Part shown: piece after piece, positions 1 through 23,606 of the stretch
Position numbering within the stretch: position 1 is the first letter of the stretch
Layout of the letters: the number at the start of each line of letters is the position of its first letter
Virus record (IMG/VR): IMGVR_UViG_3300021431_000069
Span: 1 to 23,606 of that record
DNA from: a virus
Length of the DNA stretch: 23,606 bases
Strand: one strand, 5' to 3'
The notes under the pieces: generated by a model
Database searches by the model: none
What the model saw: the letters and a program-made list of their open reading frames with translations, nothing else
What the model was told of the DNA's origin: nothing
Program-made: the position numbers and the translations under genes

Positions 1-125
1 GAGATCACCGGCGCGGCACTCTCGGCGGCGACTGGATACAGTCTGAACTATATCTATCGCGCCACAGGCGGAACGTGCGACTCGCCGAAACTGGTCAAAG
101 CGATCAGCGACTATCTCGGCATCGA
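1..125. repeat. Terminal direct repeat (left copy), identical to 23482-23606; circular-contig overlap or terminal redundancy
   Basis: Base-by-base comparison shows position p equals position p+23481 for p=1..125. Confidence 0.95.
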
Positions 126-141
126 GCCGTATACCGAATAG
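1..141 (+). CDS. C-terminal part of a 69-aa HTH-like protein that starts at 23413 (gene spans the circular junction)
   Basis: Frame 1 is open from base 1 to TAG 139-141. Bases 1-125 duplicate the end of the ORF that starts at ATG 23413. The sequence ...ALREITGAALSAATGYSLNYIYRATGG...LVKAISDYLGIEPYTE looks like a small helix-turn-helix protein. Confidence 0.6.
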   Translation, partial: EITGAALSAATGYSLNYIYRATGGTCDSPKLVKAISDYLGIEPYTE

Positions 142-152
142 GAGGCGCGGAC

Positions 153-554
153 ATGATCCGCGCGAAACTGACAGCCTTCGTCCTTGCTCATCTGATCGCC
201 TTCGGCGGTGTCGGCATTGGGCAAGCGATAGAAACGGCTGAGAGAGTGCAAGAAGAGACCGCTCCGGCTATGGAGTATTGCGGCGACTACCGCGTCACAG
301 CATACGCATACTATGAGGGCGGAGAGGAGAACTATTTCACAGCAAGCGGCGCGACTCCAGTCCCTTATTACACAGTAGCGACTGGCGACGAATTTCCCTT
401 CGGAACTGTGCTTTACATCGAGGGCATCGGCTATGTCGAAGTACAAGACAGAGGAGGCTTCGGAGAGGGCATCATCGACCTTCATATCGGTTGGGATTCG
501 ATGGACAGCTTCGAGGACACAACACGCGCCGTTTACATCGTACAAGGAGAATGA
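153..554 (+). CDS. Secreted or membrane-anchored 3D-domain protein (MltA/YabE/YuiC-like peptidoglycan lytic-transglycosylase-type fold)
   Basis: ATG 153 follows the GGAGG at 141-145. There is an N-terminal hydrophobic helix (MIRAKLTAFVLAHLIAFGGVGIG). The remainder, YRVTAYAYY...FTASGATP...TVATGDEFPFGTVLYIEGIGYVEVQDRGG...IDLH, is typical of the 3D domain with its conserved Asp residues. Confidence 0.7.
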   Translation: MIRAKLTAFVLAHLIAFGGVGIGQAIETAERVQEETAPAMEYCGDYRVTAYAYYEGGEENYFTASGATPVPYYTVATGDEFPFGTVLYIEGIGYVEVQDRGGFGEGIIDLHIGWDSMDSFEDTTRAVYIVQGE

Positions 555-557
555 AAA

Positions 558-743
558 ATGAAGACCTTACTCAAATACGAACTGAAGATAATGCTCGCTA
601 TCGGCGCGGTTATGTGCTTTACGGCGAGCGAAATGGACTACTTCTATCCGACGGTGGCGACCATCTTCAAGCTGATGGGATTTGCCTTCGCGGTTTGGGC
701 GGTCATCGAGCCGAAAAGAGAGGAGGCAGACGATGAAGATTGA
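558..743 (+). CDS. Small membrane protein (two predicted TM helices), unknown function
   Basis: AAGGAG RBS before ATG 558. Two hydrophobic stretches (IMLAIGAVMCFTA and LMGFAFAVWAVI) and an acidic tail. Confidence 0.6.
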   Translation: MKTLLKYELKIMLAIGAVMCFTASEMDYFYPTVATIFKLMGFAFAVWAVIEPKREEADDED

Positions 744-948
744 AAGTCAGGCGGACGCTATCCTTCGTTACATGGAGACGCATAAGAAAGGCATCACTCC
801 GATCGACGCGCTTGAGCTGTGCGGATGCTTCCGCCTCTCTGCTCGGATTTGGGACTTGAGACATAAGGGATTCGTCATCGAGTCGCGTCCTGTCAAAGGT
901 CATCAATACTGCCGGTATGTTCTTCTGAAGGAGGAGCGCGATGTATGA
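733..948 (+). CDS. Winged-helix/HTH DNA-binding protein
   Basis: AGGAGG at 721-726 precedes ATG 733. The sequence ILRYMETHKKGITPIDALELCGCFRLSARIWDLRHKGFVIES resembles the helix-turn-helix family common in phage and plasmid early regions. Confidence 0.5.
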   Translation: MKIESQADAILRYMETHKKGITPIDALELCGCFRLSARIWDLRHKGFVIESRPVKGHQYCRYVLLKEERDV

Positions 949-1162
949 CAGACTGTTTGACTATCAGTTTGAAGAGGCTCTGTCTGATCTTGACAGGGTC
1001 TGCGACTGGGACGAGCGGGAAGTGAAGAACAGACCGCAAGACGACGCGGACGACTGGGAAGCGAATTGTCTCTCAGAGGAAGCGCACAGACGGATGCTCG
1101 AAAGGGCATCCAAGGAATATCACGAAAACATGGAACGCATTAGAAGGAGGCTCAACAAATGA
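941..1162 (+). CDS. Hypothetical acidic protein
   Basis: GGAGGAG RBS before ATG 941. 73-aa ORF tightly packed with its neighbours. Confidence 0.5.
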   Translation: MYDRLFDYQFEEALSDLDRVCDWDEREVKNRPQDDADDWEANCLSEEAHRRMLERASKEYHENMERIRRRLNK

Positions 1163-1320
1163 AATATGAATTTGAAATCTTTACAAACGGACTGACATAC
1201 ACGTCCGCGCTCAAGCTTATCGTCTGTGAAGAGGATAGACACGACCTCGAACGAGTCCTGTTCGAGAACGGATGCGAAGTCCGAATCAGACCAGTTAAGG
1301 AAGACGAGGACGAGGAATAG
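1159..1320 (+). CDS. Hypothetical 53-aa protein (below the ORF-track cutoff)
   Basis: ATGA start/stop overlap with the upstream gene. AGGAGG at 1144-1149. Translates as MKYEFEIFTNGLTYTSALKLIVCEEDRHDLERVLFENGCEVRIRPVKEDEDEE and fills an otherwise empty gap. Confidence 0.5.
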   Translation: MKYEFEIFTNGLTYTSALKLIVCEEDRHDLERVLFENGCEVRIRPVKEDEDEE

Positions 1321-1338
1321 AAGGAAAGGAGTGCCAAC

Positions 1339-1902
1339 ATGAAAAAGTTGCAACAGATTCAGCAGACGCTCAAAGCGTCAAAGGACATGAAGAACACTTT
1401 CGGCGGTTTCAACTATCGAAGCGCAGAGGGTATCTATGAGGCTCTAAAACCGCTTCTAAGAGAGTTTAATTGCGATTTGGTACTAAGTGACCATATCGAA
1501 AATATCGGTGCATATAACTACGTTGTGAGCACAGCAACGCTCAAAGACCTCGACTCAGGAGAAACGGCGAGCGCATCCGCTCCGGCAAGAGAGGCGGCAT
1601 CTAAAAAAGGGATGGACGACTCTCAGGTCACAGGGTCGTGCGTCTCTTATGCGAGAAAATACGCGATGTGCGGTCTGTTCCTGATCGACGACGCGAAGAA
1701 CGATCCCGACAGCGACCATCAAACAAGGAAGAGACAGGAAGCGGAGTCCTTCGATATGCTCATCAGCGACAGCGATGCGAACAAGCTGACCGCGCTTCTC
1801 GGTGATCGCTTGCCGAAGGCACTCGCCTATTATGGGGTGAGCGATGTGCATCTTCTCACGAATGAGCAGTATAGCGACTGCGTCAGGAGGACGGCGAGAT
1901 AA
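1339..1902 (+). CDS. erf: ERF-family single-strand annealing recombinase
   Basis: FGGFNYRSAEGIYEALKPLL...LSDHIENIG...AREAASKKGMDDSQVTGSCVSYARKYAMCGLFLIDD matches the conserved ERF core (YRS.EDI..., KKGMD.SQ.TG...SYARKYAL.GLF.IDD). Confidence 0.8.
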   Translation: MKKLQQIQQTLKASKDMKNTFGGFNYRSAEGIYEALKPLLREFNCDLVLSDHIENIGAYNYVVSTATLKDLDSGETASASAPAREAASKKGMDDSQVTGSCVSYARKYAMCGLFLIDDAKNDPDSDHQTRKRQEAESFDMLISDSDANKLTALLGDRLPKALAYYGVSDVHLLTNEQYSDCVRRTAR

Positions 1903-2415
1903 ATGGCTAAAGGCTTCATCAAACTGCACAGAAAAATAACAGAGCATTGGCTGTGGGACGAGAAGCCTTTTGACAAGGCTCACGCTTGGATAGACCTTCT
2001 GTTCATGGCTTCGTGGAAAGATGCGACTCGCGACTTCAAAGGCGACATAATAACACAGAAAAGAGGCGAAGTCCTGACATCCGTCAAGTCGCTTTCGCTT
2101 CGGTGGGGATGGAGCGAGGGAAAGGTCAAAAGATACATCGCGACGCTCGAAGCTGACGGTATGTGTACATCTAAACGACTGCGACATGGACGCCTTCTAA
2201 CCATTGAAAATTACAGCCTATTCCAAGATAGGCGACCATCTGACGGACTATCTGACGGACTATCTGACGGACTATCTGACGACGACAATAGAAGAAAGGA
2301 TAAAGAAAGTAATAAAGAAGAAAAGAAGGACATCGCGGACGAAGCCTCGGAAGGCGACTTCGTCCCGATGCCGGAAGAACTGAAAGAGAAGCTTCTCAAA
2401 GGCTTCAAGATGTAA
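1903..2415 (+). CDS. Putative replication initiator / replisome organiser (N-terminal winged-helix domain, repeat-encoded linker)
   Basis: GFIKLHRKI..HWLW......AWIDLL..A........RGEVLTS...LS.RWGWS.GKV.RYI..LE..GM......GRLLTIENY is typical of Firmicutes phage replication organiser N-domains. The gene sits between the annealase and SSB. Confidence 0.5.
   Translation: MAKGFIKLHRKITEHWLWDEKPFDKAHAWIDLLFMASWKDATRDFKGDIITQKRGEVLTSVKSLSLRWGWSEGKVKRYIATLEADGMCTSKRLRHGRLLTIENYSLFQDRRPSDGLSDGLSDGLSDDDNRRKDKESNKEEKKDIADEASEGDFVPMPEELKEKLLKGFKM
2239..2281. repeat. Perfect 12-bp tandem repeat TCTGACGGACTA, about 3.6 copies, inside the initiator gene (encodes SDGLSDGLSDGLSD)
   Basis: Read directly: units at 2239-2250, 2251-2262 and 2263-2274, plus a partial unit at 2275-2281. 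It is followed by a purine/A-rich stretch to about 2340. Confidence 0.9.
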
Positions 2416-2430
2416 GGAGGAGGACAAACA

Positions 2431-2823
2431 ATGAATAGAGTAAACCTTTGCGGACGGCTGACTAAGAATCCTGATCTACGAGCGACATCGACAGGAATGT
2501 CCGTCTGCTCGTTCACAGTAGCCGTCGACAGACCGAGAAACAAAGACGGATTAAAGGAGGCTGACTTCATTCGGTGCAAGGCTTTCGGCAAGCAAGGCGA
2601 GTCTATCGCATACTACAAGGGTAAAGGCGATATGATCGCCGTCGACGGTCGTCTGCAAACTGGGTCGTATGAGAAGGACGGAATTCGCCATTATACGACC
2701 GATGTAATCGTCGAGAGAGCGGACTTCCTCGCGAAAGAAAAACACGCTCAGATCGACGAAAAACAGCCTTCTGCGATGCCGTCAGGATTTGAGTCAATCG
2801 CGGACGACGATATTCCTTGGTAG
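2431..2823 (+). CDS. ssb: Single-stranded DNA-binding protein
   Basis: OB-fold N-terminus (MNRVNLCGRLTKNPDLR...SFTVAVDR...DFIRCKAFGKQGE...GDMIAVDGRLQTGSY) and the acidic C-terminal tip DDDIPW. Confidence 0.9.
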   Translation: MNRVNLCGRLTKNPDLRATSTGMSVCSFTVAVDRPRNKDGLKEADFIRCKAFGKQGESIAYYKGKGDMIAVDGRLQTGSYEKDGIRHYTTDVIVERADFLAKEKHAQIDEKQPSAMPSGFESIADDDIPW

Positions 2824-2831
2824 GTGCTGAT

Positions 2832-3356
2832 ATGAAGCATTTAGGAGACATCAAAAAAATAAACGGAGCGGAGATCGAGCCTGTTGATGTCGTGACAGGC
2901 GGGTCTCCGTGTCAGGACTTGTCTGTCGCTGGTAAACGCGCCGGACTTGATGGAGAGAGAAGCGGTCTGTTTATGGAGCAGATTCGAGTCATTAAGGAGA
3001 TGAGAGAACATGATAAAGCAAGCGGGCGAACAGATGAGTTTATTCGACCAAGATACATGGTTTGGGAAAACGTCATCGGAGCAATCTCGTCAAATGGGGG
3101 GGGAAGACTTCAGGTGCGTCCTCGAAGAGACGGCGCGGATCGTCGAGCCGTCCGCCTCTATTCCTCGACCTATCGGAAAGTGGACTCCGAGCGGGTGCAT
3201 CATGGGAGACGGATGGTCAATCGCTTGGAGAGTACACGACGCGCAGTTTTGGGGAGTACCCCAGCGAAGAAAACGTATCGCTCTTGTCGCAGATTTTGGA
3301 GGAAGAAGCGCCGCAGAAATACTATTTGTCAGAAAAGGCTTGTCGCGGGATTCTGA
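2832..3356 (+). CDS. C5-MTase fragment: motifs III, IV (PCQ) and VI (ENV), then an out-of-frame Arg-rich tail after the G8 tract
   Basis: The ATG 2832 ORF reads MKHLGDIKKINGAEIEPVDVVTGGSPCQDLSVAGKRAGL...RYMVWENVIGAISSNGGG. The conserved sequence continues in frame 1, not in this frame. Confidence 0.6.
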   Translation: MKHLGDIKKINGAEIEPVDVVTGGSPCQDLSVAGKRAGLDGERSGLFMEQIRVIKEMREHDKASGRTDEFIRPRYMVWENVIGAISSNGGGRLQVRPRRDGADRRAVRLYSSTYRKVDSERVHHGRRMVNRLESTRRAVLGSTPAKKTYRSCRRFWRKKRRRNTICQKRLVAGF

Positions 3357-3432
3357 ACAGAGCAGAGAAGCGGGGGAAGGGTCTTCCGCAGATTCTGAAG
3401 GACGCGCTTCTGAATCAGATTCAGCGGGGTAG
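3010..3432 (+). CDS. C5-MTase fragment in frame 1: post-ENV segment and motif VIII
   Basis: From the G8 tract onward the frame reads GGEDFRCVLEETARIVEP...GCIMGDGWSIAWRVHDAQFWGVPQRRKRIALVADFGGRSAAEILF. The annotated ATG 3010 is probably not a real start. Confidence 0.5.
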   Translation: MIKQAGEQMSLFDQDTWFGKTSSEQSRQMGGEDFRCVLEETARIVEPSASIPRPIGKWTPSGCIMGDGWSIAWRVHDAQFWGVPQRRKRIALVADFGGRSAAEILFVRKGLSRDSEQSREAGEGSSADSEGRASESDSAG

Positions 3433-3469
3433 CTGCGACGCTCAAAATCAGGGGGGGTCGAGAGATTGA
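3062..3469 (+). CDS. C5-MTase fragment in frame 2: TRD-type module (LSQILE...KYYLS...)
   Basis: SLGEYTTRSFGEYPSEENVSLLSQILEEEAPQKYYLSEKACRGILNRAEKRGKGLPQILKDAL resembles the LS.ILE.....KY[YF]LS block found after motif VIII in many C5-MTases. There is no ATG or GTG and no RBS-backed start in this frame. It stops 4 codons after the G7 tract. Confidence 0.4.
   Translation: MGKRHRSNLVKWGGKTSGASSKRRRGSSSRPPLFLDLSESGLRAGASWETDGQSLGEYTTRSFGEYPSEENVSLLSQILEEEAPQKYYLSEKACRGILNRAEKRGKGLPQILKDALLNQIQRGSCDAQNQGGSRD
3096..3103 (+). repeat. Poly-G tract G8 at the frame 3 to frame 1 junction of the MTase
   Basis: Counted directly. With G7 the reading would be ...VWENVIGAISSNGGEDFRCVLEE... in one frame. 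Confidence 0.95.
3451..3457 (+). repeat. Poly-G tract G7 at the frame 2 to frame 3 junction of the MTase
   Basis: Counted directly. With G6 the reading would be ...DAQNQGGREIDSLGKRAGKGALIQWNKSATLGVSQDQTLFVL. Confidence 0.95.
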
Positions 3470-3508
3470 CAGCCTCGGAAAAAGAGCGGGGAAAGGAGCT
3501 TTGATTCA

Positions 3509-4249
3509 ATGGAACAAAAGCGCGACACTCGGAGTATCTCAAGATCAGACGCTGTTTGTTTTATAAAAATGAAAACGGTTACTGAAAAGAGATACGGCGA
3601 ATATCACGAAGACGATAGAAGCGTCACTCTCCGTAACTCCGGCGCGACATATGGGGGGGGGAGCGAGGTACTTATTCTATCAAGACACAGTCGGAGCGAT
3701 ATGCGCGAGAGACTACAAGGGAGTCGGCAGTCAGTATGTCAGAGAGCAGAAGCTCATAGTAGAGGTAAAGAAATGCAAGGCATAAACGGAAGCATCGCTG
3801 GAACGCTCGACAGCAACTACTACAAAGGATGCGGAGAGCGTCAGAACATAGAAAGAGAGGTCGTCTATATGGAAAAAGAAGAAACCGCCGTCAGAAGACT
3901 CACGCCGCTCGAGTGCGAACGGCTTCAAGGGTTTCCGGATGGATGGACTGACATCGGAGAATGGACAGACTCAAAAGGTAAGAAACACAAAGAAGCGGAC
4001 TCTCCGAGATATAAAGCATTAGGAAACTCTATCGCGCTTCCGTTTTGGTTTTGGCTTCTTAGGAGAATATCTGCACAGTACGAACGTCCCGCAACGCTCG
4101 GAAGTCTGTTCGACGGGATCGGCGGCTTCCCGCTTTGTTGGGAGCGGTGCAACGGAAAAGGTACTGCAATATGGGCAAGCGAGATAGAGGAGTTTCCTAT
4201 CGCGGTAACAAAAATTAGGTTTCCAGAGGAGGGAATAAATGAGCTATAA
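3509..4249 (+). CDS. C5-MTase fragment: TRD-like modules, motifs IX-X, then motifs I-II at the C-terminus
   Basis: 246-aa ORF containing ...AGTLDSNYYKG...VRRLTPLECERLQGFPDGWTDIG...YKALGNSIALP...ERPATLGSLFDGIGGFPL...IWASEIEEFPIAVTKIRFPEE. An internal ATG at 3773 has an AGAGG 7 nt upstream. Confidence 0.65.
   Translation: MEQKRDTRSISRSDAVCFIKMKTVTEKRYGEYHEDDRSVTLRNSGATYGGGSEVLILSRHSRSDMRERLQGSRQSVCQRAEAHSRGKEMQGINGSIAGTLDSNYYKGCGERQNIEREVVYMEKEETAVRRLTPLECERLQGFPDGWTDIGEWTDSKGKKHKEADSPRYKALGNSIALPFWFWLLRRISAQYERPATLGSLFDGIGGFPLCWERCNGKGTAIWASEIEEFPIAVTKIRFPEEGINEL
3653..3661 (+). repeat. Poly-G tract G9 at the frame 2 / frame 3 junction of the MTase
   Basis: Counted directly. With G8 the reading would be ...SGATYGGGARYLFYQDTVGAICARDYKGVGSQYVREQKLIVE. 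Confidence 0.95.
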
Positions 4250-4568
4250 GAGAACAATGCGCGGAGTCGACTATCTGATTGAGAACGAACTCGACTACGC
4301 GGCAGAAAAACACGGATCGACCTTCGCCTCGATGCACGAAGGCGATAGCGTAATCCGCGAAGAGTGCGAGGAAGCCGGTCTTGAATTTAACCAAGTAGAT
4401 AAGCATTATCGCCTCATGTGGGAATTTATCAAAGAAAACGACTTCCGTAATGCTCGCAGATATGCTGAAGAAATCGCAAGCCATGCCGAGCGACTCGCTT
4501 GTGAAGCGATTCAAGTCGCGGCGATGGCTCTTAAGTTTGTCGACACAGTAGAGAAAGGAGAAAAATGA
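4239..4568 (+). CDS. Hypothetical all-alpha protein, possibly a MazG-like NTP pyrophosphohydrolase
   Basis: GAGGAGGG RBS before ATG 4239. EKHGSTFASMHEGDSVIREECEEAGLEF resembles the H-E-G...EE..E metal-binding helix of small phage NTP-PPase-like proteins. The assignment is tentative. Confidence 0.3.
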   Translation: MSYKRTMRGVDYLIENELDYAAEKHGSTFASMHEGDSVIREECEEAGLEFNQVDKHYRLMWEFIKENDFRNARRYAEEIASHAERLACEAIQVAAMALKFVDTVEKGEK

Positions 4569-4759
4569 AAATCAAAATCGAGATGGAACTGCCTTTCTCC
4601 TATTGCGATGGATGTCACGCGCTTAGTCCGAGGAGAGACACTTTCACATATGAGCACAATCCATATTATAGCGTGATAACTTGCGAGAACGCTGAAATCT
4701 GTCAGAGGGCAGACAAAGCGAGAAGAGAGGAGGAAGAGCATGGACGAGAGGAAAAATAG
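4565..4759 (+). CDS. Hypothetical small Cys-containing protein
   Basis: AAAGGAG RBS before ATG 4565. 64-aa ORF with CDGC...C...C. Confidence 0.45.
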   Translation: MKIKIEMELPFSYCDGCHALSPRRDTFTYEHNPYYSVITCENAEICQRADKARREEEEHGREEK

Positions 4760-5078
4760 ACAGATGGTCTTCGATATTGTGAACAAGTTGGAAAGCGATA
4801 GAGATAGAATCAGGACGCTCGAGAAGACTGTCGAAGAACTCAAAGACGCAAATGCCGGACTTGCTGAAGAGGTCGCAAGGCTCGAGAAGGAAAACACTCG
4901 GTATAAATGCGCCATCGAAGAGATCGAGTCGAGAATCAACCAAAGACGCGCCGATATAAACGAGATGAGCAAGAGACTTTATCAAGTAATGCACACGGCA
5001 AAGGCTTCGCTCAAATTCTGCGAAGATATGGGTAAATGTATCAACACGGAGGAGCACTATGCTGATACTGTCTATTGA
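4740..5078 (+). CDS. Hypothetical coiled-coil protein
   Basis: GAGGAGG RBS before ATG 4740. Heptad-like sequence (IRTLEKTVEELKDANAGLAEEVARLEKEN). Confidence 0.5.
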   Translation: MDERKNRQMVFDIVNKLESDRDRIRTLEKTVEELKDANAGLAEEVARLEKENTRYKCAIEEIESRINQRRADINEMSKRLYQVMHTAKASLKFCEDMGKCINTEEHYADTVY

Positions 5079-5598
5079 TCCCGCGCCGGTCTATGACTCT
5101 TACTGCATCATAGATACTGACGACTATTTCTGCGTGGAGTGTGGAAAGGTGAATGTCGAATCGTTCCGCCGGATTATGAACACGCGCCTCGAATTCGACA
5201 AGGTCGTCATAGAAGGGATGTCTTCCTATCATGCCGCAGTCGGTGAGACGACCTTCGACACTTGCTACGAAATCGGTCGTCTTATGGAGATCGCCGAGCG
5301 GACTCCTGTTGTTGATAGCGAGACAGGCGGTTTGACTGTACGACCGGCAGACGTGATAAAACGGCGCGATGTAAAAAGACTTTTGCATCTTCCGAGCAAT
5401 ACCAATGACGCGGGTATTATCCAGTATCTGACGCACAGATTCGCTCCTGACGAGCCGAACTACGGTAAAGGTACGAAGAGCCATCCGTCTTGGTTCTACG
5501 GCTTTAAGGCGGACATATGGCAAGCCTACGCGCTCGGTGTTGCTTACATCGACAGAGAAGGCTTTGAGCATCGCGAATGTTATAGGTTTGAGAGGTGA
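5059..5598 (+). CDS. RuvC-like Holliday junction resolvase
   Basis: The N-terminus MLILSIDPAP...Y..ID is the RuvC-fold first catalytic Asp strand. It is followed by VVIEGM (catalytic Glu strand) and a C-terminal acidic/aromatic region. The gene lies in the recombination module. Confidence 0.5.
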   Translation: MLILSIDPAPVYDSYCIIDTDDYFCVECGKVNVESFRRIMNTRLEFDKVVIEGMSSYHAAVGETTFDTCYEIGRLMEIAERTPVVDSETGGLTVRPADVIKRRDVKRLLHLPSNTNDAGIIQYLTHRFAPDEPNYGKGTKSHPSWFYGFKADIWQAYALGVAYIDREGFEHRECYRFER

Positions 5599-6056
5599 TC
5601 GAATTGGGCGACATTTGGTATCCGACAAGGGCGGAAGAAAGCGGTGTCACGCGAGAGCAATACTTTTCCGCGATATGGTTTATAAGGGACTACGACAACA
5701 TGGTTAGAGAAGCGCAAGACCTTTTAGACCAGTCGCCGACACACGACGGACAGCCGAGGGGAAGCGGGACGAGTGATCCGACAGCGGCGGCGGCTGAAAG
5801 AAGGGAGCGAGTCCTTCGAGATATAAAGTGCATCGAGGACGCTTTCGAAATAGTGCCGGACGAATTCAAAAAACCGCTTTACGAAAATCTCGTCCATCGA
5901 GTGCCGGAGTATAAGCTCTCACTCAATCCGAACGACATACGCAAGAAGCATCCTGACGCGATAAACAACGCTGAGACGACAATCCAATACTGGAGAGTCA
6001 AGTTGGTCGTCGCGGTGATCAGGAACAGAGAGAGCGCGGAATGGAGGTCTTATTGA
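5595..6056 (+). CDS. Putative late-gene transcriptional regulator (ArpU/RinA-like)
   Basis: DGQPRGSGTSDPTAAAAERRERVLRDIKCIEDAFEIVPDEF resembles the MP.G....SD.T block of ArpU/RinA-type phage regulators. The gene lies upstream of the packaging genes. The start is uncertain: GTG 5595, or TTG 5604 which is 9 nt after GAGAGG. Confidence 0.4.
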   Translation: MIELGDIWYPTRAEESGVTREQYFSAIWFIRDYDNMVREAQDLLDQSPTHDGQPRGSGTSDPTAAAAERRERVLRDIKCIEDAFEIVPDEFKKPLYENLVHRVPEYKLSLNPNDIRKKHPDAINNAETTIQYWRVKLVVAVIRNRESAEWRSY

Positions 6057-6427
6057 TGAGATTGATTGACGCAGATGCGCTTGCGGATACGCTGAATGAA
6101 TTAGGTGTGCCATATAGGGCAGATGTACAATTTGCAATTTTCGATGCACCAACCATAGACGCTGTGCCTGTGGTGAGGTGCAAGGATTGCAAGTGGTATG
6201 ACCCGCCGCATATAGATCATGGCGGTGGTAAAAGGACGGACGTTGAAGATGATTCACCGCATGTACCGCTCAGCGTTGGCATCAATGTTAGTGGTAGATG
6301 CATGAACACATTGCGCGAGTATTGCTGCAACCACGATAGGGAAGACCCTGACGATTATGAGCGTTTGGTCAAATTCAGAAACCGAATGGACTATTGCTCT
6401 GACGGAGAAAGGAAAGACGATGAGTAA
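6056..6427 (+). CDS. Hypothetical Cys-rich protein (MRLIDADAL... family)
   Basis: GGAGG at 6043-6047. ATG 6056 overlaps the upstream stop as ATGA. Contains a CKDCKW motif and several further Cys and His residues. Confidence 0.55.
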   Translation: MRLIDADALADTLNELGVPYRADVQFAIFDAPTIDAVPVVRCKDCKWYDPPHIDHGGGKRTDVEDDSPHVPLSVGINVSGRCMNTLREYCCNHDREDPDDYERLVKFRNRMDYCSDGERKDDE

Positions 6428-6575
6428 CATCACGGAGATAATACTATGTGGGGTATTTGTGGGCGTGTTATGGATTATTGCACGGAACATAGGATACAAA
6501 GAAGGATTCAAAGACGGCTATGAGCAAGGAGAAAAAGACTTTAAGCCACGGAAAGGAGTAGCGAACAATGACTGA
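6420..6575 (+). CDS. Small single-pass membrane protein (51 aa)
   Basis: ATG 6420 follows GGAGAAAGGAAAG. Contains ITEIILCGVFVGVLWIIARNIG as a TM helix. The ORF-track start at 6357 would overlap the upstream gene extensively. Confidence 0.5.
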   Translation: MSNITEIILCGVFVGVLWIIARNIGYKEGFKDGYEQGEKDFKPRKGVANND

Positions 6576-6846
6576 CTATATCAAGAGAGATGACGCGATA
6601 GAAGAGTTTGAACAAAGAGACTCATATAGCGCGACATATGTCCGAGGCTTTTTAAAACATCTACCGTCCGCAGATGTCGCACCGATCAGACGCGGACATT
6701 GGATATACGACTGCTGTGATATTGTCTGCTCTGAATGTGGGACGGCATTTAGCGACGAGGTCTGTTATATGATGCGGAGCGACGCAAGCTACCATGAGCC
6801 GAAGCATTGTCTATGGTGCGGTGCAAGAATGGACGGTGAAAAATGA
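6568..6846 (+). CDS. Hypothetical zinc-ribbon protein
   Basis: AAAGGAG RBS. CSECG...CLWCGARM forms a CxxC...CxxC pair. The N-terminal layout resembles that of the 6056 ORF. Confidence 0.55.
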   Translation: MTDYIKRDDAIEEFEQRDSYSATYVRGFLKHLPSADVAPIRRGHWIYDCCDIVCSECGTAFSDEVCYMMRSDASYHEPKHCLWCGARMDGEK

Positions 6847-7061
6847 GAGAGTATTTTCTCGAGGATGTACTGCATCCAAACGGCGGTATAACTATCAAAT
6901 GCAAAGATGACCGCGACTGCGTATTCTGTGCAAAGTGCTCGGATGTGTGGTGGGATTACACAAACTTAATCTACATGATCGCTTGCGAAGACGGACATAG
7001 TCCATGGGACAGACCTTGTAAACACTTTCAAGAAGACAGCAATCCGTCGACAGGGGAGTAA
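6843..7061 (+). CDS. Hypothetical Cys-rich protein (72 aa)
   Basis: ATGA overlap with the upstream stop. CKDDRDCVFCAKC...C...C pattern. Confidence 0.5.
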   Translation: MREYFLEDVLHPNGGITIKCKDDRDCVFCAKCSDVWWDYTNLIYMIACEDGHSPWDRPCKHFQEDSNPSTGE

Positions 7062-7076
7062 ATCCTGTGCTATACA
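7047..7076 (+). promoter_or_regulatory. Candidate sigma-70-type promoter (TCGACA, 18 nt spacer, TGcTATACA extended -10)
   Basis: Hexamers read by eye at 7047-7052 and 7071-7076, with TG at 7068-7069. This is the only promoter-like sequence I could find ahead of the HNH gene. Confidence 0.25.
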
Positions 7077-7149
7077 ATAAGCGGGAACAAAAGAAAATCA
7101 CTAATACAATTTCATGTAACTCCTTTCAAGCGTGAAATGTAACTCGGAG

Positions 7150-7175
7150 AAGACAGTCGACTCGGCTGTCTTTTT
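7150..7175 (+). terminator. Rho-independent terminator at the early/late boundary
   Basis: AAGACAGTCGACTCGGCTGTCTT stem-loop followed by a T run (T5, 7171-7175). It ends 12 nt before the HNH start codon. Confidence 0.65.
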
Positions 7176-7187
7176 CGTTATGGGAAG

Positions 7188-7580
7188 ATGGGAACAGAAA
7201 CGGCGAACAGGAGAAAAGAACTCCAAGCCTTTTACAATACTCCGGCATGGAGGCGGACGCGGGAAGCATACAGGCAAAGCGTCGGCGGTCTGTGCGAGGA
7301 ATGTAAGGACAAAGGCATTATCAGAGCGGGCGACTGTGTGCATCATGTGATACCGCTATCGCCTACAAACCTGAGCAACGAGAACATCACGCTAAACTAC
7401 GCGAACTTGCGTCTACTGTGCAACGAGTGCCACGCTCGCGTACATCAGGAACGCGGGGACGAGACGAGCGGAGGACGGCGAAAGGGTAAGCCTTTAGGAA
7501 AAAAACGAAAACGGAGATACAAAATCGACGAATTTACTGGAAAAGTCGTCGTCAGTATCCCCCCCACGCGGGAAAAATAA
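7188..7580 (+). CDS. HNH endonuclease (packaging-associated type)
   Basis: CEECKDKG...CVHHVIPLS...N...NLRLLCNECHARVH is a classic HNH/zinc-finger core. It sits immediately upstream of terL, as in HK97-like cos phages. Confidence 0.85.
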   Translation: MGTETANRRKELQAFYNTPAWRRTREAYRQSVGGLCEECKDKGIIRAGDCVHHVIPLSPTNLSNENITLNYANLRLLCNECHARVHQERGDETSGGRRKGKPLGKKRKRRYKIDEFTGKVVVSIPPTREK

Positions 7581-7696
7581 TCGCTAAGGGAACATCGTTT
7601 GTGAAGGGAAGGCTTCCGTCGCATTTAGCGAGAGATACCCGCAAGTGTTGAAATTTAGCCGTTTTTGTTGAGAGATGGGAAGAACACGGCGAAGTT

Positions 7697-9430
7697 ATGG
7701 AAAATTACATACTGAAATATCATCAGGCAATACAGAACGGCTCTGTCGTCGTTGGTAAATGGATACGTTTACTGTATGAGCGCATCGTTAAAAGCCTCGA
7801 GAGCAAAGAAACGTACTACAACGCGAACGAAGCGAACAACGCTATCGACTGGATAGAGACGCATTGCTTCCACACCGAAGGCTATCTCGCTCCGAGTCCG
7901 TTAAAGCTCGAGCTGTGGCAGAAGGCTCTCGTCGCTTGCATCTTTGGAATCTACAACACCGAAGAGAACAAGAGACAATACCGCGAAGTCGTCCTGATCG
8001 TCGCGCGGAAAAACGGCAAGTCGCTCCTTTGCTCAGCCATCGCTAAATACGTTATGTATATCGACGGCGGGTATGGCTCGAGAGTGTACTGCCTCGCGCC
8101 GAAGCTCGATCAGGCGGACATCATCTATAACAACGTGTGGCAGATGGTGACGCTCGATCCTGAGTATCAGAAACTAAAGGAACTCATTCAGGAGTCGAAG
8201 AACGAACACAACAAAAAGACGATGGACGACGGCGACCTCGCTCGGCATAGACAGAGTGACTTGTTCATTCCGTCTACAAATAGCCAAGTGAAGAAGATCG
8301 CTTTCAGCGCGAAGAAGTCCGACGGCTTCAATCCATCGTTGACGATTTGCGACGAGGTCGCTTCGTGGGAAGGCGACAAAGGTCTAAAACAGTATGAGGT
8401 AATGAAGAGCGCGATGGGCGCGAGGGAGATGGGCGATCGTCCGTCTCTTTTGCTTTCATGCTCGACTGCCGGATACATCTCCGAGGGCATCTATGACGAA
8501 CTGCTTCGGCGGTCGACGCACGTCCTCCAAGGCTCGAGCAGAGAGACGAAGCTCCTTCCGTTTCTCTACATCATCGACGACGTGACCAAATGGAACGATA
8601 TAAACGAACTCGCAAAGTCTAATCCGAATTTGGGAGTCTCTGTCTCGGTTTCGTACTTGCTCGAAGAGATCGCGATCGCAGAAGGAAGCCTCTCCAAGAA
8701 AAGAGAGTTCATCTGCAAATACGCGAACAAGAAACAGAACTCGAGCGCGGCACTCTTGCCCGCTGAGGTCGTTGAGAAGGCTTGCGGAGAACACTTCGAC
8801 CTCGAGGACTTTCGCGGCTCTTACGCCGTTATTGGTGTAGATTTGAGCCAAGTTCGCGATTTAAGTGCCGTGTCGGTCGTTATCGAGCGAGGCGGTGAGC
8901 TTTACGTCGTTACTCACTTTTGGCTACCAGCCGACAAGATAGACGAGGCATCCGCGCGGGATGGTGTGCCTTATCAGATTTATATAGAGCGCGGTCTGCT
9001 CTCTCCGAGCGGGGAGGGCTTTATCGACTACCACGATATTTATAACTGGATCACGGCACTCATTGAGCAGTATGAAATCTACCCGCTTAAATGCGGCTAC
9101 GACCGATGGAGCGCGACCTACTTGGTCGACGACCTGAAGAACTTCGGTCTTCATATGGACGACGTTTGGCAAGGCGATAACCTCTATCCGATCATACAAA
9201 CGACGTGCGGACTCCTCGAGTCAGGTCACATCCACATTGGAGACAATGACCTTTTAAAGATGCACTTGCTCGACTCGGCACTAAAGATGTCGCCGGAGCG
9301 AGGACGCGGGAAACTGGTCAAAGTAAATAAAGGCTGTCACATTGACGGCTTTGCGAGTCTACTGGACGCGATGACGATGCGCGACAAGTGGAACGCGGAA
9401 ATAGGAGAACAACTCAAAAACGAAAGGTAG
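7697..9430 (+). CDS. terL: Terminase large subunit
   Basis: 577 aa. Walker-A-like VLIVARKNGKSLL, and a C-terminal nuclease region (VIGVDLS...D..A). It lies before the portal gene. Confidence 0.9.
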   Translation: MENYILKYHQAIQNGSVVVGKWIRLLYERIVKSLESKETYYNANEANNAIDWIETHCFHTEGYLAPSPLKLELWQKALVACIFGIYNTEENKRQYREVVLIVARKNGKSLLCSAIAKYVMYIDGGYGSRVYCLAPKLDQADIIYNNVWQMVTLDPEYQKLKELIQESKNEHNKKTMDDGDLARHRQSDLFIPSTNSQVKKIAFSAKKSDGFNPSLTICDEVASWEGDKGLKQYEVMKSAMGAREMGDRPSLLLSCSTAGYISEGIYDELLRRSTHVLQGSSRETKLLPFLYIIDDVTKWNDINELAKSNPNLGVSVSVSYLLEEIAIAEGSLSKKREFICKYANKKQNSSAALLPAEVVEKACGEHFDLEDFRGSYAVIGVDLSQVRDLSAVSVVIERGGELYVVTHFWLPADKIDEASARDGVPYQIYIERGLLSPSGEGFIDYHDIYNWITALIEQYEIYPLKCGYDRWSATYLVDDLKNFGLHMDDVWQGDNLYPIIQTTCGLLESGHIHIGDNDLLKMHLLDSALKMSPERGRGKLVKVNKGCHIDGFASLLDAMTMRDKWNAEIGEQLKNER

Positions 9431-9436
9431 AAAACT

Positions 9437-10654
9437 ATGGGTCTTTTAGACGCAATCTTTCATCCTGACAAAAACAGAATCGAAAAGGACGCGCTCGCAA
9501 ATGCACACGCTTCTTTTAAGGTGCTGACCGGCTATCGACCAGTCTTTACTTCATGGGGCGGTGAGATTTACGAAAGCGAACTCGTCCGAGCCGCAATCGA
9601 CGCAAGAGCGCGACACATTTCCAAATTGAAAGTCGAGTTTCAGGGCGCGGCGCGTCCGAGCCTCGTCGCGAAGATGAAGCTCGCGCCGAATCAATGGCAG
9701 ACGTGGAGTCAATTCCTTTACAGGGTGTCGACAATCCTCGACGTGCATAATACCGCGATCATCGTCCCAGTCCGAGACGAAGACCTTCAGACGACAGGAT
9801 ATTTTCCTGTTATTCCGAAGAAATGCGAAGTCGTCGACTACAAGGGCGAGCCTTGGCTGAGGTATCACTTCTCACACGGTCAGGTCGCCGCTACTCCGTT
9901 ATACGACTGCGCTGTCCTGACACGGCATCAGTACAAGAGCGACTTTTTCGGCGACACGAACTCGGCACTCGACGAGACGATGCAACTCGTCCATATGAAC
10001 AACCAAGGCATCGAGGAGGCTGTTCGCTCTTCGACTCGCTATTCTTGGATCGCTGAACTCGCGAACTTCACAAAGCCGGAGGACATCGCCAAAGAGCGAA
10101 AACGGTTTACAGAAGAGAATCTGAAAACAGACTCTGACGCGAGCGGAATTTTGTTATTCCCAAACACATATAAGAATGTTCGTCAGGTCGAGACGCATCC
10201 CTACACGGTAGACGCGGACGAGCTGAAACTGATCCAAACGAACATCTACAACTACTTCGGAGTCAACGAGGACGTTCTCCAAAATAAAGCCTACGGAGAT
10301 CTGTGGAGCGCGTTCTACGAAGGGTGTGTCGAGGTGTTCGCCGTCAGTTTCTCGGAGGCAATGTCCGCCGCGATGTATACGACGCGAGAACGAGCGCAAG
10401 GCTCGAGCGTCATGGCGACCAGTAACCGCCTCCAGTATCTGAGCAACGCGGACAAGCTCGCGGTATCGGCTCAGATGGCAGACCGAGGAATCATGTCTCG
10501 GAACGAGATTCGCGAAATATGGAATCTTCCGCCGGTAGAAGGCGGAGACGTGCCTACTATCCGAGGCGAATATTATCTCATCAACGAAGACGGCACAATC
10601 TCAAAAGAAAACGGCGGAGAGACCGAGAAGGAGGAAGACAATGCCGAACAGTAA
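9437..10654 (+). CDS. Portal protein (HK97 family)
   Basis: 405 aa. Position between terL and the prohead protease, with length and sequence character typical of HK97-type portals. Confidence 0.8.
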   Translation: MGLLDAIFHPDKNRIEKDALANAHASFKVLTGYRPVFTSWGGEIYESELVRAAIDARARHISKLKVEFQGAARPSLVAKMKLAPNQWQTWSQFLYRVSTILDVHNTAIIVPVRDEDLQTTGYFPVIPKKCEVVDYKGEPWLRYHFSHGQVAATPLYDCAVLTRHQYKSDFFGDTNSALDETMQLVHMNNQGIEEAVRSSTRYSWIAELANFTKPEDIAKERKRFTEENLKTDSDASGILLFPNTYKNVRQVETHPYTVDADELKLIQTNIYNYFGVNEDVLQNKAYGDLWSAFYEGCVEVFAVSFSEAMSAAMYTTRERAQGSSVMATSNRLQYLSNADKLAVSAQMADRGIMSRNEIREIWNLPPVEGGDVPTIRGEYYLINEDGTISKENGGETEKEEDNAEQ

Positions 10655-11285
10655 AGACAGAGAATATCGCTCCATGATGCTCGCAATCGAGCAGAGGGCG
10701 GAAGGCGAAGAGATCGCCGACGAAATGGTCGTCAGCGGATACGCTACGACATTCAACGAGCCTTATCTGCTTTGGTCTGATGACGATATGGAGATTTGGG
10801 AACAAGTCTCCGACAGCGCTTTCGACAATGCAGACATGAGCGATTGCATAATGCAGTATAACCACGAAGGGCGCGTCTTTGCCCGCGTGAAGAACGATAC
10901 GCTAATTGTAAGACCTGACGAAAAGGGTCTTTTTGTTAGAGCTGACCTTGGAGGGACTGACATCGGCAGAGGCTTATATCAGGAAATCTCCGGCGGTTAC
11001 ACGGATCAGATGTCCTTCGGCTTCACAGTCGAAAAGGACGAGCGCGTAATCACCGAGGAGGAAGGGAATAAGACCAAGATGCTGAGGACGATTCTCTCTG
11101 TGGGTCGTTTGTTTGATGTCTCGGCGGTGAGTATTCCCGCCAATCCGAACACATTCGTCCAGTCTGTGAGATTCCTCGACGGAGCGATCGACGAAATCAA
11201 AGCGGAGCGACTTAAAGCAGAACAGGAGAGAACGGAACGGAAGAGACTCGAAATCAAGGCGAGAGCCTTAGGAGGTAAAGCATGA
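10641..11285 (+). CDS. Prohead maturation protease (HK97 / S78 family)
   Basis: VVSGYATTFNEPY...MQYNHE...DLGGTDIGRGLYQEISGGYTDQMSFGF is the conserved core of the HK97 prohead protease. AAGGAGG RBS. Confidence 0.85.
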   Translation: MPNSKDREYRSMMLAIEQRAEGEEIADEMVVSGYATTFNEPYLLWSDDDMEIWEQVSDSAFDNADMSDCIMQYNHEGRVFARVKNDTLIVRPDEKGLFVRADLGGTDIGRGLYQEISGGYTDQMSFGFTVEKDERVITEEEGNKTKMLRTILSVGRLFDVSAVSIPANPNTFVQSVRFLDGAIDEIKAERLKAEQERTERKRLEIKARALGGKA

Positions 11286-12400
11286 CAAGAGAAGAGATTC
11301 TCGCTCTCGATATGGCAGACCTCGAAAAGAGAAGTCTCGAGATCGCTGAAGAGGTAAAGACCGCTGACAGCGAATCCCTCGACACTCTCTCCGAAGAACT
11401 GGACGCTATCGAAGAGCGCAAAGCAATCATCAAAGCCGAAGCCGACGAAAAGAGGGCGGCAATGGAAGAAGTCCTCTCCGGCAAAGGCGAAACGATCGAA
11501 GAAAAACAGGAGGAACGTAAAACCATGGACAACAAAGAAATCAGAAAGTCCGCTGAATATCTCGACGCATGGGTCGAGAATCTGAAGGGCAGAGCATCCG
11601 AAGAACAGAGAACTCTGCTGACCACCAACGCGGAAGAGAACGGCACTATCGCAGTCCCGACCTACGTTGAGGATAGAATCGAGACCGCTTGGGAGTCCAA
11701 CGAGATCGTCCGCAGAGCAAAGAAGTCCTACTTCAAAGGCAACCTGAAGGTCGGCTACGAAGCAAGCGCAGAGGGCGCAAATATTCACGATGAGGGCGAC
11801 GAGGCAATCAGCGAAGAGAATCTCGTCATCAGTTTCGTTGAACTGATCCCGCAGACCTACAAGAAAATGGTCAAGTATAGCACCGAAGTCCTCGACATGA
11901 AGGGCGAAGCCTTCGTCGACTACATCGTTGACGAAATCGAGCACCAGATGGCGAAGACCATCGGCGACAGACTGCTTGGTTCTGTCGCGATGGCATCCTC
12001 TCCGCTTGCACAGAGTTACACCGCCGCCGGAAGTGCTCTGACGACCGCAGACATCATCGGCGCGGAAGGTATGCTCGCGGGCGACGCAAACCCTGTCCTG
12101 ATCACTACAAGAGCAACAGCGGCGGCTCTGAAGGCGGCTGTCCTTGGCGCGGGTTATGGCTACGATCCGTTCGACGGCATGGAGGTCATCTATGTCGATT
12201 CTTCTGCGCTCGGTCGCTTCCTCGGTGTCGTTGCTGATCTGTCTGCTTGGCAGATCAACTTCCCGAACGGCGACGATGTGAAGTTCGTCTTCGACGAGTT
12301 CACAGAAGCACCGGCTGACATCGTCCGCGTTATCGGTCGCGTTATGGCGGGCATCGGTGTCGTTGCTCCGTACAAGACTGTCGTCATCACAGCGGCATAA
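11282..12400 (+). CDS. Major capsid protein (HK97 fold) with an N-terminal coiled-coil delta/scaffold domain
   Basis: 372 aa directly after the protease. Acidic coiled-coil N-terminus, then a typical HK97 MCP body ending ...VVAPYKTVVITAA. Confidence 0.85.
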   Translation: MTREEILALDMADLEKRSLEIAEEVKTADSESLDTLSEELDAIEERKAIIKAEADEKRAAMEEVLSGKGETIEEKQEERKTMDNKEIRKSAEYLDAWVENLKGRASEEQRTLLTTNAEENGTIAVPTYVEDRIETAWESNEIVRRAKKSYFKGNLKVGYEASAEGANIHDEGDEAISEENLVISFVELIPQTYKKMVKYSTEVLDMKGEAFVDYIVDEIEHQMAKTIGDRLLGSVAMASSPLAQSYTAAGSALTTADIIGAEGMLAGDANPVLITTRATAAALKAAVLGAGYGYDPFDGMEVIYVDSSALGRFLGVVADLSAWQINFPNGDDVKFVFDEFTEAPADIVRVIGRVMAGIGVVAPYKTVVITAA

Positions 12401-12419
12401 TCGACGCAACAGAAACAGT

Positions 12420-12442
12420 GAGCCGTCCATCGCGGGCGGCTC
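12420..12442 (+). terminator. Hairpin after the capsid gene (terminator or attenuator-like, weak T tract)
   Basis: GAGCCGTCC-ATCGC-GGGCGGCTC stem-loop followed by TATTTCCC. Confidence 0.35.
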
Positions 12443-12465
12443 TATTTCCCTATTGAGGTATTACG

Positions 12466-12741
12466 ATGTTAGAACTTGTGAAAATGGCTCTGCGAATCAC
12501 CACAGACGCATTTGATGACGAGCTGAATATGCTTATCGAGGCGGCATTCCTTGACCTCACGACTGCGGGTGTCGACCTCTTCACGGCGGCGACTTCAGAC
12601 GACCTCGTCAAGATGGCGGTCTGCACATACTGCAAACTCAACTTCGGAGTCCCTGACGACGCGGATAGACTGAGTAAAGCCTACGATATGCAGAAGGCTC
12701 AGCTCTCCATGAATAGCGGTCACACGACGTGGGAGGTGTAG
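12466..12741 (+). CDS. Head-tail connector protein (gp6-like)
   Basis: LELVKMALRITTDAFDDELNMLIEAAFLDL is the characteristic start of gp6-like connector / DNA-packaging proteins. Confidence 0.7.
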   Translation: MLELVKMALRITTDAFDDELNMLIEAAFLDLTTAGVDLFTAATSDDLVKMAVCTYCKLNFGVPDDADRLSKAYDMQKAQLSMNSGHTTWEV

Positions 12742-12745
12742 TCCT

Positions 12746-13060
12746 ATGTTTGAGGGAACTGCAATCTTAAAAAAGGCGGTCGTTACACAGGACGAAGCAC
12801 TAAACGAAATCGAGACCTATACGGAGCGAACTGTCTTCGTGCGTCCTCGGTCAGTCTATGCGTCCGAGTTTTATCAGGCGGCGGCGGTCGGTCTTAAGCC
12901 TTCGCTGACTTTGGTACTCGCGTCTTTTGCAGACTACGACGGCGAGAAACTCGTCGAGTATAACGGCAAAGAGTACACAGTTACGCGGACATATCAAAGA
13001 CCTGACCGCGACTCCGTCGAGCTGACTCTCGAGGAGCGTGTTGTTAATGGCATTGAATAG
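12746..13060 (+). CDS. Head closure / head-tail adaptor protein
   Basis: 104 aa in the syntenic position, with a ...YNGKEYTVTRTYQ... pattern typical of SPP1 gp16-like head closure proteins. Confidence 0.6.
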   Translation: MFEGTAILKKAVVTQDEALNEIETYTERTVFVRPRSVYASEFYQAAAVGLKPSLTLVLASFADYDGEKLVEYNGKEYTVTRTYQRPDRDSVELTLEERVVNGIE

Positions 13061-13439
13061 CAAGAGCATCGAAGCACAGGTCGCGGCTCTTCTCGACGAC
13101 TACTCCAAAGAAGTCAAAGAGAAGACCGACAAAGCCTTCGAGCAAGTCGCAAAGGAAGCCGCGCAGAAGCTCCGCCAAACCTCACCAAGAGGAAAAGGAA
13201 AGCACTCCGGCGACTATGCGAAAGGATGGACGGTCAAAAGGGAGCGCGACAAGAAGAGCGGTCTCTATACGATTACAGTCCACAACAAGACGCACTACCA
13301 GTTAACTCACTTACTCGAAAACGGTCACGCTATGCCTCAGGGCGGGCGATGGACTCCGCCGTATGGCAAGCACATCGAGCCGGTCGAGGAATGGAGTCAG
13401 ACCGAAGTCGTTAAAGAAATCGAGGAGTCACTACAATGA
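13047..13439 (+). CDS. HK97 gp10-family tail attachment/neck protein
   Basis: GAGGAG at 13031-13036 precedes ATG 13047. ...AKEAAQKLRQTSP...SGDYAKGW... is typical of the gp10 family. Confidence 0.6.
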   Translation: MALNSKSIEAQVAALLDDYSKEVKEKTDKAFEQVAKEAAQKLRQTSPRGKGKHSGDYAKGWTVKRERDKKSGLYTITVHNKTHYQLTHLLENGHAMPQGGRWTPPYGKHIEPVEEWSQTEVVKEIEESLQ

Positions 13440-13750
13440 CAATCGCAGAACTTATGACGGCGATTGGAGAGGAACTGTCCGCTCCTGTCGCTTATTCACA
13501 TTTTACAAAGGCGGTCACTCCGCCTTATCTCGTTTATCTTGGCGCGGGTCAGGATCAATTCGAGGCAGACGATACCGTCTATTGGAGGAGGAACGTCTAC
13601 ACGATCGAATACTACTTCACCAAGAAGGACGAGAGCATCGAGACCACAATAGAGGACATGATCCTCGCGGCTGGATGGCAGTTTGACAAGTCAGACGACG
13701 CATATATCCAAGACGAGGGTCTTTTCGTAATCTACTACAACTTGCAATAG
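13436..13750 (+). CDS. Tail completion / tail terminator-like protein
   Basis: 104 aa. GAGGAG RBS. Syntenic position immediately before the major tail protein. Confidence 0.4.
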   Translation: MTIAELMTAIGEELSAPVAYSHFTKAVTPPYLVYLGAGQDQFEADDTVYWRRNVYTIEYYFTKKDESIETTIEDMILAAGWQFDKSDDAYIQDEGLFVIYYNLQ

Positions 13751-13761
13751 GAGGTAATTCT

Positions 13762-14325
13762 ATGGCGGCAGATAACAACAAAGTCGAATTCGGACTGTCT
13801 AATCTGTATGTCGGTACATATACAGTCGCGGCGGACAGCACCGTCACGCTTGGTACTCCGTATCATCAGAAGGGCGCGGTCAGCCTGTCCCTCGATGCAG
13901 AATCCGACTCTAATGACTTCTACGCAGACAATGTGAAATACTGGAGCGGCTTCTCCGACAACGGCTTCAGCGGTAGCATCGAGGTCGCGAAATTCGACAC
14001 CGACTTCAAAACTCAGTTCCTCGGCTATCAGACACTCACCGACGGCGGTGTCGCGGCGGTCAAGGGCGCGGTCAAGCCGAACGTGTACATCGCATTTCAG
14101 ACCGAAGGCGATGTCGAGGGAAGACGTGTTATCCTTTACAACGTCGCTCTCGGCGCGATTGGCAGAGAATACTCGACAATCGAAGAGAATAAAGAGCCTG
14201 TCACCGAGACAATCGACATCACAGTCACAGGCGACAATGGTACTGGCATCGTAATGACGAGCTACAAGCCCGCCGACACCGGCTACGCTACGCTCTTCAC
14301 GAATCCGCCTGTTCCGGCACTCTAA
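13762..14325 (+). CDS. Major tail protein (phi13/TP901-like family)
   Basis: AGGAGG RBS. 187 aa with VEFGLSNLYVGTYT...YHQKGAVSLSLDAESDSNDFYADN.... Followed by a strong hairpin. Confidence 0.75.
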   Translation: MAADNNKVEFGLSNLYVGTYTVAADSTVTLGTPYHQKGAVSLSLDAESDSNDFYADNVKYWSGFSDNGFSGSIEVAKFDTDFKTQFLGYQTLTDGGVAAVKGAVKPNVYIAFQTEGDVEGRRVILYNVALGAIGREYSTIEENKEPVTETIDITVTGDNGTGIVMTSYKPADTGYATLFTNPPVPAL

Positions 14326-14330
14326 CAACA

Positions 14331-14376
14331 CAGAAACGAACGAAGGGAGGCTCTCGCGGTCTCCCTTTGTTTCTGT
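14331..14376 (+). terminator. Terminator-like extended hairpin after the major tail gene
   Basis: CAGAAAC...AAGGGAG-GCTCTCGCGGT-CTCCCTT..GTTTCTG. The core stem 14343-14367 is followed by TTTGTTTCTG. Confidence 0.6.
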
Positions 14377-14466
14377 ATATGCGTAAAAACGTGAGGTGTA
14401 ATCTATCGACCGCATCTGTAAAAACGGCTTAGAACGAAAAACAGGCGGTCAGAAAGGACGAAGAAG

Positions 14467-14964
14467 ATGGAAAAGACTATTAAAGCGGGAAAAAAGAGCT
14501 ACAAACTCACGAATAAAGTCAAATGGATGCAAGTCTACAAAAACGAATTCGGTCGCGACATCATGCCGATGCTCGTCCCTGTGGCTAACGCTTTCCTCGA
14601 GCTTTCTGTGAGCGTAATGAAGGCGACAGGAGGCAAGGCTCTCGACATGAGCAAGGCGGGAGAAGTCCTGAAGGACATCGACATCGCAGACATACAGTCT
14701 TCTATGTATTCGCTCGCGGGTCTCGAGTTTACTGATCTGCTCGCGATCACTTGGAGCATGGCGAAGACGATGGACGAAGAAACGACCGACTTCGACACAT
14801 GGGTCGACGAGTTTGTCGACGACTTCTTCCCAGTCGACGAGATCGCTCCGACAATCGTTACGATGAACGCTAAAGCACTAATGTCGACAAAAAACTTCTC
14901 AAGGTTTCAGAAAGCGGTCGGAATTCTGAAACCGAAGACGACCTCGACCTCGACAGAATCCTAA
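14467..14964 (+). CDS. Tail assembly chaperone (gpG-like, zero-frame product)
   Basis: 165 aa between the major tail and tape-measure genes. Contains the slippery heptamer near its 3' end. Confidence 0.75.
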   Translation: MEKTIKAGKKSYKLTNKVKWMQVYKNEFGRDIMPMLVPVANAFLELSVSVMKATGGKALDMSKAGEVLKDIDIADIQSSMYSLAGLEFTDLLAITWSMAKTMDEETTDFDTWVDEFVDDFFPVDEIAPTIVTMNAKALMSTKNFSRFQKAVGILKPKTTSTSTES

Positions 14965-15137
14965 TCATTGGACAGAGTAACGGTCTGTCATATGATGCAA
15001 TGATGGACATGACCGTCGGCGGAATAGTCGACTACTGCATCGAAAACCAAAACCAAAGAATAAAAGCAGAAAAAGAAGAGACAAAACCGAAGAAGCGGAA
15101 GGCTACACAAGCGGACTGGGATTCCTTCTTCGGATGA
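14467..15137 (+). CDS. Tail assembly chaperone -1 frameshift fusion (gpGT-like; join 14467..14895,14895..15137)
   Basis: The -1 frame is open from 14874 to TGA 15135-15137. It encodes ...DLDRILIIGQSNGLSYDAMMDMTVGGIVDYCIENQ..., typical of chaperone extensions. A_AAA_AAC lies in the correct frame at 14889-14895. Confidence 0.7.
14889..14895 (+). promoter_or_regulatory. -1 programmed ribosomal frameshift slippery site A_AAA_AAC
   Basis: Zero-frame codons are ACA AAA AAC. The heptamer fits X_XXY_YYZ. Confidence 0.7.
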
Positions 15138-15187
15138 GGCTCTATTTTTCGTTTTAAGCCGTTTTATTATCGCAAAGGTAAAAGGGT

Positions 15188-17467
15188 ATGGCTGGAACTG
15201 TAAAAGGAATCACAATCAATTTTCGAGGCGATACAACGTCTTTGGACAAGGCTCTTCGGAAGGTGAAGACCGACTCGAAGGACATCGACTCGCAACTGAA
15301 GAAAGTCAACAACGCGCTGAAGTTCAATCCGAAAAATGTCGAACTCCTGACGCAGAAACAGGGACTGCTTCGCGAGAAGGTCACGCAGACGCAGAAGAGC
15401 CTCGAAGACCTTCGCAAAATTCAGTCGCAGATGGACGCAAGCGGAGTCTCCAAGCAGTCCGCCGAGTATCAGCAAGTAAGACGCGAGATCATCGAGACCG
15501 AGTCGAAGCTGAAACACTTCCAAGCGGAAGCGCAGAAGCTCGCTAACGTGAAACTGACCGCTTTCAAAGCACAGCTCGACGAGATGTCGAACAAATTCAA
15601 GACGGCGGGAGACGCGCTGACGAAGTATGTCACGCTTCCGCTCGCCGCGCTTGGCTCTGCGTCGGCTGTCGCGTTTAACGGTGTTCAGGACAGTCTCAAC
15701 ATCGTCACGAAGCTAACAGGCGCGAGCGGTAAAGACCTTGAAGATATGCAGAACATCGTCAAGGATATGGCGACGAGAGTTCCGGCAGACTTCGACACGA
15801 TCGCGACGGCAGTCGGCGAAGTAAATACTCGATTCGGTCTTACTGGCGACCAGCTCGACAAAGTCTCCGAGCAGTTCGTTAAATTCTCGCAGATAAACGG
15901 CATCGACGTGACTCAGGCAGTCGATACAGTACAAAAGTCCATGTCTAACTTTGGACTTTCTGCCGACGATACTGCCTACGTTCTCGATGTTCTGACGAAG
16001 GTATCACAGAATACAGGCGTAAGTATCGACAGATTGACGAACGGTCTTATCTCAAACGGAACAGCCTTCCAAGAGATGGGTCTCGACATCAATCAGAGCG
16101 CGACCTTGATGGGGATGCTCGAAAAGAGCGGTGTCAACATGGAGACCGCGACGAATGGCATGAGAAAAGCCTTGAAGAACGCGACTGCGGACGGCAAGGA
16201 CATGAACACGGCTCTTATTGAGCTTCAGGAAGCCATTTTGAACGATACAGACGGCACGAAGGGACTCCAAGCGGCTTACGACCTTTTTGGCAAATCAGGC
16301 GACCAAGTCTACGGAGCAATCAAGGCGGGAACGCTCGACTTTGAAGCTCTCGCGAACGCATCGACAGACGCGAGCGGTGCGCTCGACGGAACTTTCGACC
16401 AAACGATAACGCCGGCGATGCAGTTTCAGACGATACTCAACCAGTTAAAGCTCTTGGGGTATGAGATTGCGAATAGCGTCCTTCCTGTCATCGAGCCGTT
16501 TATCCAAAAGATAGCGAGCGGTATCGGCGCGATCGCGGACAGATGGAACGCGCTTCCTCAAGACACTCAGCAGAGAATCGTTGCCGTCGGTGTGGCTCTC
16601 GCCGCCATCGGTCCGGCTCTACTGATTATAAGTAAAGTCCTCGCGATTGTGTCTACGGCTATCACAGTAGCGACTACTGTGGTCGGCGGTCTTTCGACTG
16701 CTCTGTCATTCCTTGCGGCGAATCCTGTTGTTCTCATTATCGCGGGCATCACAGCACTCGTCACAGCTATCGTCATCCTGTGGAACAAGTCCGAAGCCTT
16801 TAGAGGGTTTATTCTCGGCATTTGGTCGAATATCCAAAGCGCGTTTGGTGCGCTTGTCGCGTGGTTCGGTCAGAAGAAGGCTCAGCTCCTCGGATTCTTC
16901 CAAGGTATTCCGGCATGGTTCGGTAGCATCTTTGGACAGGCGTGGCAAGCAATCAAAAACAAGTTTGCGTCTTGGGCTTCGTTTTGGGGCGGTCTTTGGA
17001 CGACAATAAAGAACAAATTTAGCGCAATCGGAACGCATATCGCATCGGCTATCAGCGGGGCGGTCAGATCAGGTATTAACGGAGTCATCTCTCGCATCGA
17101 GTCTGTTATTAACGGCGCGATCGGCATCATAAACGGCGCGATCAACCTGATTAACAAGATTCCAGCCGTCAACGTCGGCAAGGTCGGAACGGTACACTTC
17201 CCACGACTGGCTAAAGGCGGCATCGTAGACAGCGCGACGATCGCGATGATCGGCGAAGGCTCGTCCTCTGAGGCGGTCATCCCGCTCGACGAGCTGTGGA
17301 AACGCTTGGACAAAATGACGGATTCCATCACAGGCGCGGGCGGTGGCTCGCCTATCGTTGTAAACGTCTACGGCGCGGAAGGGCAGAGCGTCCGCTCCCT
17401 CGCTGACGAAGTAAGAAGAGTCCTTATCGAAGAAGAGAAAAGGAGACGACTCGCATGGCAATTGTAA
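15188..17467 (+). CDS. Tape measure protein
   Basis: 759 aa with a coiled-coil N-terminus, a central hydrophobic segment (AVGVALAAIGPALLII...) and Gly/Ala/Ile-rich repeats. Located after the chaperone. Confidence 0.9.
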   Translation: MAGTVKGITINFRGDTTSLDKALRKVKTDSKDIDSQLKKVNNALKFNPKNVELLTQKQGLLREKVTQTQKSLEDLRKIQSQMDASGVSKQSAEYQQVRREIIETESKLKHFQAEAQKLANVKLTAFKAQLDEMSNKFKTAGDALTKYVTLPLAALGSASAVAFNGVQDSLNIVTKLTGASGKDLEDMQNIVKDMATRVPADFDTIATAVGEVNTRFGLTGDQLDKVSEQFVKFSQINGIDVTQAVDTVQKSMSNFGLSADDTAYVLDVLTKVSQNTGVSIDRLTNGLISNGTAFQEMGLDINQSATLMGMLEKSGVNMETATNGMRKALKNATADGKDMNTALIELQEAILNDTDGTKGLQAAYDLFGKSGDQVYGAIKAGTLDFEALANASTDASGALDGTFDQTITPAMQFQTILNQLKLLGYEIANSVLPVIEPFIQKIASGIGAIADRWNALPQDTQQRIVAVGVALAAIGPALLIISKVLAIVSTAITVATTVVGGLSTALSFLAANPVVLIIAGITALVTAIVILWNKSEAFRGFILGIWSNIQSAFGALVAWFGQKKAQLLGFFQGIPAWFGSIFGQAWQAIKNKFASWASFWGGLWTTIKNKFSAIGTHIASAISGAVRSGINGVISRIESVINGAIGIINGAINLINKIPAVNVGKVGTVHFPRLAKGGIVDSATIAMIGEGSSSEAVIPLDELWKRLDKMTDSITGAGGGSPIVVNVYGAEGQSVRSLADEVRRVLIEEEKRRRLAWQL

Positions 17468-18738
17468 CAGGAGAATTATATAAAGGATTCACGTTCGGCG
17501 GAATCTCGTCGAAAGCATACGGAGTCTACATCACTCAAGAGGCGGCTTATAACGCTCCTGACAGAGATGTCGAAGTCGTGGAAATCGCGGGCAGAAACGG
17601 AGCGTATATCCTCGACAAAGGTCGCTTCAAGAACATTACTGTCTCATACAAATGCGGTATCGCACTCGACGACGAACAGAGCTTCGAGAGCGCGATCCGC
17701 ACGTTCAGAAACGCGCTTTCATCGAAGGCGGGCAAATACGTCCGCCTCGAAGACGAATACAATCCGAACGAATACAGACAGGCGGCTTTCCTCGGCGGCA
17801 TCGAGGTCGATATGGCGGACAGACGCGCGGGAGAGTTTACTGTCTCATTTGACGCAATGCCTCAGAGATTCCTCAAGAGCGGCGAGACGGCTGTCTCTGT
17901 CGAAAACGGCGGGCAAGTCACCAATCCGACTTTGTTCGAGTCGCATCCGCTTCTCCATGTATGGGGATATGGTGATATGGGAATCAACGGAGACATCATA
18001 TCAATAAACAATGACGAGTATGGGAGGATATTACTTGCAAACAAAGTAAGCTCCCAAACAGCCCAAGCGGTAACATATTTAGACAAATCGGCTCAAAGTA
18101 TGCTTAATGCCGGCGATTCTTTTGACATGAACAGCGGGGCAACCGTCACAGCACGGCTTGATTCAAACCTTGTTCCGGCAATAAATATTACAAATGTCAC
18201 AGTTACAAGAACAAGCACAGACGACCTTGCTGGCATGACAATATCTACCGCGCGTTTTAGTGATTATGTAATCATTACGATTTCGTTGCCACAAGTTGGG
18301 TTTATATACAACACAACAACGCAGATTAAAAAGTCGATTGTGAACGTGACCATCAATTATACACAATCAGGTACGACAAAAACGTCTACGTTTACGTTGG
18401 AAATCAGAGGTCAACACGTATATCGGTCAGGCGATTCGCATCAAGTTATGGTATCTGCTACCAAATCTACGTCTAACGATTTTTCCTCTCAATTTGCGAT
18501 AAGCACAATGCCTATTTATGGGATGTCAACAAAAAGACCATTTGCAGATGATGCAGATTTTTATTTTGATTTAGATATTGGTGAAGCATACAAAATCGAA
18601 GACGGACAGACAGTCAGCGTCAACAATGCCGTAACGATTCCCGCACAGCTTCCCGCGCTCAATAGCGGTGAGAACACTATCACATATGACAGCACGATAA
18701 CGCAGTTTCAGGTCGTGCCGCGTTGGTGGGAGGTGTAA
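17455..18738 (+). CDS. Distal tail protein (Dit) with a large internal insertion domain
   Basis: The N-terminus ELYKGFTFGGISSKAYGVYI...VEIAGRNGAYILDKGRFKNITVSY is typical of siphovirus Dit. An AT-rich insertion lies at about 17990-18600. Confidence 0.7.
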   Translation: MAIVTGELYKGFTFGGISSKAYGVYITQEAAYNAPDRDVEVVEIAGRNGAYILDKGRFKNITVSYKCGIALDDEQSFESAIRTFRNALSSKAGKYVRLEDEYNPNEYRQAAFLGGIEVDMADRRAGEFTVSFDAMPQRFLKSGETAVSVENGGQVTNPTLFESHPLLHVWGYGDMGINGDIISINNDEYGRILLANKVSSQTAQAVTYLDKSAQSMLNAGDSFDMNSGATVTARLDSNLVPAINITNVTVTRTSTDDLAGMTISTARFSDYVIITISLPQVGFIYNTTTQIKKSIVNVTINYTQSGTTKTSTFTLEIRGQHVYRSGDSHQVMVSATKSTSNDFSSQFAISTMPIYGMSTKRPFADDADFYFDLDIGEAYKIEDGQTVSVNNAVTIPAQLPALNSGENTITYDSTITQFQVVPRWWEV

Positions 18739-18740
18739 GC

Positions 18741-20186
18741 ATGATTCCTATCTTATACGAATCGAACGAAATCGCCTTCACGAGCAACGGGCTCGGAAGA
18801 CTGCGCGACTGTATCGACTGCAAGTGTTCCGAAGAAAGAAATGGCATCTACGAAGTAAACTTTTCTTATCCTGTCGACGGTGCTAACTACGACCTGATCC
18901 AATGCGGACGCATCATCGGTGTGACGCATGATGACAGCGGTGACATCCAGCCGTTTGACATTGTAAGCTACTCGAAGCCTATCAGCGGTGTCGTCTCTTT
19001 TCACGCGGTGCATATCTCTTACAGACAGCGCGGAATCGTTGCGAGCGGGACGAACATCAACAGCCTCGCGGACGCTTTCGCAGTCCTGAAGAACTCGGCA
19101 CAGCCGTCTAATCCGTTCACATACGAAGCGGACTTCACGTCGACGGCATACGCGTCGTCATTTGACGGAACTCCACGTTCTGTGCGTCAGTTCCTCGGAG
19201 GTATCGAGGGCAGTATCCTTGACGCATACGGCGGCGAGTATGAATTCGATAAATTCCGCGTCATTCTGCACCAAAGCAGAGGACAACTTCGCGACTTCGT
19301 GATCCGTTACGGAGTCAATCTTCTCGACTACAAGGATGATACGGATTATAGCGAGACCTACACGTCTTGCGTACCGTACTGGCACGGCAACGACAACGGT
19401 AGCGACACGACTGTCGTAGGAAGCCGCGTCGACCTTGGCGGGACGGCGTACAACGGACAGAACATCTGTGCGGCTCTCGACTTATCTGACAAGTTTCAAG
19501 ACAAACCGACGGCGGCACAGCTCGAGGCTCTCGCTCTGTCGCTGATGCAGTCAAGACAGACTCAACTTCCCGCTCAGAACATCGCGGTCGACTTTGTTCG
19601 CCTTCAGGACATGGGCTACGAAGGTCTCGACACGCTTCTGCAATGCAATTTATGCGACTCGATAAAAGTCGAGTTTCCGCGCTACAACATGAGCGGGACA
19701 TACAAGATAGTAAAAACCGTTTGGGACGTGCTCGCTGACAAATACGACAGCATGGAACTCGGTCAACTGTCCACAACGCTCGCGGAGGCTTTGGGCATCC
19801 AGTCGCAGACCGACACGCTCCAAAGCATCGACGACTTGACGGTGAACGACCTGAACGTCACAGGTGGCGCGGCGATCGCGGGCGCGCTTACTGTCGGCGG
19901 GGCTGAAGTAAAGCCCACGGTATACAGAGACTTTAGGAGTCCATCATTTACCACCACAACAGGCGCGGTCGGCTCTTACATGATGCTCATGGACATCAAT
20001 ATTGCATTAAGCGGGTATGTGCCTGTGTCTGCAACTCTAATGGAATGGGGTCATGTGACATACTTGCCGTTTGTAACCATCCGAAACAACGGAACAATAA
20101 GAGTAATCCTTGTCCGCAATGGGTCAAGCGCGGTGACATATCCATCGGGCGATTTTACCGTCAGAGTTGGATACTTGAAAGCATAA
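18741..20186 (+). CDS. Tail-associated protein (Tal; prophage endopeptidase-tail N-terminal domain) with a C-terminal receptor-binding-like tip
   Basis: GGGAGG RBS before ATG 18741. MIPILYESNEIAFTSNGLGRLRDCIDCKCSEERNGIYEVNFSYP... is the canonical Tal N-terminus. Confidence 0.75.
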   Translation: MIPILYESNEIAFTSNGLGRLRDCIDCKCSEERNGIYEVNFSYPVDGANYDLIQCGRIIGVTHDDSGDIQPFDIVSYSKPISGVVSFHAVHISYRQRGIVASGTNINSLADAFAVLKNSAQPSNPFTYEADFTSTAYASSFDGTPRSVRQFLGGIEGSILDAYGGEYEFDKFRVILHQSRGQLRDFVIRYGVNLLDYKDDTDYSETYTSCVPYWHGNDNGSDTTVVGSRVDLGGTAYNGQNICAALDLSDKFQDKPTAAQLEALALSLMQSRQTQLPAQNIAVDFVRLQDMGYEGLDTLLQCNLCDSIKVEFPRYNMSGTYKIVKTVWDVLADKYDSMELGQLSTTLAEALGIQSQTDTLQSIDDLTVNDLNVTGGAAIAGALTVGGAEVKPTVYRDFRSPSFTTTTGAVGSYMMLMDINIALSGYVPVSATLMEWGHVTYLPFVTIRNNGTIRVILVRNGSSAVTYPSGDFTVRVGYLKA

Positions 20187-20198
20187 GAAAGGCAACAA

Positions 20199-21074
20199 AT
20201 GAAAATACTTTTAATCAGCGGACATGGCGCGGGGGACTCCGGCGCGGTGGGATGCGGATATAAAGAAGCCGACTTGACAAGGACGGCTACCAACATCCTC
20301 GCGGGTAAGTTCGCCGCCTACGATGTCAGCACAACGCGCTATCCTGTCGCGAGGGACGCGTATCAGGACAACATAAACGGCTCTTTAGCGGTGCATCTCG
20401 ACGGCTACGACTTAGTCATCGAGGTGCATTTTAACGACTACAACGGCGACGCATACGGCACGGAGTGCCTTTATAAGCCGAACAGCATGAAGGCTCTCGC
20501 GAGCAAAGTCAGCGCGGCGATCTCGTCGTGTGGCTTCTACAACAGAGGCGCGAAAAGGCGGACTGATCTTGCGAACATGAATCTATGCGCGAGGCTCGGA
20601 GTTCCTTATATTCTGATCGAGACGTGTTTCATCGACAACTCGGACGACATGACGCGCTACGGAAAGCAGATTTATTCTGTATGGGACAAAGTCGCCGAGG
20701 CGGTCTGTTCCTACTATGGAGTGAAAAAACTCGCCTCAAACGGCGGAGATGCCGTCACAAGCGGATGGATCAAAAAAGGCGGTTACTGGTACTACTTAGA
20801 AAAAGGTATACCAGTTAAAAACGCATGGCGCGAAGACTCGAAAGACTGGTGCTATCTTGGCAAAGACGGCAAGATGGTCACAGAGAAATGGGTCAAAGAC
20901 TCTAAAGGGTGGTGCTACTGTGGCAAGACAGGACGCATCCTCCGCGACACTTGGCTCAGGTGGGACGGCGCGTCCTACTTCCTCAAGAAAGACGGTCACA
21001 TGGCGACAGGGAATCTTAAAATCGTAGAGACTTTCGACGGAAGCGGTAAATGGGTAGGAGGTCGGCAAGCATGA
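20199..21074 (+). CDS. Endolysin: N-acetylmuramoyl-L-alanine amidase (Amidase_3 type) plus C-terminal cell-wall-binding repeats
   Basis: MKILLISGHGAGDSGAVG...EVHFN...ILIETCFIDN is the catalytic domain. The repeats GWIKKGGYWYYL, KDWCYLGKDGKMVTEKWV, KGWCYCGKTGRILRDTWL and ASYFLKKDGHMATG resemble choline/cell-wall-binding (CW_binding_1) repeats. Confidence 0.85.
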   Translation: MKILLISGHGAGDSGAVGCGYKEADLTRTATNILAGKFAAYDVSTTRYPVARDAYQDNINGSLAVHLDGYDLVIEVHFNDYNGDAYGTECLYKPNSMKALASKVSAAISSCGFYNRGAKRRTDLANMNLCARLGVPYILIETCFIDNSDDMTRYGKQIYSVWDKVAEAVCSYYGVKKLASNGGDAVTSGWIKKGGYWYYLEKGIPVKNAWREDSKDWCYLGKDGKMVTEKWVKDSKGWCYCGKTGRILRDTWLRWDGASYFLKKDGHMATGNLKIVETFDGSGKWVGGRQA

Positions 21075-21316
21075 CAGACACAATGATAGTTGAAGCGGTC
21101 GGCTTCCTCGTCGCTCTGATCGCGGTCATCGCTCCAATCGTCCGACTAAACTCAAACATAGCGAGACTCAATGCAACGCTCGAAAACATGAGCGACGACA
21201 TCACCAAACACGACGGACGGCTCACGAAACACGGCGATCAAATCGAAGAGCTGAGTACCGAAGTCGCAAAGCACGATGTGCGTATATCTGTATTGGAGGA
21301 GAAGACAAAGCCATGA
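21071..21316 (+). CDS. Lysis-cassette membrane protein (N-terminal TM plus coiled coil; XhlA-like/holin accessory)
   Basis: AGGAGG at 21056-21061. ATGA overlap with the endolysin stop. TM helix VEAVGFLVALIAVIAPIV, then a heptad region. Confidence 0.5.
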   Translation: MTDTMIVEAVGFLVALIAVIAPIVRLNSNIARLNATLENMSDDITKHDGRLTKHGDQIEELSTEVAKHDVRISVLEEKTKP

Positions 21317-21546
21317 ATAAAAGATATTGGAAAGACCTTGCTCGGTGCGCGGCGGTGAGAGCGGTAAAGACGTTCTGTCAGACCGCGCTCAGTATGCTCA
21401 CAGTCGGACAGGCATTTATTGAAGTCAACTGGGCGAATGTGTTGTCCGTCAGCGGTGTCGCGGCGGTCATCTCCATCATGACCAGTATAGCCGGACTTCC
21501 TGAGGTGGACGATACTAAGGTATACGACCTGACACACGACAAATAG
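21313..21546 (+). CDS. Holin
   Basis: 77 aa. ...AVRAVKTFCQTALSMLTVGQ...VSGVAAVISIMTSIAGLPE matches the small holin families of Firmicutes phages. It is the last gene before a strong terminator. Confidence 0.7.
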   Translation: MNKRYWKDLARCAAVRAVKTFCQTALSMLTVGQAFIEVNWANVLSVSGVAAVISIMTSIAGLPEVDDTKVYDLTHDK

Positions 21547-21591
21547 AAGACGATTCCGACGGCTTCCCATCTTCACCGATCGGAAGGAAAG

Positions 21592-21616
21592 AGACCTCTT
21601 CGGAGGTCTTTTTTTA
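21592..21616 (+). terminator. Rho-independent terminator ending the late operon
   Basis: AGACCTC-TTCG-GAGGTCT followed by T7. Confidence 0.85.
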
Positions 21617-21655
21617 TTTGCATAAAATCCGTTATGTAAATGCCATGAGAAAAAA

Positions 21656-21672
21656 ATCACTCAAAGAGTGAT
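21656..21672. promoter_or_regulatory. Operator-like palindrome O1: ATCACTC-AAA-GAGTGAT
   Basis: Perfect 7-bp inverted arms read directly, located upstream of the -35. Confidence 0.7.
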
Positions 21673-21680
21673 AAAAATGC

Positions 21681-21712
21681 TTTACAAGTCACTCAATGAG
21701 TGATAATATAAT
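21681..21712 (+). promoter_or_regulatory. Promoter: -35 TTTACA, 17 nt spacer, extended -10 TGaTAATAT (a perfect TATAAT also lies at 21707-21712)
   Basis: Hexamers at 21681-21686 and 21704-21709, with TG at 21701-21702. Confidence 0.65.
21688..21704. promoter_or_regulatory. Operator-like palindrome O2: GTCACTC-AAT-GAGTGAT, occupying the promoter spacer and -10 edge
   Basis: Same architecture as O1, differing at 2 of 17 positions. It overlaps the core promoter. Confidence 0.7.
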
Positions 21713-21758
21713 TACAGAAGATGAAAGCGGGTTCGCCCAATTGAAAGGAGCACAGAAA

Positions 21759-22319
21759 ATGAAGCGTTACGAAACACTCGAGACTATCAAGGTCGGAACT
21801 TACATCTACAACACTTATAGCACCGGCAAAGAGAACAAAATCGTCATCACCGAGATCGTGGAAAAAGGCGGAAAGAAATTCGCCGTCGGCACAAGAAACG
21901 GAGTCGAGGCTCGTTTCGAAATCAAGGTCAACAGCACATTCAATTATGAGTATTTTGTTCCGATGAACAAGCGCGGAAGAGTCCAGTCCACGACTAATGT
22001 CGTTTGGGAACATCACAGAGTAAAGGACGAAGAGTCCGACGAGATCATCGACGAAGCCATCGTTGACCTGATCGCCGCAGAAGAGGTCGAAAGAGATGCG
22101 GTCATCGCACAGGTAATGAGAGCGGAAATCGCCGAACGTCAACAGGCTTGGGAAGTTTTCACCGATGGATACGGCGAGGACTTCGACGCATACTTCGCCG
22201 ATTACAAAGACGACTACACGGTCGAGCACAGAAAAGACGGTTTCATCGTCAGCCATATCGCCGGAGGTCATCCTTGGAGAGTGGTCGACTCCGTCACCGT
22301 CGAAAAACTGTTTTTCTAA
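21759..22319 (+). CDS. Hypothetical acidic protein (186 aa), first gene of the post-lysis cassette
   Basis: AAAGGAG at 21744-21750 precedes ATG 21759. By my count there are 35 Asp+Glu against 24 Lys+Arg, with a very acidic C-terminal half. No recognisable family. Confidence 0.6.
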   Translation: MKRYETLETIKVGTYIYNTYSTGKENKIVITEIVEKGGKKFAVGTRNGVEARFEIKVNSTFNYEYFVPMNKRGRVQSTTNVVWEHHRVKDEESDEIIDEAIVDLIAAEEVERDAVIAQVMRAEIAERQQAWEVFTDGYGEDFDAYFADYKDDYTVEHRKDGFIVSHIAGGHPWRVVDSVTVEKLFF

Positions 22320-22340
22320 AGAAGTAAAGGAGCGAGACAA

Positions 22341-22505
22341 ATGAAAGACAAGCGCATTATGAATTATCTCGGTCGCGTAATATGGATGAGTGAATACGGT
22401 TTCATGGTGGCAAAAGGCGACGGAACAGACGAATACTTCGCCACCATCGAGGAAGCAATGAACTATATAGAAGACGCGGTCAAGAATGTGAAAAAGGAGG
22501 ACTAA
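22341..22505 (+). CDS. Hypothetical 54-aa protein (below the ORF-track cutoff)
   Basis: AAGGAG at 22327-22332 precedes ATG 22341. Translates as MKDKRIMNYLGRVIWMSEYGFMVAKGDGTDEYFATIEEAMNYIEDAVKNVKKED. Confidence 0.55.
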   Translation: MKDKRIMNYLGRVIWMSEYGFMVAKGDGTDEYFATIEEAMNYIEDAVKNVKKED

Positions 22506-22506
22506 C

Positions 22507-22698
22507 ATGACATCAGCAGAAAGAGCGAAAGCGATCAGGAAAGCGAGCCGTCTGACACAGGCGGCTTTCGCTGAGCGGTACGGCATCCCTAAACGGACGG
22601 TCGAAAACTGGGAAGGCGGTCAGCGGGACGCTCCGTCCTATGTGCTCGACCTTCTCGAGAGATGCGTCTTAGAGGACGCGAAAAAAGCGGAGGACTAA
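22507..22698 (+). CDS. XRE-family helix-turn-helix regulator (63 aa)
   Basis: RKASRLTQAAFAERYGIPKRTVENWEGGQRDAPSYVLDLLE is a canonical XRE HTH. AAGGAGG RBS. Confidence 0.8.
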   Translation: MTSAERAKAIRKASRLTQAAFAERYGIPKRTVENWEGGQRDAPSYVLDLLERCVLEDAKKAED

Positions 22699-22716
22699 TC
22701 CATCGACCTACATACT

Positions 22717-22773
22717 AAAAACGTCTTAGAACGAAAAACAGGCGGTCAAATGACCGTCTGTTTCTCGCTTAAG
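22717..22773. terminator. Long imperfect hairpin / bidirectional-type terminator (core AAACAGGCGGTCA-AA-TGACCGTCTGTTT at 22736-22763)
   Basis: An A tract, an 11-bp GC-rich stem with one G-T pair, and a T-rich tail. The arms extend with mismatches out to CTTAG...CTTAAG. Confidence 0.65.
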
Positions 22774-22893
22774 GAGTGCTTCTGCTGAAAATGAAGACTT
22801 GAGGGAGTTTCAAAATGAAACCAAAAAATTAATTATTGATGACACCAAGAGTATAAACCAACAGGAGAATAGAAAACCATACACACAAAACTG

Positions 22894-22922
22894 TTGACAG
22901 CCGTTTTCCAGTTTGTTATCTT
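22894..22922 (+). promoter_or_regulatory. Candidate early promoter: consensus -35 TTGACA, 17 nt spacer, -10 TATCTT
   Basis: TTGACA at 22894-22899 and TATCTT at 22917-22922, inside a 356-nt noncoding AT-rich region upstream of the first early gene. Confidence 0.5.
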
Positions 22923-23054
22923 ATTGGTAGTGATTAACTGTTCCCTAAATTATGACCTACGGAAATGGTACTTTCTACCATCCGACAGAACACATAACAA
23001 CGAGAGCAGTCTATCACATTCGGTATTATAGAGCAATGTGAAAGGAGGCTCGAC

Positions 23055-23426
23055 ATGAAGACTAACAGGAGACCGCGCTTCGCTGGACTCGACGCACAGT
23101 CCGCTTCAGGACTCGCCAAGATGCTCAATGAATTCTTCGAGGAGCATCAGAGCGAAAAAGTAGAAGTGACTTACTGCTTCGAGCATGGCATGAGCGCGGT
23201 TTTATCGTGGGAGGAAGAGACTAAAGTCCCTGAGTCGCTTCGCGAGGAGTATGAGCTGAGAGGCGAACGCTACACTTGCGAGGACTGCGACAAGAGACTT
23301 CCCTCGATGGACGGACGCAAGCGGTGCGAATGGTACTGTCTTAGACGACCGAGAGGGACAGACCTGACCGCTCCCGCTTGCAACGACTTTTACTTGAGAT
23401 TGGAGGGAGAGAATGGAGAAGGCTAA
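23055..23426 (+). CDS. Hypothetical protein with a C-terminal Cys cluster (123 aa)
   Basis: AAAGGAGG RBS before ATG 23055. Contains CEDCDKRL...C..C...C. Confidence 0.55.
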   Translation: MKTNRRPRFAGLDAQSASGLAKMLNEFFEEHQSEKVEVTYCFEHGMSAVLSWEEETKVPESLREEYELRGERYTCEDCDKRLPSMDGRKRCEWYCLRRPRGTDLTAPACNDFYLRLEGENGEG

Positions 23427-23606
23427 CAGGACATCAAAAAGGCTGTGGATCGCTGAGGTCAAATATAAGATGGCTCTTCGCGAGATCACCGGCGCGGCAC
23501 TCTCGGCGGCGACTGGATACAGTCTGAACTATATCTATCGCGCCACAGGCGGAACGTGCGACTCGCCGAAACTGGTCAAAGCGATCAGCGACTATCTCGG
23601 CATCGA
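23413..23606 (+). CDS. N-terminal part of the 69-aa HTH-like protein (runs off the window end and finishes at 141 after wrap-around)
   Basis: GGAGGGAG RBS before ATG 23413. The ORF is open to the end of the window and continues seamlessly into bases 126-141 through the 125-nt overlap. Confidence 0.6.
   Translation, partial: MEKANRTSKRLWIAEVKYKMALREITGAALSAATGYSLNYIYRATGGTCDSPKLVKAISDYLGI
23482..23606. repeat. Terminal direct repeat (right copy), identical to 1-125
   Basis: See the left copy. Confidence 0.95.

Follow-up and report, generated by a model that had tools for sequence, protein, structure and literature searches.

Translation and profile alignment confirm that positions 2832–4249 of the analyzed DNA (the window, the whole 23,606-nucleotide stretch) hold a C5 methyltransferase gene with a type B circular permutation, in which the chain opens between motifs II and III. 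Methylation and AdoMet binding by the product are inferred, and there are no biochemical, methylome, or expression data for any family member. The whole of the evidence is very probably explained by a phage gene that belongs to a large natural family of type B permuted C5 enzymes and is fragmented in this lineage, with the window copy likely OFF. The source is a complete siphovirus-like phage of ~23.5 kb from the gut/rumen Oscillospirales virome. The window encodes TerL, portal, protease, major capsid protein, tape measure protein, Dit, endolysin, Erf, and SSB, carries a 125-nt terminal repeat, and has its remaining genes intact.

Motif order and break point

The eight motif blocks and the stop codon located in an earlier sequence-only reading of the window were retranslated, and all coordinates agree exactly. 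On the + strand, which carries every feature described here, motif III (HLGDI, 2838–2852) is followed by motif IV (GGSPCQDLS with the catalytic PC, 2898–2924), motif VI (ENV, 3066–3074), motif VIII (QRRKR, 3262–3276), the TRD-like modules, motif IX (RRLTPLECERLQGFPDGW, 3893–3946), motif X (GNSIALP, 4022–4042), motif I (LFDGIGGF, the AdoMet motif, 4106–4129), and motif II (SEIEEFP, 4178–4198). This is the order that the reading had put forward, and it is borne out by translation and by profile alignment to M.HhaI. The gene ends where it was said to end, at a stop codon at 4247–4249, and the ATG of the next gene is at 4239. Each block was said to be present once, and a module search finds a single occurrence in the window and also in each related locus; the permutation is of unit length, with no motif duplicated or absent. 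The C5 signature residues are all present in the window (P-C in IV, E-N-V in VI, Q-x-R-x-R in VIII, and F-x-G-x-G in I) and are distributed over three reading frames.

The C5 family profile was expected in that reading to match in out-of-order pieces, and Pfam PF00145 does so: the N-terminal piece of the window aligns to profile positions 46–129, the IX/X piece to 241–322, and the last 61 residues to 4–45. With 81.8 bits for the N-terminal piece and 47.4 bits for the C-terminal ORF, both exceed the PF00145 cut-off of 22 bits. Scanned alone, the last 61 residues score 19.7 bits (E = 6e-4), which falls under the cut-off. The intact homologue P0123 scores 111.5 bits in four stretches, with profile positions 46–128 first and 4–45 last. 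Alignment of the intact-homologue profile with M.HhaI places query residues 5–61 at HhaI 59–115, 131–156 at 145–170, 309–353 at 247–289, and 406–448 at 16–56. The two termini had been read as the halves of a stretch that is contiguous from motif II to motif III, and in the M.HhaI alignment the C-terminal '...RFGEK' and the N-terminal 'GDIT' abut HhaI residues 56 and 59. The proposed fusion of motif X to motif I through a short linker is likewise confirmed, the linker being ~8–10 residues long. By profile alignment the gene thus has the features that define type B: motif III first, motif II last, and X joined to I. The AF2 model of one intact family member has a mean pLDDT of 35.9 and is unusable; the fold is inferred from motif-level alignment only.

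Distribution of the family

The homologue search suggested by the sequence-only reading found the same motif order as an intact single ORF in viral loci and in isolate genomes. Single ORFs of 445–783 codons are present in 45 of the 79 related IMG/VR viral loci, and 13 of the 79 have exactly two overlapping ORFs. In most cases the family gene is one ORF of 412–780 aa. Full-length proteins of 412–524 aa occur on up to 69 contigs with 62–100% identity, and L001 is one 590-aa ORF with the same order. The fusion of X to I is found on at least 548 IMG/VR contigs; the junction matches 890 clusters (50% identity, E ≤ 1e-10) and among the best 150 is always located at the protein C-terminus. The gene is also present in ~37 Oscillospirales genomes in GTDB, isolates among them; the hosts include Gemmiger sp. 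An87, Acutalibacter sp. 1XD8-33, and Intestinibacillus massiliensis. In the cultured Faecalibacterium phage FP_Toutatis the permuted gene is gp14/gp15. The intact single ORFs of the viral loci and isolate genomes share an architecture that starts with M-x-H-L-G-D-I, joins X to I by a linker of the R-I-S-A-Q-Y-E-R-P-A type, and ends just past motif II. Annotation routinely divides genes of the family into two to four fragments called 'DNA methyltransferase' or 'hypothetical'.

Reading frames of the window copy

The sequence-only reading spoke of a frame-corrected translation, a wording that conceals that the window copy is not one ORF: the gene shifts frame six times, in three cases at a poly-G run. 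Motifs III, IV, and VI are read in frame 0, motif VIII in frame 1, and motifs IX, X, I, and II in frame 2; the sole ORF that ends at 4249 begins at 3509. Segment A (2832..3103, frame 0) has the new N-terminus MKHLGDI and motifs III, IV, and VI, and corresponds to PF00145 46–129 and M.HhaI 59–115. As sequenced, its ORF reads on out of frame to a stop at 3354–3356 (174 aa). Segment B (3104..3432, frame 1, stop 3430–3432) contains motifs VII–VIII (GVPQRRKRIALVADFGG) and an unselected tail, and corresponds to M.HhaI 145–170. TRD-like module D (LKIRGGREIDSLGKRAGKGALIQWNKSATLGVSQDQTLFVL, 3441..3566, frame 0, stop 3564–3566) was assigned by tblastn to L002 ORF-B and is also present in frame within L007 and L008, which have the canonical motif order.

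In the sequence as it stands, the longest ORF (3509..4249, frame 2) encodes 246 aa; it runs from TRD module E through module F, which is read out of frame, and TRD module G to motifs IX and X, the linker, and motifs I and II. It has other possible starts at ATG 3569 and ATG 3773, the latter downstream of a GAGG Shine-Dalgarno sequence at 3762–3765 and giving a product of 158 aa. Two other assemblies contain a 246-aa product identical to that of the window, and the 158-aa product exists as the called gene P0001. TRD-like module F (YLFYQDTVGAICARDYKGVGSQYVREQKLIVE, 3662..3785, frame 0, stop 3783–3785) is silent in the present tract state, and P0005, which is without module F, reads from E to G in one frame. 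Module Z (3890..4231), defined by profile match and translation, comprises IX, X, the linker LLRRISAQYERPATLGS, I, and II up to the new C-terminus ...KIRFPEE, and matches at least 7,993 database proteins. Hundreds of contigs keep the TRD-IX-X-I-II ORF as a discrete product of 126–271 aa that has a Shine-Dalgarno sequence to itself.

Both the window and L009, the corresponding locus of a phage that is 97.7% identical, have the organization of a split enzyme, with III–VIII ending at 3430–3432 and IX-X-I-II in the ORF 3509/3773–4249. Poly-G tract 1 (G8, 3096–3103), between motifs VI and VII/VIII, separates IV and VI from VIII in the window, and the window copy is therefore probably switched off. 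It is probably not an active single-chain enzyme.

Poly-G tracts

A G7 state at tract 1 would hold III–VIII in one frame, and G8 splits the catalytic half. L009 has G7 at this position, and L108, with G10 at that offset, is split as well; the comparison involves two independent genomes only, and no within-population variation was observed. Tract 2 (G7, 3451–3457) is at the boundary between ORF-X, the overlapping ORF described below, and the first TRD module, and either G6 or G9 would join ORF-X to module D. Tract 3 (G9, 3653–3661) encodes the GGG of the TRD 'YGGGSE' motif. Its G9 state holds E, G, and Z in one ORF with module F out of frame, and a G8 state would read F and then stop. This tract is G9 in the window, L093, L094, and L095, and G7 in L009. 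The three tract states are thus G8, G7, and G9 in the window versus G7, G7, and G7 in L009, with only 2 substitutions in the whole 1,418-nt gene. Up to seven tracts occur per family gene, placed between TRD-like modules.

G runs of at least 7 number 113 in 130.7 kb of family genes versus 14 in 482.5 kb of flanks, an enrichment of ~30-fold. No C runs were found within the same 130.7 kb, and the enrichment is strand-specific. Tract length at offset ~607, where relatives carry the homologue of tract 2, goes with gene organization without exception: G7 is associated with a single ORF in 10 of 10 loci and G8 with two ORFs in 10 of 10. Tract expansions at offset ~264–390 coincide with a break between segments A and B in nine loci; L110 (G11) and L112 (G9) are exceptions, with longer tracts yet intact A/B. 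Between close gene pairs, four of seven indel events fall in G tracts. These data fit a contingency locus, in which an in-gene tract sets the frame, its length is polymorphic in near-identical genomes, and tracts are over-represented. The window copy is most likely the OFF phase of a slipped-strand switch, an inference made without read-level data on switching. For each tract taken singly, a homopolymer miscall in the assemblies remains possible.

An overlapping ORF in the +1 frame

ORF-X (3010..3469) overlaps the catalytic half of the methyltransferase gene. It starts at ATG 3010, has AAGGAG at 2993–2998, and stops at 3467–3469; upstream of tract 1 it reads in frame 1 and downstream in frame 2, so that G7 is required for its continuity. 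The ATG is at offset 175–193 in 67 of 86 loci, and the upstream AAGGAG was read in sampled loci without a count over all. The +1 frame is free of stops from offset ~172 to ~600 in 56 of 58 loci, and a second count finds it open in 30 of 31. Codon-position entropy reveals a shift of the wobble position to the +1 frame at main-frame codons 166–195, and the four-fold-site entropy of 0.88 versus 1.49 bits (p = 1.4e-6) indicates that synonymous sites are constrained. The C-terminal helical domain, the 'C-peptide', is conserved and lies at 3227–3418. Purifying selection acts on this domain in the +1 frame, also where the gene is a single ORF and has no tract. ORF-X has ~850 database homologues of 135–165 aa, and its AF2 model reaches a pLDDT of 84–94 at residues ~100–140. 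Pfam and Foldseek gave no clue to its function, and a role in trans is only inferred, with no data.

Selection on this domain in tract-free genes would also fit a family whose basic form is an M.AquI-like split enzyme of two chains from overlapping genes, one carrying III–VIII and the other ORF-X, TRD, and IX-X-I-II, with the long ORFs as secondary fusions and the boundary poly-G tract toggling or mixing the forms by replication, transcription, or ribosome slippage. L149 (Anaerotignum, complete genome) has exactly two overlapping ORFs, and in L166 the domain is not overlapped and lies at the N-terminus of the second of two adjacent ORFs. G8 at offset ~607 joins ORF-X to TRD-Z, and an engineered M.MpeI fragment pair divided in a similar manner is active (PMC5944983). 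Single ORFs are nevertheless the majority (45/79) and the state in tract-free isolates, the first TRD module in the G7 state is complete only in the main frame, and there are no expression data. A basic two-chain form is possible, but we propose it only tentatively.

Status of the window copy

The six frame changes, three internal stops, and G8 split of the catalytic domain could mark a decaying pseudogene in which the frameshifts are inactivating and no switch operates, and this could extend to the whole multi-tract sub-family; the close relatives that have 4–7 tracts are all multi-ORF. We consider this unlikely. The catalytic and AdoMet-binding motif residues are all intact, and the TRD-IX-X-I-II ORF is conserved as a discrete product. 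The 2 substitutions that separate the gene from L009 compare with ~40–50 differences over ~640 aligned positions in the flanks. Nearly all of the disruptions fall in strand-specific G tracts, which code for conserved Gly-Gly(-Gly) motifs, a pattern that argues against random decay.

One G less per tract would restore the frame at all three, and the G7 of L009 at tract 1 invites the view that the poly-G frameshifts are homopolymer miscalls in what is truly one permuted ORF. The same lengths are however found in independent assemblies, with G9 at tract 3 in L093, L094, and the 90%-identical L095, and G7 at tract 2 in L009, L093, and L094. After tract correction, three non-homopolymer frame changes and the stops at 3430, 3564, and 3783 persist and are common to L009, and the other genes of the window are intact. 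Sequencing error is accordingly a very improbable account of the fragmentation. An assembly artefact, in which a canonical gene or tandem copies were collapsed or mis-joined so that I–II came to lie past X, can be dismissed: the assembly is of the metagenome type with a 125-nt terminal repeat and short-read assembly can collapse tandem duplications, but the same junctions recur in the 548 or more contigs, the isolates, the cultured phage, and three independent assemblies of this genome type, the diverged ORFs are uninterrupted with starts and ends directly adjoining unrelated genes, and the intact single ORFs in 45/79 loci and in isolates exclude a collapsed tandem duplication.

Origin of the permutation

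The canonical-order relatives L007 and L008 read '...WASEIEPFPIRVTTKRLPQMKHYGDV...', begin with 'MNSKALTLGSLFDG', and finish with '...RIASLNKTISTD'. This sequence identifies the permuted N-terminus as an internal Met of the canonical enzyme, and comparison with the same two loci shows that the linker is the old C-terminal tail followed by the old N-terminal leader. Tandem duplication followed by trimming had been proposed from the window alone; the linker and Met pattern is what that model predicts, and the origin itself is inferred rather than demonstrated. A single origin is most likely, with a canonical relative carried by phages as the ancestor. Tandem duplication would have been followed by an in-frame fusion and then by loss of the outer halves, with the internal Met turned into a start codon. 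In the present family the chain opens in the II–III loop, at the position of M.HhaI residues 56–59, and the old C-terminal helix X is joined to the old N-terminus at motif I.

Relation to known enzymes

The type B topology ('class B', N-terminus between II and III) was made artificially in 2018 and gave the most active permutants of M.MpeI and M.SssI (PMC5944983). The REBASE survey in that paper did not find type B among natural enzymes (PMC5944983). The construct cp62M.MpeI had wild-type-like activity, and the split pair Mpe[62-279] + Mpe[280-61] complements to give an active enzyme (PMC5944983). Literature searches found no later account of a natural type B C5 methyltransferase. The suggestion that an opening between II and III was undescribed therefore stands, so far as checked, for natural enzymes, but the topology had already been engineered and found active. 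The engineered proteins share the topology, and their fragment pair mirrors the split forms of the phage family. They are laboratory constructs of CG-specific mycoplasma/spiroplasma enzymes or of M.HaeIII, whereas the phage family is natural, has multiple TRD-like modules, and shows no sequence kinship to them beyond the shared motifs.

Type H enzymes (M.BssHII, M.Alw26I, M2.Eco31I, M.Esp3I, M2.BsaI, and ~22 more in REBASE) are natural permutations with X fused to I and a duplication model, as here. Their break is in the variable region, giving the order IX-X-I-VIII with both domains intact; the break of the phage family is inside the AdoMet-binding subdomain. Membership in type H was rejected on the mid-gene position of the variable region and TRD modules and the N-terminus at motif III. 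Plant DRM enzymes have the order VI-X and then I-V, and break at a different point. DRM2 is also a rearranged C5 methyltransferase but is eukaryotic, and its catalytic region gives a profile match only at its C-terminal end; a DRM-type order was rejected on the contiguity of III, IV, and VI at the N-terminus of the window. The Bacillus phages SPR, phi3T, rho11s, and H2 encode multispecific orphan C5 enzymes with tandem TRDs in the variable region. Unlike the family described here, those enzymes have the canonical order and single ORFs and are not known to carry poly-G tracts.

M.AquI alpha/beta consists of two polypeptides divided in the variable region (PMC3404938), a split comparable to the III–VIII and TRD-IX-X-I-II ORFs of the phages. 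M.AquI has the canonical order, no poly-G tracts, and a second chain with IX-X only, to which the phage second chain adds I-II. The alpha gene of M.EcoHK31I contains, in another frame, the coding sequence of a beta chain that is needed in trans (PMC2836561), and this beta chain is the closest analogue of ORF-X. It supplies motif IX, whereas ORF-X provides a helical domain that normally opens the variable region and lacks any numbered motif. In phase-variable methyltransferases, homopolymer or short-repeat tracts in the coding sequence alter the frame when their length changes (PMC3711429, PMC6321876). The Mod phasevarions of Haemophilus, Neisseria, and Helicobacter and the Campylobacter poly-G genes are chromosomal type III, I, or IIG N6-adenine systems of pathogens; the tracts described here belong to an orphan C5 enzyme that is carried by phages infecting gut Clostridia.

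Discussion

Intact members of the type B family are single chains that should fold and methylate like ordinary C5 enzymes, an expectation that rests on engineered cp62M.MpeI. In the lineage of the window the gene is divided into a III–VIII ORF, ORF-X in the +1 frame, TRD-like modules in several frames, and a small TRD-IX-X-I-II ORF, with divisions caused by true stop codons and by coding-strand poly-G tracts that vary in length among near-identical genomes. The true stops at 3430, 3564, and 3783 remain with all tracts in frame, so a functional enzyme would need at least two chains. In the G7 state of tract 1, as in L009, the III–VIII and TRD-IX-X-I-II products would resemble Mpe[62-279] and Mpe[280-61] and could form a split enzyme. 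No experimental precedent exists for a break into three parts like that of the window.

We raise as a speculation, short of a favored conclusion, that the permuted gene and its hypermutable coding-strand G tracts make up a programmable phage methylation switch, which would toggle between OFF, single-chain, and split forms and pick the TRD modules joined to IX-X-I-II, leaving sub-populations methylated differently. Such a switch may be a bet hedge between host restriction-modification and methylation-dependent restriction. Its tract sites would be the catalytic half, the catalytic/TRD boundary, and the positions between TRD modules. ORF-X might be kept open to give the second chain a start codon and an N-terminal helical domain, or alternatively might act in trans like the M.EcoHK31I beta chain. 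Type B may be favored in this setting in that helix X stays covalently attached to I-II, so that the C-terminal fragment, once detached, would bind AdoMet as a stable unit.

C5 methyltransferases serve as a textbook example of protein topology evolving by duplication and trimming. The permutation that worked best in the laboratory, opened between II and III, had been reported missing in nature, and its absence prompted the proposals that evolution tolerates only domain-preserving breaks or that type B enzymes have poor AdoMet binding in vivo. A natural type B family removes that puzzle and supplies natural sequences for a test of AdoMet affinity. If the tracts and ORF-X work as proposed, gut phages would vary their own epigenetic protection by means of a contingency locus, a mechanism so far described mainly for bacterial pathogens.

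Motif order and position of the chain break

The permuted motif order of the window gene (2832-4249, + strand) was confirmed. The conserved blocks from motif III to motif II all translate exactly as reported in the sequence-only reading, and every module is single in the window, as it had also claimed. The expected out-of-order match to the Pfam C5 methylase profile was obtained. Read along the protein, the matches run from profile positions 46-129 (first 99 residues) through 241-322 (IX/X region) to 4-45 (last 61 residues); this last match, taken alone, scores below the Pfam cut-off. A profile built from 47 intact homologues was then aligned to M.HhaI by profile-to-PDB sequence alignment, which gave four pieces. 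The C-terminal piece (profile 406-448) corresponds to HhaI 16-56 and contains motifs I and II, and the N-terminal piece (profile 5-61) corresponds to HhaI 59-115 and contains motifs III-V. Profile 131-156 aligns with HhaI 145-170 (motifs VII-VIII) and profile 309-353 with HhaI 247-289 (the end of the TRD and motif IX). This four-piece alignment places a clean chain break between residues 56 and 59 of HhaI, without any loss or duplication. At the level of aligned sequence, these data support the circular-permutation reading of the window gene. The AlphaFold2 model of P0123, an intact single-chain permuted homologue, had a mean pLDDT of 35.9 (47-sequence alignment), too low to allow superposition on M.HhaI.

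A natural family of permuted enzymes

Homologues with the same motif order were found widely, in IMG/VR loci, bacterial isolates and a cultured phage. Distant blastn matches identified human-faecal phage contigs collinear with the entire 2832-4230 interval, and one of these contigs (L001) carries the same order in a single 590-aa ORF. A scan with the IX-X-I-II module found the X-to-I fusion encoded by at least 548 IMG/VR contigs. Among the 79 IMG/VR loci with all modules, 45 have a single ORF of 445-783 codons and 13 have two that overlap; in 14 the IX-X-I-II part is an ORF of its own, and 7 are split within the catalytic half. Protein databases returned thousands of matches, including full-length proteins of 412-524 aa present on up to 69 contigs. 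The 71-aa X-I junction matches 890 clusters (50% identity level) at E<=1e-10, and the match forms the protein C-terminus in all of the best 150 of these 890. Carriers include about 37 species-representative genomes, mainly Oscillospirales; among these 37 are isolates, namely Gemmiger sp. An87, Acutalibacter sp. 1XD8-33 and Intestinibacillus massiliensis.

The cultured Faecalibacterium phage FP_Toutatis (NC_047915) carries the permuted gene as gp14 (6463-7068) and gp15 (7110-7874), both annotated 'DNA methyltransferase'. The gp14 product contains motifs III-VI followed by a G9 tract at offset 320 and then the frame of an overlapping ORF (ORF-X, described below), skipping motif VIII, and gp15 encodes TRD-IX-X-I-II. 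Both are pieces of a single permuted gene. The permuted topology is natural and not an artefact.

Origin of the permutation and relation to known enzymes

Two Heliusvirales-like phages (L007 and L008) encode canonical-order relatives that read 'M..ALTLGSLFDGSGGF...WASEIEPFPIRVTTKRLPQMKHYGDV...' and end in '...FFVLSRIASLNKTISTD'. The permuted start codon is a conserved internal Met, and the permuted C-terminus, '...VTKIRFPEE', is the segment located just ahead of that Met. By the same comparison, the linker 'RISAQYERPA-TLGSLFDG' consists of the former C-terminal tail joined to the former N-terminal leader. Start, end and linker thus match what permutation by duplication predicts, in line with the tandem duplication and complementary trimming originally proposed. 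All three are conserved across every permuted member seen, which suggests a single origin for the family, an inference made without a tree.

A REBASE survey counted 27 naturally permuted C5 enzymes, each with its break in the variable region as in M.BssHII (PMC5944983), whereas the break in the window family is between motifs II and III. Directed evolution of M.HaeIII had yielded permutants starting between motifs II and IV (reported in PMC5944983). The suggestion that an opening between II and III had not been described holds for natural enzymes as far as searched: no later paper on a natural type B enzyme was found. The topology, with a new N-terminus between II and III and X fused to I (type B in PMC5944983), was known from engineering. 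On this basis, the window gene is placed in a natural counterpart of a topology otherwise known only from engineering. The family is a large natural class of circularly permuted C5 methyltransferases of type B and is apparently undescribed.

The window phage and its gene neighborhood

The window is a complete phage genome of ~23,481 bp, circularly closed or terminally redundant, because nucleotides 1-125 and 23482-23606 are identical. Its genes include Erf, SSB, large terminase, portal, protease, major capsid protein, tape measure protein, Dit, tail protein and endolysin. Among GenBank phages, megablast with the complete window as query found a single 124-nt match. Near-identical DNA came solely from L009 (IMGVR_UViG_3300021387_000231), an IMG/VR phage, and from exact-protein look-ups (L093-L096), one of which (L093; ENA ERZ12302815, NODE_4714; 23,496 nt) is 100% identical to the window over the region compared. 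A pattern scan across the first poly-G tract of the gene also retrieved three metagenome contigs, which had no similarity to the window and were discarded as chance matches.

The SSB gene (2431-2823, Pfam SSB) is directly upstream of the methyltransferase gene. It is preceded by an ORF (1903-2415) encoding a short tandem peptide repeat, SDGLSDGLSDGLSDD (~2200-2270), and substitutions and small indels distinguish the window from L009 at 2288-2335, ~20-70 nt downstream of this repeat. The canonical-order genes of L007 (922-2169) and L008 (782-2017) lie immediately downstream of a gene in which a ParB-like N-terminal domain is fused to an N6/N4 DNA methylase, so those phages have two methyltransferases encoded side by side. 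The window phage lacks this neighbor, as SSB occupies the upstream position.

The window copy is fragmented

The sequence-only reading treated 2832-4249 as an ORF that stops on the start of the next gene. The boundary is correct, with the methyltransferase gene overlapping the first 11 nt of the next gene (ATG 4239), but the interval is not one ORF and the sensible reading frame changes six times. It moves from frame 0 to 1 at a G8 tract (3096-3103), from 1 to 2 in an overlap zone (~3260-3430), from 2 to 0 at a G7 tract (3451-3457), from 0 to 2 at TAAAAATG (3564-3571), from 2 to 0 at a G9 tract (3653-3661), and from 0 to 2 at ATGcaaggcaTAA (3773-3785). These three tracts are the only G runs of seven or more in the 23.6-kb window. 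The last ORF has an alternative start at ATG 3773, with a GAGG Shine-Dalgarno sequence 7 nt upstream, giving a 158-aa product that comprises a TRD remnant and IX-X-I-II and is commonly called in metagenomes.

L009 is 97.7% identical to the window over 2288-4344. Its tracts are G7, G7 and G7 compared with G8, G7 and G9 in the window, and the rest of the 1,418-nt gene differs by 2 substitutions. The flanks differ at ~40 positions in 544 nt upstream and ~10 in 95 nt downstream; identity over other parts of the genome is 82-97%. Such a near-identical gene amid diverged flanks suggests that the methyltransferase cassette was recently exchanged or is under very strong constraint. A G9 third tract also occurs in two further assemblies, one only 90% identical.

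With G7 at the first tract, motifs III-VIII form one 199-aa ORF; with the G8 of the window, motifs IV and VI are severed from VII-VIII. Stops at 3430, 3564 and 3783 are common to the window and L009, so this lineage is multi-ORF whatever the tract lengths. The resulting III-VIII and TRD-IX-X-I-II pieces correspond in nature to the engineered Mpe[62-279] and Mpe[280-61] fragments, which gave partial complementation (PMC5944983). By this analogy L009 could form a split enzyme, an inference for which there are no activity data. The window copy cannot be excluded as a dead gene, and is inferred to be probably a fragmented, phase-OFF form.

Poly-G tracts across the family

Coding-strand G runs of seven or more are a family-wide feature. 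They number 113 in 130.7 kb of related methyltransferase genes, with no C runs. The flanks, 482.5 kb in total, have 14 G runs and 8 C runs, so that G runs are ~30-fold enriched inside the genes (loci L001-L133 and the window). The sites recur at offsets ~264-390 and ~607 along the gene and between TRD modules, and the tracts mostly encode Gly-Gly(-Gly) within conserved motifs. Tract length, G7 to G11, predicts whether a gene reads as a single ORF, as two that overlap or as several fragments. At offset ~607, all 10 loci with G7 have a single ORF and all 10 with G8 have two that overlap. At ~264-390, the catalytic half is split in 9 loci with longer tracts; the exceptions are L110 (G11) and L112 (G9), which have an intact catalytic half despite long tracts. 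The sub-family nearest the window has 4-7 tracts per gene separating TRD-like modules in differing frames. Across 14 close gene pairs, four of seven indel events fall within G tracts. This pattern matches the signature of slipped-strand contingency loci, with switching within populations being an inference only. A literature search on phage poly-G methyltransferases found nothing relevant.

An overlapping ORF under selection

The catalytic half of the gene contains a second ORF, ORF-X, in the +1 frame relative to motifs III-VIII. It extends in the window from 3010 to the stop at 3467-3469 and is continuous only with G7 at the first tract. ORF-X is ~140-155 aa long with a C-terminal domain of ~60 residues, and every relative has the conserved peptide '...SLFD.DTW.GKTS...SFGE.P.....S.LSQILE...KYYLS.KAC.GIL.RA.RGK.LP..L..AL' in the +1 frame over motifs VI-VIII. 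Over the first 170 nt the +1 frame is interrupted by 3-8 stops; from there to ~nt 600 it is open in 56/58 loci, compared with 3-12 stops in the +2 frame. An ATG occurs at offset 175-193 in 67/86 loci, preceded by AAGGAG in the sampled loci that were read.

Codon statistics carry the case for ORF-X. At main-frame codons 166-195, the most variable codon position is no longer position 3 of the main frame but position 1, which is the wobble position of the +1 frame, and this shift is also present in 31 non-redundant single-ORF genes without tracts, canonical-order ones included. Four-fold degenerate sites have an entropy of 0.88 bits within the overlap versus 1.49 bits outside it (Mann-Whitney p = 1.4e-6). 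Synonymous-codon shuffling gave probabilities of an open +1 frame of 0.004-0.32 per gene, which is weak alone, and the argument rests on combining it with the codon-position entropy and the synonymous-site constraint. These statistics indicate purifying selection on the ORF-X C-terminal domain in the +1 frame.

A comparable arrangement is found in canonical-order relatives from several phyla; the canonical-order loci with ORF-X include L007, L008 and L134-L176. The complete genome of Anaerotignum sp. MB30-C6 has two ORFs with a 355-nt overlap, one encoding I-VIII and the other ORF-X, TRDs and IX-X. An Oscillibacter locus (L166) has two adjacent ORFs without overlap, and the second carries, close to its start, a 61-residue domain that matches the ORF-X domain (hhalign probability 99%, E = 9e-18). 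In Microvirga roseola, ORF-X is separate and accompanies one long ORF. In forms with two ORFs, ORF-X is joined to the TRD-IX-X portion; in single-ORF forms it is standalone. The PF00145 alignment of one second chain from a two-ORF form begins only at motif IX. AlphaFold2 predicted a disordered N-terminal half and a confident C-terminal three-helix domain (pLDDT 84-94). ORF-X had no Pfam match, and a Foldseek search of the PDB with its model found none (best E = 3). The 'KYYLS.K...' portion of the C-terminal peptide may resemble the region following motif VIII in canonical C5 enzymes, although neither the Pfam nor the Foldseek result shows this.

A canonical-order gene in a Bacteroides uniformis MAG (L135, 1608-2366) has a 'WGGG' tract just past motif VIII that joins the catalytic and C-peptide frames to read '...QRRRRIFALLDSGAWGGGVLRYCLSRKACLGILRRA...'. 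Elsewhere, among the cases seen, these frames share one ORF only in FP_Toutatis gp14. The L135 fusion may represent a third tract-controlled state.

Programmed +1 ribosomal frameshifting from motif VIII into the C-terminal peptide was rejected as the main model: no slippery site was found, and the two readings overlap by ~60-75 nt, so both cannot share one chain. ORF-X could contribute the N-terminal portion of the second chain when the enzyme is split, or act in trans for single-chain forms. For the overlapping ORF, a literature search turned up no relevant work. Its nearest precedent is M.EcoHK31I, in which the alpha gene contains the beta-chain coding sequence in a different frame (PMC2836561). 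The family-wide poly-G tracts and the overlapping ORF that appears to be under selection are two unexpected features of these methyltransferases, each notable in its own right.

Follow-up and report, generated by a model that had tools for sequence, protein, structure and literature searches.

Length-variable poly-G tracts in a circularly permuted C5 cytosine methyltransferase locus of a rumen/gut phage family: candidate contingency tracts

Phage methyltransferases shield phage DNA from restriction enzymes yet expose it to methylation-dependent nucleases. The window, that is the whole stretch of DNA analysed (23606 nt), contains only three G runs of at least 6 nt: G8 at 3096-3103, G7 at 3451-3457 and G9 at 3653-3661. 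The original prediction had described them as the only long G runs, lying within 570 nt, and our search confirmed this. Under a first-order Markov model of the window (1000 simulations), 0.66 runs of at least G7 are expected per window on average, with P = 0.03 for three or more such runs and P = 0.027 for any run of at least G9; none of the 1000 simulations placed three runs of at least G7 inside 570 nt. GGG is the rarest glycine codon in the other genes of the window (33 of 374).

Organization of the permuted locus

The locus encodes a C5 cytosine methyltransferase with the motif order IV-VI-VIII, target-recognition modules, IX-X and I-II, and it is thus circularly permuted. ORF-A matched PF00145 (E = 8e-23) and TIGR00675, and carries motifs IV GGSPCQDLS (P-C-Q), VI VWENV (E-N-V) and VIII VPQRRKRI (Q-R-R). 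The C-terminal ORF at 3773-4249 (PF00145, E = 2e-12; phrog_16427, E = 1e-44) contains motifs IX/X, VRRLTPLECERLQGFPDGW and GNSIALPF, and the AdoMet-binding motif I (F-x-G-x-G) LFDGIGGF. Its database relatives number more than 4800; those with the highest scores are 126-271 aa long, and the 120 best show 60-97% identity. In the intact homologue L001, residues 3-59, 136-157, 434-498 and 506-548 correspond to residues 57-113, 149-170, 269-320 and 14-54 of M.HhaI, respectively, the M.HhaI segment 57-113 matching the part of L001 that is equivalent to the first part of ORF-A; the permutation point lies between motifs II/III and IV. A canonical I-to-X order on one polypeptide was not found, and the window copy is split over several ORFs, none of them an intact catalytic ORF. 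The gene is flanked by ssb on one side and by structural genes on the other in a 23.5-kb circular phage genome. No close relative was found in the GenBank phage collection; the nearest phage relatives there are assigned to Ruminococcus, Oscillospiraceae and Faecalibacterium, and the hosts are rumen/gut Firmicutes-type bacteria. The features of the locus are as follows.

2832-3099, plus strand: first part of ORF-A, frame 0, MKHLGD..VWENVIGAISSNGG, with motifs IV and VI, PF00145 and tblastn homologues
3010-3469, plus strand: ORF-B, +1 frame of ORF-A, about 145-152 aa, M(IKQAGEQM)SLFDQDTWFGKTS..LSQILEEEAPQKYYLSEKACRGILNRAEKRGKGLPQILKDALLNQ..SRD followed by a stop
3096-3103, plus strand: poly-G tract 1, G8, Gly-Gly of ..SSNGGEDF.., in the ORF-A/ORF-B overlap
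3100-3432, plus strand: second part of ORF-A, EDFRCVLEE..QRRKRIALVADFGG (motif VIII) and an unconstrained tail, stop TAG at 3430-3432
3402-3566, plus strand: module C (target recognition), frame 0, ..ATLKIRGGREIDSLGKRAGKGALIQWNKSATLGVSQDQTLFVL followed by a stop, without a start codon of its own
3426-3429, plus strand: G4 run, a three-way junction, with neither ORF-A nor ORF-B leading into module C
3451-3457, plus strand: poly-G tract 2, G7, Gly-Gly of ..KIRGGRE.. within module C, locally in frame
3509-3661, plus strand: ATG 3509 and module D, frame 2, KTVTEKRYGEYHEDDRSVTLRNSGATYGGG, with AAGGAG 10 nt upstream inside module C codons
3555-3566, plus strand: junction between module C and the next module (TTTGTTTTATAA), a -1 frame offset without a G tract
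3651-3785, plus strand: module E, frame 0, GGGARYLFYQDTVGAICARDYKGVGSQYVREQKLIVEVKKCKA followed by a stop, fused to module D only at tract 3 G8
3653-3661, plus strand: poly-G tract 3, G9, GGG of ..ATYGGG.. at the module D/E boundary
3773-4249, plus strand: C-terminal ORF F-G, 158 aa, with module F (INGSIAGTLDSNYYKG..), IX-X (VRRLTPLECERLQGFPDGW..GNSIALPF) and I-II (LFDGIGGF..WASEIEEF)

We examined the three tracts one by one. At tract 1, alignments to homologues follow frame 3 as far as 3101 and frame 1 from 3100 onwards, the second part of ORF-A being pushed to frame 1 by the tract in the window. Removal of one G raised the score of the tract-spanning alignment from 26 to 83 bits, and four related assemblies have G7 with an intact 199-aa ORF, so that the original claim of one G too many holds for this tract. 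On the predicted ORFs, G8 disrupts both ORF-A and ORF-B and G7 restores both.

The overlapping ORF-B had been overlooked in the original prediction. Its start signals, AAGGAG and the ATG, are conserved, and its B2 segment lies in the +1 frame at 77 of 78 loci, this frame being open over about 117-610 codons. Codon-phase entropy indicated that the frame-A constraint stops near ADFGG, frame B being the selected frame beyond it. Database relatives of ORF-B numbered 367 and 4678, with no match to PF00145 and nothing found in a profile search against PDB sequences. In the AlphaFold2 model, helices were placed at residues 81-135 (55 residues confidently modelled, pLDDT 86-96), and the first 80 residues were predicted to be disordered. 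The predicted folded part is the helical segment LSQILEE..KYYLS..GILNRAEKRGK, of which LSQILE..KYYLS may be Dcm-like (E. coli, after motif VIII); no conclusion rests on this possible likeness.

Tract 2 had also been described as a frame switch with one G too many, and here the claim fails. With G7, frame 0 reads without a break through the conserved peptide ATLKIRGG-REIDSLGKRAGKGALIQ, which matches L006, L013, L052 and L058 on both sides of the tract; in the family, tracts recur at the equivalent site. The proposed junction NQGG-REIDS merges two frames, and the real break lies at or near the G4 run, where, as read from the sequence, G5 would join ORF-A to module C and G3 would join ORF-B to it. 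In L006 and L013, frame A passes directly into ..SYTLKIRGG... No ORF was called in the frame of module C, which is silent in all three strains seen. At the 3555-3566 junction the same offset occurs at TTTGTYTGG in L038, L058 and L076, L002 and L052 keep the reading frame across the junction, and L100-L102 have an insertion of about 140 nt exactly there.

Module D is found also in L058, L038, L050 and L033, and gene callers put a start at the position of ATG 3509 in related contigs. At tract 3, the claim of a frame switch with one G too many was upheld: G8 gives the predicted ..ATYGGGARYLFYQDTVGAICARDYKG.., and this allele occurs naturally in L089, L090 and L097. The natural alleles at this tract are G7, G8 and G9, with predicted products of 82 + 198 aa, 91 + 158/182 aa and 246 aa, respectively, which fits the earlier proposal that tract 3 alters the protein architecture rather than acting as a plain ON/OFF switch. 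The E-like modules of L013, L037, L042 and L051 are each preceded by a poly-G run of their own. The C-terminal ORF has GAGG 7 nt before its ATG, which overlaps the stop of module E (ATGCAAGGCATAA). Homologues of the module-like segments C, D, E and F recur in relatives in varied order and number.

The original prediction implied an otherwise intact gene with exactly three lesions, but deletion of one G per tract gives no single ORF. Frame changes outside the tracts were seen at about 3295 (the conserved +1 overlapping ORF), 3426-3432, 3555-3566 and 3773-3785. Three of these offsets, missed in the original prediction, are hosted by short runs (G4, T3/T4, A3) that are invariant among the three strains, and with the best natural allele set, G7/G7/G8, the locus is still in at least four ORFs.

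Tract lengths in strains and relatives

We then compared tract lengths between copies of the gene. Three phage strains share the gene with 1-2 substitutions while their flanks are 2-12% diverged, and their tract lengths are G8/G7/G9, G7/G7/G7 and G7/G7/G8. Over 2821-4260, the strains differ only at tract 1 (G8/G7), at tract 3 (G9/G7/G8) and at three single bases. The near-identical copies represent three strains, apparently from one sheep-rumen-type project, and not eleven independent observations. At tract 1, G7 is present in L005, L088, L089, L090 and L095 and G8 in the window and L091, and tract 2 is G7 in every near-identical copy that covers it. Relatives of 90-95% identity from other projects have G6 with a 2-nt loss (L099) or G9 (L100-L102) at tract 2, and G9 or G7 at tract 3. 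In the same way, L016 and L018 show no substitution over 1324 nt and a single G8/G9 difference.

The extra G residues might have arisen in this one contig by over-calling or consensus error: homopolymers are prone to miscalls, no strain but that of the window shows G8 at tract 1, and the coverage of its contig is modest (13x). We regard such an artefact as extremely improbable. The lengths of the window strain are repeated in ERZ12302815 and in Logan SRR873597: the ENA SPAdes contig has G8/G7/G9, and the Logan assembly shows G7/G9 and is 100% identical over 3127 nt. Other samples give G7 or G8 within identical flanking sequence. Strain X (IMG 3300021387, ERZ12302816, ERZ28612940, AUXO01 and SRR873601) and strain Y (ERZ12302814, ERZ28612978 and SRR873598) each keep the same tract lengths across pipelines. 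Family tracts that are out of frame deviate both ways, and the A7, C7 and T7 runs of the window sit in open frames wherever they are coding. For the C7 run at 7559-7565 (..SIPPTREK and stop) this agrees with the original statement that other homopolymers are in frame; the A7 run cited with it was misplaced, being at 2853-2859 and not at 2864-2870. Systematic over-calling, left open originally, is thus countered by lengths reproduced with different assemblers and by family tracts that err in both directions, and the three tracts are real sequence. The tract lengths are stable across the assemblies of each strain, so the switching rate could be modest.

Poly-G runs across the gene family

Among 78 homologous loci, 133 G runs of at least 7 nt were counted within the gene (126.9 kb in total) and 6 in the flanks (448.5 kb), an enrichment of about 80-fold. 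The same family sequence contains just 2 C runs of at least 6 nt, and A/T runs are depleted. To score the phase, each tract was edited and the alignments spanning it were scored; a frame test on whole-HSP coverage was dropped, as long alignments crossing open off-frames biased it to 'in frame'. The scorable tracts comprised 57 in frame, 26 with one G over and 16 with one G short, the out-of-frame count being a lower bound since the test misclassifies some module-region tracts (e.g. L037 5410). Catalytic-region tracts of other loci were in frame in 18 of 18 cases, compared with 35 of 74 in the recognition-module region, although they are about equal in length to the other tracts; at the 47% rate seen in the module region, 18 of 18 in frame would have a probability of about 1e-6. 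Both ends of the gene were found in 78 loci, and in all 78, fragmented ones included, the IV-VIII end has no frame break and the IX-X-I-II end is a single match stretch in one frame.

These data bear on whether the gene is simply decaying, i.e. a pseudogene or remnant in which GGN-GGN glycine codons are hot spots for neutral length noise and nothing is switched. Such decay would account for the non-tract breaks in the locus of all strains, for a module C lacking a start codon, for the missing intact catalytic ORF in the window copy, for tract-rich relatives fragmented in all three frames and for module-region tract phases that are near random. It does not account for the 18 of 18 catalytic-region tracts in frame despite similar length, for the unbroken IV-VIII and single-frame IX-X-I-II ends at 78 of 78 loci, or for the closely related C-terminal ORFs in the databases, and an 80-fold enrichment in the rarest glycine codon of the genome demands a cause. 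The gene is, in addition, nearly identical across backbones with 3-12% divergence, which fits recent spread better than decay. We therefore consider decay unlikely.

Recoding of fixed DNA lengths, whether through ribosomes shifting frame on GGG-GGG-G, a tRNA-Gly that reads quadruplets or RNA polymerase stutter on the C template run, appears highly improbable. Every family run is G on the coding strand, tracts 1 and 3 of the window are offset in the same direction, and three more conserved frame offsets together with the conserved +1 ORF indicate a family that tolerates or uses frame changes, all of which speak for recoding. The coding-strand bias is, however, accounted for by Gly-Gly motifs, and the lengths are not fixed but vary among gene copies that are otherwise identical. 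The sister strains have tract 1 in frame, the catalytic-region tracts elsewhere are likewise in frame, and no conserved same-direction offset among homologues, as expected of a programmed frameshift or transcriptional slippage, was found: in-frame, +1 and -1 tracts all occur in the family. Neither a tRNA gene (suppressors included) nor, at gathering score, an Rfam family (frameshift element) was found in the window. The fixed +1 frameshift or read-through decoding first envisaged thus finds no constant offset, tRNA or Rfam element to rely on. The occupation of all three phases family-wide argues against both over-calling and a fixed programmed frameshift.

Relatives rich in tracts contain as many as 12 of them, often out of phase, and have 2.7-5.7 stops per 100 codons in all three frames, which resembles the off-frames of tract-free loci. 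Simple ON/OFF switching, or read-through of out-of-frame cassettes, is hard to reconcile with so many out-of-phase tracts and normal off-frame stops, and a general rule by which out-of-frame modules are kept stop-free for recovery at the next tract was ruled out by the stop density. An ATG directly before tracts 1 and 3 was considered as a tract-coupled start and rejected: by eye it is not clearly above chance family-wide, and it arises because Tyr/Asn codons (TAT/AAT) precede GGG. A 22-mer scan of metagenomes gave one chance match, L086, in which a similar 25-mer stands three times in tandem.

A candidate switch and its counterparts in known systems

Among the marks of contingency loci are a homopolymer or short repeat within or just ahead of an ORF and long enough to slip (about 7 or more G/C), here G8, G7 and G9 in coding sequence, and a repeat length that differs while its surroundings are conserved, as seen for tract 1 (G7/G8), tract 2 (G6/G7/G9) and tract 3 (G7/G8/G9). 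The tracts exist, vary among near-identical genomes and are enriched in this family specifically, with catalytic-region tracts elsewhere in frame. Real tracts that are the main difference between otherwise identical copies, in a family packed with poly-G, are most likely mutational switches that reshuffle enzyme parts. We thus consider it probable that the runs are hypermutable slipped-strand contingency tracts made of GGG glycine codons in a permuted phage C5 methyltransferase locus and, as part of the same explanation and with the same confidence, that the locus is expressed as several ORFs and not as one. Slipped-strand length variation, already put forward in the original prediction, remains the best explanation in view of the strain differences at tracts 1 and 3, of the relatives at tract 2, of L016/L018 and of the family enrichment.

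Under slipped-strand switching, gain or loss of G residues at replication would change the set of existing ORFs. G7 at tract 1 would keep both the catalytic ORF-A and the +1 ORF-B; the G8 of the window destroys both predicted ORFs, hence this strain would hold an OFF allele. At tract 3, G8 would join module D to E; G9, as in the window, would lead from D through 38 out-of-frame residues into the C-terminal ORF with IX-X-I-II; G7 would leave D alone, the 198-aa C-terminal ORF beginning at the ATG directly before the tract. If slippage occurs at a high rate inside phage populations, a lineage might toggle methylation, or the attached set of recognition modules, on and off, which may be a hedge against restriction that needs, or is blocked by, 5-methylcytosine. 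The tracts may thus have an adaptive role. If the switch is real, a phage population would always hold methylated and unmethylated, or differently methylated, genomes. A more ambitious model, which we hold only tentatively and find somewhat doubtful, is that this large family of rumen/gut phage C5 methyltransferases is a switchable kit: a permuted enzyme made as separate pieces (IV-VIII core, overprinted +1 ORF-B and IX-X-I-II tail), a variable string of recognition cassettes between core and tail, and a separate poly-G switch at most cassettes and junctions, so that one phage lineage would keep producing progeny with differing active module sets or none. If true, a virus would be altering the specificity of its methylation by combinatorial phase variation.

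Contingency loci are textbook matter for bacterial pathogens, their description in phages only just beginning, and phase-variable restriction-modification genes with poly-G/C tracts are known from Campylobacter, Helicobacter, Neisseria and Haemophilus ('phasevarions'). As in bacterial contingency loci, a G tract of 7-9 nt lies here inside a DNA methyltransferase coding sequence, a one-base change shifts the frame, and lengths are polymorphic among near-identical genomes. In contrast to them, several tracts are present (up to 12 in relatives) instead of one, they lie in recognition modules and in a two-ORF overlap, and no regulon is implied. The phasevarion label applied earlier does not suit this phage-encoded C5 enzyme of the Type II/orphan kind, which is not a host Type III mod or Type I hsd gene. 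The signal is a clean one from uncultured rumen/gut phages, in which neither host range nor evasion of defences is easy to study, and automated annotation will routinely label such loci frameshifted or pseudogenes.

The Bacillus phages SPR, phi3T and rho11s encode multispecific C5 methyltransferases with tandem short target-recognition modules between motifs VIII and IX. Judged by sequence, the present enzyme resembles them as a phage C5 enzyme with tandem module-like segments, many with a T-L..G-G type loop, and a number of segments that varies between relatives; unlike them it is permuted, split into several ORFs, and endowed with poly-G tracts and an overlapping +1 ORF. Permutation and splitting are known separately, M.BssHII being circularly permuted and M.AquI split. 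In other enzymes a permuted order of motifs can go together with activity. The present permutation point, between II/III and IV, is not that of M.BssHII.

Among phages, poly-G tracts occur in receptor-binding genes of Campylobacter Fletchervirus (Sorensen et al. 2021, as cited in PMC12823448). PMC12633550 describes contingency loci of T2/T4, including the T2 DNA-modification gene agt, for which a hedge against modification-dependent defence is proposed, and a Bordetella phage BPP-1 methylase with a poly-G tract. The present locus shares with these a phage-borne homopolymer giving frameshift variants and, with T2 agt, a DNA-modification enzyme as target. It differs in that the tracts are about 80-fold enriched in a single gene family and set module by module in a multi-module methyltransferase, and in that its hosts are rumen/gut Firmicutes-type bacteria, unlike those of the Campylobacter, T2/T4 and BPP-1 cases.

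By analogy, a split, permuted enzyme may be active: the C5 methyltransferase M.EcoHK31I is a heterodimer, with a beta chain that is read from a different frame within the gene for the alpha chain (PMC2836561), and M.MpeI/M.SssI have been engineered into permuted variants and into fragments that complement each other (PMC5944983). A conserved overlapping ORF is brought to light here inside a permuted methyltransferase gene, and ORF-B resembles the M.EcoHK31I beta chain in that a C5 methyltransferase gene holds a further ORF, here a conserved one, in a different frame. Unlike that small subunit, ORF-B has no motif IX, which is found in the ORF at 3773-4249. The first 42 N-terminal residues of the beta chain are dispensable for in vitro activity (PMC2836561), a parallel to the predicted disordered first 80 residues of ORF-B.

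The permuted methyltransferase locus and its poly-G tracts

The window begins and ends with an exact 125-nt terminal direct repeat (1-125 and 23482-23606), an assembly overlap, so that it represents a phage genome of 23481 nt assembled as a closed circle. Positions 2832-4249 of the plus strand code for parts of a C5 cytosine DNA methyltransferase (PF00145), with ERF and SSB genes upstream and a series of large ORFs downstream. The latter (terminase, portal, capsid and tail in the naming of the original prediction) were described there as intact, and no obvious frame break was seen in any of the genes around the methyltransferase. The motif order of the methyltransferase is circularly permuted, motifs IV, VI and VIII being followed by short target-recognition modules, then by IX and X and finally by I and II, with the break point between motifs II/III and IV. 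Homologues with a single ORF keep this permuted arrangement in one continuous polypeptide; an example is the homologous locus L001 (2881-4653), whose 590-aa ORF directly shows the permutation when aligned with M.HhaI.

Poly-G tracts of the window
3096-3103, plus strand: tract 1, G8
3451-3457, plus strand: tract 2, G7
3653-3661, plus strand: tract 3, G9

These tracts are the only G runs of 6 or more in the window, and the predicted clustering of all runs of 7 or more in the methyltransferase was confirmed. In 1000 simulated sequences with the dinucleotide statistics of the window, G runs of 7 or more occurred at a mean of 0.66 per sequence, with three or more in 3% of the simulations and a run of G9 or longer in 2.7%; three such runs within 570 nt were never obtained (0/1000). 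GGG is also the rarest glycine codon of the window's other genes (33/374). The simulations and the rarity of GGG indicate that the cluster is real and not compositional. The original observation was largely right, its details of tract 2 and its picture of an otherwise intact gene being wrong. The C7 run at 7559-7565 is in frame as proposed; the A7 run placed at 2864-2870 lies at 2853-2859.

Reading frames of the locus as sequenced (ORF-A, catalytic ORF; modules C to F, target-recognition module-like segments)
Up to tract 1, plus strand: ORF-A, motifs IV-VI, frame 0
Tract 1 to the TAG at 3430-3432, plus strand: ORF-A, motif VIII, frame 1
3010-3469, plus strand: ORF-B, about 145 aa, conserved in loci L001-L084, internal to the methyltransferase gene and in the +1 frame
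3402-3566, plus strand: module C, frame 0
From the ATG at 3509, plus strand: module D, frame 2
3651-3785, plus strand: module E, frame 0
3773-4249, plus strand: module F and motifs IX-X-I-II, frame 2

The gene had been thought to be broken only at the three tracts, each one G too long. We found that removal of one G per tract does not give a single ORF, the edited locus remaining split. Tract 1 is indeed one G too long: homologues switch frame exactly at this tract, and the score of the alignments across it rose from 26 to 83 bits after deletion of one G. Tract 3 as G8 fuses modules D and E, exactly at the junction foreseen. The same claim did not hold for tract 2, where the conserved peptide ATLKIRGG-REIDSLGKRAGKGALIQ already reads without a break at G7 and aligns across the tract with the homologous loci L006, L013, L052 and L058; the proposed junction NQGG-REIDS merges two different frames.

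The frame break 5' of module C is located at or near a G4 run (3426-3429) which, with the following TAG (3426-3432), is the meeting point of ORF-A, ORF-B and module C. Read from the sequence, module C would be joined to ORF-A by G5 at this position and to ORF-B by G3. As sequenced in strains W, X and Y, three near-identical carriers of the gene, module C lacks a start codon and is silent.

Two frame offsets are found without a G tract. The first, a -1 offset at 3555-3566 (TTTGTTTTATAA, from module C to the next module), is common to the window and three homologous loci with about 70-75% identity there.

Regions with the shared -1 offset (module C to next module)
Window: 3495-3571, plus strand
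L038: about 2479
L058: about 1390
L076: about 4988

Inside module C of both the window and L058, an AAGGAG formed by K-G-A codons and an ATG formed by Q-W codons stand in the frame of the next module, an arrangement that looks like an embedded internal start; L076 retains the ATG with a weaker motif (AAGGGT). The second offset is at the E/F boundary, where the stop of module E overlaps an ATG with a GAGG 7 nt upstream. Separately, a 25-mer resembling window 3473-3497 is present in three tandem copies, 39 nt apart, at 4768-4870 of L086, an unrelated metagenome contig, probably as a chance or repeat-protein match.

The overlapping ORF-B

The segment LSQILEE..KYYLS.KAC.GILNRAE.RGK.LP is in the +1 frame of ORF-A in 77 of the 78 homologous loci containing both gene ends. 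The +1 frame is open over about 117-610 codons (typically about 140-180), most often from gene nt 164-173. ORF-B has a start of its own, with an AAGGAG and an ATG. Among 68 non-redundant loci, the first +1-frame ATG is at gene nt 175-184 in 54, and an AAGGAG-like motif precedes it in 56. Codon-phase entropy showed normal single-frame coding before the overlap (third-position values of 1.5-1.7) and third-position variability down to 0.8-1.3 within it. After the ADFGG site of ORF-A, the pattern is that of frame B, phase 1 of frame A being the most variable (0.9-1.4), and selection there acts on frame B rather than on frame A. ORF-B has 367 word-indexed relatives and 4678 by profile; among the 150 profile hits with the best scores, 146 have a match that starts within the first 20 protein residues. 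AlphaFold2 gave a confident three-helix segment (residues 81-135), with the N-terminal 80 residues predicted to be disordered. The nearest precedent for such a second product in an alternative frame is M.EcoHK31I, whose alpha gene encodes the beta chain in another frame (PMC2836561); unlike that beta chain, ORF-B has no motif IX.

Since tract 1 is inside the overlap, one slippage event would abolish the products of both ORF-A and ORF-B, and G8 in the window is predicted to break both. In the homologous locus L053, a G8 tract (768-775) lies at the ADFGG site and brings ORF-A and the LSQILE..KYYLS segment into one frame; a tract can therefore also occupy the ORF-A/ORF-B switch point.

Tract length among close relatives

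A protein-guided IMG/VR scan gave one contig (L005) with an uninterrupted, 100% identical ORF-A, and further close contigs were obtained by exact-protein look-ups and one DNA scan. Over window 2821-4260, the close contigs vary only at tracts 1 and 3 and at three single bases.

Tract lengths (tracts 1/2/3) of the close contigs
Strain W, G8/G7/G9: window; ERZ12302815 NODE_4714; Logan SRR873597
Strain X, G7/G7/G7: IMG 3300021387; ERZ12302816; ERZ28612940; AUXO01; SRR873601
Strain Y, G7/G7/G8: ERZ12302814; ERZ28612978; SRR873598

Run and record names suggest that these contigs come from one multi-animal rumen project, and the close copies were therefore counted as three independent strains. The tract lengths of each strain were reproduced by several assemblers. 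Outside the gene, the backbones of the strains diverge by 2-12%, which, with the near-identical gene, implies a methyltransferase cassette recently shared by recombinational exchange. Compared with L005, L089 and L097, the cassette (window 2288-4344) has 1-2 substitutions between flanking backbones diverged by 3-12%.

Other tract lengths occur in relatives that are 90-95% identical and come from unrelated projects: L099 has G6 for tract 2 (2 nt shorter overall) and G9 for tract 3, and L100-L102 have G9 and G7, respectively. Together with strains W, X and Y, they establish that all three tracts are length-polymorphic in nature. The closest copies differ by at least three tract events versus 1-2 substitutions in 1.4 kb, and one tract G is the sole difference between the homologous loci L016 and L018 over 1324 nt. 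Systematic G over-calling, raised as an alternative in the original prediction, is excluded because the assemblers agree, identical flanks carry different lengths and the errors go both ways. Our confidence in DNA-level variation of the tracts is high.

L100-L102, relatives from another project, have an insertion of about 140 nt (around 336-478) exactly at the module C/D junction (window 3567), and the homologous loci L057 and L079 are distinguished by a block of 500 nt in the module region together with a tract change (G9/G6) that is in frame. Junctions appear to be where modules are acquired and lost.

Poly-G tracts across the gene family

Among the 78 loci surveyed, 36 have a single IV-to-II ORF, in 13 the C-terminal part is continuous with the +1 ORF, and the remaining 29 are fragmented. 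The gene sequences (126.9 kb) contain 133 G runs of at least 7, compared with 6 in the flanks (448.5 kb); the genes contain almost no C runs, and fewer A/T runs than the flanks. Some genes have 10-12 tracts, the tract-rich genes being the fragmented ones. The tracts code for Gly-Gly(-Gly) at many different conserved positions (..RMGTGGGNVP.., ..ERAGKPGGGKGILIQ.., ..DARGNGGG..TITGDH.., ..KGPGG..). Each tract was altered by 0, 1 or 2 G and the alignments were scored against the 36 intact proteins: 57 tracts were in frame, 26 one G over, 16 one G short and 51 unassignable, the out-of-frame counts being lower bounds since the test is noisy in the module region. In-frame tracts were 18/18 in the catalytic region versus 35/74 in the module region, tract 1 of the window being the only out-of-frame tract seen in the catalytic region. 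In all 78 loci the IV-VIII end has no frame break and the IX-X-I-II end matches continuously in a single frame. Database relatives of the C-terminal ORF exceed 4800; the best-scoring 120 are 126-271 aa long and 60-97% identical. Selection holding the catalytic-region tracts in phase argues against a family that is simply decaying.

In bacteria, phase-variable methyltransferases and contingency loci with poly-G are textbook cases. For phages, poly-G tracts documented in receptor-binding genes of Campylobacter phages are cited in PMC12823448, and a 2025 preprint on contingency loci of T-even phages, the DNA-modification gene agt among them, also refers to a Bordetella phage whose methylase has a poly-G tract (PMC12633550). 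With these precedents the principle is already known; targeted literature searches returned no description of a tract-rich permuted methyltransferase family. New are the scale (a whole gene family, with as many as a dozen tracts in one gene), the location of tracts within recognition modules and the ORF overlap, and their combination with a permuted, multi-ORF methyltransferase.

Slipped-strand hypermutable repeats, as originally proposed, are indicated by variation that is confined to the tracts, by enrichment specific to this gene and by the presence of tracts in all three phases, and this is the best-supported interpretation. A fixed programmed frameshift, including the +1 ribosomal frameshifting offered as an alternative, lacks support, since the offset varies and a search of the window for tRNA genes and Rfam elements found neither. 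We have moderate confidence that the tract variation is an adaptive switch and low confidence in any specific module-switching scheme. The idea that stop-free out-of-frame modules let the frame recover at the following tract does not hold in general. Effects on the enzyme, module by module, are inferred; the products predicted for the window at each state of tract 3 are as follows.

Predicted products by state of tract 3
G7: 82 + 198 aa
G8: 91 + 158/182 aa
G9: 246 aa

Follow-up and report, generated by a model that had tools for sequence, protein, structure and literature searches.

A predicted autorepressed, terminator-insulated accessory cassette with exchangeable cargo in a gut/rumen phage

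Does a short transcription unit that follows the lysis genes of a phage genome encode inhibitors of host defense, and is its last gene an Aca-like repressor? A sequence-only reading of the window (the whole stretch of DNA analyzed, 23,606 nt) had proposed an acr-aca-like operon at this position. The architecture held when it was confronted with comparative data; the anti-defense function of the cargo drew no Acr or anti-defense match and is something that we infer from context. With a probability of roughly 0.6, we favor an autorepressed, terminator-insulated immediate-early accessory cassette, whose cargo would most likely be host-defense inhibitors or other host-takeover factors and whose HTH protein would be Aca-like.

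The window is a complete phage genome, with an exact 125-nt terminal overlap and a unit of 23,481 bp. All coding is on a single strand across the whole 23,481-bp genome, and no integrase or repressor was detected among ten early ORFs scanned against PHROGs. The source is a small, apparently virulent gut/rumen phage, and GenBank phages gave neither a DNA nor a protein match to its genome. The late terminator precedes the cassette, and the early ERF, DnaD-like and SSB genes come after it. An Rfam scan of positions 21400–23606 returned no match, and base composition did not indicate a foreign origin. A 297-aa antisense ORF (21693–22586) was discarded as spurious: it overlaps three plus-strand genes with strong ribosome-binding sites and database homologues, and it also runs across recombination breakpoints that vary among relatives.

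The late (lysis) transcript is ended by an intrinsic terminator on the plus strand (21586–21620; hairpin 21586–21615 plus U-run). Its core stem, GAGACCTC-TTCG-GAGGTCTC followed by T7, folds at −16.8 kcal/mol (z −4.8), and the element is kept 3′ of the holin gene in five relatives. The cassette is closed by a plus-strand hairpin terminator (22725–22773; stem ACAGGCGGTCA / TGACCGTCTGT, then TTTCTCGCTT) that folds at −24.5 kcal/mol (z −5.9) and has a weaker U-tract. The stem is preserved via compensatory changes in relatives, e.g., ATAGGCGG/CCGCCTAT in one of those five. Strong folding of both flanking hairpins bears out the insulation that had been proposed.

Transcription of the cassette is predicted to start near position 21716, from P1, a sigma-A-type promoter (21681–21709, plus strand) with the −35 element TTTACA (21681–21686), a 17-nt spacer and the extended −10 element TGaTAATAT (21701–21709). 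The relatives' version of P1 is mostly a perfect TTGACA / TATAAT-like promoter. Two 17-bp palindromes, with a centre-to-centre distance of 32 bp, surround the −35 element. O2 (21688–21704; GTCACTCAATGAGTGAT), the primary palindrome, occupies the P1 spacer and touches the −10, and O1 (21656–21672; ATCACTCAAAGAGTGAT), the auxiliary one, lies upstream in the UP-element zone. When up to two mismatches were allowed, TCACTCANNGAGTGA was found only at O1 and O2 in the whole genome; 6 of 100 shuffled sequences gave an equal number of matches, which is a weak statistic alone. The P1 5′ leader showed no significant fold (z +0.9), and an Aca2-type RNA operator is not indicated. The promoter, O1 and O2, the three genes and the two terminators of the sequence-only reading were all recovered where it had placed them.

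The first cassette gene (21759–22319, plus strand) encodes a 186-aa protein with a basic, beta-barrel-like N-terminal domain (~aa 1–95) and an acidic, partly helical C-terminal half. A longer ORF starts at 21696, within O2 and the −10; because this position precedes the predicted transcription start, 21759 is taken as the real start, and the homologues of the protein start at the Met corresponding to 21759. The protein had been described as strongly acidic, but its pI is 5.0 overall and its N-terminal half is basic (pI 9.4); the acidic character of the C-terminal half (pI 4.2) was confirmed. Its homologues are rare (only 4 among 5.8 billion clusters, and 8 matches in 1.84 billion representatives), and in them the N-terminal domain is retained at 78% identity and the C-terminal half is exchanged. 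The AF2 model has a pLDDT of 49 overall, 66–87 for aa 11–70 and <40 in the acidic half, whose charge pattern cannot be read from the model. Foldseek with this model gave no match at E <0.1; a Tudor/SH3-like barrel, suggested by weak matches (E >0.1), was set aside as uninformative with so poor a model. Neither Pfam nor PHROGs, ArdA and Ocr included, gave a match to the protein, in agreement with its description as belonging to no recognizable family. DNA mimics of the Ocr/ArdA type are very acidic, with carboxylates on the surface that imitate the backbone of DNA. With a pI of 5.0 and a low-confidence model, the argument for a DNA mimic is weak.

The second gene (22341–22505, plus strand) encodes a 54-aa protein that is acidic (pI 4.8), as had been claimed, with a four-strand plus helix fold (AF2 pLDDT 88). 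Its family has an invariant A-[KR]-G-D-G-T-D..F motif and homologues in 17 clusters, none of them named, and is seen again 3′ of the lysis genes in two unrelated phages. Structure searches gave no significant neighbor, only uncharacterized viral proteins at E ≥0.1, and the family profile matched no PDB chain. AcrIIA22, which is also 54 aa long and clostridial, was considered as a relative and rejected: the family profile did not retrieve it from PDB, and a fold match was absent.

The last gene (22507–22698, plus strand), separated by 1 nt from the stop of the 54-aa gene, encodes a 63-aa Xre-type HTH protein. The assignment made from the sequence passes the Pfam cut-offs for both HTH_31 (30 bits vs. 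27) and HTH_3 (26.6 vs. 23). A ribosome-binding site of the AAAGGAG type precedes each of the three cassette genes. The 63-aa protein is predicted to repress its own promoter as a dimer bound to O2 and O1.

The operator is not a chance feature, because the same palindrome recurs at the same promoter position in >100 related loci and covaries symmetrically. In 1.98 Mb, 120 promoter-embedded CAC-N7-GTG sites were detected, and 104 of the 120 lie ≤3 kb upstream of a same-strand HTH homologue. With seven further loci that have a TTGCAT −35, the spacer CAC-N7-GTG set before HTH homologues amounts to 111 operators. It comprises 50 unique 15-mers, and mirror positions 6/10 are symmetric in 45 of them vs. 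25 expected. An O1-type second site, placed 22–32 nt before the −35, is present at 8 of the 104 loci in four lineages, with a sequence that matches O2 of the lineage concerned. The HTH homologues tied to the same operator are 32–100% identical and belong to gut and rumen Bacillota elements, and the HTH-last gene order was found in 83 related loci.

The genes that stand before the HTH gene are exchanged freely. Close relatives have in common the holin, the downstream 123-aa gene and the HTH protein, which is 84–98% identical even where the cargo differs. Their cargo between promoter and HTH gene, as delimited outside the window by a crude ad hoc ORF caller, amounts to ~17 families and at least 12 arrangements. 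Their flanks are near-identical, yet the promoter-to-HTH genes are replaced wholesale, with homology breakpoints at the −10, at the domain boundary within the 186-aa gene and at ribosome-binding sites. We read the two ends of the cassette, the promoter-operator at its left and the HTH gene at its right, as a conserved bracket, within which recombination swaps cargo.

Across the wider family, the 158 cargo ORFs of 109 bracketed loci (home-made ORF calls) fall into 65 families and form 50 arrangements, with one to four unrelated cargo genes per HTH. The cargo has a median length of 80 aa and a median pI of 5.2, vs. 6.5 for other small ORFs (p = 0.003). Representative cargo scanned against Pfam and PHROGs yielded no housekeeping or other annotated homologue, and none of the housekeeping kind was found for the two upstream genes of the window. 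Fusions of the HTH to an acidic domain occur in Robinsoniella and other Clostridia, and this domain has a homologue that exists separately as a 77-aa cargo protein. In Mollicutes MAGs, the same HTH and operator recur; there the HTH forms one protein with an MNT nucleotidyltransferase, and a HEPN gene comes next. This HEPN-MNT arrangement is a toxin-antitoxin pair; the HTH-operator module is thus a general autoregulatory device, and by itself it does not mark cargo as anti-defense.

The anatomy of the cassette, the conserved pairing of HTH and operator and the turnover of the cargo are directly visible in these loci. Taken together, the comparison of sequences lends good support to a regulatory reading in which an Aca-like autorepressor would control an immediate-early cassette; DNA binding by the HTH protein and early timing of the cassette are its probable, deduced elements. 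Upon phage entry, the host sigma-A RNA polymerase would fire P1 and produce one short mRNA (~21716 to ~22770) encoding both cargo proteins (186 aa and 54 aa) and, at its end and translationally coupled, the HTH protein. HTH dimers would then fill O2 in the −35/−10 spacer and also O1, which lies in the UP-element zone at a distance of three helical turns upstream. Occupancy of O2 and O1 would occlude RNA polymerase, and the cargo would be produced as a brief early pulse.

No significant match to a known Acr or anti-defense protein was obtained in Pfam or PHROGs for any cargo scanned, and for the window's cargo NCBIfam, PDB and BFVD likewise gave none, by sequence or by structure; the comparison of the upstream proteins with Acr and anti-defense families and structures, by which the proposal was to be checked, produced no match in these general libraries. 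AcrIIA4 was considered for a relative's 165-aa cargo protein (Pfam 17 bits vs. a cut-off of 27, E 0.006), and was dropped when the profile of that cargo module found no AcrIIA4 in PDB at E ≤10.

The same autorepressed early cassette might instead carry cargo that serves the takeover of the host in general, or some further accessory function, and not defense inhibition; such cargo could inhibit host transcription, replication or division, exclude competing phages or tune metabolism. We consider this unlikely, and the most serious of the alternatives. In its favor, small and fast-evolving proteins of this kind abound in the early regions of virulent phages; the cargo has no recognizable family, and the HTH/operator module is not bound to one cargo type. 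The invariant GDGTD motif of the 54-aa family also looks more like a site for specific binding or for a metal than like a mere acidic surface. However, core takeover functions are usually conserved inside one phage lineage, and wholesale presence or absence of genes between near-identical phages, on the scale of the 65 families and 50 arrangements, fits better with a strain-specific arms race.

The favored cassette, an early unit under an Aca-like autorepressor, can be compared with several known systems. In the AcrIIA1-controlled anti-CRISPR loci of Listeria prophages, reportedly described by Osuna et al. in 2020, an HTH protein acts as autorepressor. The likeness lies in Firmicutes phages as carriers, a position beside lysis genes and autorepression by an HTH protein via a promoter palindrome. 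HTH-fused Acrs (AcrIIA13-15, AcrIF24) offer a parallel to the HTH-cargo fusions of Robinsoniella and the other Clostridia. In both of these systems the HTH protein is a bifunctional first gene product, whereas the HTH of the cassette is separate, 63 aa long and encoded last, and no sequence similarity was detected between AcrIIA1 or the HTH-fused Acrs and the cassette proteins.

Encoded 3′ of acr genes, Aca proteins are repressors of the HTH type; by binding to inverted repeats within the promoter of these genes they limit the early expression burst, and the Aca13 repeats are located between the −35 and the −10 (PMC13551039, PMC12282945). As in acr-aca operons (Aca1–Aca14), a strong promoter active on entry is followed by small, variable, novel genes and by a small HTH gene placed last, inverted repeats, commonly two of them, overlap the core promoter, and guilt-by-association searches can be anchored on the conserved regulator (PMC13551039, PMC12282945, PMC9410906). 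The 63-aa protein shares the features by which Aca proteins are recognized: it is a small protein of DNA-binding type, with the HTH usual among Aca proteins and not the rarer RHH, its gene is co-operonic with and downstream of the cargo, and inverted repeats are present in the core promoter. Unlike acr-aca operons, the cassette includes no validated or homologous Acr, and its hosts are gut/rumen Clostridia and relatives, whereas characterized Aca proteins are mostly from Proteobacteria or Streptococcus. Hypervariable islands around AcrIIA22 in prophages of clostridia (CAG-217), with 54 arrangements in 128 loci, resemble the cassette in their small, dark, hypervariable ORFs, in their presence in gut clostridial phages and in recombination between conserved flanks; in contrast, it is the Acr, a 54-aa nickase, that serves as their conserved anchor, and the study described neither a regulator nor an operator (PMC8545432).

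The HTH protein also differs from acr-aca regulators in being no closer to solved Aca proteins than to the 434 repressor. In PDB, the HTH-family profile reached the 434 repressor with E 0.002, 7xi5, which we take to be Aca10, with E 0.028, and Aca3 (9vt3) with E 0.23; no other Aca-named chain was listed at E ≤10. The comparison with known Aca proteins that had been proposed as a check gave no sign of kinship, and solved Aca proteins scored no better than generic Xre proteins. The 63-aa protein lies outside every named Aca family compared (those with a solved structure), no closer to them than to generic Xre proteins. NCBIfam and PADLOC gave generic HTH matches only, all sub-threshold. Its nearest named relatives are of antitoxin type, namely the MqsA-family model (TIGR03830), HigA-2 and HipB, and its lineage appears to be MqsA/YiaG-like Xre, distinct from the Aca lineages. 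Restriction-modification C proteins and HigA/MqsA-type antitoxins, its nearest named sequence neighbors, are also small Xre HTH dimers, whose own promoter has one or two palindromes through which they autoregulate. In contrast to these, the cassette has no restriction enzyme or toxin partner, its regulator is last and not first, and its cargo is interchangeable.

The HTH protein could be a Cro-like master early regulator, with the two upstream genes as unrelated passengers. Its small size and Xre/Cro type, and its location at the late-to-early junction adjoining the early operon, agree with such a role. We regard it as improbable, however. Cro-like lytic-switch regulators have operators at several early promoters, often in a divergent layout with a CI repressor that shares them. 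The complete genome has the operator solely at the promoter of the HTH's unit, and P2, the conserved promoter of the operon downstream of the cassette, lacks the palindrome; this disfavors a general early regulator. Neither a CI partner nor a divergent promoter pair was found in the complete genome, there is no integrase and the genes are on one strand. Other lineages have the module by itself or as a fusion with its cargo, and a separate, weak 69-aa Cro/C1-like candidate is encoded downstream of the cassette.

Least probable of all is a toxin-antitoxin or abortive-infection-type addiction module (in HigBA or MqsRA order, the toxin being encoded upstream and the HTH serving both as antitoxin and as repressor): the HTH's antitoxin-type relatives, the HEPN-MNT pair headed by the same HTH and operator in Mollicutes, and the use of promoter palindromes in toxin-antitoxin autoregulation all point that way, but the antitoxin matches are far under the family cut-offs (27 bits vs. 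61.8 for the MqsA-family model), the upstream proteins are acidic and belong to no toxin family in Pfam, NCBIfam or PADLOC, one to four unrelated genes per HTH are incompatible with a cognate pair, and the setting is a virulent phage.

We therefore return to the autorepressed, immediate-early accessory cassette and to what it would mean. A bolder version, which we put forward tentatively and at somewhat less than even odds, is that the operator-in-spacer promoter and the terminal HTH form a portable slot common to many phages and elements of gut and rumen Bacillota, that the ≥65 dark cargo families, the mosaic 186-aa protein and the 54-aa protein with its GDGTD motif among them, are new counter-defense inhibitors, and that the HTH is a new Aca family whose operator is known. 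Few anti-defense proteins are known from phages of gut/rumen Clostridia, and good discovery anchors are scarce. Here, a regulator family, a conserved operator and their promoter context mark at least 65 dark small-protein families at 109 loci under rapid exchange. If some of this cargo inhibits host defense, the HTH together with a spacer CAC-N7-GTG would be a sequence search key for anti-defense genes of Clostridia. The module is also a compact, self-limiting expression device for Firmicutes. If the cargo has other roles, the bracket would be a natural pulse-generating promoter-repressor pair that tolerates arbitrary inserts and is used also for toxin-antitoxin control.

The window begins and ends with the same 125 nt (1–125 and 23482–23606). 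This exact terminal overlap marks it as a complete genome, circular or terminally redundant, of 23,481 bp. All plausible genes lie on the plus strand of the window. In the early region lie genes for ERF, a DnaD-like loader, SSB and a resolvase, together with pieces of DNA methyltransferase. Of the 10 early ORFs scanned against PHROGs, none matched an integrase or a CI-like repressor, and no further integrase-size ORF was found in the early region. A search for a similar phage among GenBank phages returned nothing. A weak Cro/C1-like 69-aa protein (start 23413) straddles the genome-end junction. Adjacent ORFs at 2817–3356 and 3509–4249 both match phage DNA methyltransferase families and may form a split or two-part methyltransferase, which, if true, would give this phage a separate means of countering restriction.

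The cassette is placed exactly where the late (lysis) genes end and the early genes begin, and its terminators, palindromes, promoter and three genes were re-found where the sequence-only reading had put them. The holin gene (21313–21546, plus strand; Phage_r1t_holin) is followed by a canonical intrinsic terminator (21586–21615, then a U-run; plus strand, −16.8 kcal/mol, z −4.8). The O1 palindrome (21656–21672) lies between this late terminator and the −35 hexamer TTTACA (21681–21686) of the plus-strand promoter P1, and the O2 palindrome (21688–21704) occupies the 17-nt spacer that leads to the extended −10 TGaTAATAT (21701–21709). O1 and O2 differ at 2 positions, with their centers 32 bp (∼3 helical turns) apart. 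The genes for the 186-aa protein (21759–22319), the 54-aa protein (22341–22505) and the 63-aa Xre-type HTH protein (22507–22698), all on the plus strand, each have an AAAGGAG-type ribosome-binding site, and 1 nt separates the stop of the second from the start of the third. A strong closing hairpin with a weaker U-tract follows (22725–22773, plus strand; −24.5 kcal/mol, z −5.9). A start at 21696 for the 186-aa gene was rejected, because it falls inside O2 and the −10; homologues begin at the 21759 Met. A 297-aa minus-strand ORF spanning the entire cassette (21693–22586) was judged spurious, because three well-supported plus-strand genes and the recombination breakpoints between relatives fall within it.

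A ∼75-nt stretch covering the 3′ end of the HTH gene and the 5′ arm of its terminator (22690–22760) recurs, with roughly 80–85% identity and without the 3′ arm of the hairpin, in the tail-gene region (14385–14456), just ahead of the gene at 14467–14964. A recombination scar or a common module boundary may explain this repeat. Beyond the hairpin, the conserved promoter P2 (TTGACA-17-TGtTATCTT, 22894–22922, plus strand) drives the next operon. Its ∼130-nt leader (region 22894–23054), ahead of the gene for a 123-aa Cys-rich protein (23055–23426), retains a long-range 7-bp stem across 9 relatives, with two-sided changes at 3 pairs (CTGTT/AGCAG to CACTT/AAGTG). An inner hairpin also co-varies (CGGA..TCCG to TGGG..CCCA), and Rfam gave no match within 22894–23054. 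The leader also holds AGTGAT (22929–22934) and ATCAC (23013–23017), similar to the outer operator half-sites.

The metagenomic contigs compared share with the window the holin (77–96% identity), the terminal HTH protein (84–98%) and the downstream 123-aa gene, and differ in the genes between promoter and HTH, here termed cargo. The 186- and 54-aa proteins of the window are replaced in L001, L002 and L004 by a single 190-aa protein, whose N-terminal domain is that of the 186-aa protein (78%) and whose C-terminal half is unrelated. The L005 cargo is 43, 53 (a homologue of the 54-aa protein, 96%), 77 and 57/72 aa. The cargo of the other close relatives is 165, 77, 50 and 89 aa (L016); 82, 68 and 103 aa (L010); 134, 94 and 103 aa (L102); 106, 76 and 89 aa (L097); at least 161, and 62 aa (L017); 77 and 57 aa (L018); and 77 aa (L019). 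Altogether ∼17 families occur here, in no fewer than 12 arrangements, delineating a cargo slot between promoter and HTH gene. The points where DNA homology to the window is lost are the −10 (∼21711), a domain boundary within the 186-aa gene (∼22045) and two ribosome-binding sites, that of the 54-aa gene at 22326 and that of the HTH gene at 22485–22493. Homologues of the 186-aa protein are exceedingly scarce, with 4 among 5.8 billion clusters and 8 hits among 1.84 billion representatives, and the family is a mosaic. One C-terminal module, GDVVEIDGKEYEVTAVENYGFFVKG..., is also found as stand-alone proteins of 52–59 aa. In L001 (4455–5027) and in the proteins P0043–P0048, the GDVVEIDGKEYEVTAVENYGFFVKG module was seen alone or joined to N-terminal domains of at least four different kinds. 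The cargo proteins themselves are assembled through domain shuffling.

As had been proposed, the 186-aa protein belongs to no recognizable family (no match in Pfam, PHROG, NCBIfam, PADLOC or PDB). It had also been called strongly acidic; its overall pI is 5.0, the C-terminal half being acidic (pI 4.2) and the N-terminal half basic (pI 9.4). Its AF2 model (pLDDT 49) reaches moderate confidence solely for a small β-barrel (aa 11–70), and with this model as query Foldseek found no neighbor below E 0.1. The 54-aa protein is indeed acidic (pI 4.8) and is confidently modeled as four strands and a helix (pLDDT 88). An A-[KR]-G-D-G-T-D-x-x-F loop that resembles half an EF-hand is invariant in its family. 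Searches gave it no informative sequence or structural neighbor, the structural ones being solely uncharacterized phage proteins, and no annotated family was found for ∼30 representative cargo proteins of the relatives. The HTH protein has a generic Xre fold, its scores exceeding Pfam's cut-offs for both HTH_31 and HTH_3. Its family profile retrieved from the PDB Atu1735 as the closest sequence (2ppx, E 1.6e-9), then Stl, HigA-2, 434 repressor and HipB. The Aca proteins to which it had been likened were no closer than generic Xre chains (7xi5, which we take to be Aca10, E 0.028; Aca3, E 0.23), and no other chain named Aca appeared in this PDB search. Matches in NCBIfam and PADLOC were sub-threshold only (e.g., an MqsA-family model at 27 bits vs. 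a 61.8-bit cut-off).

The operator is retained within the spacer in every close relative, as in L005 (TTGACA-ta-TCACTCAATGAGTGG-TAATAT), L001 (TTGCAT-ta-TCACTCAATGGGTGA-TATATT) and L016 (TCACCGAATCGGTGG). A scan for CAC-N7-GTG within a 16–18-nt spacer, with ≤2 mismatches per hexamer, covered both strands of every fetched locus (1.98 Mb). The contigs came from human-gut and rumen metagenomes and from MAGs or isolates of Lachnospiraceae, Eubacterium, Ruminococcus, Erysipelotrichaceae, Veillonella and Mollicutes. Among 120 matches, 104 lay ≤3 kb upstream of a same-strand HTH homologue (32–100% identity). CAC/GTG is essentially invariant among 111 operators (50 unique 15-mers), and 45 of the 50 have complementary bases at mirror positions 6 and 10 (CG 34, GC 6, AT 5) vs. 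25 expected if independent, a pattern characteristic of a dyad-symmetric dimer site. A second, O1-type site 22–32 nt ahead of the −35 was present in 8 loci of four lineages, agreeing each time with the O2 of its own locus. This pairing of HTH and operator is both old and widespread.

Cargo was present in 83 of the 109 loci so bracketed, amounting, by crude ORF calling, to 158 ORFs in 65 families and 50 arrangements. Their median length was 80 aa and their median pI 5.2, vs. 6.5 for other small ORFs of the same loci (Mann–Whitney p = 0.003). The 54-aa family was found again after lysis genes in L106 and L109. L106, a phage with a different holin family, has a TTGACA promoter carrying a different palindrome, followed by a 61-aa homologue of the 54-aa protein, a 69-aa gene and a 148-aa protein with a same-family N-terminal HTH; in L109, a temperate phage, the family member lies between lysin and integrase. 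In Mollicutes/Izemoplasma MAGs (L183, 540–1409; L131, L156, L169, L176 and L179), the same operator-in-spacer promoter directly precedes a same-family HTH fused to an MNT-type nucleotidyltransferase. In L183 a HEPN gene (RNRIVHDY) follows, an arrangement predicted to be an autoregulated HEPN-MNT toxin–antitoxin pair under the same control module.

These data suggest that (i) the cassette is autoregulated (probability ∼0.85); and (ii) its cargo serves anti-defense, a tentative assignment to which we give slightly less than even odds. P1, a promoter of host type that directly follows a terminator, would therefore be expected to fire on phage entry. The HTH protein would be translated last from the same short mRNA as the cargo; its dimer would occupy O2, between the hexamers, and in this phage also O1, which lies in the UP-element zone on the same face of the DNA, and block RNA polymerase. 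With the terminator separating the cassette from P2, the outcome would be a self-limiting early pulse of cargo. The same logic has been described for Aca repressors (PMC13551039, PMC12282945).

The counter-defense assignment comes from context: the cargo is hypervariable between near-identical phages, biased in size and charge and without any housekeeping homologue, and the cassette adjoins the lysis module, a location shared with other phages of Firmicutes. Cargo acting in general host takeover or other accessory roles is a serious alternative. A toxin–antitoxin module could be read from the Mollicutes, which use the same HTH–operator module fused to MNT and then HEPN; that version indicates that the module is function-agnostic, and the toxin–antitoxin reading is disfavored for the phage since its cargo is interchangeable, acidic and toxin-free. 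The sequence-only alternative, a Cro-like master regulator of early genes, is likewise disfavored, because the operator is confined to P1 in the complete genome (TCACTCANNGAGTGA, with ≤2 mismatches allowed, occurs solely at O1 and O2) and neither CI nor integrase was found among the early ORFs scanned.

The cassette works like the acr-aca operons to which it had been compared and shares their architecture, but no Acr was found among its cargo, nor did the HTH belong by sequence to any Aca family tested, and these are the two features that define membership. Fusions of the AcrIIA1 and AcrIF24 type are paralleled by clostridial HTH–cargo fusions (L118, 2992–3432, from Robinsoniella peoriensis; L119; L136), whose acidic C-terminal domain shares homology with a separately encoded 77-aa cargo protein of ∼45-kb gut phage contigs (...ILQTRVMVTGIN). 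Hypervariable small-ORF islands are known in clostridial prophages from AcrIIA22 (PMC8545432); unlike for the HTH-bracketed cassette, no regulator anchor is described for them. Computational Acr–Aca screens of gut viromes have been published (PMC12095918, PMC9765179) and may already list operons of this type. The practical value of the HTH–operator cassette is as a search key.
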